DNA from: Moniliella sp. 'wahieum'
Taxonomy: Eukaryota
DNA: 64,000 nt
Assembly (NCBI GenBank): GCA_003971905.1
Contig: RSEE01000012.1
Location: forward strand, 682,001-746,000
Direction: 5' to 3'
The notes beneath the pieces were generated by a model that saw only the letters and a list, made by a program, of their open reading frames with translations, was not told where the DNA came from and made no database searches. This document shows positions 1 through 64,000 of the stretch, one piece after another. Position 1 is the first letter of the stretch, and every line of letters begins with the position of its first letter. Both the position numbers and the translations under genes were made by a program.

Positions 1-293
1 GCAACGCATCGCCTGCACCCATGCCTCCGTTGGCCACTCAGGACTTTTCCCTCTCCCCCTTGCCCAATCCGTGGAACTCATCGCCGTCGCCGTCTCCGTC
101 GCCCATTGGCCCGCATGGTATACCCCCGCGCTCGTTCTCGGGTGCGCCCGCAGCGGACCTTCGGGTGGTAGAGGAAGAGGAGCCGTCCAGCCCGGGGGCA
201 GGGCCGGTGGCCCCCCCTCCGCTCGCCCGCCCGACTGCTACCCGCTCTGCCCACGCCCGATACGATCTCGCGTGGCTCGGCTCGCTGCAGTGA
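1..293 (+). CDS. Probable 3' end of an upstream gene (Pro/Ser-rich, unknown function)
   Basis: Open frame near the window start ending ...ARYDLAWLGSLQ* at 293, followed by UTR-like sequence. No recognisable domain. Confidence 0.3.
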   Translation, partial: NASPAPMPPLATQDFSLSPLPNPWNSSPSPSPSPIGPHGIPPRSFSGAPAADLRVVEEEEPSSPGAGPVAPPPLARPTATRSAHARYDLAWLGSLQ

Positions 294-981
294 TTGGTAG
301 CTCGCCCATGTTGGTTGGTGTTGTGGTCTTTGCGTCGCCTCTTCCGATCCGTCAGGGAATGTGCGTATGGTGCGGCGCTGCCGTCCTGCCGCTTTGGTTA
401 TTAGGGGATCTCGGTCCTACTTCCCCCCCCCCCGCCCTTCCGCCGCAGAGACAATGTTGATATCTACCGCCCCCGCGTTTAGCCCCCCGCTGCCTGTATG
501 TTGATCCGCGCATATCCCCTGTCGCATGCATGTGTTGGAACGAGTCTGTTAGGTAGCCAGGCCTGCGCCGAGGGAAGGAAGAGGGCAGCCGGCGATGGTG
601 TTAAGCGGGTGCTAAGAGAGGCTATCATTCATTCCGAACCAGATTAAGCAGGGTGTTACATACTACGAGGCCTGTCGCATGGTGGCGCCACAACACGTTT
701 CCATTTCAAAATTGCACATGGCATCACTGGAGCAGAGGGATGCTAGGGTTGGCTTTGCTCTGCTTGCTCGGTGACGCGTGACGCGTGATTACTGATTAAT
801 GACCTTCTCGCTGGCACGGCTGGCGCGGTGGGACGGGATGGGGCCGGCAGGTTGCAGAAGCACTCGAGTACTCGAGCTCAAGCGGCAAGCACTCAGCGCC
901 TACCTAGGAAACGCCGGCGGTGCCTTGTTGTGCCACCATCTCCGCCCACCTGTCAGACCCTGGCCACCGCCTCCAGCGTCC

Positions 982-2229
982 ATGGCCCCTCTGCCGTTTC
1001 TCCAGCGCAGGCGCGCGCTACGGTCCAGAACCTGCTCAAGTCGTCCGACCGCGTAGCCTACCTGACCTCGCGTCTCCATCCCCCCGCCGTCCAGCCGCAT
1101 TACCAGGCGCTGCGCGCCTTTGACCTCGAACTCCTTTCTCTCCGCAACTTGCCCGACCCCGAGCTCAGCCTCAAGCACATGGCCCAATGGAAGGAAGTCG
1201 TGCACGATATCTTTGCGGCGTCCCGCGGCAGCACCTCTGCCCCCCCACCCCCGCTCACCCCATTGCCGTCGCCCTTGCTGCCACCGTCTTGGACCCCGCT
1301 GTCCGCTCCAATCGCGTGGGCGGACTGCAAGAGTCGCGCTTGCTCACCCTTATCGAAACACGCGAACGGCAGTTGGACCCTATGCCCCCCTCCACCATCG
1401 AGGAAGTGGAAGAGATGGGGATCAACTCGTACGGCCAATTGTACCGGCTCACCCTCGACGCGGCTGGCATCCGCTCCTACCCGGACCAACCAGATCAGGA
1501 GGGTCCGGTGGAACGGCTGGTGAGCCAGCTGGGCAAGGCCGTCGGTATCACCTACGCATTGGCGCACACTCCCCCCTCGGCAATCGGCATGCCGGTCACA
1601 CCGCATAAGATGACGGCCCTGCACCAACCTACTGAAGTTGGGCCGGGCGGGGTTATGCCTGCGCCGGACCGACGCGGTCTCCTCTGCGGGTGCTGTTGCC
1701 TCTTGACGTGGTAACGCGCGGCGGGGTTGAACCCGGACCAAGTGATGCTCTTCTTTAACCCTTCGGTCCAATCCACCCGGCTCACCACAACCCCCGCGCA
1801 ACGCAAGATTTTGCCATCGGTTCCATTCTCGAGGAGATTATCTATGCGCTGGTGTACCGCACCCAGTCTCAGCTGCGCGACGTGCGAGCGACATGGAAAG
1901 CGCTGAAACGGGGGGCAGCCATGCCTGGGTCCACGGTGCATGCGGGTGCTGCTTCGGTCGCAGGCCCCATGGCCGAGCAGGCCAAGGCTGCCCTTGCCCG
2001 CGACCAAGAGGAAGCGGAGCGGATCAAGCCGACGACATTGGCTCCCTCAGACCTCCAGGCCGTGCGCGGCCTCATGTCGGAGACTGCGTTTGTGGCCAAC
2101 TACCTGGTAGGAGTGCAAGAGCACAGTTACTTTAGTATGCGTGAGCCTGTGCTCGAGCAGTATCGCCACGGCAAAACGTTGGGCTTAAGGGGACGACTGA
2201 TGTGGATGGGATGGACAGGTCGGGTCTGA
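982..2229 (+). CDS. NDUFAF6: Squalene/phytoene-synthase-fold complex I assembly factor, NDUFAF6-like (frameshifted)
   Basis: Stitched frames give VQNLLKSSDRVAYLTSRLHP...YQALRAFDLEL...WKEVVHDIF, then RLLTLIETRERQL...TIEEVEEMGINSYGQLYRL...SQLGKAVGI and C-terminal LRGRLMWMGWTGRV*. This matches the NDUFAF6 family pattern. Start uncertain. Confidence 0.7.
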
Positions 2230-2787
2230 GAGCAACAGCAAGAAACTGATCATCAGGGAGCTTCGAGGCGCTATGCCGTGCTAAGATCCCCCTTGGCCAA
2301 TCGCCAATCACATTGATATACCAAACGGGCACAAGAGCCGCATGTAGTCCGTCCAGGAGGGGGAAGGGGCGGGGGTAGGAAAACAGCGCAGGGTCGAGTA
2401 ACGATCCAGGTGGTTCGACAAGCTAAGGGAGGACAGACGTCGTCCTATAGCCGGTGCCCCTGTTCGCTTCGCTTGGGGTACAGTGAGCGAAGCCAGGTTG
2501 GCCCTGCCTCCTGCCGCCTGGCCTAGGACTGGCCCTGGGTGAGGCAGACAAAGCATGGTTTTGCATCGCATAGTGGACCAAGAGAGGCGATGGTGCGCTT
2601 CAAATACGAACAAAATCACGCGTGGGTTGGGCTCCCAGTCGAAACAGCAACACTCGTACTGCCTGGGGGTGCCGACCAGAACCAGAATAAAAGGCACAGG
2701 CACAGACGCGGAAGCGGAATGTGGTTCTGCGACTATCCAGCACATGTGGGACAGCCCCTCCTCACCACGCCCAGGCCTCCCACCGCC

Positions 2788-4437
2788 ATGCCGCCTCGTC
2801 GGACACGCGCCGTCCGCGCAGCCCAGGCATCCCACCCGGCCACGCCCGCTCACAACCGCATCCGCACGCCCGTCAAGCCCACGTCCAAGCCCACGCCCAG
2901 CCTCACCCATCCCCTGTCCGATGCTGACGAGCTGCCGGCCGCCGAGCAGGGCGTGTCGAGTGCCGACGCCTACTTTGCTGCCCAGTCGGGTGCCGTGGCC
3001 AAGGGATCGGGCGCGGTATTGAGCTCCCTCCTTCCGCCCCTGCGAGCCGACGCGCTCCAACAGCTCTTCCCCCCCCTCCCCCCCGGCCAAGTGGACGCAT
3101 CGGCCCATTGCCTTCGCCACGCGCTGGAGCGAGCAGACCATCTCAAGCGCGGCAGGACGCATCCAGCACATTCGCCCCAGCTCGGAAATCAATCAAATCC
3201 CAGGCAAACCAGGACCGACAAACCAGACGGGACGAAGACGAGCAGTGGCCCATCGCTGGCTCCACGCAACCGGGGGGATCTTTGTCGGCGCCGCTCTTGT
3301 CGGAGCTCGCTATCCTTGCCGCCCAGACCCAATACCAGAGCTGGGACCGTCTGCTCTCCCTTGGCCACTGCCTTCTTCTCCATGGGCCCGGGGACGCGGA
3401 AGCGGTGCTGGCCGACTATGTTCGGGCCAAGCCCCCGCGGTCGCTCGGTGCAGCCGTCTTGTTCCGGCCTACACTCCTGGCACTACCTCTGCCCTGCTCC
3501 GGTCCCTACTCGATCAATTGGAACAGGTCGTGGCTCAATCGGCGCCAGACACCGATCCGCCCGACCTACCGACCGGGCCCGAGTGGGGTGGGGCGAGCGC
3601 GCTCGTGCGCGCACGCAGGCTTGCGTATGCCTACCGGTTCCCTGTCGACCAAGCAGACCGGCCGCCTGTGTACCTCGCCATCTCCCAGCTGGACAGCAAG
3701 CTCTTCCGCACCCCGGCTGCGCTTGCCGTTCTTGAGATGCTGGCCGCCGCTCCTTCGATCTTTGTGATTGCATCGGCCTCGCACGTCAATGCGCCACTTC
3801 TCTTCCCGCCTGCTGGCCCCCAGCTACCTGGGGCGTACCCAGCCGGGCCAAGTGGTACCTTGTCTGTGCCCCCGGTCCCGGTCCCGGCCCGATCCCTTGG
3901 GGGTACGTTTCGCTCGCCACCTTTGTGCCACCCTTGAATGCTGCGTTGTATGCAGCCGCGGCCCACGCGGTGGGGCACTCAAGTTGCCTGCCCCGCTCTC
4001 TCTTAAGGGCGTCTCGAGCTCCGCGTCCCTCTCCACCGGTCTTGTTGCCGGTGGGAACGAGGCGGAGCTGCCGACGATCAGCTTGGCTCGAACGGAGCGC
4101 ATCTTGGCCGCGCTGCCGGAACGAGCGATCAAGTTGTTTGGATTGATTGGCGCTCTGCAAGTCTCGGCTGCACGTACGGCAGTCACAGCGGACGCGCTGG
4201 CCGAGCCCGCCGACCGACACTTGGTGCGCGCCGGTTCCCCGCGTACTCGACGCGGCCAAAGCCGAGTTTGTCGCGCGTGACTTGGCTGGCTTAAAGGCCA
4301 TGTTGCCCGAGTTTACGTCGCATGGCTTGATCCATTCATTGCCCCGCTCCGCGGAGCGGGAAGAAGAAGGATTGTGGATCGCTCTCAAGCCACAGGACCT
4401 GCTGGCCTACCTCACGGCCCGGGTGGAAACCCAGTGA
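2788..4437 (+). CDS. ORC2: Origin recognition complex subunit 2 (frameshifted)
   Basis: SADAYF; QYQSWDRLLSLGHCLLLHGPG (cf. W..EL..GFNLLLYG.G); LAAAPSIFVIASASHVNAPLLF (cf. LIASxDHxNAPLLW); C-terminal FVARDLAGLKAMLPEFTSHGLI winged-helix motif. Confidence 0.8.
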
Positions 4438-5048
4438 CGAGCAACGGTCCAACGGTCCCCGGTCCACGGTCCCGTTTCTCGAGCGTGCGATGTGATGCTA
4501 TTCCTGCGCCGCGCGTGGGTTTCGTCGTAAGGCATTCGAGTAGAGGCAGAGGCAATTGGGCAGGGGGCTCACCGCTGCCCGAGAACGAGAACGACGGAAA
4601 CGGGACAGACACCCTTTGTCCACTCCGAAGACACTCGGCCTGTTGTGTATCGTTCGACGGGCGGCATGTCGCCTAGGTACACCTCGTCCTCCGCTTACGG
4701 CACCGCGTCCGTGCTCGAGCACCAGCCGGGATCCTCGATCTCGATCTTGGCTGGTATCCCAGTGGTCTTCCCGCTTCAGCAGGCAGAGGGGATCCAGATG
4801 TCTGGGGGTGAACCAGGGGAGAGACAACTTGCTGGGTCGAAGGGACGAGACGCGAGACCTGAGCATGCTATTATTATACCTGCTGACACACAACACCCAC
4901 ACTCCCTTGCCCCTCAATCTCCCTCACAGCTTGTAGTTTCTTGGCCTGTGCCGTCTGCTAGTACTATAGACATCATCCCTCCTTCTCGCTCGCTCCCTTC
5001 CATCGGTCGGTCGGCCGGGTTTGCATGAGCAAGTTCAGTACATGCAGT

Positions 5049-5683
5049 TCATGGAGACAACGCAATACAGCAGATGGAAATCCCAAAAACAAAAAGCAAA
5101 GCAAACGACAGACAGAACCATGGAAAGAAAGTAAACATGCCGCCGGGGACATGCCATGCGAACTCAAGAGGCGCACCCCTTGAAGCTTGAAGCGAGATTT
5201 GCCATTGCCACCGTACGCAACCAGGCGCCTGTTGGGGCAAGTGCAAACTAAAAAGAAAGAAAGAACTGAAAGGCGTTGGGGCAGTCCGTCCACGCACTCC
5301 GAAGGCACCCTATCAACGCCAGACAGCCCAAAAAACCAACGATGGACGAAAACACAACAAACAAAGTGAATCCGCCCTGACCCAGAGCGGTGAGGGGTTC
5401 ATCAGTGCTCCATCGGCTCGAGCGCATAGACAACCGCTGCTTGTTGGCTCCCGAGTGGAGCGGGAGGGGGCAGCCCATCCGACGCAACAGGGGCGCGATG
5501 GGAGAAAGAGCCTTGGTTGGTAGTACGGTCAGGAGGCGAGGTGCGGTCGGGGGTAAAGGAGTGCGACGGAGGAGACGGGTAGAGCGACGGACCACCGTAC
5601 CCGGTAGCGGTCCCGATTGGGTGGGGTGAACTGGCTGGGTCGACAGGGGGATTGGAGGGTTCGGGCGTAGGCAGCTGGTTCAT
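5049..5683 (-). CDS. Hypothetical small membrane protein (Pro-rich N-terminus, about 2 TM segments)
   Basis: ATG at 5683, Pro-rich ORF, frameshift into hydrophobic GGFTLFVVFSSIVGFLGCLALIGCL, probable GTGCGT intron, then hydrophobic MFTFFPWFCLSFALLFVFGISICCIAL. 3' end uncertain. Confidence 0.35.
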
Positions 5684-6078
5684 TGCGGGGTCGTGGCAAG
5701 CAGGCCAGAGGAAGGAGGATCGGGGTGTGGGGCGTCGGCGGCAGGAGAAGGGAAGTGGGCCAGAGTGGGATGCCCGGCTGGGTCGAGAGGGTAAGAGGAA
5801 GGCGCGGGCGGGTTGCGCGCCGGAGGCAGAGCAAGGGGGAGACTACTGGCTTGCGCTTGTTGGTGGGTCTCGATAGACGCGAGAAGGGCGGAGCTTGGCC
5901 GTGCTCGACTCCGTGCATCGCCGTGATGGAAGGGGGCAGTGGGCAGTGAGAGGGGCGGAACCGGGGGGCAGATGGTTCGAGGGCGCCATGGGATAGGCGG
6001 GGGTGGAGCAGCGCGCCCGCCGAGTGAGGCGTGTCGGTCGCATGCTGCGAAAAATGCCCCCCGGAGCCGAAGGGGCGG

Positions 6079-9000
6079 TTAAAGGGGCTGTGGAAAACAA
6101 GCAATCCGAGCCCAGGACTGTGGGATGGATGAAGAGGCGCCGTGGAACTGACCGAACCCTCGCCTTGGTTCAGATGGGGCGCCAGGCCGGGTGCGCCGTG
6201 CTGCTCGACTTCCCGCTGGGGTGGGAGGCGAGTGGGCGTATGGACTTGTGTGTTGTGGTTGGCTGGGGTTGTGGCTCGCACTAGGCGGGAGAGAAGGTGG
6301 GAGCGGCATGTGGGGAGTGCTAGCAAAGCCCTGTCCAGCCGATCCGTTTCGGTTGTGCTGGGGCGTGACCTCCTCGCCCATGACCACATCCCAGTCGGAA
6401 TTGGGCGCATACCCTGCCAAGCCAGGCTCGGACCCAACACCGCTTGGTGTCGAGTACGCAGCGAGGGTTTGCTGCCCTCCTGCAGCGTGAGCCGCCAACA
6501 CGGCAGGCGCAATCGGAGGCAGCGTCGGCTCGGGCTCCTCAATCTGAACGTGCACCGTCGTGTGGACTTGGTTAAGCAACCCGCCAAACAGATAAAAGCC
6601 CACCACCTTGATCGTGTTGGCCACCTCCGCCGACGGTGGCGTGCCGATCAGCACGGGCGAATCCATGTTTCCGCACAACTGCAGCCAGGAAGGAAGCGTG
6701 GGCATCACATATACCGCCCGAATGTCGCGCGACGGTATCTGTGGGTCCCACACATGCAGCGGCCACGCCCACTCGACCCCGACCGTTGCACGAGCCGGGG
6801 CGGCAGCAATACGGCGGCGAAACGAGCGAAAATCCCAGACTCCTTCAGCCGAGGTGTTCTGGGAAGCCGCAACTTCTTCGGCTTACGTCGTCGACGCGCA
6901 TCCAACCGCCAAATGTTGTTGCCGCGAGACTTTGCTTTGCGTCCGTCCTCATTAAAGCGGGCGATCCACCGATGGTGCCACAAGTACTGCTTGACCTTGT
7001 GTACCGACGGCATTTCCAATCCTGCCTCGCTTGATTCGGCATCAGCAAAGGCAGACTGCAATGCCGCTTGAAATCCCTCTTGAAACGCTTGGATCCGAAA
7101 CTGGAACGGTCGCCAGACTCCGATTTGATCCATGCGCGCCATACGCTTGGGGCTAATAATTGGTGAATTGGGTCGCCGTTGGGAGCAACCATCTCCACTG
7201 ATCGAGGGAATAACGAGTCAGCGAAACCCATTTACCCTCAAGAAAATCAAGGGGACACAACACGTACAATCAGAGCATAAGCGTTGCAAGAAGCGCCAAA
7301 GGACCGAATCAAGACGATTCAAAAGCACTGGATTGATGGTGGTCCGGTACTCGAGTTCCGTATCACTCCCAACGGCCCGACCACCCGTAACCACACCCTT
7401 GGCTACAATGGAAGGAAGTTGAGCAATAGCTTGTTCGTATTGCTCTTGCTCGGATCCATCAACCGATGCCATACCAACTGGAGGTTGAACAAGATGAGCA
7501 AGGATGTTGAGAGCGGGACAAAAGCGGGAGCAGGCTGCGTCGGTTGGGTCGGGATGGGATCAGTCAAATCAGGGTTGGGGGCATCCATCAAACTGAGTTT
7601 GGGCGTCCGGGCGCTAGTGGCGGGTTGGGGTATTGAAGGGGCGAGGGAGAGCTGATTCGTATCGGTAATAAATGACGGAGTCGACGAGCCCGAAGGGGCG
7701 CGGGAGTGCAGATTGGATACTGAGGCAGACAGGCTCCTGTGGTGACCAAGAGGAAGACCAGGAAGCGAATTGGAAAGCAAAAGCGACGTCTCCGAGTCTC
7801 CCGGCCCGCCTCCCAGCAGCGATTCGTCCAAGTCCGAATCGGAGTCAATTTCTTCCGCCTCCTCCCAGGCACAAATAGAGTCGGCCGTATCGCAAACAGA
7901 AGGCAGGGACGAGCCTGCTGCTGTCAGCTGACGGCGAGAGGACGCCTGGAATGGACTCTGCAATGCCGCGTTAGGTGGCCACGAGCTAGGAGCCGTGTCG
8001 GGTAACGAGGATAGAGGGGTCAGTCATCATGCCTGGCGCCAAAGAGATGGCCGACTCCCCTGTGTGTCCATTCCCGCTCTCTCCAGACTCGGAGGCACGG
8101 TGGATGAGAGTAGTGGGAGTCATGAACTCGGCCATTTGGGCCAACGAAAGTGAATGCGATCTCATGGTGGATGCCCCCGACGAACTCTGGGTCAACGGTC
8201 GAGTAGAGAGATGCGAGAAAGGGGCCGTCTGGATAGAGTGAGAGAAGTTGGCAGCCGGGGCAGGAGAAGGCGCATATAGGTTAACCAAATTCGGCTGCTC
8301 GCACATGGCTGATCCTACGGTGGAAACCGGTACAGCAGCGTGTGGGGTAGAAGACGGTTTAGAACCCTCAGGCACAGGCGGGTCGGGAAACAGGCCATGG
8401 CCGGGGGAAAAAGCAGGCGGGGTTGGTTGGGGTGGATCCATCGATAAGGAAGAACGATGACGCTTGGGTGCAGGAGGCGTCGAGAGGACGAGGTCTTGCG
8501 CCACAGCTGGTGTTGACTCGTGCATTACTTGCTGCGAAGACGCCATCCGCTGATGAGAAGAACGTGGTTGAAGTTGCTGGGTACTAGGCTTCTGTTCCGA
8601 GGTGAGCAGTGCACTTGCGCCGCAGCAGCACGATCTTCCTTTAAGGGTTGCCCTGAATAATCCACCATAATCTCTTGGGCTCGGTGGATGAATTGGCTCA
8701 GGTCGATAAGAGAGTGAGAAACTTGCTCGGCATTGTTCTTGGCCAGGCTTTGGCGTGTGGTCATGGCCGACATTGCCAGGCTGTCCAGGAGGGACGACAG
8801 ACGGAGTTGAGCGTCCTCTGGAAGGGCGCAGGTCCGTTGGCGCGGGGGCTCAGCTGAGCCGAGCGGGGCGGGTGGGGGAGAGACGGCTGCAAAGAGGGGT
8901 GCAGCTCCGTCGCAAGGGTCGAAGGTGGCGAGCGGAGGGGCGTACCGAGCGTCGACACTTGGAAAGACTGGCTTGATGCAGGCAAGGGAGAGGAGGGAGT

Positions 9001-9657
9001 AGCACTGCTTGGGTGAGTGGTGTTTTGGTCGGAAGGGAGAGTGGTACAGGGAAAGGCAGTGGCATATGGGAGAGGAACAGCGGGGAGGGATGCCTGGGCC
9101 TGAGGTGGGGGGGGGTGGGGCAGCGGTACTAGTGGCCGCAAGGGCGGAAGCGTAGCCATAGTCCAGATCCATGGCATGCTGCAGGGTACCCGGTAGGGAC
9201 CCTCTCTCACTGGTTGGGCTGATTGCAGAGGGGCTGATGGACCCGGGCTCGGGCTCGGCAGGCGGGAAGATGGGGTGGAAAGAAGGGAGGGACGGATCGG
9301 CCTGGGCATTGCCGGCTGCATGGGCGAAGACTGGGGTAGGAGAAGAGGATGTGGAGAGACGGGCGAGGGGCCAGGCAGGGTGGAGGCATAGAAAGCGGTC
9401 TGTTGGCGCCGCTGGTCCTGCTGCAGGTCGACGGTCGGACGGCGGCTGAGTTGGCGGCGACGGCGCTTGTCATTGAGGGAGTGGCTGCGATGGGGGCCGG
9501 CGCGGGAGGGGCTGGATGGCGGCTTCTCGCTGGTCGGCGTGGGCGGCGTTGGCGACGGAGCCGCATAGACGGCCAGCGCAGAAGTAGGGAGGGTGGTGGA
9601 AGACAGCGGCTCGGCTGAGGACGGCGCGGCGGCGCCGAGGGGGGGATGCATGGCCAT
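6079..9657 (-). CDS. Large conserved fungal hypothetical protein: Ser/Pro-rich N-terminus plus conserved basic C-terminal domain; multi-exon
   Basis: Chain of minus-strand ORFs (9657-8761, 9172-8525, 8546-7986, 7963-7403, 7472-7218, 7142-6705, 6753-6079) with short introns near 8550-8614 and 7215-7268. Globular block LNRLDSVLWRFLQRLCSD...MARMDQ..WRPFQFRIQAF...KQYLWHHRWIARFNEDGRKAKSRGNNIW...WDPQ...LPSWL that I recall from unannotated basidiomycete proteins. Confidence 0.6.
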
Positions 9658-10789
9658 CAGTCCGGGGTTCTTTGGACAGTGGCGGGGATGGGGATAAGGA
9701 TGGGGATAGGGGGCGAGGGAAAGAAGGAGGGGGATGGGCGAAGAGAGGGTGTGGGCGAGGCGACGGAAGCGACGATGGTTGGGACGGTACGCGGCCTGGG
9801 GCGGGGCGAGACGGAGGCGATGACGGACAGCGTCTGTGGGCTGGAACGCACAGATGGGAGGGGCAAGGCGATCTGCGATCTACGCGATGCGAGAGGCGAG
9901 GGACAGGGTGGACAGGGCCTGGCAGGGCCCAATAGCATCCGTACTGAGACATTCAATTGAATCCCCCAGGCGTGGTGCAATCTACTGCGCCTTCCCTGCG
10001 CAACCAGCCTAGCGCGTCGGCAACAGCTTGCCCAAGGGTGTCCACGCAGTACGCAGCATCCAGCACTGTCTCTGTGGTCTGCTCAGCGCTCCGGCTCCGG
10101 GCTCAGCACCTGGCCAGCACTCGCTAGCACTATCGCCTACCATAGCACGGCCAGCCCAGACACCCAGTGTCCAAGACGATCCGGACGGATGTATTGATTG
10201 ACTGGTACAGAGCGCTGCTTGCTAAAAGCTGAGTTAGTTACTAGTTACTACTTTACCGAGATACATGGTTCTGGTACTAGCCAGGTGTAGTGCTAGTGAT
10301 CGTGATCCATGATCGATGATGCAGATGCCTGACAGCACTGAACGTACTGCACTGATCGACTGAGTTCTGAGTTCCGAGACCCTGACAGTGCCTGATGCAC
10401 TGCGTACTGAGTATATACTGGGGTACTGAGGAACTCTGCTACAGACAGTACTCAGTACAAGGCTTGATCTGAGTCCTGCGTACCCGCATGCTCCGCCCGA
10501 GTGCGCCCGAGTGCCTGGAGGGCGTGCCTCGCTTGCATGCCGATCGCACAGCACAAGCGCGCACTGCTCCCGTACGCACTGCTGTCGCACCCTCGCCTGA
10601 GACATACCCCAGCGGCCAAACACGCAACCCGCATGTGCAACACTGCATCATGCATCATGCATCCTGCGCTGGGCAAGTGTGTAGAATGCATGATCAAACC
10701 ATCACATCCCCATCACACTGCCCGCCTGGCGCAGCAGGATGCAATGGGCAAACCCAGGGCCTCTACTAGCTCTACTATAAGCGCATCCT

Positions 10790-11766
10790 CTACTGAGCGG
10801 CTGAGCCCGTCAGCTGATAAGATCACAACGGGTCTCGTCATATGCTAGCAAAGTCGACAGGAGCTGCTCCAGAAGCTGGACGCTGCCGATGGTCGCCATG
10901 TGGTTGAGCACAGCAACCCGCTGAGCCACAACTGGCTCTCCGCCATTCCGTCCGTCCCGTACCTCAAGCTCTCCGACCAGCAGGTCCAGGTCGGTCTCCA
11001 GCTCCGCACGCTGTGCCGCACCACGCGCAGCATGTGCAAGTGCGGGGTCATGTCCTCGCTGGAGCACATCATGTCTTGCACCCGCTCCCAGGCCAAGTTT
11101 GGTGCGTTGCATGACGCAGTGCGGGAGCCCATTCTCCAGCTCCTACGCTCCATCCCCGACACCCATGTCCGCAACGAACCTATGGTGGAGGACGAGGATG
11201 GGAGAAGACAGAGGACGCAGCGCACCGACTATACCGCGTAATGGGGCCCGGAGCACTCGGAGGATCAGGAATGGAGGTAGACCACACGCTGCGCGACACG
11301 GGATCACTGGCGCGCAGAGCGCGTTCCGGAGGGTGGTGCATGAGAGCACCGCAACCCCCTTGGAACGCCGGGAGAAGGAGCTGCTTCGGATGCTTGAACA
11401 AGCAGAATGCGACAAGAACGCCAAGTACCAGGGACGCACTCAAGAGCCTTTTTCCCCCTGGTTTTGACGACGCGAGGGTACTACGGCACCAAGACGGCAG
11501 GCAAGGTGTTCGCGCATTGGAAGGAGTTGGCTACTAAGTCTCAGTGGAAATGGTTCCTCGCTCGGATGTCAACCACGTTCCTCCTGTCCACACGCGCTTC
11601 CTAGGGTACGGGACCGGATGGTGTGAGCCGGAGGGTCCGGATATCCTGGCGATCCCCCTGGTCCCTTGACCCTGGTGGCGCCCCCAAGTAACCCCCGCAA
11701 GATGAACGGTTAGGTTTAGACGTAGCGTTCCCCTTGTCCCAGCCTTAAGCTCTGTCAATGAAATGG
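10790..11766 (+). mobile_element. 5'-truncated CRE-clade (Cnl1-like) non-LTR retrotransposon fragment: Zn-knuckle, restriction-like endonuclease and 3' end
   Basis: WLSAIP..PYLKLSDQQVQVGLQLR; CKCG...EHIMSC (CCHC); LHDAV (RHD-like); NEP; RTD...EVD; DKNAKY; PF.P...TTRG. Contains stops and frameshifts. Homologous to 39525-40011. Confidence 0.8.
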
Positions 11767-12129
11767 ACGTGTGCTAGCACGTGACACTGCGGGTGAGATC
11801 GAGAAGAAACGTGGGTGGGTGTGAAATGCGAAACCTGGTCACTAGTCACTCTCGCCACTGGCGCTACAGTTCATCGCATACGCATCGCGTGCAAAAGAAA
11901 CCACAGCCAGCAAGGCCACAATCGACATAATCATGAAGAAGTAAGCGTAACGCGTAACTTATCCTCACTCAGTCGAAGTACTGACCGGACACTGGCGACT
12001 GCAGTGTCGCAGTCGGAACTAAAGTGACGGGGAGACCAGAAAAACGAGACTATTAATTATTTGCCTTTTTTTTTCTAGGTTGCCCATGCAGTAACCGTTC
12101 CCCCTGTTCTCTCCTACCCCTGTTCTCTC

Positions 12130-12678
12130 CCCTGAGGCCTGACACCGTTCTTTCTCTATTGCGTTATTGTTTCCCTTGTAGTCCCTTGTCTGTAAGCTAT
12201 GGTTCGTGGGTTTCTCTCACGGTCCATTGGCGCCTTCCCCTCCTGTTCTCCTAAATTGATCATCCCAACAGTACAGGCAATTTATCTTCTCCTTAGTTGC
12301 TCCCCGCTCCTCGACCTCGCCCCCCAGACCACGTATCCCGCTCTCAGCTTCTCAACCAGCCCAGTCATGCATGTCGTTCTCGCTCCACGTCAAAAAACCA
12401 AGTCCACCCCCACCGTGGGTCCCTTTCAAGCCACGCCGTCTCCAGTCCCACAGCCCAGCTTTTGCTCTGACAGTGTTTGTCCCCCCACTGTCACTACCCG
12501 TGTCCCTGAGCCCCCAAGGCACCAGACACGTTACTACCGCCCAATCCGGTACATCCGCACAGCCTTGCCACATCTGCAGTCGCCTCTACTAGTATAAGCA
12601 GAAAGGTGACTCCGTGTCCCTATACCTCCGCTCGAACACAACACTCAGCAACTCCCCGTGGCGGCGCTGGCCCGTGAC
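12130..12678 (+). mobile_element. Decayed solo copy of the LTR-like unit found at 37399-38245
   Basis: Colinear shared blocks: AATTGAT..CAGTACAGGCA, CGACCTCG, CAGTGTTTGTCC, AGACACGTTACTAC, CAGCCTTGCCACA, CTCCGCTCG, and the terminus GGCGGCGC..GCCCGTGAC. 5' limit uncertain. Confidence 0.7.
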
Positions 12679-14217
12679 GGTTTGAAGACCGGTTATCTGT
12701 TTTTGGTACGGACCCGTATGTGTTGTAACAATCAGTCTGACTGGCATACCGGTACTAAATCATGTCTGAATGATGGCCCTAATTTGATCCATCATGTTTT
12801 CTCTCCCGGGGGGATCACTTAGTTTGAGTATAAGTAAGGAAATAGCGAAGAAACGGGGAAAAGATCAGCTGAGAATATGTATGATAGAGAGCCAGAGAGA
12901 CGATAGAGGAGAAACATCGCGAGCGAGAAGAAAAAATGAAGGTGGCTGTGTGTGTGGAAGGGCGCCTCTAGACATTGGCCCAGGACAAACCCTCCTTCTT
13001 TTGCCACACCATTTTTTGACAAAAAGCCATGGCCTCTGCGGTTGTTCTGAAGCCCGAAGGAAGAGAGAGGGGAATTCAGGCAGCCACCGCACTTAGTTTC
13101 ACACCGTTTTCGACAGTCATCACGAGTTTGGCCCCTCCAATTTTTATTGAACCACTTTCGTTGGTACACAGCCGTCCGCAACGTCGACCGTGAAACCAAC
13201 GATTGAGTGCATAAGTAGCCTGCTAATCGGAATTTCTGGCTCCCAACCTATTGGACCTTGCGGGCCCCGCCGCAAGCTCGCCGTTAGACTTGAGGGGCAC
13301 AATCTTGTCGCAGCCTCGTCAGGACTGCGAGCCACAACCTGCTGAAGCAGATTGTGGCAACGCTGCCCAGCGGGGTTGTTGACAGATTGTGGCCTATAAG
13401 CTTGTCGCAACCAGTTGCCCCCCACATTTTAGTAGTCGCAATCTTGCCCGCCACCCTATTTCGCGACATTGTGAATAGCGACCAGCCTCGTTCCACATGT
13501 TAAAAGGGAAGGTTTGTCCAAGAATCGAACTTGTGGTTTCCCCAGCCGAAAGTACTAGACATAGACCGTTGCACCATAAAAACACAACTACTTTGAGGAG
13601 ATCAATGATTGATCCAATATTCGCATGTCCGTTTCACACGAACAGTCGCCAAAAACTTTGTAGATTGGTGAAGAGTATACATTGGAAGTTGGGCACAACG
13701 TGTCATAAAACATCATTCGTAGCCCATATCTAGAACCGTCTACTGTTAGAGGGTACTGCTAGGGTTCTCCTGCGCGGCCCTCAATGGATCGGTGACGCTC
13801 GCCTAGCCGAACGGAAGCGTTCCGCTCGCAGGCGCGCACGCCCTGCTCGCTCCATCCCTTCTCTCTCTCCTTTCTCCTTCCCTTCAGACGTTGCTTGAAG
13901 TTGTGGCTCACCACTTTGCCTTCACACCTTGTCTGAAGGCTGCTTTGCAGCTGATCCATAGGATCGCGAGTGCTCCCAAGTCGCACTCTAATCTACAGGT
14001 TCGTTGCTTGTTTATACTGCCCGCACAAGAGAGGGGATGGTCTGTACACTGCTGGTACCAAAATGGCCATATGTCAGCCGTCTCTCATTCGTTCTGGCTC
14101 AAATTTGGCACGTTGCCAGCGGTAAGCATATGCACTGCAGCGCGCGTACAGGCGTGCTATAGCACCAAATGAAGCACTGTGGTTTGGCCGACGATGCAGA
14201 CGACCATGCATGGTGAC

Positions 14218-14306
14218 ATGGGTGGTGGCGGTGGTGGTAGAGGCGGCGGGGGTGGCGGTAGGCGTGGGCGTGGCAGCGGCAGCGGCAGCGGCAGGCGGCA
14301 GGCAGG
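14218..14306. repeat. GGC/GGT and GGCAGC/GGCA simple-sequence repeat
   Basis: Run of ggtggtggcggtggtgg...ggcagcggcagcggcagcggcaggcggcaggcagg seen directly. Confidence 0.7.
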
Positions 14307-14946
14307 CCAGCCGGCTCGTCCGCGATCCACGCCAGCCTCAACGCGGCCAATTCAAGCCGACCAGATCTAGAACACGCCAAAGGGAAAGAGGCGCAGTTTA
14401 CAATATATAAGACGGAACGCCACATCTGTGTACGATACTTCGGATCCAGGAGCAGTCTAACCGTCTAATCCTAATATTTGAGCTTCTCCTCTAGTCCTCT
14501 GCCCACATGCCTGTAGTATAGTCCGAGAGAATGATATAGGGTTATGTCTTTTGTGGTGCACTATGAGAAGGTGGTTGACTTGCAAGGGCACTGTGACAAA
14601 GGCCAGAGTCAGAGTTGGGCGGGGAGTGGTGAGTGATCCTGCGCCGTCTCATGTTGTTGTAGGTGTCAGGGTTTTGGTGAGTGTTGTGCCGCATCATGCA
14701 TCACTGACGTCCTGCTGTAGCTTTCACAGGAGTTCCTTCAGATCTTCTGAGGCGTGTGTACCTCATGCAGTAATGCAGTACACAAGAGCCAAAACAGCGT
14801 GTGCATGTCTCCATTCGTATAGATCTCTACTATATACGCTGACACACAACACTTCCCTATATATACATACGGCTCAGGCCTCTGCTGTATGATTAAAGTT
14901 CACCCCCTTCTCATTTTGTTCACCACCACCACTAGTCCCATCCACG

Positions 14947-17592
14947 ATGCAAGCTCATGACTTTTACCAGTCCTATGAAGACCACTTCCCCTCCTGGCAT
15001 GATTATGATGGCGAGGATAACAGCCGAAATGTTGCTTCCTCGCATGACTCCAGATCATTGGCGCCACCACTCACCGCCTCTGAGCAGAATGATGTGTCTC
15101 TGGCCGATGCTGCTGGGAAGCCCAATGCACTGCCCAAGCCAGTGTCGGTACCAGTGCCCATGATGCCAGAAGAACCAGAGCCAGTGTGGATGGGCCATCA
15201 GGCATCTGCTGCTCGCAACACCAGGATGAACGACACTGTCACTCATCCCTTGTCGCAGCCACCATTGCATCCTCAGCCGAAGGTCGCGCCTCAAACAATA
15301 GCTTCTTCTTTTTCTGATGGGGCTAGCACTTTCCAGGGTTCGCTCACCAGCAGCCAAGGTACCACCTTCCCATCTTCGTCGAAGTCCACCGCTCAGGTCC
15401 GGCTGCCTAGGTTGACCGTCATACATGAGTATTCGGCCAATAACTCAGACGAAGAGCAGTCGGGCCGCCTTCTGACCTCGTACTTCGACGATCGGTCTGC
15501 CAGCATGCATTACGACCTGAACGCGAGCGAGTCGATGCTCCACCATAGACATCCATTCCCTACCAGCGACTTCCCTTCATTATTCGATGGTGCTTCGGTC
15601 CTTGGAGAAACACGACAGGACACTGCTTCCTTCGTCATGGAATCATTGGGCGAAGACGAACAATCGCCAGAGCAGATGGAACTGTTAAGAGAAGGCGAGT
15701 CCAATCAGTTCGAATACAAAGGGAGAGCCCACCCCAATGTCCGGGCTAGCGTGCCATCAGATGATGATCCCAAGTTGCGTATCCACACCCTTCGTGTATG
15801 GCTCTTAGGCCCATTGTTTGCGATGGGCTTTTCCTATCTCTATGCCGCCTTTATCTTACGCTGGTGGACCACTACTGCAATTCAGTCAGCTGTGCTGGTA
15901 CAGATATTTGTTGGCCCTTGGGCTTTCTTATGTCCAAGGTACCATATCCTTCCTCTTGGCCTCTCGCTTGGTTCATTAACCCAGGTCCCTTCAACATCAA
16001 GGAGCACGCGCTCATTTGCATCATGGCCACGGTTAGTATCGGACCTTCGTTGTCGCTCGATGTGCTGATGATTCACAAATATGCGATCCTAAACTTTCCG
16101 GCGCCGAAAGGGTACAAGGTTCTCTTAATGATTTCCAGTTCTTGTATGGGTCTGTCGTATGCAGGACTGTTTTACCGCACACTTGTCTTGCCTGGACGAA
16201 TGCTATGGCCCACCGTGCTCTCCACCTCAGCTTTGCTCACCACGCTGCACCGCGTACGCGCTAGCAACTGGCCCCGTCAAAAGGTGTTTTATGTTACGCT
16301 TGTGCTTGCCTTTGGCTGGGCCTGGGTGTCAGGTTATGCCTTTCGGCTTTGCAGGCAGTTGCGTACGTTATTTGCCATGTTTTTGCTCTCAGACACCGAG
16401 GTGGACTACTACTAACCGACTTTCATGCCCCTTTACTATACTTATTCGCTGTGTGGCGATGCCCGGGCGACTGCGCGCTTCAATAATTATACACGCATCT
16501 AATACCAGATGGATCCCTTGGTGTGCTCCCCGTCCATACACCCCTAACCTCCTCTTTGGTGGCCAGGGTGGTATGGGTCTCTGGCCTACGTTTTCGCTTG
16601 ATTGGATCACCATCTGCGAATCTTTGCCGTCTCCTCTCATCACGCCATTCTTTGCTCAAATCAACATGGTGATCGGATACCTCATCTTTGTTGGAGTGTG
16701 GTGGCATGTGGCACCACTTGGTGTGATGGCTGGATCGGCCATGTCGCTGGCAAGCGGAACTGGCTATAGAGTTCCGCAACTCGTGCGCTCCGGATTGGTT
16801 ACCGTCGCGCCCTCGTTCCCCTCCTTCCTCTTCTCCCTGTTGCATTGAAGGTTGGATTAGCGTCAGGAGCTTACAAGAAGCTATCTCTGACTGTTCCCAC
16901 CCTGCACAGTGCAATCGTCCTTAGCTTGGTAGCGTAGCTACTTCTCAGTTAAACGTTAACGGACAACCGCGGTTCTGGGCTCTCACTGGTGTGACCGATT
17001 CATCGCGCTCACCCATTGATCGCCCGGTCTAGTGTTTCACCCTAGCCCCCCAATCTTTCAATCCCTTGCTGGCTATTATGTTATTATGGCGTGACCCTAC
17101 CGGCACCTCTGGATCAGTTCAAAGTCCGTCGGCTCTGTGATGTAATTCACACACCGTTGATATTGACCGCTGTTCCCCATACATACGGTTTTTATCCTGT
17201 GTCTGTGACCAGCTGGGCCTGGGTCGGACTCCTTGCTCGGTTCAACGTTCACCCTGAATCGCAGTCGATTGAGGAACTACTTTGCGGCACTGAGCTACGT
17301 CTTGTCATCCTCTTTGTACACGGGTTCGGCTGCCAGCTACTTTCTCCTCTATTTGATCCCCATGTTTTGGGCAAATAGCTATGGCACACCCATAATACCT
17401 TCACCAGAGTGGTGGGGGACCCAGATTCAATTGACCCCGAATGAGGCTCGATCAGCTCCTGGCTCAATCACAGGGGAGCCGTCCTTGTTTTGGAGAATCC
17501 TTCTCACCTCTTTCATTCCCGTGCAGGTGCTTTTGCCCCTGCCCCCAATGGCCTGTGGCTTCCACGGCCTTCTCCCCACCCTTAAGTTTTAG
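14947..17592 (+). CDS. OPT-family oligopeptide transporter with long N-terminal extension; C-terminal half not traceable (possible pseudogene)
   Basis: HPNVRASVPSDDDP..HTLRVWLLG, INPGPFNIKEHALICIMA (NPG motif), GLSYAGLFYRTLVLPGRMLWP, GMGLWPTFSLDW, SPLITPFFAQIN. Signal decays after about 16700; end coordinate tentative. Confidence 0.7.
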
Positions 17593-18435
17593 GGAATGCA
17601 AGTGCATGCACCACCTGCTTGTCAATTTAATGTTGAGCGGGTGTCTACATTCTCTCTCTCCGTTCTTTGGTTTGCTCTTCTTTTCCCTACCTGAATTTGT
17701 CCGACTTGGACACGTCCACCCTACCTGGTCACTATATATCAGTATACTCTCTCAAGCAGGCAGGCTGAACCCAAATATATGCTCTATAAGTCTGACATTG
17801 TACGGGTAGTAGTAGACCGATGATTGGAAACACATGCACCCCCCACACCACATGAGTCGATGTTGGCATGGGAGATCCACCGGCCATTTGTTTGCACGTC
17901 GAGCGATTCCTCGTCGCCATGAATCATTCCTGTTCGCTTTGATTCCCCTGCGTCCCAGACGACAGAATTTTGATGAGGACAACTACAGTAATGGCGGACA
18001 ATATACGCCGCGTATGTGGCCACATGGTTCAAAGAAGGCTCCATACATTGAATGTGGGACAACACCTGAGTCGATACGGACATATTGCCTCTCAGTGCCA
18101 CACCACAATGGTCTGTGACTAGCTCTACGCTTGCCACGCCATTGGCTCCATATCGACAAAACCATTGAATGGCTTAATGATCCTGATCTAACTGATGGAC
18201 GTCGTTACAATTGCGAAAGCGGTGACAAGAAGCATGGAAGCAAGACGAGCGGAGCCCGCAGAAAAGATTGAGTGGAAAGACAGAGATGGGGGGAGGGAGG
18301 GCGACGAACAAATGGGATGCGATGGTCTTCGCTTCCAAGCGTAACGGGACCGAGTCTCGCAAGAGAAGGGTAGCTATGGACAAGAACAGAGGACACAACA
18401 TGGCAACAAAAACGAGCCACGACCGCACAGTACAG

Positions 18436-20049
18436 TCACTCGTGAGGTGGAGGAAGCAGGGCTGTGCGTTCGGTCGCCTCGTGCCTCGATCCCGTGGGCG
18501 GGGGGTCGGGCACGCCCATCAGACCAGCAGTAGGGGAGGGGGTAGACGGACCAGGGATGACAGGGTGCGGGGCAAAGGGCTCGGTCACGTCGCGCTTGCA
18601 CACGGGACAAATGCCTTTCTGACCCAACAGCCAATCGTCCACTTCGGTCTGATGAAAGATATGCCCACAGGGCAGCACACGCACTCGCTCCCCCTCGAGA
18701 AAGTGGCCTAGACAGATGGCACACTCGTGTGAGTAAAACCACCTCCGCCCTGGCGGAAGCAACGCGACCGTTTCCGGCGTCAACGTCCCCTCCTCCACTG
18801 CATGAGGGGTAATCGCACCGGGTGCCAGCGTCTCCACGTCCTCCTCCGGCTCGGGCATGCAGGCGGTTGAGGACTCGCCTTCCTGCTGGCGTTGACGCGG
18901 CTCGATCGGATCCGCCTTTTCCCAAGGAACGCCATTGCCATGCACAATGAGGCAGGGGAGGTTGTTGACGACCAACTTGGGGGCCCGTTCGCGCCTCCGC
19001 ATCTGCGCACGCCGGAAGCGATGCAGACTGATGGTCAAGAGCGTCAGGAGAGAAGGGAGCAGAACGATCACCACATGTACCAAGGGGCTAGAGAGAAGTG
19101 TGTCAGTTCAACCGAGAGAAGCAAGTGAAGAAAAAAGGAGACGGGAGGAGCGGAAAGGAGAGAGAGCACACACCGTTCCCACAATGTGTCGTCCTGGGAC
19201 AGGATAATCTCGATGCCATTCGGCGCTGGCTGGTCGACAAGCAGCGGGTCCGAGGCATAGTCGGACTTGAGGTCGTAGATGAGACGGCGCAAGTCCAAGA
19301 AACTGGGTCGGGTGATAAAGGTGGAAGGAATGACGACATCCGAGGCGTCGTTGGACGCAAACATGGTAACCAGGCGCTTGTTGGCCAACCCGGGGTCGGT
19401 ATCCGAGCCCGGATGCTGGCTTGGATCCCAGTCGGGGCTCGGAGCGTCGCCTACCACCACCGCCGTCGCACCCAACGACTGGGACAGCCGCACCTTGTCA
19501 ACAAACGAACAGTTTCCCCCGCGCTCCACAAGCGCAATCCAATCCTTGGGCGGGGTTGGGATGTGGGACAAGGATGGATCGGGAGATTTGGGCGTCAGGC
19601 GGGCAGGCGTACATGGCCTGTTGCCCCTGCTCTGGGTCCGACTCACTGCCGGGCGCAAGGCGAAAAGAGGAGATGGGAATCAAGGTGCCTCGTTTGCCCT
19701 CTGGGTCGGTCACCCGGGGACCAAAGGCGGCAGTGCGAGTAAAGTAGGTCGCCTGCGTCCGCACCACTTCCAACGTGCTGCCCAGCAGGGGGGCAAACAT
19801 GTCGTCCGGGCCATCGGGGATCCAATCCGAGTCGAGCCAACGGCCCGCATCAGCAAGCAGGGCGGGGTGGTGAGCAGAGGGGTGGGCGAGGTGGCGTCGA
19901 GTGCGTCCAGCTTGGGCAGGTGGAGGAGAGAGGGCAGGAGGGGTGAGGGACATGGGGTCGGGCAGCGCGGCGCCGAGGGCGAGGGCGGCGGCGGGGGCAA
20001 GGAGGAGGGTGGCCCATTGGGCGCGCTTGGGTGTGGGAGGAAGGAGCAT
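18436..20049 (-). CDS. PA-domain / TM / RING-H2 E3 ubiquitin ligase (RNF13/GRAIL-like)
   Basis: Signal-like N-terminus; [37 protein letters not shown] (PA domain); [23 protein letters not shown]2 [25 protein letters not shown]...CPVCK. Intron about 19088-19174. Confidence 0.9.
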
Positions 20050-21602
20050 GTGACGGTGGTGGTGGTGTGGTGGTGGAGGCGGTGCTGGGGGGGGCGCACG
20101 TCAAGCGGGGATGTGCTGGGACATGAGCCAGCTGCTGCTATCAGGCTGAGTGGCGTGGCGGTTAAGTGGCTGCGCTGCTGCTGCTGATTGATGCGATGGT
20201 ACAAAGTGAGCTGCGTTTGGGCCCCACAGTGGCCGCGTGCCCCGGCCTCGACACGCAGCTGAAATTGCAAGTGGGGATGACATCACACTCTGTCTTTTGT
20301 TTGCGGCTGGGCTGCAGGCCAGTCAGATCGTCCCGGTGCTCCCACACGCCTGCCCCCGCCATGAGCAGCACCCCCGCACTAACCCACACCCCGTATCCTC
20401 GCCGCCCATGGGGCCCACTGGTTGCCCGCCATCCGGAAGGAGCCAGCGTGTGGGTCTTACGAAGGTGTACAGAGCCTCCTTCGTTTCTTTCGGCGCGCTA
20501 TGTACCCCAGCTATGTCTTTTGCGTTTGGCCCTCAGCGCCTCAGCCCTCGCTGTGATGGCTCAGCTTCAGGCCCTCAGGCCTCCGGGTGGAGGAGATGTT
20601 ATAAAAGGACGTCTATCACCTCGTGCTCCTTCGCCAGCTGGGGGCTCTATTTACCTCAGCCACCTCGTCTCCTCTGTCCTTGAGGCTTGGCGCACCATCT
20701 CGTCAAACCTCTCTCGGGCGTCCCATTCCAGAGCGCGTGATAGGTTTGGTCTCTGTTCAGTACGTTCATCGGATGTGAACACACACCACCGTGAGAGCCC
20801 ACAGAAACGGCACATGCTAGCAGAAGCGGCACGGCCGGAATGGCAATAAGCGCATGACAAATGACGCGTCGGCGGCCAGAGGACGTCAAAGTGCCAGCGC
20901 GGGAGGGGGATGATCTTCGATAAGTAATGAGTTCGCTCCGCTTTTGTTGTATCGCAGATCTAGATCTAGCCAGCAATACCCCGAGATGGGCCGTAGAAAT
21001 GGCCTCAGAGCACAGCAACGTCACAACACCACCAGTAATCAAGGATCCGGCATCATCCCTAGCGTGGATACGGCGAATCGCGAGACGTTCGAGGCGACCA
21101 GCTGGAGAGGCTTCAGGCCTCAGGCTTGAAGTGGTCTGGCTTGGTGGACAGGGGAGATGGGGTGGCGGCGGTGCTGGCAGAGCAGACGTTGGTGTGTTGG
21201 GCCGCAGCGAGGACTGCATCCTCGCCAGTGCGAGTGCGCGCACACTGCACACCCACCATCCAACCAGTCTCGTGTCTCCACGGGAACGCCGCGCCAGGTT
21301 TCAATGTTCACTTGGTGTTCACCACCGCGGAGCGGCTCGCCGCTTGAGGCCGCCGAAGCGCTCAGCCGGAGGCGCGATCATCCGACGAGCACATCAGGCA
21401 CCACGCGTCACATGTCGCATCCCACCCAGCGGGCCTGCCGTGCACACAGCGCAGATGGGACCGAGCACAGCATCAGTGTCGCATGCTGGCCCATAGTCAG
21501 AAGTTCCTCGCGAACCCCATTGTTGCCTGCCGGGTGTCTGCCCCTAACCCTCTTTCTGCCTCTTCCCTCCTCCGCCCGCTCCGCGTCCTCTGTCTTGCCA
21601 GC

Positions 21603-24600
21603 ATGGCCAACCGAGCGCCGACTGTGCGCATCCCCATCCTCCACGCCAATGATGTGTACCGCATCCGCCAAAAGGTCCCCACCCCGCACGGCCCCAAGGA
21701 CTTTTTTGCCGACCAGTTCGTCTCGCGGGCGCATGCCGTGCGCGCCAAGTGGCCCGCCGCCGCGTCGGGCCAGGCCAACGACCTGCCCGGCCTTTCCCTC
21801 TTCTCAGGCGACGTGTTCAATCCAAGCGTCGAGTCAGTCATCACGCGTGGAGAGCACATGGTCGCGCCCATGAACGCAATGAAGTGGAGCTGCGCGTGCC
21901 CAGGAAACCACGACTTTGACGGCTCGGCCCCGCTGCTGCAGCATCTCATCAGCGAAACCAACTTCCCCTGGGTCTTTAGCAATGTCGTCGACACTACCGG
22001 TTCTGGTAAGCTCAAGCTCTGCCCCGAACTGGGCACCAATGTGTCCCAGTTGGACCAGACGCTGCCCTGGTGGACCTGTACGGTCCAGGGCGTCAAGGTG
22101 GGCGTTGTGGCCCTGGTCGAGGCGGACTGGATTTCAACGATCCCCTCCTGGCCTCCAGAGGTTTGTCCCTTACTCCCATCCCCCTCGTTATCGCCCCCTC
22201 CCCCTCCCCACCGATCCCATCTGCATGAACTAACTTCCCATCCCCACGTCCCCTGCACAGTACGAGTACCGGGACATGATCAAGGTGGCCAAGATCTACT
22301 CGTCTCAACTCAGGAAGGAACACGGTTGCGAATTGGTCATTGCCCTCACCCACAGCCGCTTGCCCAACGACATCAAGCTTGCCTTGGCCACTGGGTGTGT
22401 CCGCTCCTCTCAGCGTCCCGCGGAGCAGCAGGGCGACCACCTTGACCTGATCCTAGGCGGGCATGACCACTTTTACTACGCTGGCAATGGCTTTGATTCA
22501 TTCACTGGCACCGCATTCGAAGTGCAAGCCGGTTCGGAGGACGACAAGAACGCTATGATTCTCAAAAGTGGCACCGATTTCCGCGACTTGTCCGAAGTCT
22601 GGCTCGAGGTCGGCCTGCCCCCGGAGCGAAGGACGGGGCGAGTCGGGTGATTCTTCAGGCGGACGTGACTCGTTTCCAGCCCAACCCGATTGACGACGCT
22701 CGTTTTCCTGGTCTGGATCGGGAAATCGATCAGGTCTTGGCCAAGATTTCCAAGGCGACCGACGAGCCCATTGTGATGTCCCTGACGCCATGGGACTGTC
22801 GGTCGGAGAAACTGCGGACCGAGGAGACGGCGATTGGCGATTTTATTTCCGACATTTGCCTCACGGCGTACGACGAACTGTTGAGCCAAAAGTTCCCTGC
22901 CGGCCTCCGGGACGGCGGCAAGTGGATGTGGCTCTGCTCTGTGGTGGGCGATTCGATCGGATACGCTCTTCCCTCCAGGAAAGCGGACGATTGGGGACGT
23001 GCTGGAGGTCCTACCTTTCTCCGACCCGGTGGTGGTGATCGAGCTTACGGGGAACAATTGCTGGAAGCGCTGGAGACGAGTTTGAGCAAGTACCCAGAGC
23101 AAGAAGGTCGGTTCCCTGTGATTGGGGGCATGGCGGTCAAGTGGGACTCGCGTCGGCCGCCAGGCCAGCGGGTGCTGACGGCGCGCTTGCTGCTGGATGG
23201 TCACTTGTTCACCGAGCCCGCGTCTGGGGGCGAAGCAAGTGTCAGGGCATACGATCTGGCGCCGCAGACCCAAGCTACCAGCCTGTCCGAGTTTGGAACC
23301 AAGTGGACCGTGTACCATTCCAGCATGCAGTTGGGTCCCGACATTGATCCCACCGAGACCTACCGCGTCGTCTCGCGCGAATATATGGTTCAAGGCTTTG
23401 ACGGGTTTGAAGTGCTGACCAAGGGCAAGATGTTGATTGACGATGAGAATGGAGGCGTGCTCATGTCGCAGTTGGTGCGCAAGTACTTTATGGGCTGCGC
23501 GTACTTGCTGCGCATGCGCACCCTCCGCGCCAAGTACCCCGAAACCCCCGCCAGTGTCGCACCCAGCGCGGTGCCCAGCGCGGCGCCCACGCCCTCCCCG
23601 ACGCCCACCCCGCCACGTCCTCCTCGACCCTGACCACGCCCAACCAGAGTTCGGTTTCGCTCGCCATGACCCCGACCGAAGCCCGCACCGATCCGGCCCC
23701 CATCCGCCCGCTTCCCAAAGATGCCCGCCTCTCGGTACCAGACCTCAGTAACCATACCTTGACCAGCTTGACTAGCGGGACCCCCCGGCTGCTCAGCCGT
23801 CCCGCTCCTCATCCCATGAACGTAACCCTTCTGCCAGTGTGGGCGACGAAGGGGCCACCACACCCCACGGACACCACACGCTTCGTCCGAGTCACACACC
23901 CCATCTCCATTCTCATCACTCTCATCATCACCATCATCAGCAGCAGCCGCACCATTCCCACCACCACCATTCCCATCTACACCATCCTCACCGCCCGCGC
24001 ACGCCGCATCATGGATTCCCCACTACGTCACGTGCGCGCCAAGCGCTGGACCGGTGGCTGCGGCTTACGCCTGACAGTTCGGGGGACACGAAGGCGGACG
24101 CCCCCGCCTCCGCTTCCTCTTCCCCGTCTGAGGACGAGACTGGTGCGCAGCGCACCCTGTTGGCCCGCTCGCCCGCTGCCTCGGCACAGAGCCTAGCGGA
24201 GCACGGGAAAGAACTGTGGGCGCATCTGCGGCAGGCGGTGGTGGACAACTCCACCTCGGGCCGGCACCATGCGTTTTATATTGCCGATACCGAGGTGCAC
24301 GAGGATCCGAGTACGTTAGCGTGGGCGAGCCAAGTGCGTGGGCAGGCGAAAGAAGGAGATGCTGACTGTGATTCTAGTTTCCAACATGTTCTCGCCTGCC
24401 AAGAAGCCGGCGGCGGAGGCGGAGGCGGGTCGGCAGAGCAACCCGCGCCGATGGGTGGCCGCGATGGGAGGATGGGGATGGCGGCAAGGTGCTGACAGAG
24501 TCGGTGACGCTGGATGCGCAGACGGCGGCGGAGGTGACAGACACGCAGACGGACGCCAACTTGGCGGTGGTGGCGCCGCTGATGGATGGGCGGCTGGTGG

Positions 24601-24614
24601 ATGTGGCGCGCTGA
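21603..24614 (+). CDS. 5'-nucleotidase family protein (calcineurin-like metallophosphoesterase plus 5'-NT C-terminal domain), no signal peptide
   Basis: HANDVY, SGDVFNPS, GNHDFD, ALTHSR, LILGGHDH, KSGTDF, RTEETAIGDF, QEGRFPVIGG, WDSRRPPGQRV, YMVQGFDGF; ends VVAPLMDGRLVDVAR* (TGA 24612-24614). Intron 22161-22260. Confidence 0.9.
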
Positions 24615-25351
24615 ACGTGTTGCCACGTGGCTGGCTTGGTCTTCTTCAGTCAGCCTACCTACTACTCAGAAGCTTTTGTTTTCTTCTTGTAGCAACGCCT
24701 GTATTTGCCTTACCTCCACCTGTAATCCCGCTCCCGCTTATACTCGATCCTCCTCTCTCTCGCCGCTGTATTCGCTGTCTGCATCGCAGAGACGGTTGTG
24801 TCTCGCTCGCGTTCTGGCATCCTTGCGTCGCTACAGACGCAGGCCAAGCTGCGCTTGTCGAGCCTGCTCAGGCCCAGGCCCAGCAGCTGGCTCGGCGGCT
24901 CAGCCCCGTACGCGTTGCGGCGCCCCAGCGTACGATACGCCGCGTCACGTGAGCCCGCCGACGCTGAAACGTTCATTAATCATTGCGCGCCGCTCGCCTG
25001 CGTGATGCATGACAGCAACCAGTGATTTGCCCCACACAATGCCCATGACACTGACTGAATCGCAATGAAGACCGCTGCCTGTCGCACCCAGCAAGGGCTG
25101 CAACCCCGCACATGGCAAGAACCTCCTTCGACCTACTGGTAGTTGTGCTCCCCAGTAGCACTGGGGCCATTTGTGTTGGTTGGGCCCAGTGATGCCCCCC
25201 TTTCTTGTGCTTTTTCCGCGCGTGTCCTAGACTTATGCGGATAGAGGCGCTACATCGAAATACCCACGCGCGACGAAAGCGGATTCCCACAGCAGAGGCA
25301 GAGAGCGATGGGAAAGTAGTGTTCGTATTGGAGAAGATGCAACTGATTTTG

Positions 25352-26499
25352 TTAAAACAGGTGGCCGTGTTTGATGAAAGATGAAACACTCTCCCATACA
25401 AGCAGCGCTGTCGCATTGGTCGGTGCGCTGCGCAAGAAGGAAGGCCAAAACCCGCGGAAGAAACCAGGCAGCCCCTCGGTCTTGTAGATGTGGCCAAACA
25501 TCTTGCGGAAGGAGATAGGGTTCGTGTCAGGCTAAAAAGAAAGGAGGTTAGTCTAGTGCCCCAAAGGAAACCACACATTAGCAATCCAGGGGACCTACCT
25601 GACTCATAAATCGGTTCTTTGTCAGATCAACTGGGAAGGCAAGGGTCCAGAAAGTATTCGCTGCCATGCCGCCAGCCAAGAAGTTAACCGCACGTTCAGT
25701 CATTTGGCCATTTTTGCGCGCCTCCAAGTATGCTGGAGTATCGGGACGGGCAGGTGTAGTAGTGGTGAGGTAGGGGAATTGGGAGGTGGAGCGGAGCGGA
25801 GCGAGCGGAGCCAGTTTGAGTAGAGATCGTACGAGCCCCAGAGGAAGAAAAAGAAGGATCGTTGGGCCAAGGTGGCATGCAGTCCGCGGTACACGCCCAA
25901 TGGGCCATACCTTTGCGTTAGTTGACGCGCGCAGTCAATGGGGCCCTTGTACTGCCGTGCAGCGCCACTTGAGTATTGCATCTGAAGCCGCACCTTGATG
26001 ATCTCAACAGGCGATGCCACCAACGCCACTGTCCACCCGCTCCGATTCCAGCAATCCCATTTTCAACAGGAGTCAGCACACGATTCTTGTCGTTGCGCTG
26101 GAGAAGCAGGCGATAGTTGGTCAAAGAACCCAACTGGACTGCGTCCATCACTGCCCAGCCCACCAGAGGCATCGACGCCCCCCGATACAAAGCACGAAAG
26201 CCTTCGTATCGGACCGTATTGACCAAGCACTGGATCGGCCCCTTGAAACGGCCATGGCCACCCTCTACTTGACACCGGACCTTGACCGTGTCAAATGGAT
26301 GGCCAATGGTCAGTTTCGTCACCCCCGAAGCCAATCCAGCCAGCCCACCCGCCACCCGATCGCGCGTGGTAGCCATGTTAGGGGCCGGCGGCGGCTCCTC
26401 AGCGGCTCAAACACGACTGGCTCATTCAGCACTGGCTCCGACATCATCTCCTCAATTGTGGGCCCAGGTTCCCTCGGGTGGAGTTGCAGCGGGAGCCAT
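25352..26499 (-). CDS. Mitochondrial carrier (SLC25; carnitine/amino-acid carrier, YMC1/CRC1-like)
   Basis: Three carrier signatures: PFDTVKVR, PVEIIKVR, PVDLTKNR; EGFRALYRG; ends ..FFRGFWPSFLRSAPTNA..HGHLF*. Intron about 25531-25598. Start is 26499 (with frameshift) or 26376. Confidence 0.9.
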
Positions 26500-29013
26500 G
26501 GCGGACGAGGCAAGGGGTGGCTGGTGGGAAGATGACACTCGGACGGAGACGGCGAACAGGCGAAGGTACAAAACCGGTTGAAACTCCGTCCGGGTGACAG
26601 ATATCTCCAGCTTCCAGCCGCGTGCATCCAGTACCGGTGATCACCGATCACGGCGAGCCCATCATGCATGGATGATGCATGATCTGCATCGTACTCCACG
26701 GCCCTCAGAGATGGCGCTGACCAGCGCGCTGGCCCCACTGCCCCGGCTGACGCGTTTATGTCAGTGGGCCATCACATGCACATCACAGGTGCATCAGACT
26801 GTTTTTGTTACTTGATCGCGTTGCAGCCGCTTCGTTTGCTGTATGTATTCGCCCCCTAACATTCGGATCGCCCCACAGGTGGCGCTCTTCAACCTCGACA
26901 CCGTCGCCAGCCTTCAAGTGCCCACCTTCGAGCCTGTGGTGCATTAATGGCGTAGTGGCACCGGGTACAGAACCCCCCCGGGATACCTTCGGTGCATTTT
27001 CCTTCCGATATTCCTCCCTGTGGATATTCCTCCCCAGTGGAGGGCAGGAATATGCTCTATTGCCCCTTCTCTCTGTATATCACGCGCCACAAAATGCAAT
27101 ACACCATCAACACTGCCTGCTCTCTGAGCTTCTGCAAACCCAGTCCTTTACCGTGTCTAATAAGCTCGAACCCTCATTCCCAAGAGTCACTCTCATGTCC
27201 TCCCTCACCCAACACCAACCACTGCCAAAACCGCAATGCCCCAAACAGTTCAGGTTGACCTAGGGAGCCGGATGGGCACAGGAGGATGAGGAGAAGCCAG
27301 CAGTTCATCCACCGACACAATTTATCATCGTATTCAAAACACATTACATTAACAGAGAGAGCTATAAGGCTGGGACGATGAAATGCTGTGCGCCTATCAG
27401 GCTCGTTCATCTGGTGTGTGCTGCTTGTTAGTGCCAACCCAATAAGAAGACCAACGGGAAATCCGTGGAGTGGCCAACAGGTCGGGATTCGGCCGCTCCC
27501 CCCATGCGCTTTTCCAACCCGGATGTAGCGCGAGAGTGGATACGAATGAGACGGTGTTTTGTGGGATTATCGATTAATAAAGACCAAAAACCAAAAGAGA
27601 AAAAAGACAGGCCCAGGACCAGCGGTAGAGTATGGAGTACCCCATCCAGTAGACTGTGGGCACCAGGGAATGAGAGTGGAGGGGACCTGGGCTGGTTTTC
27701 CCTTTGGGCCACACGCAGTTGGGAGAATGGAGGTACGGACTGGTAGGGGGTGGCGGTCGGCTGCATTCGATCGATGCGGGGCATCGGTGCATTGGAGCTG
27801 CAGAGTGACATGTGACACATGTCATGCATCAAGCATGTCACACGCGGATATTATGTGATGCATGTGTGATGCATGTGACATTGGTGAGTGATGATGATCG
27901 ATGATCGATGAATGATGGCGGCCGCAAGTGTAGAGGGTAGAGTGTCGGCCAACCCGCGTCGGTCGACGGGTCTCCAAAGACCCTACTAACAACTATAAGA
28001 CACGCTTGTTGCATCGTCCGTGGCACACAGGGGAACACACACGGAAAACATCTCACATGAAGCTTGAAGCTTGAAGCATGAACCTATATGCACTCCCCAG
28101 CAGCGAAAGAGCTTCCCTACCGCATATGATAGGGCGTCTCTGTTTCACAGTATACCATTGCGTCGTACATGTTGGTATGGAACGGAAAAGATGAGACATA
28201 GTCGACGGAAACCTTCGTACATATCAAAAACGCCCCATCAGATCCAGCTGAGAGGGGTGGAATAAAAACTTGCCTCGGATGTTGGGACACAAATCAAAAT
28301 AGGTGTGCAGATACGCGGCAACAGCTGTGCTATAAGGCCCCCTCCATAGTCAAGCTTCAAGGCCAGAGCTGTGGTGAGGCTGGCGTGTCTCGAAAGCTGG
28401 GGCCGGAGAGGGGGCCATCAATACTCCACGTTCAACGGTCAAAACAGGCATTCAAATGAACCCCGTTATACATGCCGATCCTCCCCTTACTTTTTGAGAG
28501 GTGACGCATGGGACGCGCGGTGCGACAAAAGAAGAGAGTAAGCGCTCAGGCTCGCTGAGCCAGGTTTGTCCTCCAGGCGAAGTGGCAGGCATTTTCACCT
28601 TCCTTTTCGGGGCGTCTATTTGCCCGGCAGTTCTATTACCCAACTTCATTTATCCATCCGGGTTTCACATCTGTGGCCTCATCGATCATCAACCTCGTGC
28701 TGCTCTGCCTATATTTTTACCAGTTGAGTTTCTGCCTCTCTGGTCGATGGACCTATATCGGTACTAAAGCACGGCCTTCACCCTTCTATATTTGACCGCC
28801 ATCTTCTCTACCCCTCTCTGCATCTTGCCCTATTCCACTTGTGTGCAGCTGGCCTGCTCAAACCTATACCTAAGCAATCTCCCCTTTGCTCTTGGCTGGT
28901 CCAGCAAAAAATTGCTTACTCTCCCCCATTAACCCGTGGATCAGCAGTGCAGATACCATTTCTTTTACGTTTCCTTTGAGCTGGCTCTGGGATATCACCT
29001 CTTCTTTCTTGTC

Positions 29014-30044
29014 ATGTCGCGCCTTTTCACTTGTCTTTCTTACTTGTCATCACTCTTGCCGGTCTGGCAGTCGCTGCACCTGTTGATTACGTGGAGGGGA
29101 AGCAAAAGAAGCTGCCAAAACCGGCATTCGTCGTACGTTGGCTTCCTCACAACCGTCCCGTCCATGTCGATGAATGTGGACTGAGTCTGACATGCCCTTT
29201 CCCTCCTCCTCTCTGCTCAACAGGTATATGGATTGGATGCCAGCCAAAAGCCAGGGGGTGTACCCAGCCCTCACGAAATCAAAGGTGTCACGCATTACAA
29301 CTGGCTTTTGGACGACCCAAGGCCCGTCGGTGCGGCTGCAAAGTGGAATGAATCGGGGCCCGAGGTGCGGGCCCAGGTCAAGGCGAGTTACAAGGCGGCG
29401 GGGATCAAGTTGATGATCAGTGCATTTGGGGCGAATGATACGCCCATGTCCAGTGGCTACACAGCCCCAGGCATCGCAGCCGAGTTAATTGAGTTTGTTC
29501 GAGCTAATGACCTGGACGGAGTGGACATTGATTTCGAAGAGTCGGAGCTGGTCCAGTCGGGGCAGGCAACACCCTGGTTGGTCGAGTTGACCCACAAATT
29601 GCGAAAGCACTTGCCACGCAAGAAGGGTTATCTCCTCAGCCATGCCCCCTGGCACCTTACTTTTCCCCCAGCTGGACTACGAGAGGCAAAGGCTACGTCG
29701 ACGTAGATGCACAGGTGGGCAAGAGCATCGATCGGTACCTTGTCCAGTTCTACAACCAAGAGGGAAGCTACGAAGAATGTGGCACGTTGCTCACCACCTC
29801 TGGTTCACCCTATCCCCACTCGTCGCTGTTGAGATCCACGCCAATGGCGTACCGGAGGCGGCTGGTCGTAGGCAAGCCAGCCGCTGTGGCGGATGCAGCG
29901 AGCGGGTACATGAATCCGTCCACGCTGGGCAAATGTCTGGCTACTGCACGCCAGCAGCACTGGAACGGCGGGGTGTCCTTTTGGCAGTACCCACATACCC
30001 ACCATGTTCTGCACACTGTCAAAGCCGGCGCAGGCTGGAGGTAG
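29014..30044 (+). CDS. Secreted glycoside hydrolase family 18 (chitinase-like)
   Basis: Signal peptide LLVITLAGLAVAAP; KLMISAFG; intact catalytic DLDGVDIDFEE (DxxDxDxE); SHAP; VQFYNQ; VVGKP; GGVSFWQY. Intron about 29134-29223. Confidence 0.9.
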
Positions 30045-30386
30045 CCTCTGACCCAACCTCCATCTCCTGGATAGAGCGTAACGACCACACACCGTCACGC
30101 TGGGTTCCATTTCCATTTCCCACACTCTTTTTTGTCAATACTCAATTCAGTTCATCGTGTATGAGGTCTATTATTCCGTGGCTTGGCGGGCCCTCTGACG
30201 CGCTTGGGCCAGGAAAAAGAGCGTCAGACGAAGTCGGCCATATCCTCCTCCCAGTGCAGCAAATCTTTGGGAACTGTAGAATGGAAAATGTGCATAATAG
30301 GAGTAACCCAAGTCAATAGGAGTCCGGCCCGCAGATAAGACGGAATGAATGAACAAACGAGAAAGGGAAAAGGCACGTACGACCAA

Positions 30387-32254
30387 TCATATTAACATCC
30401 TCCCCACCGTCCATGCTGGCAATTCAGTCGAGTCGTTGGCAGCTTCCCTTTCGGCCGCACAATTGTTCTCTGGGCACTGGTCGCTTCCGTCGTTCCATCC
30501 CAGTTGTCTGGGGGCAGCAGAGAGGCAAAGGGATTGTTCTCCGGAGCTGGAACCAGTGTGAAAAGTTCCTGGGCTGCATTCTGGCCCACCAAACGCCATT
30601 GTGTTATTAGCGCATGGAGTGGCGAGACCGATGGTCTCTATCCATAGTGAGAAGTTGGCAGGCAAAAGAAAAGAGTGAGTGAGTGTCACGCGTTTGCCTG
30701 TGCACTCTATATACCGCGATAGATATGACGGGAGATTATACGCACTGCTGGTATCTCAGTGCCAAACGAAGTGTGCGTAAGCGGGCTTGGAGCTGGTGCA
30801 ACTGTGTTTTGACCATGTAGGGGCTCATTCCGCTAACGCCGGAACTCGAACTAGAGGACGAAGATCAACGCCAATGGGGGTTACACGAGTAAACTTGGAC
30901 CGTACCAGGCGAGAAGTATGGGATGGGCGAGCGGCGGAGCAGTGGAGACAGTGGCAATGGCAGGATAACAAGAGCGACGAGACCCCATATCCTGCCCACT
31001 GGCCGAGTTGAGTGGGTGGTATGGCTGGACGTCGGTGAACGCAAGGGATTGCACGAACTGGCGGGGTTTGTGCATTTGGAACCCTTCTTCTTCTGAGAAG
31101 CCTGCCAGGGTGATGCGGTCGGAGGAAGCCAGGCTCTGTTCGCATATGTCTTCACTGAGAAGTTTAGGGCTGGCCCGCTGTACCACCTCCACTTTTACTG
31201 TCTGCGGCGACGAACTGGGTGCGCCTTCTGTGATCCGCACCCGTTTGGCAATATGTTTGTCCTCGCTTGACTCACCAGAGGAATTGTCAATCTCTCGCGC
31301 CGGTGCTGCCCAACGCAAGTAGGAGAAGGGGGGGGTTGCTCAAAGGTTCTGGGCAATTCGGTGGAGCGAGTTGAGGTAGGACACTTTGAGAGAGATTGAT
31401 GCACCATGGCCGTTAAGTTCGAGTCGAGGAGAGGCTGGCTGGCTGGTGGTTGCGCCGTTCTGTGAGAAGCTAGGTCTTGTTTTTTGGCTCACACCTTGAA
31501 GCAACGTGTGTGAATGCTGAGTCCCAGTAGGTGTGTCGTCTCTAGTGCTTTCAGGCAAAACGACTAGGGGGAAAATGGAGGAAAAGGCATGTGTGAGTTC
31601 GAAAAATGCATCTCTCCGTCCGTCTCAATATCATAAAGAGAGTATAAGCAGAAACAGCAGAGGCGGTGGGGCACGTACCATCTGAGGGATTGGAGCTGGG
31701 AGAGAATGTAGAAGGGGGGCGGGGGTTGTTGAGGTATTGCTGGGTGGGGGTCGATGGATTTGTGGCTTCATGCGCACCTTGAATGCTGGCTGGCGGCTGA
31801 GCAGCGAGGAGATGCGGAACATCTTCAACAACAGGGGAAGAGGAGAGGAGCGCTACCGGAGAAGCCACCTTGGCGCTGTTCTTGCCAGACGCGTCCACCG
31901 CCATCACAAGGGAAGTATCGCCTGGAGGTGAACTGGTGTGAGGCGCCATCCGGATGCTGATTGAAGAGGTGGTATTGGCAGCGTAGAAGGGATGGACTTG
32001 GTGCTTGCCTAATTACGGGCCAGGACAGTAACATAGGAATGCAATTGAACATCAATGCAACTTTGCGAAAGTGCACTCCCCCGTCCCGCTGTCATCGGCC
32101 TAACTCACCCCGGAGAGGGCCGTCTTCAGGCTACTTCTGGGGCCTTCGTGAAGATGAGACCAACCAGCAACAGACTGCTGTTGTGCGGCAGCGCCTACCC
32201 CTTGCGCCCGCACCACAGCTTCATACACTCGCCTTCCCCTTGAGCTGGTATATC
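30387..32254 (-). pseudogene. Spliced Ser/Pro-rich hypothetical gene whose 5' end is cut off at the LTR-like element
   Basis: Minus-strand coding-like segments joined by canonical introns (GTGAGT...TAG about 32109-32009; GTACGT...CCCCTAG about 31678-31564). The reading frame runs up to the element boundary at 32255. No known domain; 3' end uncertain. Confidence 0.4.
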
Positions 32255-33530
32255 TGTCACGGGCGGGCGCCGCTGCCAGGAGGGGCGGCCGGGGAGGGGG
32301 GGGGGGTAAAAGGGGCACAATCCCTTGGAGTGACAGGAGAATGGAGAAACCTCCACCAGCCCAGACAACCGTCCTGGCCGAGGGACAGGATCACCATTCC
32401 CTGTTGGCTTTTTTCATGTCCACCAGCCCCCTCTCGTCATTTTCCCACTTGGTCCCGCTCTATATAGCACATGTCATGCGTCACGTACATATGAGTTTTT
32501 CATGGAAGATGTTAGATAGGAGCTTGATTGGTTGCAGTGGGTAGGGACGAGCGTTCAGATTGCAAGGAAGTCGCGGCTTGTAAGAAGGAGTTTGTGGATC
32601 GAAAAACGAGAGCCATAGAATGTAGTTGGGAAAAGATTGGGAAAGATGTACACAGGACGTCGCATACAAGGAAAACGTATAAAAGGACCGCGATGAGGAG
32701 GCGCACAAAGGAAAAATGAACTACAGAAGTACTGAGAGCACATGAAAGAGATAAAACATGCAGGAGAGGGGAAAGGATATGCTGTTTACACATAATGGCC
32801 ACTGTGACGGGGGTGCTGGCTTTCCAGGCGGAGACTCTACCCATTATCGGAGACAAGACTGACGAAAGACTGAATGCGTTTCAGATCCAAAGTCCAAGGA
32901 GCACTGGCGTGAACGTAGAAGGGTCGCGAGTATAGTAGTTTGTTGGTCGTCAGGAAGAGTCAGGCAACGTCGAAGGAGGTTGCACGCTAGGGGCCGGGCG
33001 AGAAAGCGGGGAGCTACAATGAATGGAGGAGGGCAAGCGAGCCGATCGTAAAGGTGATCCTTTTAGAGTGGTGTGTTTAGAAGAATAGTGAAGGGAAAAG
33101 AAGAACGGTGGACGGCTTGGGTCATTACAATTGGATCCAAAAAACAGAGGCAAGTTTTATGGAAAAGAAGGACGACAAAGGAGACCAGCAGGTCTACAGC
33201 GAAATGGGGAAACGAGTCAAGAGGGAGATGTGAGGACCAATCCCGAGAGGTACGAAGTGAGAAACGAAGCGAGGGTCAAGGGCCAAGCGGGACGAGAAAA
33301 GAGGCGAGAAAAACCAAGTCGAAACCATGTATAGTGTGTTGGAATTTAGACGAGCACGAGCAGAGAAGAGACGATTGTTGTAGGTTTTGTAGATGGGCCC
33401 AGAATCCGAGTCACGATAGCGAAAGAGAGAACTTGAGCAGTGACGGACAGAGAAACCGAGAAGCGAGAGCGACGATAAGGGAGTGTGGATGTGGCTGTGA
33501 AAAAGGCGAATTGATCGTTGCCCCGTGACA
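32255..33530 (-). mobile_element. Solo-LTR-like element (1276 bp), TGTCACGGG...CCCGTGACA, no TSD
   Basis: Perfect 9-bp inverted termini. The first ~75 bp (TGTCACGGGCGGGCGCC...ACAATCCCTT) match the termini at 35432 and 38245. Non-coding. Flanks ATATC / CAGCC do not match. Confidence 0.65.
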
Positions 33531-33619
33531 CAGCCATCCAATTGGAGCCCATAAACGTACGCGCAAGAAAACAGTTGATCAACAGACGCTGTGGCCGTAC
33601 TCCTCGGCACACACACTCA

Positions 33620-34637
33620 TCAACTGGAGGACGAATCACCGTAGTGGTATTTGACCGGGAGAGAAGAGTGGTTCGGGGTAGAGTACGGGGGTTGATGAGA
33701 GGATTCGCCATAGTCCCCGCTGCTTAAGTCGATGTGGACGTCTTCAGGCTTCTCACCGACTATTGCCACGGTTCGCTCGGACCAGGGAGCAGGGAAGAGA
33801 AAACAAGGATGGGCCAGGAGGAAGACAAGGAGAGCGAAGAAGATCATCGTGGCATCAAATATGGGGAACCAGACCTCGTGCACGGAAAGGTATCCTTTCC
33901 ATCCTTGCCTCATCTCGACGCACCGATACACACAACGGATGAGAATGAAGACTGACGAAACAAAGGAAGCGCAGGCAACGAGGACTGTTCCCTTGGTCCA
34001 GCGCTCGCGGTATTTTCCTGCTTTGGTGGCAAGATAGTGGCGCACGAGGAAATCCGTCAGGAGTATTAAAAGGGCCCCGTAATGAAAATCTGGACAATGA
34101 CCCCGGCCAAGGCAATGTTAGAGCCAGTGTGTACACCCGAGTCAGTGTTGGACGTGGCGCTGATCCCACCACCAGCAGCTTGGATTATGAGCGAGATGAC
34201 ATCCCCGGTGACAAAGACGGAAATGTAGCCTTTGGTACTGACCCGAGTCAGCTCTGGACCAACAAAGAGAATGATGCGCTCCAGAGCAACGTAGTTGGCC
34301 GCGCTGAGAAAGATGGGGCTGATGATCAGGCACACGAGCTGGGCAATGTAGGGATCAGCCTGGAAGAAGTCAAAGTGGCTGTCAAGACGGGCAATCCAAC
34401 CAGCCAGCTCCCCTGCAGCGCAGACTGCGGCCAGCAGCATAAACCCGCCGCGACGGAACCGACGGGGCCAGAGTGCAAACAGGAGATGCAGGAGGAACTG
34501 GAGGCCAAAGAGGACAGTGAAGAGGATGCTGAGCCAGAGGGTGGGGATGTACTGGTACGGCGCATTGTCCAGCTGGCACACTGCCCCCGCGCGGGGTTGA
34601 TGTGGTGACAGTCGTCGACGTCAGAATACGCACCCAT
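33620..34637 (-). CDS. RTA1/RSB1-family 7-TM lipid-translocating exporter
   Basis: YQYIPT..SILF; ELAGWIAR; ISPIFLSAANY; FVTGDVISLIIQAAGG; ILIRCVYRCVE..G..GYL..HE..F..FD; HP. Confidence 0.9.
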
Positions 34638-37023
34638 CGTGGTGTGCAGATCGGGGAAAGGGCGAGCGAGAGAGGGAAGAAGAGAGGGAGGAAAGGGAAA
34701 AGAGAGCCAAGAGAGGCCGGAAAGAAGGCAGAATGCGATGGGGAGAGAGGTCTATCTTTCTTCGCTGGGGGCGTGGTAGATGCGAACAGGCCCGGGGTGA
34801 GAGGACGGACGAAGGTGGATATATATTGGTGGGGAGTAAGAAGTGCTCGGTGTTACAGGGTGGCTCGGGCTTCGGCCATACTTGGGCGCTGCGTGTGCCA
34901 GCGCGGGGCCAGTGTCGAAAACGGGGCCCAGCGCCTGAAGCGGCCTACAGCGGCGGGGGCTTGTGTACGGCGCTGCCTTATACCAGCACAGTACCACTGC
35001 CCGGCTAGGGGGCGTGGCGTGAGCCAGTGGGGGGGGTGTGGCGGGGCGCGGCACGGGGGCGGCGCTGGATGCATCTTGAATTACCACTAGGAGACCACCG
35101 GGCCGCGTGCTGGGCCACTGTTCCGTCGTCCACCATGCCATCGTCCTCCGCTCCACCTTTCCACTGTTCCACGCTGGAGAGATTTTCCCACCCATACGCT
35201 GGCCTGCGGGTGCACTGAACGTGCCATATGTGACAGACCGATGTAAAATGTGCACAATTTTACTAGGGAAGGAGAAAGCGTGGGTGGTTTTTCTTTTTTT
35301 ATATGTTGGTTTAGCGCAGTGTTTCTTTGTCCCACAGCCTTAAAAGCTCTGTCAATCATATGGCTCCAGGATACAGGCAAAGCTTCGCTCTGTTGACAGG
35401 CGAACCCCTTCAACCTCGGTTCGGGCACAGCTGTCACGGGCGGGCGCCGGGGCCCGCCCTGGGGTTTTTGGGGTACAATCCCTTAGGAGACGGAAGGACG
35501 ACTCACGGTAGTTTCGGGCTTGGGCTGGTTGGTGTATCCGAGCGGAGCTAGGGACGAGGAGAGGCCTTTGGTGGGGCGGCTGCACGTGTGGCAAGGCTGC
35601 GTCTGCACCGGCTTGGGCCGTAGTAACGTGTCTGAAGCCTCCGGGACTTAGGGACGGGAGGAGGCAGCGGCGGACAAACACTGCCTTAACTGAGACTGGG
35701 AATCGCCGCGGCCAAAGGAGGGCTCGCGCGATGGGGTTGACGAAGGGCTGGAGGACGAGGTCGGAGGAGAAGTCGGACGCTAACAAGAAGAGCTGCCTGT
35801 ACTGGATCAATTGGCTGGAAACGGGCAGGAGTCGGACAGGATAGGCGGGAAAGGGACGAAGGTGGAGACGAGAGATGACGAGAGTGGGGACATAATGGAA
35901 GGTCCGGGGTTCCCAAGGCAGGTCCTCAAGGTTCGTCGTTATTTTGGGCTGGTCCCTTTTCAAGCCTGCGCAAGTCGTCGGCCCGTTTCCCCATTCCCGT
36001 TTCCCCCTCCCGTTGGGCAGACGTGCCCTCCCCGTTTTTCACCCTCAGTCCTTGAGCGCATCCCCCGTTCGTCGTCCCCGATGCCAAGGCGCTCTTCCCT
36101 TTTCCCGCTTTCTCCCCTCCGTTGCGACGAGGCCCTGGATGGCCCTCCCCAATCGTTGCACCCCCGATGGTTTCCCCGGCTCCCGATGACTCTGAGGCTT
36201 GGCCAGCTTCTTGCCCTCGTTGCCGCTTCAAATTCGATCAGCCTTGAAACTTTATCCTCGGTTCGTTTGTTTTTGTTTCTGGGTCGCGTCCAATAGCGCG
36301 CCCGGATTGGTTGCTTTCCATCACCACCACTCGCGCATCAAGCAGTACCAGTCGGCGTACGATTCAAGACGCTCGCGTTCACCCGGCTGCTCTACCCTCC
36401 AAGTCCCCGCGCGAGGTGATTTTCATTCCCTTCCCCGATGGACGACTCGAGCCTGGCCTGATGGCCAACCGGTTTCGACCCCAGCTCATCGTCTCCAAGT
36501 GAGGTCCAACCCTCGACCACTCAAGACCCTCGGACGCTCGCGACGGTTTTCAACAGCTCAAGGCGAATTTTTTTTTCAGGATCTTCGCCCGTGACGTCAA
36601 TTTCGGTTGCTCTATTCCTTCTTTCTCGATGGTTAACTCCTGTCCCCCCCTCGGAGAGGGAGGAGGCCCAGGAGATGCGCGCGGACGCGCATAAGGAGGA
36701 TGGGGCGTGGGAGCGCCGGTCGCCATAAGGCGAGGCGACGGCTGCAAGCCCAATTACCGTGTTTATCCTACCAAGTAGGCATGTGGGCATGCCTTGTGAA
36801 GGGGAGCGTGATGCGACGGACGAACGCTGGCAGGCAGGCCAGCGGAGCGCGCCGATCCCCTTCTAGTCCACATCAAGCCCTGGTATTCGTGCGAGCGAAC
36901 GTTGGCAGGCGGGCCAGCGGAGCTTGTACTCTCCCCCAAGTCTCAAAGGAGGCGAGCATTAGCCGGCGGGCCAACAGCGCCTCTACCTCTTGGTTTCTCT
37001 GCTCTCAAGATGGCTTTGACTCG

Positions 37024-37158
37024 CACCCCCGATGCTCGAAGGAAGGAGGGGCGTGCGAATGAGAAGAGAGCTTGACACCCCCGACGCTCGAAGGAAGGAG
37101 GGGCGTGGGAGCAAGAGCCTGAACCGCACCCCCGACGCTCGAAGGAAGGAGGGGCGTG
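37024..37158 (+). repeat. Three 32-bp direct repeats CACCCCCGA(C/T)GCTCGAAGGAAGGAGGGGCGTG with 20- and 19-bp spacers
   Basis: Copies at 37024-37055, 37076-37107 and 37127-37158; one mismatch among them. Confidence 0.95.
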
Positions 37159-37398
37159 CCAAGTATCCAAGTACCCAATCCCCGTTCAAAGTTTGGTCGG
37201 CGCGAAAGGAGTTTGACGCCGATCGTATGCCCAAAGACCGAGGGAGCGAAGGGCATACCTCGCGATTGCTTTACCATGGAAAGGAGAGATGTGCGCATGG
37301 GTAAGCGTACACTCCTTCACCCCTCCCCGTTGCTATTAGGAGAGAGGGAAGCCCATCCATGGAAGGCGTGCGGACACGCCTTGTGAAGAGGAGCGTAA

Positions 37399-38245
37399 TG
37401 TCACGGGCTGCGGCGGACACGAGATGGTCCGACCCAAGCTAAGGCCCGCCTGCTCCGCACATGCCCAGTAGAGGTGCTCCGCAGGCCAACCAAGTGTGAT
37501 GATGGTTGGCTAAATCAAGTATCGTGGCCGAAGGGCCATGCTCCGCGCGACAATAGTCGCCCCCCGCCCAAGTCCAAGTCGGCCGGCCTAAATAAGGCCA
37601 CCGAGCTTCCAGTGCCGTGGCGGCATCTGCCGTCCCGTCCCCGTTTCCGTTTCCTTTCTCTGTCGCGCCTGCGGCGACCAACCCCGCTTTTGACATGTTC
37701 CTTTCTACACCCCTCTGTATCCGTTTCCCTTTTGATCCTGCCTGTACCCCTGGTTGATGGGGATCTTTTCCCCCACTTCCATTCTCGTCCCCACTCTCGT
37801 CATCTCGTCTCCACCTTCGTCCCTTTCCCGCCTATCCTGTCCGACTCCTGCCCGTTTCCAGCCAATTGATCCAGTACAGGCAGCTTTCTTGTTAGCGTCC
37901 GACTTCTCCTCCGACCTCGTCCTCCAGCCCTTCGTCAACCCATCGCGCGAGCCCTCCTTTGGCCGCGGCGATTCCCAGTCTCAGTTAAGGCAGTGTTTGT
38001 CCGCCGCTGCCTCCTCCCGTCCCTAAGTCCCGGAGGCTTCAGACACGTTACTACGCCCAAGCCGGTGCAGACGCAGCCTTGCCACACGTGCAGCCGCCCC
38101 ACCAAAGGCCTCTCCTCGTCCCTAGCTCCGCTCGGATACACCAACCAGCCCAAGCCCGAAACTACCGTGAGTCGTCCTTCCGTCTCCTAAGGGATTGTAC
38201 CCCAAAAACCCCAGGGCGGGCCCCTGGCGGCGCCCGCCCGTGACA
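37399..38245 (+). mobile_element. LTR-like unit (847 bp) preceded by a polypurine-tract-like sequence
   Basis: Starts TGTCACGGGC, ends GCCCGTGACA, directly preceded by GAAGAGGAGCGTAA (37385-37398). A diverged dispersed copy lies at about 12130-12678. Confidence 0.7.
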
Positions 38246-41200
38246 ACAGCCTTTGGCAACACCACAGGCCCTCGAATGCGACCGCTTTTCTCATATAGAC
38301 TTCCTCTTCTCCGCTGCCCTCTCACCAAAAGAGCATTTACCAGGGCACTGCTATGGACCGTGTGCTCCTATTAGCCTCCCGCCTTTTACCCCCCTGGAGA
38401 AGGCAACGGAAGGTATCTGCCCCATCGCCTGTAGGGAGGTGATGTACCGTCTGGTGGGCGCCAAAAGCATCGCTCGAGCGATATGCTCCCCACGGCTGGC
38501 TGCTTCCCACTCATCTGGGAGTAGCATCGCAAAACGGAGGCGGGCCTATCGTGCATATAGTCGAGCGCATGATGGCGACATCATGCGGGGAGAATGACGG
38601 GGAACTGGGCGATTTCAACCCCGTCGCCATGCTCGAATTTACTAACGCTCTTAACAAGGTGCGCCGTCGCACACTCTGCAGTGGCCAAAACATAACCATT
38701 TTGGCCCCATCTTCTTTCTTTGGCCGGTGGATTTATGGTGCCCCCACCCAGCTTTGGGGTCGCGCCGTACGGGAATGAGACGGGCGCTTTGTCGGCAGAG
38801 GGGCGTCCGGCAGGGCCATCCCCTCACCCCTTTTTCTTATCCATTGCAGTGCGGCCGGCCCGCGACGTGGACGTTGCAAAAGGAGCTGCCGCCGGGACAC
38901 CTTGTGATGGCGTACTTGGATGACATTACGATTTTCGGACAAGAACCAGGCAATACCGGCCGAGCTGCTGAGCTGCGGAGATTTTGGAAGACGATACCTC
39001 AGGTTTCGCACTCAACCTGCGCAAGTGCGTCGAGCGGGACCGGGACCAGATTCGGGAGGATGGACTGGAGGTCCTCTGTCCTGGGTACTTGTGCGGGAGG
39101 GAGGGATTGTCGCGATCGTGGCTCTGTGACCAACTGGCCAACATGAGGCAGGACATGCCCAAGTTTGATGACATCTCTCCGTCAGGGACGCCTCATACTA
39201 TGGCGGTACAATACTCAGACCAAGCCCCCCGCCGCCTGCTCCATCCACCATGGAGATCAAGGGTGAGCTGGACGATGTGCTGCCGAAATTGATGACTTCG
39301 TCTCTGCAAGGGGTTCGGACGGATCCGGGGCGATGAGGATCCCAAGGTTCAAAGGACGATCACTTCGACATGCTCTCATGAGCTTGCCTCTCAGGATGGG
39401 AGGATGCGGTAGTCCGCTTTACTCATATATTGCGCCCCACACGCTTGTGCTGCGGCCAAGGAGGTCAACGACTATCTTATTACCATGTTGACCGATCGGA
39501 AGCGCGCATGCCAAAGGCGAACGCATTTGCGAAGCAACGCCAGCGCTGAACGAGCCGACTGTGGAGGAGGAGGATGGGACGAGGCTTGGGAGGAAGGCAG
39601 TACATGAGAGAACCGCGACGCCTTTGGAACTCCGGCAGAGAATCAGCTGGTTCGGTGAAGCAAAACGCGACAAGAACGCCAACTTACTGCCTGGGGCGCA
39701 CCAAGAGCCGTTTCCCCCTTGTTTTGACGAGGCGAAGATAATTCGATAATATATGCCACCAAGACGGGGTGGGCCAGATGCTTGGGAACTGGGAGGAACA
39801 AACACTGAGTCTCAATGGAGATGGTTCACTGCTCGGATGTCAACCACGTTCATTTGTATACACACGCGTTTCTTCGGGATGGGAATGGATGGCGGGCACA
39901 AGAAAGATTTGGCGCCAACGAGCAACACACGCCGTCGGATGATCGATAAACGTGATGAACAGGCTTAGGTGCAGCGTTTTTGTCCCAAGCTTAAGCTCTG
40001 TCAATGAATGGTTACAGTATAGAGACCCTACAATCTCCTCCATAATGGTCTGTTCTGTTGGATCTGATCTCACAACGGTGTGGGATTTGCTCTCGCAAAG
40101 ATGTGAATCTTGCAAATTGATGTCGAAAGAGCAGTGTTGAGCCACATCGGGTGGCTCGTACTTTAGCCAACGTCCCTTCAGTTCCTCCTCAGGCCTAGGA
40201 GTTTGTTTTCTCTCTCCTGTTTTCCTTGGTTCCGCAGCTTAGCCCTTGGTGGCGCCTCGCTGTCACTTGATATGTTTCTCGTAGGCGTTGCTGGTTGGCT
40301 TAGCCCCACCAGTGCAATGCATCACCCTCGAGGACCATCCGGACAATAGGTCCCATCAAGCAGGCTGTGTATGTGTGGCGTAGACTGTTCTATGAAGCGA
40401 CATTCTCCTCTCTAACAGGCCTCAGGATGGACAATAGGAAGCAGAAAAGAGATTGGGCGCAAGTACCCCCAGGACGGAAGTACAAAAGAAGGTTGAACGC
40501 TGAACGTTGACTAGGTGATTAGGTGCCCGGGCGATCGGGTGACTGACTGGGGGGTGCTCAGCCAGCCCAACCGCACACACATGCTCACAAGCCTCAGCTG
40601 ATGCATCTTCACATATGCCTGATGCTACCGTGCTGCGCCTTGCTGCGCCGGCGTGGTTGCTCGTGATGGTGGTAGTGAAGCGCAAAAAGGCGTGACCTTG
40701 TTCCAACAACACCGAAGCGAGTCGCCGGTCCAGGCCCGCCAGGCCTGACCAACTCGGTGGTTCAGGGGCTTGAAACGGGCCGAGGCGGAGACTTGCAGGG
40801 ACTTGCAGGCTGCCCTTCAAGGGAAGCTGTCACATGCGTGCGAAGCTCATTAAGCTCATGGAGGTAGAAGGATGGTGAACCCTATGATGGAGCCTGTGGC
40901 GCTGGGGTGCCAGCGCCAAGTGTTTGCCGCCAGTTGCACCGAACCACCCGTACGTCATGTGACGGTCACATCTCTCGACAGTGGCATGATGATGAGGTCA
41001 GGCCTCACATGCACACGTGGGATATGATGGGTGAGATCTGAGAGAAACTGGGAGCATATGATGGGTGATGCCATGCATGGTGGCTGATGCAGATGGGCGA
41101 CGGCGCGTGGGCAAAGGGCAAAACAGATGGCTGGTACATGGCTGGCACAAACCTGGGGGACAGTCCACACTGGGTGGCTCGGCGGCAGCCGGTAAAAAAT

Positions 41201-42019
41201 AATCGCGTGGCGCATTGCTGGGATGCAGGAGGCTGCATGCCGCGCCGCCGCAGCAGCCCATGGTAAACTTCGGGGGTGTCGCGTTCGACGCTCGCCCAGT
41301 CCTGAGTGCCCGTGCTGAGGCCCAGCGCTCGGCTTAAGCGCTCAGCCGTTGCGAACTGCCGTACACTGCCCCCCCGCTCACCACCACACCACTCACACAC
41401 TGCCTGGATGCCTGAACACCGATCGATGATCGCAGACGGCGCCAATCGCAGGGGCGCGTGGAGGCTGTGGAGGCCGGGCAGGCCACGGGTGGTGGAGGCA
41501 GCACCTGCGGCGCCGTGCCTGGTGCTGATGCTGACGCCCAGTGCCCCTGCATGTTGTCTCGCATCGATCCGCGATCACCTCGATCACCGATCGTCTGTGC
41601 CGTCTGGGGCTGCAGGACGAACGGATGGCCGTCTCTGCCGTGGCGCCAGTGTCCCTCCTGTCTGGGACATTGGCGGCTGCCCAGCTAGCGCCCACCCCGC
41701 CAGTTGCCTTCCCACGCTGCACATGAGGCGCTTCAGCAGCTTCAGCGCTTCAGCACTAGCAGCAGCCTGGCGAGGCCCGCTCGGTGGTGCTGTCGTGAGA
41801 TCTGGACACCCCTCTCCCTTTCTGCCCCAGCATCCACACGCGCGCCACCCGCCACCCGCCATCCGCCATCGTCGCCGCCGTCGTCGCCGTCGTCGTCGTC
41901 ATCTCGGCTTCCGGCCTGGCCGGTGTGCGTGCGTCGAGTCTGCCCTGCTCGGCTGTGTCTTGCCCTATCCTGCGTTGCACTCTCCTCGCCATTCGCCTTA
42001 GCCCTCCGCACCGTCTATC

Positions 42020-43782
42020 ATGCCCCGTGGTCCCCCCCCCCCCCCCCCACCCGCCCTTCTTTGTTAGTCTGGCTGACATTGAGTACTTCGCTTAGCCTCC
42101 GTCGTGCCTACTCCCGCCACTCCGTTGGTCCGAATTGACACTGCTGATGCGCTCGCCGACGAATTTGAGCTCGAGCCGGAGCCGGAGCCTGATCCAATAT
42201 CTAATAGCGATGCCGACTCCTCCGATGTTGATACCGACTTTCCTCTCCCCTCGTCCGACGCTGTACCACGGCACCGCTTTGCCCAAACGGGTGCCCCCTG
42301 TCTAAAAAAGGGGGGCATCTCTGCCCGCGCCAGCTGCCTGGCCCTAAGTCACACCGCCTGTTCCCCCCTGCAGTCCCGCTTCCCGCCGGCGTTCCGCTAT
42401 TACCCCAACCGCTCCAACGCGGTAGGAAGACCCCATATCCAGCTTGTCCGATTTGATCCCGGCGCTGCCCCTGCGGCCGGGTGGACCTATTCGCGCACCG
42501 CGTACGACCGGACCCCCATCCAATCCACCCAAGGCCGCGGCTCCTCGCTCGACCTAAGCATGCGACGTTGCCGCTCATATTATGGCGACGATGGTGTTTC
42601 GGACGAAGAGGAACCTGCATTCCATTCGCCCTTGGCCATCCGGGTGGCCAAAGCCAGCGCACAATCAGACTACTTTGGCACTTCGTGGTCCACCCGTCTG
42701 CAGGCTGGACAGGTGGTGGGATTTGACACATCGACACGACTGCAACCGCTGGCGCTGACCGACATGAGGCTCGACGCACCGGTGCGCCTAGACGAACCTG
42801 AGACACTCTTCTGCCATGCCACGGCGGAAGAGACCACCCGAACGTACCAATGGCCTGCCCCCTCTATTCGTTCCTTTGGTGCGCTCACCACGCCTGCACT
42901 GCCAGAGATGGAGGTGATGGAGGATCAGGACGTCTCCCCCTATGGTCAGGTGCCTGGTGGGATCGACTGTGGGAGGACAGGACACCGATCCCCTCGCCTT
43001 CACTAACGGCCTCGGCGTTGGAAGGCTACGATTGGCACCACTTACGCGCCACCTCGCTGCCCAGCACCGTCCCCTCTGCGGATGCCGATTCCGATTCGTC
43101 AAAGACGGTCGAACTGACGCCAGCGAGCCAGCGCGGTGCACTGCATTTGAACCAGCCGTCTGGCTCGGGTGTGGCTTGCTCTTCACCAACCTCGCCTGCG
43201 GGGCTGGACCCCGACCCGCCCATCTCGGAAGGGTCGCGCTGTTCCTCGCGCGATTCGCTGTTTTACGACACGGGCTCCTTTGCCTCCTACTGTTCCGGAT
43301 CGGGCTCCGGGTCTGGCTTCACCTCGGCCACAACGGCCTGCTCTTCTGACAGCAGCAGTACGTCGCCGCCACTTGGGTTGGACGAACGCACAGGTACGTG
43401 TGGCGGTGCTTCACAGGGTGTTCCAACACTCTCCCTTTCCATGCTACGAACGCCCTCTTTGCCCTGCAGTACAACGGCGGGTCCGTCGTCGTTGTCGCTA
43501 CGGAGGAGACTTAACGGGCTGGAGTTGCAGTTAGGGGAGCGGATGAGCGGGCGGGCCTGTTCCGCTCCGTCGATCGAGTGGGCTGCGTCGAGTGCGTCGC
43601 ACCCCCATACTGGTCCTCACAGCGAGCCCCACAGCGAGCCCCACCGCGATTCGGCACCGATGGTTCTCATCCCCCCGCCTGCAATCAAGAAGAAGAAGAA
43701 GAAGAGCGAGAAGCGACGCAATTCCCTCTCGGCTTTGGCCGCATTTGGAGATGATGGTGAAGGCGCGCTGGGTGGATTCTAA
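42020..43782 (+). CDS. Ser-rich fungal hypothetical protein with VRF...TYS..YDRTPI motif and C-terminal LGGF
   Basis: Overlapping ORFs 42104-43006 and 42850-43782 joined by a frameshift; poly-Lys stretch near the C-terminus; ends DDGEGALGGF*. Start uncertain. Confidence 0.55.
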
Positions 43783-45470
43783 CCCTGCTGCTCCCTCCTT
43801 TTTCACATCCTCTCTTCGCCTTCGGTCCGTCATTGTCTTCCTCTCCGTCTCTTTCTCCTCTCTCTAGCCCTCGCTTCCCTCTCTGCCCATCCCCTCCATC
43901 CCATATCGAAAAACGTCCTCGCAAGGGTCGTCCTCTGTTCTGCTCTGCATCCCTCTCCTATGCATGTGGCCTGGCCACCATACCTACCATACCCCTCTTT
44001 CCCTTTCGCACCATTACCTAGGCCGGGCCTGATCCCTGATCCCTGATATCTTATCTAGGATCGATTTCTCTTGCCACCTAGCCTATCTCTCCCCGCTGGC
44101 CTTCCCCTGGCTAGTTCAGCCTCCTTCTTCCCTCCTTCCATCTCTCGCACCGACTACCCACATTCAGTACCATTTTCTTCCTCCCTCGTCCTTTGTTCCT
44201 CCCATCTTAACCAGAGCTGAGTGCCGCAGAATCGTGCTGGACCCGTATTGCCGCTCCAAGCCTAGCGTACAGAGCTGTGGTCTGGCGAGCCAGGATTGCA
44301 TTCTTTGGGTCATCTGTTTCTGTATAGAGCCCCCAGCGCAAATGAGGCCTGAGGGCCTGAGCGGGGGCAGAGTTTGCGGGGGTAAGACCTGGTGAGACTC
44401 TTGGGGTGGGGATCCTACATCTGTTTAGGGTGCCGCCTTACTGCTACATCCGCCGATGAGGCTCATATGCATACCACCAGCACCTGGCTGGTTTAGTTGA
44501 GTGGCTGGGGTGGTCCAACCAGTGGGGCGGCATGAACTTCAAGTGGCGGAGACCGCACACCTCCTCCCCACCTATGAACAGGAAATTGCGCCTGGTCAGC
44601 ACATATGTTTATCAAGCGAACCAAGAGTAACGCACCCACAGTACTGGCGCGCCCCAAATTAATGACGGGGGCTCGGCGAGCCGCTTTGCATATTCGCACC
44701 AGGCTGGTCCAGTGAGGCATGAGGAGAAGTAATGGGTGCGCAAGCGCCATGCTAGAGGTGGAGAGGGGTTAGTGTGGGCTAGTGCTTTGTACTATTGCGT
44801 GGGACTGTGCGCGGGGGGCAAGGGTTTTTGGCCTCTACTTGGATGGCCTGTTGGCAGAGAGGACAGGATATTATGTTTCTCAGCGCGCGGTCCGGACGCA
44901 CGAAAAGCTAGCAATGAGATCGCCACAGGATCGATGGACTTTACAGTCGAAAACTGTGAATGGCGTTGCTCGAAGTGGTGGCGACCCGCATCTTACACTT
45001 ACCGGGGCTCCATCACCACGTACCACACTCTCTCTCGGGGCCTTCTCCTACCTCGTCTGCTGGCCTGCCCTACCATGCTCTATGTTTGACGGCATTTCTC
45101 CCCCTACGCCACCGCTCGCTCACTTGGTTTCTCTAACTCATTACCGCCTGATTGCGTCCAGCATCCACCATCAGCCACCAGGGTGGGGGGGGCGTCTTGC
45201 AATATGCGAGCCTGATGGTCCGTGCGAAAAGGTTTGCCCTGTCCAGCTCAAGTGGATTCAAACATTCAACGCAGGAGATGGGGTTGCACCGACCCACCTC
45301 ACAGCCTTACAACATTGAAACCAGACTGTGCCAGGCCCACCGCCTGGCTGCTGGAGCGGATGCGATGCGAGATGCAATGGAGTGAAGATGGCGGCTCCAA
45401 CCCTCGTCTTCCCGTCCACCCCGCTCCCCCCGCCCCGCCTGGTTTGCTCCTGTTTTGGGTCGCAAGCGCC

Positions 45471-47110
45471 ATGTTGGGTAAACGACCCCAAGCCCAGCGC
45501 GTCAGCAAGCCTGTCGCGCGCTACCGCCCCGGAAAGGTGCCCCATCTACCGCCTGGGGCCGACACGTACGGCTCGGACGAGAGCAGCGACGAGCCAGCCG
45601 AGGCTGCGGTGCCCGCGCCAGCGGCCCCGAGTCCGTCCCGCGCCGCGCCACCTCCGGCGTCGGATGAAGGATCGTCTGAATACGGTACGTTGTGCCCTTC
45701 CCAACCGCTTTGTGCCCCGCTTTAGCCCAAGCCAAGGCCGCCCGCTGACTCCCTGCCCCCTCGCCCCGCCGCCGCCGTGCTTTTTCTGCGATGACAGAGA
45801 CGGATACCGAGGACGAGCAACCCGAACCGTTCCGGCCTGTCTTTCGTGGTGCGGCGACTAGTCAGCCTAGTGCGCGCGTTGTTTCCCAACCCCCGGTCCC
45901 GCTGCCTCCACGACTATCCCGGCCGCTCGTCGTCAGAGTACGACTCGGAGAGCGATGAGAGCGAGAGAGTGAAGCCGACTCGGCCCCCGCACCGCCTGCT
46001 CCGATCTTCCGTCCCAGTTTCGTGACCAAGGCCCAGCGCAAGACGTTGGACGAGCAGGGGGAGGCCGAGAGCGAAGCGGCGATCGAGGCCAAAGCCGAGG
46101 CTGAGCGGGCCAAACGGAAACAAGCGCATGACCTGGCCGCGCACACCATCAAAGCGGGCCTGTTGGAGGCTGAGGCCGCCGAGGCGGCCCAGCGACCCGA
46201 TTTGAGCGATACCGATGGCCGTGATCCCGACGCCGAGTTTCAAGCATGGCGGGAGCGCGAGCTGCGGCGTCTGGCGCGCGCGCGAGGCGGACGAAGCGCA
46301 AGCCGAGCATCAAGCCGAGCTGGCTCGCCGGGCGGCCCTATCCCAGGCAGAACGGGATGCGGAGGATGAGGCACATGCACGCCAAACGCGCAAGGACAAG
46401 ATGGCTTCCCGTGGTGCAGTGGGCTTTATGCAAAAGTATCATCACAAGGGTGCCTTTTTCCAAGACATGGACTTGCCTCACCGAGACTACACTGGGCCCA
46501 CCGAGAACCAGATTAACAAGAGCTTGCTACCAAAGATGATGCAGGTACGGGACTTTGGGCGCAAGGGGCGCTCCAAGTGGACACACCTTGCCGCGGAGGA
46601 TACCAGCCGGCCGGACGAACGGTCTGCTCCGTCTCGCAGGCGGGGAGGCGGGGGTGGATGGGAAGGCGACCCACAACGCACCCAACCACCGGCTTCTACA
46701 GGCGCCAACTCCTTCTCTCAACGTCCTACACGCACCTGGGGGGCTCCAAGTACCTCTGCCTCCCATTCCGCGCCCACCCCTACCTCGGCCCCCTCGGCCT
46801 CGGCGCCAACCGACCCACCTAAGCCCAAGAAACCGCCAGGGAACCGGCTGCGAATGAAGGTGGATGACCGGCCGCGTCGCAAGGCGGGTGAATACGTCGT
46901 GGAACATGATGAGGATGAGCGCCAGCCCTCTCGGTTGGACCGGGAGAAGCCCCTGGACTATGGCGCGTCCGGCATGGGGCCCAGACGGGGAGCGATGGAG
47001 GAGCGACGTGGAATGACCGTCGCTCCACGCGCGCTGGGACGTGGACGCAGGGGGGGATGCGGGCGAGCCCAAACGGCGGCGCATCTCGTATGGAGACGCA
47101 GAGGCCTAAC
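45471..47110 (+). CDS. MFAP1: Microfibrillar-associated protein 1-like spliceosomal B-complex protein
   Basis: RYRPGK; FRPSFVTKAQRKT; DTDG.DP.AEFQAWRERELRRL; FMQKYHHKGAFFQD; RDYTGPT; LLPKMMQVRDFGRKGRSKWTHL..EDT. Intron about 45685-45797; stop uncertain. Confidence 0.9.
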
Positions 47111-49375
47111 AAATGCATGCATGACTTGTGCGATGCTTCGAGGACAGGAGGGAGTGGGATTCGATGGATGGATGGATGGCCAGGGCCGTTGCGTTAAACT
47201 AGCTGAGCCTCAGTTCCCACTCGGAGAGAGCATAGGCAAGAGTGAGCCGCACAGCTGAGGGCGGGTGTGTAGAACACCAGAGAGCAGGCAGTTGGTAGGG
47301 TGTATTGCATCGTTGCCGCTTCAAGCTTCAATTCTCTCCAGCGTGTAAGACCGGAGGAACCTAAGGATTTGGGTGGAGAACTCCTCTGGAAATGCAGAGC
47401 AATGCAATCGCGGTGGTGGTGGTTCGGGTCTGAGCCTGATGCCACACCTAGAAGAAGCAGGGGTTCGGGCATGCCAGAGTATAAACGTGGAGGCTTCGGA
47501 GGTCAAATAAGCGGCAAAGAGTGACAAGGTGCCCTGTCCTACAAGTGCGGGACCGCGGGTCCCAACGTACTGCCCGTAACCCTTAATCCGACTGGCCGTC
47601 TCTGCGTCGGTTCCTTTTTCCCTCTCTTTGATTTTGCCGCCCGCGCTTCCCTGTCACTTGTCATTTTTGTTGGGGTCGTCGTCGTGCGCCCAGGTTGGAT
47701 GACACGCGCGAGGCGTTTGCCGCGTCAGGGGCGTCGGTCGACAATGGCCTTTTGTTGCCCAAAACAGCACCATTCAAATCCACAGATTGTATATTCAGTT
47801 GTGCGTGTCTATCAACTCTTCTTAGCAGTGCTACCCCGCGCCTCCTCTCTCCCATTCCTGCTCAACTCCGCTCACGCTCTACTTTTTTCAGCTGTCTTGC
47901 CCTCCGAGCTCTCGTGCGCGCGCGACACGCATTACCCGCTCATGAAGTGTTGTGTTGAGTTCATCCACATCTCGTCTTGAGCGAGTGGAACGACATTTTC
48001 GAGGAAGAGGCGAAAAAGACCCGCAATTGCGCCGGAGAACATTTACTGTGCCAGCCTTGAACGAGACCTTGACGGCTTTTATTGGTTCGTTCCGGCTGTA
48101 GGGGCCGCATTGCGGAGCGACAAATCCATCATCAAGGTTCGCGTATCCAAAAGTATCGCAAGAGGAATAACACGGGCATGAACCATGTAGGACTGCTGAA
48201 GCACCATGAGATCTGAGAGCTCTTCGCCCAATCCACAAAAATAAAGGCACAGTCGGGGCTATACTAAGGCGAAAGAGGAGACCACTGGAGTCAGGACTAG
48301 GCCAAGGGATGTAGTAATCGTCTGTGGGGAAGAAGCAAGAGCAGAGGACATGGTGCGAAGTGGAAGAAACAGGGAAGGAGCGAGACGCTGGAGACGAAGA
48401 AATGGAAATGTGGGAGCGAGAGATCAGCCAAAAGCTACTTATGGCACGGTATACGGCGCGGCCAATTGTTCTGCTCGAGACGACCGATCTGACTGGAATC
48501 CATCCCACACACACACTACATCGCTTGCCATTATCTCATTATTTGGACGAGGGACCCGCTTTCTCCATCACTCTCGTTACCGCGTTACCTGTCCTCATAA
48601 AACCACAGCGCTGCTGTCGGACGCCAGCCTACTTTTATCTCTCCTCTTCGCGCTCATGCAATGCCGTTGGGGTCAGATGGGCGACGCTCGTTCTTTTGGG
48701 TGCTTCTAGGCTCCTTTTGTGCCTAAACGTTTGAGACGGCGGGGCTTGTCCATGCATGGGCCTGATTTGTTCCTGCCACACCTGTGCTCCAGGTGACTGT
48801 CTTCGTACGTAGCTAAGCTACGGAGAGTTTCTGTCAAAGAGGGTGGCTTGTGCGCGCCCACTGGTGTGGGTGCTGTTGAATAATACTGTTGGCGGAAATG
48901 ATTAATGAAATGAAGCTACGATGAGGGACCGTACACTGGGTGTGTTCGCAAGGAGGGTGGGGGATGCGCAGCAGAAGATGGAAAGAGGAGTGAGGGACGC
49001 GTGATGATGTGGCAACGCCAGCGGAGGACGGGCGGGAGAACCCGGCGGCGGGGGCGGGTGGGGACTCCCAAGGCGGAAGCAGCATTCCCTGTGTTACCCT
49101 GCTGTGCCCGCCCGTACTCAATATGCCATGGCACTGGCCAGTCGCCCGCTTCGTCGGCCCAATGGATCGGTGCAACCGCACGCGTCTGGGAAATCGCCAT
49201 CTGTACCCCACGATGGGGAGGTTTGGGTGGGGCAGCCAAGGGCCCAAGCCACAGCCTCCGCTCCAGTCCACTGTGCCGCACCCGCTCCCGTCCTCCGCCG
49301 CAATCTTTGTCCCCCCCCCCGTCCTCATCGCCACCACTGCTGCCACCATCTGCGTCTGCGTCCCTGCTCGTCGCC

Positions 49376-52300
49376 ATGGCCCACGCGCACCCGCCGCCGG
49401 GCCCCGCCCTCCGTCACGACCTTGCTCCCCCCTCGCCCTCTCCGTCGTCCTCGTCCTCTTCCCCTGACGCTTCCCTCCCGCCCCCCAACAACAGCGTCCA
49501 CCCCGACGCGTCCATGTCTCTTACTCCCAGCCAGGCACAAGCGCTCCAGCAACTTTGGTCCCGCCTCCTGGCCCTCTTTTCCCAGAATCCTGACGTGTCT
49601 GCCGCTGTCTTGGCCGCTGGTGGCGTTGGTGCCGTCCCCGTCCATGCCGCTTCCGCTGAAAGGGAGGCCATGGCCCAAAGTCAGCTCTCGCGTACCGAAG
49701 ACACCACCGTCCAGCTCCGAGCTGAAACGTCCCTGCAAGCCGAGCAGTCTGCTCCATCTATCTTTCTTGCCCGCTATGGTGGACCCTTGCTGCGTACTGC
49801 TTTTTGGCAGTATGTCCAAACCGACTATCCCGATGTTGTCTTGTGCGCTTCCTCCGCGCACGAGAATTCCATGTCGATCGATCGCTGGGACTGTAAGTAT
49901 AACGACGATTTGGTGATACCCCACCTGATATAAGACGCGACCCCTGCTGATTTTCCCCACATTGCTACATTTGGTTTTCTTGGTGACTAATTCTCTCTCT
50001 TTTCTTACCTTCCACAGCCTGTGCGAAGCCCTCTCGTATTGGTACGAGCTCGATGTACACTCCCTTTTGCTCAACGGAGAGGCCGCTTTGCAGACTGCCC
50101 CTGGCGCCCTTGCGCTCTGGCGTCACCAACTTGGTATTGTTGTGACCGTCGCCAAAGATGGCTCTCCCGTGATGATGGTACAGGTGGGCAAGCATTCGGC
50201 CACAGCTCAATCGACTGAAACGATGCACCGTCACATGCTGCTCAGTCTCTTGTCTGCTTGCGCCTGTGCTGGTGCAGCTCCCTTCGCTCCAGACATGGCC
50301 AACTCTTCCAATAATGGCAACGGAAGGGTGTCGATTCTCTTTAGTCTGGTGAACTTTTCCATCAAATCAATGGACTGGCAGGCGGTCCTTTTTGCCGTCC
50401 GGTACATGGCAGTGTTATTCCCCGAGCGCATTGAACACGTCTGGATCCACGCTTCTCCGTGGGTATTTCGCAGCGTGTGGCAAATGCTGCAACCCATGAT
50501 TCAGCCCATCCTCGCCAAGATCCGCTTTACCTCCTCTCTCGCTGAGCTGGCTCCCTTCCTTGCTTTCCCCCGGAACTCGTCCTCCCTTCCTCCCTTGGGG
50601 GGCAAGCTCACAAGATAGTCTATCCCCCGCCCGCTCCACGCGAAACAGCACCTACCCTCCGTGCTGACATTCGCCAATTAATGGAAACCGAACGCGACAA
50701 GTTGGTTCAACAGTTTGAAGCGATCACTGTCTCCTGGTCCGCCCACGGAAGCGATTCGACTTTAAATCAAGTTCCAGAACAAGCGCGCTCAAGTTTGCTC
50801 CACACAGATCGGTTTTACAAGTTCAATTGCGTCTCAAGGCACTCCAAGCGCAGCCATATGAACGTGCACCTAACTTGTACCACCGACTTGGAATTCTGTA
50901 CGAAGATGGGAGCGCTACGTTTGCCCCTCCCCCTGGTACCAGTCTGGAGCCAGTCTTGATTGGGACCTCTCATTCTATCCCGGCTCTCATCTCGTGGCTT
51001 GCCCAAAACGGAGGAGACCTGATGACACAGTCCTACTCATCACGGCTCGGCGCCTGTGGCATCGATCGCCCCCCCGACTTGATCCCCGCTTATGTCTCGC
51101 AAACTGGGCAGTCTTTCATACGGCCAACGCGATCGTCTGTTTCCCCCAATTCGTCTACCTTGGCCGCGTCCGCCAATGCCCGCCACTCTACCCAGTACCT
51201 CAGTTCTCCTCAATCTGCCACCGTTTTGTCCAAAAACGGCCGTCGAGCAAGCACAGCGATTTCTTCGAGCTCCCGATCCAGCTCTATCATCTCCCCTCCT
51301 CCGACCAGCAAACTACCTGCTCTTCCACCTGGAGCCGCTGGGTCCATTGCATCTTCCTCGCAATCGCCCCGCCGCTCCGTCTCGCATTCCGGCCGCTCAA
51401 CCGAACCTGCCACAGCATCAACCTTCACGGGCTCAGCGTCCACTCCTCTCCACCGCCCATGATGGCATCATCGACCATGCTGTCGGTGGCGACCCTGTCA
51501 ACGGATCGAACCAGCGCTGTGGGGCCGAGCCACAGTGCTACCTCCCCAGAAGGGTCTGTTTCCGGATGTGGATCGGGCTCAGGATCCGGGTGGGGACCAC
51601 GACGGACATGGCGGACCATCTATCGGGTTTGGATCTTGATAGGGATGACGACGATGGGTTGTCGGATACGTCGGGTGGCTCTGAGGCACATGCTGCTTCG
51701 ATTTGGCCCGACTACATCCGCAACGCAAGTTGTCCAAGGCAGATGTGCAACAAAGTGAAGCAGAGGTGAGGGAGGATGTGCGGAAGGCGCATCAGATCAT
51801 GGACCTCTTTTTGAATTCGAAAATGGTCGAGGCGAAGCCCTGGCTCGGCCAACAGCCGGGACGCGATGTACATGGCCATTGCCATGGCGCTCATCAATGC
51901 TGTCAAGGCCATCATGACATTTGAACAAGCTCACCTTCAGACCGGGGTGCTGTGTGCCCAGCATGCGGGGAAGATCGCCAAACTGCTGCGGAAGAAACGG
52001 TCCAAAATCCATGTGCCAGGACGATCGGATACCAGCTTCTTAGCGTCCATGAATTATGTTCAGCAGCAAGCCGAGCTCATCTACGCCGAATCGTGCTTGA
52101 TTGTGTCGGTTGTGGGAATCTTCATGTCACGCGATGCAACTAAGCTGGCCCGGCACGTGATGAACCTGCGGAAGGCCTACCTTATTATTCGTCAACTCGA
52201 GGCGTTTTGCCGGCGTCAGGACACAGCTGCGGCCAAGGCGCAAGTGCAACAGTCTCGATACAAACGCGGCAAGAAGCCGCAGGACTTTGCTGTCGATGTG

Positions 52301-53703
52301 GACCTACGCTGCGGAATGCAGCTCTCCTATGGTCTTTGCACCCTTGTTCTCTCCCTCTTGCCCGCTCGCAGGAAAAGTACTGGGAAGAATCGGGTATTCA
52401 ACGGATCGCGAGCGCGCGATTGCCGTTCTAAGCCAGGCTGGAGGCTGGAACGCCACGTCGACGAACCCTGGGATTGAGATTGAGCAGAGGGGCTACGTCG
52501 GCCTCTGTGTGACATCACCATATTGACTACGCCTGTTTGTCAGTTCTTATGTGGCCACCCCGGGAGTCGATCTCGAGTTGGCGGATAAGGTTTTGCAGTT
52601 CAATCTGCAGCGTTTCCCCAAAGGCTTCTTCTACCACTTTTTCCAAGGACGCATGCTCTCCCTGTGGCCCTGCCGGAACGTGCTATGGAGTCATACCGTA
52701 ACGCGATTACGTGCCAACGCCAGTATCGCGAGTTAAGTCACCTCGTCTATTGGGACTTGGCCTTATCATACCTTACCCTGGGCGACCACGAGCGAGCGTT
52801 TGAGTGTTTCGACGCGCTTTCACGCCAATCGTCGTTCAGCAAGTCTTTATTCCAATATTCCAAGGCCTTGTCTCTTTACTCGGCCCAGAACCAGACGGCG
52901 ACGGGGCAAGAAGATGTGGTGATGATCCAACGTGCCAAGACGATTATGGCAACTGTGCCATGTTGTGCCAGCGAGTGGCAGGACAATCGATTGGAGCTGA
53001 ACGATTTGCCATCGGACGCGCTCAGAAATTTATCCGCAATGGCCGTCTCACGTTGCCTGGGCTGGAGTTTGCCTACATTTGGCACACCCTTCCTCACACG
53101 CCTGTCTTTTTGTTGTACGAGGCGGCCGGGGCCATGGTGGCGCGGGATTGCTATGCTCGAGTCGAAAACCGCTTCCCAGTACAACCCCTCAGACGATTCC
53201 GAGTGGCCAGGGGCCTATGCCCTGGCCTACTTCCTTAGAGGCGTCATCCTTCGCTTCACCGCCTTCCCAATTGAGTATACCCTCCCTCGTCTTCCTCCGG
53301 ACAACCAGATGCCGTCCCCCACTCATCTGGCCAACGAGGCCGTTGTTGTTTCCGCAAAGTGTTTTCTGTTGGCTCGCAGTTGCGGGGGGAGGATGTGGGC
53401 ATTCTGTTTTTTGCTCATTACGAGCTGGGCCGACTGTACGCATGCTTGGGTCGCATGGACGAGGCGCAGCACGAGTTGAAGAAAGTTGTATCGGGCAAGG
53501 CACTTGAATTGCAGCGCTCCAGGGCCTTACGGACCGATCGCCCCCCCTTTGGGTTGGAGAAGATGGTGGTCCACCGGTCCCAGATGGCGCTCTCTACCCT
53601 GATTCGCCCACGTTCCACTTCCTCGGCCCCTGACCTGGCGTTGACGCGCTTCAAAAGCCCGAGCACGACCCCACACTACATCCTCCTCCAACCTGAGTGC
53701 TGA
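49376..53703 (+). CDS. Apparent fusion: N-terminal CRAL-TRIO (Sec14/Csr1-like) domain, Ser-rich linker, C-terminal Iml2/TTC39 TPR-like domain
   Basis: Sec14 part: FW..V..DYPDVVL.RFLRAR; ILFSLVNFSIKSMDW; FPERIEHVWIHASPWVFRSVWQML; KIRFT; PYERAPNLYHRLG. Iml2 part: MDLFLNSKM; AVKAIMTFE; AELIYAES; FFQGRM; HLVYWDL; SKSLFQY; GQSIGAERF..RAQKF; LPGLEFAYIW; FAHYELGRLY. Many frameshifts. Confidence 0.7.
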
Positions 53704-54462
53704 GCCATCTTCGTCCGCCCATCCCGCCAGTTCTGTCGGAGCCAGATCGCTCGGTGCCGGACACGCGAGTGCGGCCGGATACTCGACTCCACGTGGCCCT
53801 GGGCAGTCCCCGGGGGAAAGTAAGGGAGCTGGAGAGGTGTTGATCGACGATGGCATACGCTCTGTTCCAGCTTCTCTGTGCTCCATTTGATTTGCCGGTT
53901 GCTCTTTTCGTTATTGGATGTCTTGGATGACCTGTTCCTCCTGTCTTGGCCTCTTTTGCGCACCTTTTTCCATACGATATCCTCTTCTGCTTACACTGGG
54001 CACGTGCACGGGGGCGTAGTGGATGCTTGGAAAAAGAGAGTGTGGTGGCCAGAGGCTATGTATCTGACCAGTGACAGAGACCAATGGGGCATGCTGCCAC
54101 ATGCCACATGTCACAGGGGCACTCGTGGGTGAGATCACTGATCCCCACCGATCACATGATCAGGCAACGGGGTTGGTAGTTGAACGTTGAACGTTGAAAT
54201 GTGGCCGCTGACGCCAAGCCTGCAGCTGGAGCGCTTGGGCTTGGCTGAGCGCTCGGGCCTGGGTGACCATTGCGTGTTCGCCGCCAGCGTCCCCCATCTC
54301 AGCCGTCTGTCCCGCGCCCCACCGCCTGCGTCCCACGCCTGCGACCCGCCCACCCCACCCCCATCGACCACCAACACATTCCGCTTGCCCGCTGCGGCGA
54401 AGGATGGCCTACCGCACCCCCGTCTGAGATCTGCGCCCCACCCTCCCCCATCTCAGCGACCA

Positions 54463-56193
54463 ATGAATCTCTGTTCCCGCCGGACCGTCTCGGCCATCCT
54501 CGTCTGCCTCTCCCTCATTCTCGTCGGCACGTGCATCGTGCTCGGCAGTGTCTGGAGCTTTTTCCATGTCGACCGCCGCGCCGTGATCACTCCCGAGGAG
54601 ATCCAGATGATTGTTGCCTCCTGGGCGTCGGCCGCTGGATCGGCCGCCGCTGTTGCATCCCAGGTTAAGGATGCCTTGCCAAGCGCAATGCGCTCCCCCA
54701 ACCCCCTCCCACGTTCCACGGACACGATCCGTAACACCGTTTTAACCCAGACACTCGGCCTCGAGGACCGCGTTTCGTCTATCAATACTACCGGTGCCCC
54801 CCGTGCCTCGCAACAGCCCGACCCGGCCGTATATGAAGGCCACTTCTCCCCCGGCACGCAGCCGAAAGATGTCCGCCCAGGGGAAAAGATCCCGCGGATT
54901 CTTCATCAAACTTGGAAGACCGACACCTTGCCCGACAAGTGGGCGCCGATTCAAGAAGAGTGTAGAAAAATGCACCCCGACTAGTACGCACCCTCCACCT
55001 GTCCATACCTAGGTCTACCAATTGTACTGACCATAGTCGGATGTTCTTGCACAAGCGACTACATTTTGTGGACCGACAAGAATTCAAGAGCGTTCATCGA
55101 GAAGCACTATAACTGGTTTTTGCCCGTATTTGATGGCTATCCGTATCCGATCCAGCGTGCTGATGCGATTCGCTACTTTGTTCTGCATCACTTTGGCGGT
55201 ATTTACATGGATCTGGACATGGGCTGCCTCAAACCCATGGACCCCCTTCTCCGTTTCGAAGCCGTCTTGCCCGAGACAATCCCAATAGGCGTCTCTAATG
55301 ATCTGATGATGATCACGCCCCAGCACCCGTTCATGGAGCGCCTGCTCAATCATCTGGTTCTCTTCAACCACAACTACATCCTCCACTACCCTACTGTCAT
55401 GTTCTCGACCGGGCCCATGCTCGTAAGTGCCAGCTACTCGTTGTGGGTTGATGCCAATGGGGTCAGTCTACCGTCCGATATGGACCACCCCTCGCGGGGA
55501 TGGTCGGGGGTGCGGGTGCTACCCAAGTCGTTGTATGGAAAAAACCTGCCACCTGAGTTGGCTCGAGAACACGCCTTCTTCAGGCACTTCTATGGCTCCT
55601 CGTGGCATGCCAATGATGCGGGCTTCATCCAGGCCTTGGGCAAAGGTGGCAAGTACCTCTTCTTGGTGACCCTTGTGGGCGTAATTTACGGCCTGCTGCG
55701 TCGTGCACAGGCGGTTCCGTCTTTGTCGTTGGCTCGCATTGCTGGCCCTCCAGTCCGTTTGGCGTACAGCCTGATGCGGGCCGCTGGAATCCGGCCACCG
55801 CGGTCCAACCGTCCATCCGACTTTTCTCGCGATCTGGGCCTCACCCGTCGTACGGCTCACCAAGCCGAGCGGGCGACTCTGTTGGCCGACGAGGACGGGA
55901 CAGCGTTTGCCATGAAGCAACCCAAGAGGGCCACCAGCTTCTCTACCCGGATCAACATGCCACCAGAATCTGGTTTGGATTCCGATCCTCACCCCGTTTT
56001 CCTCCACGATGCAGAAGACCAGGTCGAACCCGTGTCGTTCCACCAGCGCGCGGTTACAGTGGACGTGGCGCGTACCCCTTCCCCCAGCCGGTTTGCTCAG
56101 GCTTTCATGCCGGCCCCAACCCAACGCAACCCCTCGTCGCTGCTCAGTCCGCCACCGTACACGGGGCGCCGTGAGCACGCGCATAGTCCCTAA
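54463..56193 (+). CDS. GT32 glycosyltransferase, mannosylinositol phosphorylceramide synthase (SUR1/CSH1-like)
   Basis: N-terminal TM; KIPRILHQTWKT; YILWTD; YPIQRADAIRYFVLHHFGGIYMDLD (DxD); SNDLM..HPF; FSTGP; HFYGSSWH; second TM. Intron 54984-55055. Confidence 0.92.
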
Positions 56194-57191
56194 CAGATCG
56201 ATCATTCCACTCTTCCTTTCCCCCACAGTGTAGGTTGCAACATGGATAATGAATTTCTTCCCGCCGCACCAGTTCTTATCCTTTGCACCATCTCTTTGAC
56301 GAAGAATTGCGTTTGTTCAGGCATGCGTGCACCAACGCTAATCCTCCCAGCGACCCTCCCCTCCCTTGTCTCTCCCTCTGTCTCCGCTCCGTCCAAATCG
56401 CGGGTGCCCTAAACACCGTGACCGCCATGCCCCTCTCTTTGGTACTATATATTGTCTCCTACGGTTCCATTTTTTGGGGCTGGTACTTGTAAAACACCCG
56501 ACATTTGGAGGGCTGTATATAGGTGCAGGCGAGTGATATAGTGACGAGTCACCTAGTCACCAGTCACCAGATGTGCGAACAGGCTGGGTTGGCAATGATT
56601 AATGACGTTGATACGGTGGTGCCGTGTCTACACGGTTTCTTCGATACAGCGGCGGTTGAGCAGTTTGGGCCCTAGGCTTTCGGGGCCTCCAAAGCGTTAC
56701 GCGTTACACATCAATCAGTCATGCGCGAGTCACGCATCACGGCCAGGCAGCTGCATCATCGATCACTAGCACGGGCGAACTGTGACTCATGTGACCAGTC
56801 CCGCTGCCTCACCTATGCATCGGTACAAACGCCAATCGCTTGTCTGGAAAGCACCAACCTTGGGAAATCGGCCTCAACAACGCCATTGCATCATCGACAT
56901 CATCCTTGGCGCTTCCACAATTCGTCCACCCACATCCTTTGGCTCTCGGTGAGCTTCCGCGTCCCCCTCCACCCCAGCAAGTCGAGGGCTGGCTGGGCAT
57001 CCTCAGATTGACTGACATTGTGCAGCCCTTTGCTCCGCTCCCTTGCCGTTCCCCGCGCTGCGCTCGCCCCCGTCCGTTCACTCTCCACCGGCCCAGATCC
57101 ACCCGCTGCGCCCGACTGGCTCTTTGGTGCCCTTGGCTTCAGCCTGGTCATCGGAAGCAGCTACTGGCTTGCGTCCTCCTTTCCCCACGGA

Positions 57192-57935
57192 ATGCCGAAA
57201 CCTCGCCGCCCCGCCCGCGCCCAAGACCCTGCCGCCCAGCTGGCCAGGACACGTCAGTCCATGCGGCGCTGGACGATCTGGCCGCACAGGGTGCCCTGCC
57301 ATCGCTCTGGGTCTTTGATCTGGACTATACCATCTGGAACTTGTGGTGCGACACGCACATTGACCCCCCTGTTCACCGCCCCAAGGGCGCCTTTGACTTG
57401 ATTGTTGATGCGAGCGGAATGCCGCTCAGCCTGTACCCGGAGGCGGGTGCCATCTTGCTCTGGCTCCACAACCACCCCGACATTCAAGTGGCAGCTGCCA
57501 GTCGAACCTCAGCACCTTCGGTGGCACGACAGATGCTGCAGTGTCTGACTCTGAAGTGCCCTCGCCCTCAGCGCAGGAAGCGACTGATGTGTCTGTCATT
57601 TGTGCGTGCCACTCATCCATCTCCCGCCCCCCCCCCCTAACTTTTACCCATTCAGTCCTGACTAAGTACTGATCTGTCATCTTTTGTGTCCGCCAGCCTT
57701 ATTCAACCACATGGAGATTTACCCGGGCAGTAAGATAACCCATTTCAAGCGTCTCCACGCCCAGACCAACGTACCATACAACGACATGATCTTCTTTGAC
57801 GACGAGTACCGCAACCGAGAGGTGGAACGGACGTTGGGTGCGGAATTCGTGTTGGTGGAGCAAGGGTTGAATCTGGCGGCGGTACGAAGCGGGCTAATGA
57901 GCTGGCGTCGCCGCCACTCTGCCAGCCAGACGTGA
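57192..57935 (+). CDS. MDP1: Magnesium-dependent phosphatase 1 (HAD superfamily)
   Basis: VFDLDYTIW (HAD motif I), LYPE, AASRT (motif II), EIYPGSKITHF (motif III), MIFFDDE.RN (motif IV). Intron about 57556-57697. Confidence 0.9.
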
Positions 57936-58693
57936 CACGGTGGCGCCTGTCGCATGAGGCAGCACAGTGGATGGTAGTGAACGCTGTGGTGTATGCGATC
58001 GGCGGGTTGACTGGCTATCCAGGCACCCATCCACTCCTTCTCCCAGTGCATCTTTCTGATCCTTCGTTGGTGTCAGCACTGCATACAGTATGGGAATTAT
58101 GTTCCCCTTGCCGTATTCCTTTTTTTCCACATTCGCAAAAGGGATAAAGTGCGTTTTGGTAGATGGTTCTTGCCCAAGTGTAGCAGAAAGGCAGACCTTG
58201 GACGGAATAACCGGGAACGAATACCGGCCTCGCAAAGCCAAGCTGCCAAGCTCTTCGAAGAGACTTGTCAAGAACTTGACATTCAGAATGCGATGAAAAG
58301 TGGATGATGTTAGCAGGTGCCAGAAGGGATTGAAAAGCACATTGGGGCCGCAGCCATGGGCGGATATAGCTTGAGGTGGAACGCTCTTATTAGCACGGAG
58401 GTCGGGAGTTGCATTTCCTGTTTGTCTCTACCCTAGTGGTCTAGATCAGAAAAGACTCTACTATCCGTCGTTACGAGCCTTGTCCTGAGGACAACATCTA
58501 TAGCGACAACGACTCACCTGCAACCCATCAAACCCAGAGGGCCCTATCCGCCGTGTGCCAGGACCTTTGCTTCTGGAAGACAGTGCACTTCACCCCAGCC
58601 CACCGCGCTGAACACTCTGCATGGCCAACCGACGCGCTTGTTGCAGTGAGATGGTTCCTTGCCCAAAGAAAAGCTTCTGGCCATTGGCACCTG

Positions 58694-60125
58694 CTACCTC
58701 GAGCGCGCCATGGGCGGTGGTGGTGATGGGCAAATTGGTAGCCGCGACAATGTCGTTATCCTCCTGCGCCTCATCCTCGGCCGCATTGTGGCCGTCCCAT
58801 CCCCCAGACCGTCTTCATCGTCGTCAGCGCCGAACGACACAAACGCTTGCGGCCTTTGAGCACGGATCGAGTTCATTGGTGAGGAGGACCCGGCCAAAGA
58901 GAACCCATCTAGCCCGACCTCTGTTCCGGTGGGAGGCGAAGCGCTTGCGCTCAGACCGGGTCCAGCCGTGTAGGCGGAAAAAGACTGGATTGGCTTACGC
59001 CCCATTGGCCTTGGCGGAGTAGAAACCAACGGGTGGGGATCAGAACGGAAGGACGTGGAGGCCGTGCGCGTCCTGAGGTACTTCTCACTGAGGCGGTGAC
59101 CGGGCACTCGGCGAATGTGTGGCTTGGCCGCTTCAATCGAGGGCGCCATCGCCCAGATGGCAATGTTGCTGTCCGACTCGGCTGAAGGTTGGTAAATGGA
59201 TTCAATGTACAGCTGCTTGGTGCTTTCGTTGCGCAGCAGCAGCTTCTCATGCAACTCCCGAGCCACATCGTCCAGCAGATCTGCCTCTCCGCCTGAGCCA
59301 GCGCCAGTCTGGCCAATCGAGAGCGACCGCAGCCGATCCAAGACTTGGGCGTCGATGTCTTGATGGAGGCGCTCCAAATCCATTGCCTCTCCTGCAGCCG
59401 CAACAATCACATGGCTCAACAGACTGGCCGTAGTGAGAGGAACGCAGGTTCCCCCGGTGATCTGCACAAACCCCGGAAAAAGTCCACAGCGTGCCGATAG
59501 CCAGACAAGGCCGGCTCGCAAGCCACCATCAACAGGCTGATTCCCATCGATGCCATCGTACGGGCCAAGACGAGAGGATCGTTGCCGTCGGGGGAGCCGC
59601 GAGGGAAGCCATCTCCAAACTCACCAATGCATGGGGAGGCGCATCGGTGATGAGCACCGCCAATTTCGTTGCTTCCGGACGCCAGGGAAGCTTACGGTCT
59701 CGGCCAAGGCTGCCGTGACGGCTTCAGGGCCATCTCCGCCTCCGGAGGCATAGAGCGAGTGCAGATGTTCCTTGATTTCGGACACGGAGGGGGTAAAACC
59801 AAAGGTGCGAACGACATAACTATGATCCTGAGGAGGGTGGTCGCGGTAGGCAATGAGAGCCAAGCGCAGTGCACCAGGCATGAAGCTGGTCAGACTGGGT
59901 GATGGTGTCGCAAATGGTCTCGATGTTGCGGGTGGCCTCACGGATGTAGGAGCCCATGCTGCCAGTGGCGTCCATGACGAAGACAAGGTCCAGGGCACGG
60001 GAGGGTGCAGGGGCGGGATCGTCCAGAGTGAAGTCGGCGGCGGTCACACGCGGAGGAGCAGCCGCAGGGGGGCAATACGCCTGCGACGCAGCCGCTCCGA
60101 ACATGCCGTAGACACCGCCAGCCAT
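58694..60125 (-). CDS. von Willebrand factor A domain protein (fungal, vwkA-like vWA, no kinase domain seen)
   Basis: [17 protein letters not shown] (MIDAS DxTxS); [53 protein letters not shown]. Confidence 0.85.
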
Positions 60126-60806
60126 GGTGGGCACGAAAGTGGGCGGCAGCCGATGGTGTCGGTTGGGTGGCTGGTGTCGGTTGGGTGGCTGGTGCAGTTG
60201 ATGCGGCTTTGCAGAGAAGATCATGTCCATGGCTCTCATTTGGCGACATTTCGTCATCGCATCGGTGCTGCAGCGAAGCATCGCAGCCATACGTTCATCG
60301 ATCGGCATCAGCGGTGCCACCCGGCGACCCCGGATCACCGATCGATCGCAGCACGGCCGATGGGACGGACGCCCACACCATCTTCCGCCTGTCTGTCTAT
60401 CCATTCGGTGCTGTGGCTGCTTCGTTGGCGTACTTTGTCTGATCCGCTCTCAAGTCAAATCCAGTCCTGCCAGTCAGCATCCACCCAGCGCCGCCCACAC
60501 CCAGTGCCCATCGTCCATCGCTGCTCTTGCCAACCAGATCCGGCACCCTGCATTTCTTCACCTTCGGCCATTCACCGATTGGCCCTCCCAGCTTCAGTCG
60601 GGACCGCATGGCGCACCATCCAAGGCAAGGTAGTGGACATTGATGGGTACGCTCTACACATCCGCCTCTGAACGGGTGATCATCGTTGGAGCAACGCTTA
60701 ACGAGTGTGTGGCAGCCCATTCGGTCGTGGCGTGTATGCACCCATTGTACGGTCCATATCCTGAACCGCTGCACGATACAAGAAGGGGTAAGCGACATGT
60801 CGACGG

Positions 60807-63082
60807 TCATTCTCCATGCCATTGCAGCCCAATCAAACTATCTTCGCCATTCCTTCCCGAATCATCAGCAAGACAAGCCAGGAGCCAATCAAAAAAGGCC
60901 GTGTCGGTATCAAGACCTAGAGGGAGTTCCTCCGTGCCACCCTGGGCAAGGGGAAAAAACTCCGTGCTGGGCGCTAACGTCGCAGGATAGATGGCCTGGT
61001 ACTCTTCACATACTCCGAACTCAGAAGGCAAGTCCTCGGCAACAACGGAAGATGAAGTTGAATGTGGTATGTGCAAAGGACGAGGGGGCGGATCCTTCGG
61101 GGCGAACAAGCCCATGGCCGCTGGCGCAACAGCGCCAGCTGGGGTTCCAGCGGCGTTTTTTGCAACGATTGCTCTAGTCGTGGCAATAGGAGCTTGACCA
61201 GCATCAACGACTGGTCAGGCACTGTCCATCGTATCTGAGATTGCAGATAATACAGTCGATCTGCCGTGCGCGCCAACGCGGAGACGGGCCATTCAAGGAA
61301 GCCCTTGCCCGCCTCCGTCTGCAGTTGGAGGATGCTTCCCAGTGTATCGAGCGCGTGAGCTCGACAACTGAGCAACTTGAGAGCCAACCCAAAGATGCAG
61401 GAGAGGTGGGCGCTGGTGTAGGAAAGAAAAATCCTGAACACTCTTCTGGAGTGAGAGAATCGAGGAACAAGATGACATCCGCCAAGCATGCTTGCGCGCC
61501 TTGGTCCCACCGTTGTTCTCGTGAGGTAGATTGAGAGGGGCGAAGCAAAATACGGTACAGGCTTACCTGAAGAGCGTAGGAGGATAAGATCAAGTTGGCC
61601 ACGCCTGATTCTCTCAGCCTGGACGCGCCTTGGCCAAACTGGCCGAGGAACCGTTGATGAAGATCCTCCGCTCTTTGCAGAAGCGTGATGAGCGTGCCCT
61701 GTTCCGCCTCCCCCGACAGGTGACGACAGAGATCATGCACCAGGACGGATAACTGGCACAGCGCGACAAAGGTCTGGGTGGATACTTCCGAGCTGCATGC
61801 CAGGGTTGGCATGCTCTGGGCCGGATCCAGGCGGTCGACTTCGTCGCGGGACATGAGCAACGGTCTTCCACCACAGAATGCCATCCAGGCGTCATGGCAA
61901 AACAACATCCAGGACAGACGCGGACCCAAGACCGATTCCTCCCCTTCGGCCTCTGTTCTTGAAGGACTGACGGGGCGAGATTGGGAAAACTGTCCGCCGA
62001 CGTGGCCCAATACGCGAAGCGTAGCCACCGCCCTGGCAAGCTGGACATAGTTGCTGCCGTGACTGTGGCTTGGGCGGGAACTGACACTCAAACAGGTGAG
62101 CTGAACACTTATAATGGAAGGCAAGCGAAATGCTTTGTCCATAAGGTCGAGAACGGGACGCCAGCTGCGATCGTGGGCCTGAATATGAGCATAGGGAAGA
62201 CAGTGGGCTAGGATCGCCGGTAACCAAATCCGGTCTTGCGGGGAAATTCTTGCTTCAAGCTCTTCAGCTTGGACGGCAGAATCCGTTCCGGGAATGGAGA
62301 CAAAGGAAGTGATTGTTTGCGATATGGATGAGAAAATTGGAAGGGCCAGAGCGGTGCGTTCGAAGCTAGACCGCGGTATACGCAAGGTCAGTACCAACCC
62401 AAAAAACTGTTATGATGTTCGGAGACGTCATACTTTTTGTAGAGCTCTGCTCGCTCTGCAGCAGAAAAAGAGCCGATGATCCGATGCAATTCAGAAAGAG
62501 GAAGAACGTAATGCGAAGAGTACAGGTTGCGATGGTAGACAAACAGTGCATTTGGGCGTCCGTGTTGGGCGACCTCTCGCACAGAGACGAAAGGCCGCTC
62601 CTCTCCTTCGTTCGAGTGGTCGTGGGGCTAAGCACCTTGGGCAAGTCGTCAGCCAAAAGCGTTTGACGCAGCTCCTCTCCAGGCCCCGGAGGCAACAACT
62701 CCAGGTGCCTTGCGCCTTCTTCCTCATTCGAGGGATCGCAGCGGCTAAGCACCTCGGGTAAGTCATCGGCCAGAAGCGTGTCGCGCTGCCCCTCACCAGG
62801 CCCCGGAGGCACCAGCTTACGATGCTTGTCACATTGAGGATCGGACATTAAGGACCGTCTGGATTTGTGGCGATTGAACGAGGGTTGGTCAAATGTGCAC
62901 ACCATCCCTTGCGAGAAGCACCACACGCACACATCGTTCTGGGGGGAGGGCCGACACCCCCGCTTGGAGCGGCGGCATTGGTCACAAGGACGGTTCAAGC
63001 GAGAGCGATAGGCCCTTCCCTCGGGAACTTCGGGCGCCGGCCGCTTTCTGCTGGTTCCAGCGTGTGGTGAGCTTGTTGGCAT
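60807..63082 (-). CDS. Zn(II)2Cys6 transcription factor with fungal-TF middle region (Dal81/TamA-like N-terminus)
   Basis: RAYRSRLNRPCDQCRRSKRGCRPSPQNDVCVWCFSQGMVCTF; middle region ALPIFS...WMLFCHDAWMAFCGGRP; FVALCQLS; acidic tail DTDTAFFDWLL. Frameshifts; end approximate. Confidence 0.88.
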
Positions 63083-63250
63083 GCGACAAATCGAGCAGCG
63101 CAACCAGATGGTGTTGGTTAGGGTGTCGTGGCCAAATGATCACTGATCCGACCGGAAGTGCCGCAGGCAACGTTAGATCTTTGCAATTTCAGGTTCTGGC
63201 TCTGAGATCTGAGGTCTGAGGGCTGGGGACCAGATATCTGACACAGCCTC

Positions 63251-63380
63251 TTGCCCGCGGGCAACAAGGGGGAATTGAATATTGACGCGTATTTTGCCTA
63301 TCAGCCTTCTTATCATACTCGTCCAAGCCGCCTCTAGCCAGAAGTGTCCCATATGCCACCCTCCCCTTGCCCGCGGGCAA
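63251..63380. promoter_or_regulatory. Two identical perfect 14-bp palindromes TTGCCCGCGGGCAA in a bidirectional promoter
   Basis: Copies at 63251-63264 and 63367-63380, between the divergent ATGs at 63082 (-) and 63456 (+). Confidence 0.7.
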
Positions 63381-63455
63381 TGGCAGCAGCGTATTTAGGT
63401 CTCGTTTCAAGAGGCCATTTCCCGATCCATACCACCCACATTCTCCCTCCTCATC

Positions 63456-64000
63456 ATGCCTGCTCCCACTTCCGACGTCAACACCAAAGCCTTCTGGGCG
63501 AGCGCTGAGCAGGATCTCATGTACACCGGCGTGCCCTACTGTGACCGCATCATTGTCGAGGCCAAGGGCACCCAGCTCATCGACTCGGAAGGCAAGTCCA
63601 TCCTCGACCTCACTTCGGGGCAGATGAGCAGCCTAGTGGGTCATTCCCATCCGGAAATTGTATCGGTCGTCCAGTCCCAGATCACGCAAGTGGACCATCT
63701 GCTGAGCAACATGCTCACTGTTCCCGTGGTGGAGCTGGCACAGCGGTTGGGCGAGATGGTTCCCGCTCCGCTCACCAAGTCCTTTTTCCTCTCCACCGGG
63801 AGCGAGTCGATTGAAGCGGCGATTAAGATGGCCAAGGTCACTACTGGCAAGTTCGAGGTGGTCGCTTTTGGCGCTAGCTACCATGGCCTAACGGGCGCGG
63901 CGGGAAGCGCCACCTACTCCACCGGGCGTGGGAGGTGGCCCGCACATGCCCGGAATGCTCATGTTCCCTGCACCGTATGGGCTGCGGTCCCCCTTCCGCA
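63456..64000 (+). CDS. 2,2-dialkylglycine decarboxylase (class III PLP aminotransferase), runs off the window
   Basis: FWASAEQ; AKGTQLIDSEGKSILDLTSGQMSSLVGHSHPEIV; DHLLSNML; FFLSTGSESIEAAIKMAK..TGKFEVV; SYHGLT..AGSATYS.GR, characteristic of DgdA. Confidence 0.88.
   Translation, partial: MPAPTSDVNTKAFWASAEQDLMYTGVPYCDRIIVEAKGTQLIDSEGKSILDLTSGQMSSLVGHSHPEIVSVVQSQITQVDHLLSNMLTVPVVELAQRLGEMVPAPLTKSFFLSTGSESIEAAIKMAKVTTGKFEVVAFGASYHGLTGAAGSATYSTGRGRWPAHARNAHVPCTVWAAVPLP

Follow-up and report, generated by a model that had tools for sequence, protein, structure and literature searches.

In a 64-kb stretch of a fungal genome (64,000 nucleotides, called the window below), we noticed an insertion of 2,814 bp at positions 35432-38245, which is non-coding and of a mobile-element type. 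The insertion splits a decayed element that bears a sequence resembling a reverse transcriptase (RT), and it ends in long inverted arms, one of which belongs to a larger unit resembling a long terminal repeat (LTR). The features of the locus, with coordinates in the window, are listed below.

35427..35431, no strand: left copy of the target-site duplication (TSD), ACAGC, read directly
35432..35891, minus strand: left arm, with outer end TGTCACGGGC, corresponding to the terminal ~460 bp of the LTR-like unit in reverse complement (alignment)
35892..35901, no strand: inner junction, ATAATGGAAG here and GAGAATGGAAG in the reverse-complemented LTR (alignment)
35902..37363, plus strand: non-coding interior, X (alignments, ORF and Pfam searches, Rfam, nhmmer)
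36777..36819, plus strand: first copy of a module of short hairpin, purine-rich tract and TG start (repeat search, E 1.3e-5)
37022..37159, plus strand: tandem repeat, 51 bp, 2.7 copies (repeat search)
37364..37398, plus strand: short hairpin and purine-rich, polypurine-tract-like run adjoining the LTR-like unit (sequence)
37399..38245, plus strand: LTR-like unit, 847 bp, bounded by TGTCACGGGC and GCCCGTGACA (sequence, motif search, nhmmer)
38246..38250, no strand: right copy of the TSD, ACAGC, read directly
38251..40010, plus strand: decayed RT-bearing (non-LTR-like) element, truncated at its 5' end, that hosts the insertion and has its upstream part at about 35294-35431 (frames, Pfam)

The tips of the element, TGTCAC at 35432 and GTGACA at 38245, can be read directly, and so can the direct repeat ACAGC that surrounds it; an earlier note on this DNA had claimed both. 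The repeat is exactly 5 bp long and non-palindromic, the inverted repeat cannot extend outward into it (position 35431 is C and position 38246 is A), and the chance of a 5-bp match at two fixed positions is about 1 in 1024. Integrase-type LTR retrotransposons produce TSDs of 4 to 6 bp, a range that includes the 5 bp found here. The reading frame of the host that starts at 35002 continues over the reconstructed empty site into the frame from 38247 (followed by eye, sequence not joined), which leads to a YLDD motif. This continuity of the host frame leads us to regard the insertion as a single event, and the exact 5-bp duplication likewise bears out the claim that the element had integrated as one unit.

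CRE-clade non-LTR retrotransposons combine a CRE-clade RT with a restriction-like endonuclease, and the split frame had been described as a CRE RT. A split RT-like frame is indeed present; the clade name found no confirmation. The RVT_1 match stayed below the cut-off (E 0.0018, 18.5 bits against 29.6). No endonuclease domain was found in the host element. An Atlas look-up of the host protein, which uses a language model, pointed to an RT, while a word-indexed protein search among longer proteins and a full HMMER search of 1.84 billion representatives each gave 0 hits. We take the host to be an RT-like remnant. A second copy of the host element, at 11161-11766, covers only its 3' part and supplies no paralogous empty site.

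We compared the arms by counting alignment columns. Over the first 464 columns, 35432-35891 and 38245-37787 are identical in 455 and mismatched in 0, and all the differences are gaps (9 columns in 5 small indel events). BLAST reported the same pair at 97.7% identity over 475 columns. The near-identity of the arms was therefore as previously described, while their length had to be corrected from ~470 bp to ~460 bp, because it is over the first 464 columns that column counting gives 0 mismatches. With 0 substitutions in 455 aligned positions, both the origin of the arms and the insertion are recent, as had been proposed, and they may be one event. The frames of two conserved genes in the same window shift at simple repeats, namely a (GC)n run in MFAP1 and a homopolymer patch in RTA1, and for this reason the five arm indels may be assembly errors. 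An assembly that seems to carry indel errors, together with arm differences that are all indels, would also be compatible with an artefact of assembly, namely a fold-back or chimeric long read. However, this is highly improbable: an artefact of that sort would leave neither unique flanks on both sides nor an exact 5-bp direct duplication, nor would it produce TG..CA tips, separate the arms by 1.9 kb of unique sequence or let the host frame close over the empty site.

The right arm (37787-38245) is the last ~459 bp of the 847-bp unit, so that the earlier description of this arm as the 3' part of an LTR-like unit holds. The exact 10-mer TGTCACGGGC has four copies in the window, on the plus strand at 35432, 37399 and 32255 and on the minus strand at 38236-38245; when up to one mismatch is allowed, 10 matches are found (the 4 exact ones included), against 6.1 in shuffled sequence. 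Since the exact 10-mer stands at 37399 in one orientation and at 38236-38245 in the other, we take the 847-bp unit with its 10-bp terminal inverted repeats to be real, and it has the TG...CA ends with short terminal inverted repeats of an LTR. The tract GTGAAGAGGAGCGTAA directly abuts position 37399; it has 13 purines among 16 nucleotides and is not a clean purine run. Together, the unit and the tract upstream look like the layout of a 3' LTR, a reading based on one internal 10-mer and this moderately purine-rich tract, and our guess is that the arm corresponds to the R-U5 part of the LTR. The 5' start of the LTR and the reverse complement of its 3' end have only the first 10 nt in common. The left tip follows the 3' end from position 11 onward, and therefore both tips of the element are the same LTR end.

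At the inner edge of the left arm, beyond the perfect arms, comes an imperfect 8-nt match, AATGGAAG, and the junction together with the preceding GGGGAC makes an imperfect microhomology of ~17 nt with the LTR, in which about 14 of the 17 nt agree. Microhomology at this position agrees more with a fresh template switch than with a layout of terminal inverted repeats (TIRs) that is old and established. By eye, an initiator-like CCACTTC can also be seen at the arm's inner edge, too weak a motif to be used.

The interior was searched for a second LTR and for coding capacity. A diverged 5' LTR within the interior was considered and rejected (global alignment z 0.78 in direct and -0.6 in reverse orientation; nothing by nhmmer). 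Alignment and nhmmer found no direct copy of the 847-bp unit within the element, whose sole long repeat pair is inverted; LTR retrotransposons require long terminal repeats in direct orientation, and the element has none. The 50 ORFs that overlap the element (10 of at least 110 aa and 40 of 45-109 aa) gave no Pfam match at E ≤ 0.01, and one match, at E 0.072, was taken as noise, in agreement with the earlier statement that there is no credible ORF. Rfam gave 0 matches on 34500-39500, the window holds 0 tRNA genes, and no gag/pol relative, integrase or transposase was found anywhere in its 64 kb. The module at 36777-36819 is 81% identical to a second one at 37364-37406.

A second, inner terminus had been placed at 36587. 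The string GCCCGTGAC is present at 36587-36595 (in its 10-nt form, GCCCGTGACG, at 36587-36596), and it carries little weight because it matches the terminus in only 9 of 10 positions, with ~0.09 such chance matches expected in the interior on that strand. The sequence from 36597 on, past this weak terminus, does not begin with TGG, the start looked for in a test for a primer-binding site (PBS) in an element lacking a 5' LTR. Read with the GTCA that follows it (36587-36599), the string resembles the right tip joined to 4 nt from the left tip. This arrangement and the inverted terminal repeats would suit a non-autonomous DIRS-like (tyrosine-recombinase, YR) retroelement, an identity that is barely credible here and that we regard as largely refuted. 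We know of no integrase-type staggered-cut duplication in DIRS elements, whereas the present element has TG..CA ends and a 5-bp direct duplication, and Pfam found neither YR nor RT among its 50 ORFs. In the excerpted text of PMC7192593, DIRS-1 shares with our element the inverted long terminal repeats, and a trinucleotide shared in DIRS is mentioned; however, the DIRS-1 repeats are non-identical, while the arms here are identical, and the outer ends of DIRS-1 are repeated side by side in an essential internal complementary region, to which only the 9+4 nt match above would correspond here.

The reading that we favour, with somewhat less than even confidence, is one integrase-mediated insertion of an aberrant LTR-retrotransposon cDNA that had a U5 end at both tips. 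We infer both the cDNA route and the integrase. Minus-strand synthesis on a non-autonomous LTR element would first have proceeded through U5-R-U3, the polypurine tract and ~1.5 kb of interior. The 3' end of the growing strand would then have paired through GGGGAC..AATGGAAG with the 3' part of minus-strand strong-stop-type DNA, the partner being the 5' region either of this strand itself or of a co-packaged RNA, and extension of both strands would have given a blunt double-stranded DNA of the structure [rc(R'-U5)]-interior-PPT-[U3-R-U5]. An integrase could have paired the two tips because both carry the same ...GCCCGTGACA end, and a single insertion of this dead-on-arrival linear cDNA by an LTR-type (DDE) integrase would have produced the 5-bp ACAGC duplication. 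Being without a 5' LTR promoter and a recognisable PBS, the product should be unable to retrotranspose again. Steps of this kind have been described in vitro. According to the excerpted text of PMC6088434, when minus-strand strong-stop DNA folds back and is lengthened, dead-end products can result, and as would be the case here, the nascent minus strand primes on R-U5 and makes an inverted copy of it; in those reactions, however, the loop is tiny and the product goes no further, whereas here the loop measures 1.9 kb and the product is integrated in a chromosome. For Ty1 integrase, the part of PMC8487063 available to us reports efficient concerted integration in vitro of donors that mimic only the U5 end, as well as low sequence specificity.

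The sequence expected from the cDNA route would also result if a normal insertion had later undergone a template switch at the DNA level, and the TSD would be kept. In such a case an ordinary element with direct LTRs would have inserted and then been rearranged by two switches of the MMBIR/FoSTeS type, which are names for template-switch mechanisms of replication and repair, so that an inverted copy of the 3' part of the LTR took the place of the 5' LTR, the PBS and some of the interior. The first switch would have occurred at the 10-nt TGTCACGGGC common to the LTR start and the reverse-complemented LTR end, and the second at the GGGGAC..AATGGAAG microhomology, so that both junctions offer microhomology, perfect over 10 nt at the outer one and about 14/17 nt at the inner one. 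We consider this history somewhat unlikely. It needs two switches, one of them within a 10-nt stretch at the very tip of the element; alignments of the interior detected no remnant of a direct 5' LTR; and with 0 substitutions between the arms, the rearrangement would have to be recent too. The same two sites of microhomology could have served in a third way, if two near-identical LTR elements had nested in opposite orientation and then been trimmed by two microhomology-mediated deletions. An LTR start and an inverted LTR match directly over 10 nt at the latter's outer end, which could mediate a deletion without loss of the TSD, and the inner junction shows microhomology as well. However, three events would be needed, with one deletion ending exactly at the element's tip, and alignments and nhmmer revealed no trace of another interior or of further LTR parts, which makes this course very unlikely.

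We also searched the window for other copies of the arm and found two further fragments.

12341..12679, plus strand: diverged relative of the 3' part of the LTR, ending GGCCCGTGACG (nhmmer E 1.8e-15)
32255..32330, minus strand: diverged relative of the 3' end of the LTR, oriented like the left arm (alignment z 4.8)

The first 18-19 nt of the 32255-32330 fragment are identical to the element terminus. For the 12341-12679 fragment, nhmmer similarity to the LTR is significant only inside the arm part, and the two are weakly collinear beyond the arm (z 2.3). With two more diverged fragments carrying the same terminus in the window, LTR-like repeats of this sort are resident in this genome. By eye, AAACC/GGTTT can be seen to flank the relative at 12 kb, an observation too weak to be used. 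A parent element with direct LTRs, a PBS and the same interior was not seen within the window. The arm motifs gave 0 hits in metagenome, prokaryote-genome and viral contigs, which says little because these collections are poor in fungal DNA, and searches of predicted proteins with the ORF spanning the arm/interior junction and with the ORF spanning the LTR 5' part and the arm edge gave 0 hits each. One sequencing run matched the region, a food metagenome with a word share of 0.05, and no RNA run was among the matches.

The two fragments bear on the view that the insertion is a non-autonomous member of a real TIR family that moves as DNA, either by a Ginger-like DDE transposase that resembles an integrase or by an LTR-element integrase acting on inverted LTR ends. 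They have the same terminus as the element; however, neither has an inverted partner in the window. In the excerpted text of PMC2836005, Ginger1 and Ginger2/TDD elements have TGTNR tips (TGTCA here) resembling Gypsy LTR ends and a short TSD, which reaches 5 bp, as here, in TDD-4 and TDD-5 of the Ginger2 group, and their TIRs are proposed to derive from two oppositely oriented LTRs. The same text puts the TIRs at 40-270 bp in Ginger1 and 50-180 bp in Ginger2, against arms of ~460 bp here, and gives 4-bp TSDs at CCGG/CCGT for Ginger1 and at AT-rich RTATAY for Ginger2, so that the length of our TSD fits TDD-4/5 only and ACAGC fits neither target preference. In addition, the arm can be seen to belong to a longer LTR-like unit, which has a TG start and a purine tract of its own, a transposase or integrase is absent from the copy and was not found in the window, and the perfect arms and the junction microhomology point to a fresh event. 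We therefore rate membership in such a TIR family as unlikely.

The earlier note had left open whether the element represents a family or a one-off aberrant cDNA inserted by an integrase. We favour the latter, and nothing in the window shows a family. With non-autonomous LTR retrotransposons of the TRIM/LARD type, the element shares TG..CA ends, a 5-bp TSD, a non-coding interior, an LTR-like unit with short terminal inverted repeats, a purine tract upstream of it and related solo fragments nearby; it differs from them in that its left repeat is inverted and partial (~460/847 bp) rather than a direct, full LTR, and in that a 5' LTR and a recognisable PBS are missing. A full-text literature search did not bring up any report of an integrase-type element that has inverted LTRs and a TSD; for inverted LTRs it returned only papers on DIRS and on lentiviral vectors.

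If the favoured reading is true, the locus would document, in a natural chromosome, that an LTR-element integrase paired two U5 ends, which so far can be cited only from test-tube assays (PMC8487063, excerpted text). It would also show that a reverse-transcription error of the fold-back type, a dead end in vitro in the available part of PMC6088434, was nevertheless integrated, and that an LTR can become a terminal inverted repeat in one step, the conversion that the excerpted PMC2836005 proposes for the origin of Ginger. As a one-off it would remain a specialist's curiosity, while a family would be a new kind of mobile element. It is quite unlikely that the insertion is one copy of such an undescribed family, in which an LTR end turned TIR is moved as DNA by an integrase; the element would then be a living intermediate between LTR retrotransposons and Ginger, as Bao et al. 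proposed for how Ginger TIRs arose, and its 460-bp hairpin might silence the parent LTR family. If transcribed through, the 460-bp arms would give a long hairpin RNA. Mu killer of maize is a naturally formed inverted duplication that involves part of a transposon, in that case a rearranged DNA transposon. By analogy, our element may resemble it as an inverted duplication that could give hairpin RNA against its own family, and it is unlike Mu killer in that the latter derives from a DNA transposon by rearrangement.

The insert occupies 35432-38245 (2814 bp), opens with TGTCAC, closes with GTGACA and is immediately flanked by ACAGC on either side (35427-35431 and 38246-38250). This direct repeat is exactly 5 bp long, and the inverted repeat goes no further outward. 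In the interrupted host element, the + frame with its start at 35002 stays open from about 35294 onward. With the insert and one ACAGC left out it runs on into the frame starting at 38247 (judged by eye, the sequence not being joined), and this second frame leads, with frameshifts, to a YLDD motif. Because the target site duplication (TSD) is exact and non-palindromic, the tips are TG..CA and the host frame closes over the empty site, the simplest reading is that the insert would have been placed in a single step by a DDE integrase.

The evidence supports the host being a decayed element that bears a reverse transcriptase (RT). The Pfam match to RVT_1 is weak (E of 0.0018; 18.5 bits, where the cut-off is 29.6), an Atlas look-up returned reverse transcriptase with a score of 0.94, and two large protein searches gave no match for the host RT. 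A second partial copy of the host element lies at 11161-11766. Both copies end 3' in a motif of about 55 nt with the core GTCCCAGCCTTAAGCTCTGTCAAT (39954-40008 and 11701-11766), and the same motif is present at 35308-35363, immediately 5' of the truncated copy into which the insert went. This arrangement may point to head-to-tail insertion or to a target that the RT element prefers.

The two arms of the insert form an inverted pair.

35432-35891, left arm
38245-37787, right arm, inverted relative to the left

Of the first 464 columns of their alignment, 455 are identical and none is a substitution; the 9 gap columns belong to five indel events, four of which fall within a homopolymer or short repeat (BLAST gives 97.7% over 475 columns). 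The window is gene-rich fungal DNA with a G+C content of 58% and ordinary genes by Pfam, including RTA1, GH18, MFAP1, OPT, a mitochondrial carrier, CRAL/TRIO, Iml2, and others; ARAGORN found no tRNA genes in the whole window. The assembly probably contains indel errors of the long-read type, since two conserved genes are frameshifted with no space for an intron: RTA1 at the GGGGCCCTTTT patch (about 34069-34075), and MFAP1 within a run of (GC)n (near 46275-46286). The true arms may therefore be identical. The same errors would also account for frameshifts in other genes of the window. That the whole structure is an assembly artefact is highly improbable, as this would leave the TSD, the unique flanks, and the 1.9-kb unique interior unexplained. 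The outermost 30 nt of each arm (35438-35459 and 38211-38239) hold a G+C-rich stem, GGGCGGGC and GCCCGCCC, with a run of T or A after it. The stem's loop contains the 4-bp indel between the arms.

Exact copies of the 10-mer TGTCACGGGC stand at four places in the 64 kb, namely both insert tips, 37399, and 32255; when one mismatch is allowed the count rises to 10, compared with 6.1 in shuffled sequence. Together, the copy at 37399 and the right tip mark out a unit of 847 bp whose terminal inverted repeats are 10 bp long. A short hairpin and a purine-rich 16-mer (13 of 16 purines) immediately precede it, an arrangement matching that of a 3' LTR and its polypurine tract. This LTR's start agrees with the reverse complement of its end only over the first 10 nt. 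Both insert tips are the same LTR end, because the left tip follows the LTR 3' end from position 11 on. Such an arm, visibly part of a longer LTR-like unit, speaks against the insert belonging to a genuine Ginger-like family that has terminal inverted repeats, as does the absence of a transposase from the window. The TGTNR ends do fit such a family, and a 5-bp TSD is seen in TDD-4/5 (PMC2836005), but neither the arm length nor the ACAGC target fits, and we regard this origin as quite unlikely.

In the left arm, the top strand reads like minus-strand DNA that starts at the U5 tip; everywhere else in the insert it is in plus sense. Such a molecule is expected when a minus strand still being synthesized pairs by its 3' end with the 3' portion of minus-strand R-U5 DNA (either its own or that from a co-packaged RNA) and both are extended. 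Perfect arm identity ends at GGGGAC, beyond which the left arm reads ATAATGGAAG where the reverse-complemented LTR has GAGAATGGAAG, giving an imperfect junction microhomology of about 17 nt at the inner arm edge. A fresh event fits this microhomology and the lack of substitutions between the arms. Ty1 integrase carries out concerted integration efficiently when the donors imitate the U5 end alone (PMC8487063). We infer the route, the enzyme, and the consequences from these features, and an aberrant cDNA inserted by an integrase is our best, if tentative, reading. Its product would have neither a promoter-bearing 5' LTR nor a PBS and thus should not retrotranspose further; it could also give rise to a hairpin RNA. 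An ordinary insertion followed by a DNA-level double template switch likewise predicts identical sequence and would be assisted by the 10-nt and ~17-nt microhomologies, but one of its switches has to fall within the terminal 10 nt, and we consider it unlikely. Nested insertions followed by two deletions would require three events and are very improbable. A DIRS element is hardly credible: the insert does not fit one in the internal complementary region, in its identical arms or in its TSD.

The 1.5 kb between the left arm and the LTR-like unit (35902-37398) resembles the LTR in neither orientation and includes a 51-bp tandem repeat. The hairpin-plus-purine module is duplicated, with copies at 36777-36819 and 37364-37406 (E of 1.3e-5) that have a TG start and lie 587 bp apart; the first of them might represent a central polypurine tract, or else what is left of an earlier LTR boundary. 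A 9/10 copy of the terminus at 36587-36596 has an estimated chance of about one per eleven such interiors. None of the 50 ORFs overlapping the insert (10 of at least 110 aa and 40 of 45 to 109 aa) had a Pfam match at an E value of ≤0.01, and Rfam gave no match in the insert.

Full-text searches of the openly accessible literature turned up no integrase-type element described as combining inverted LTRs with a TSD; for inverted LTRs they returned only papers on DIRS and lentiviral vectors. As what would be a naturally occurring trace of U5/U5 integration and of a step from LTR to terminal inverted repeat, the insert is moderately interesting, and it would be of high interest only if further copies exist. 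There is no second inverted layout in the 64-kb window. Scans with arm motifs of metagenome, prokaryote genome, and viral contig collections, which are poor in fungal DNA, gave 0 matches, a single metagenome run had 5% of the words present, and no proteins matched the two ORFs searched across the diagnostic junctions.

Two fragments in the window resemble the LTR-like unit, neither with an inverted partner there. The one at 12341-12679 (+) matches LTR positions 457-752 (nhmmer E of 1.8e-15; 78% over 114 nt) and has GGCCCGTGACG at its 3' end; collinear similarity further upstream, beyond the arm edge, is weak (z of 2.3). At 32255-32330, the first 18 to 19 nt of the terminus are exact and a conserved block lies about 50 nt further in (z of 4.8). 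Going by these matches, LTR-like repeats with this terminus are resident in the genome. The first fragment is a solo one, possibly starting from about 11836 if TGGTCAC near that position is its 5' end. AAACC and GGTTT would then flank it, and these are not a direct TSD but each other's reverse complement; the boundary is not certain, and the pairing may be a coincidence. The second contains a run of about 11 G and lies about 1.3 kb downstream of the 3' end of RTA1, the gene that the insert also neighbors, about 0.8 kb upstream of it.
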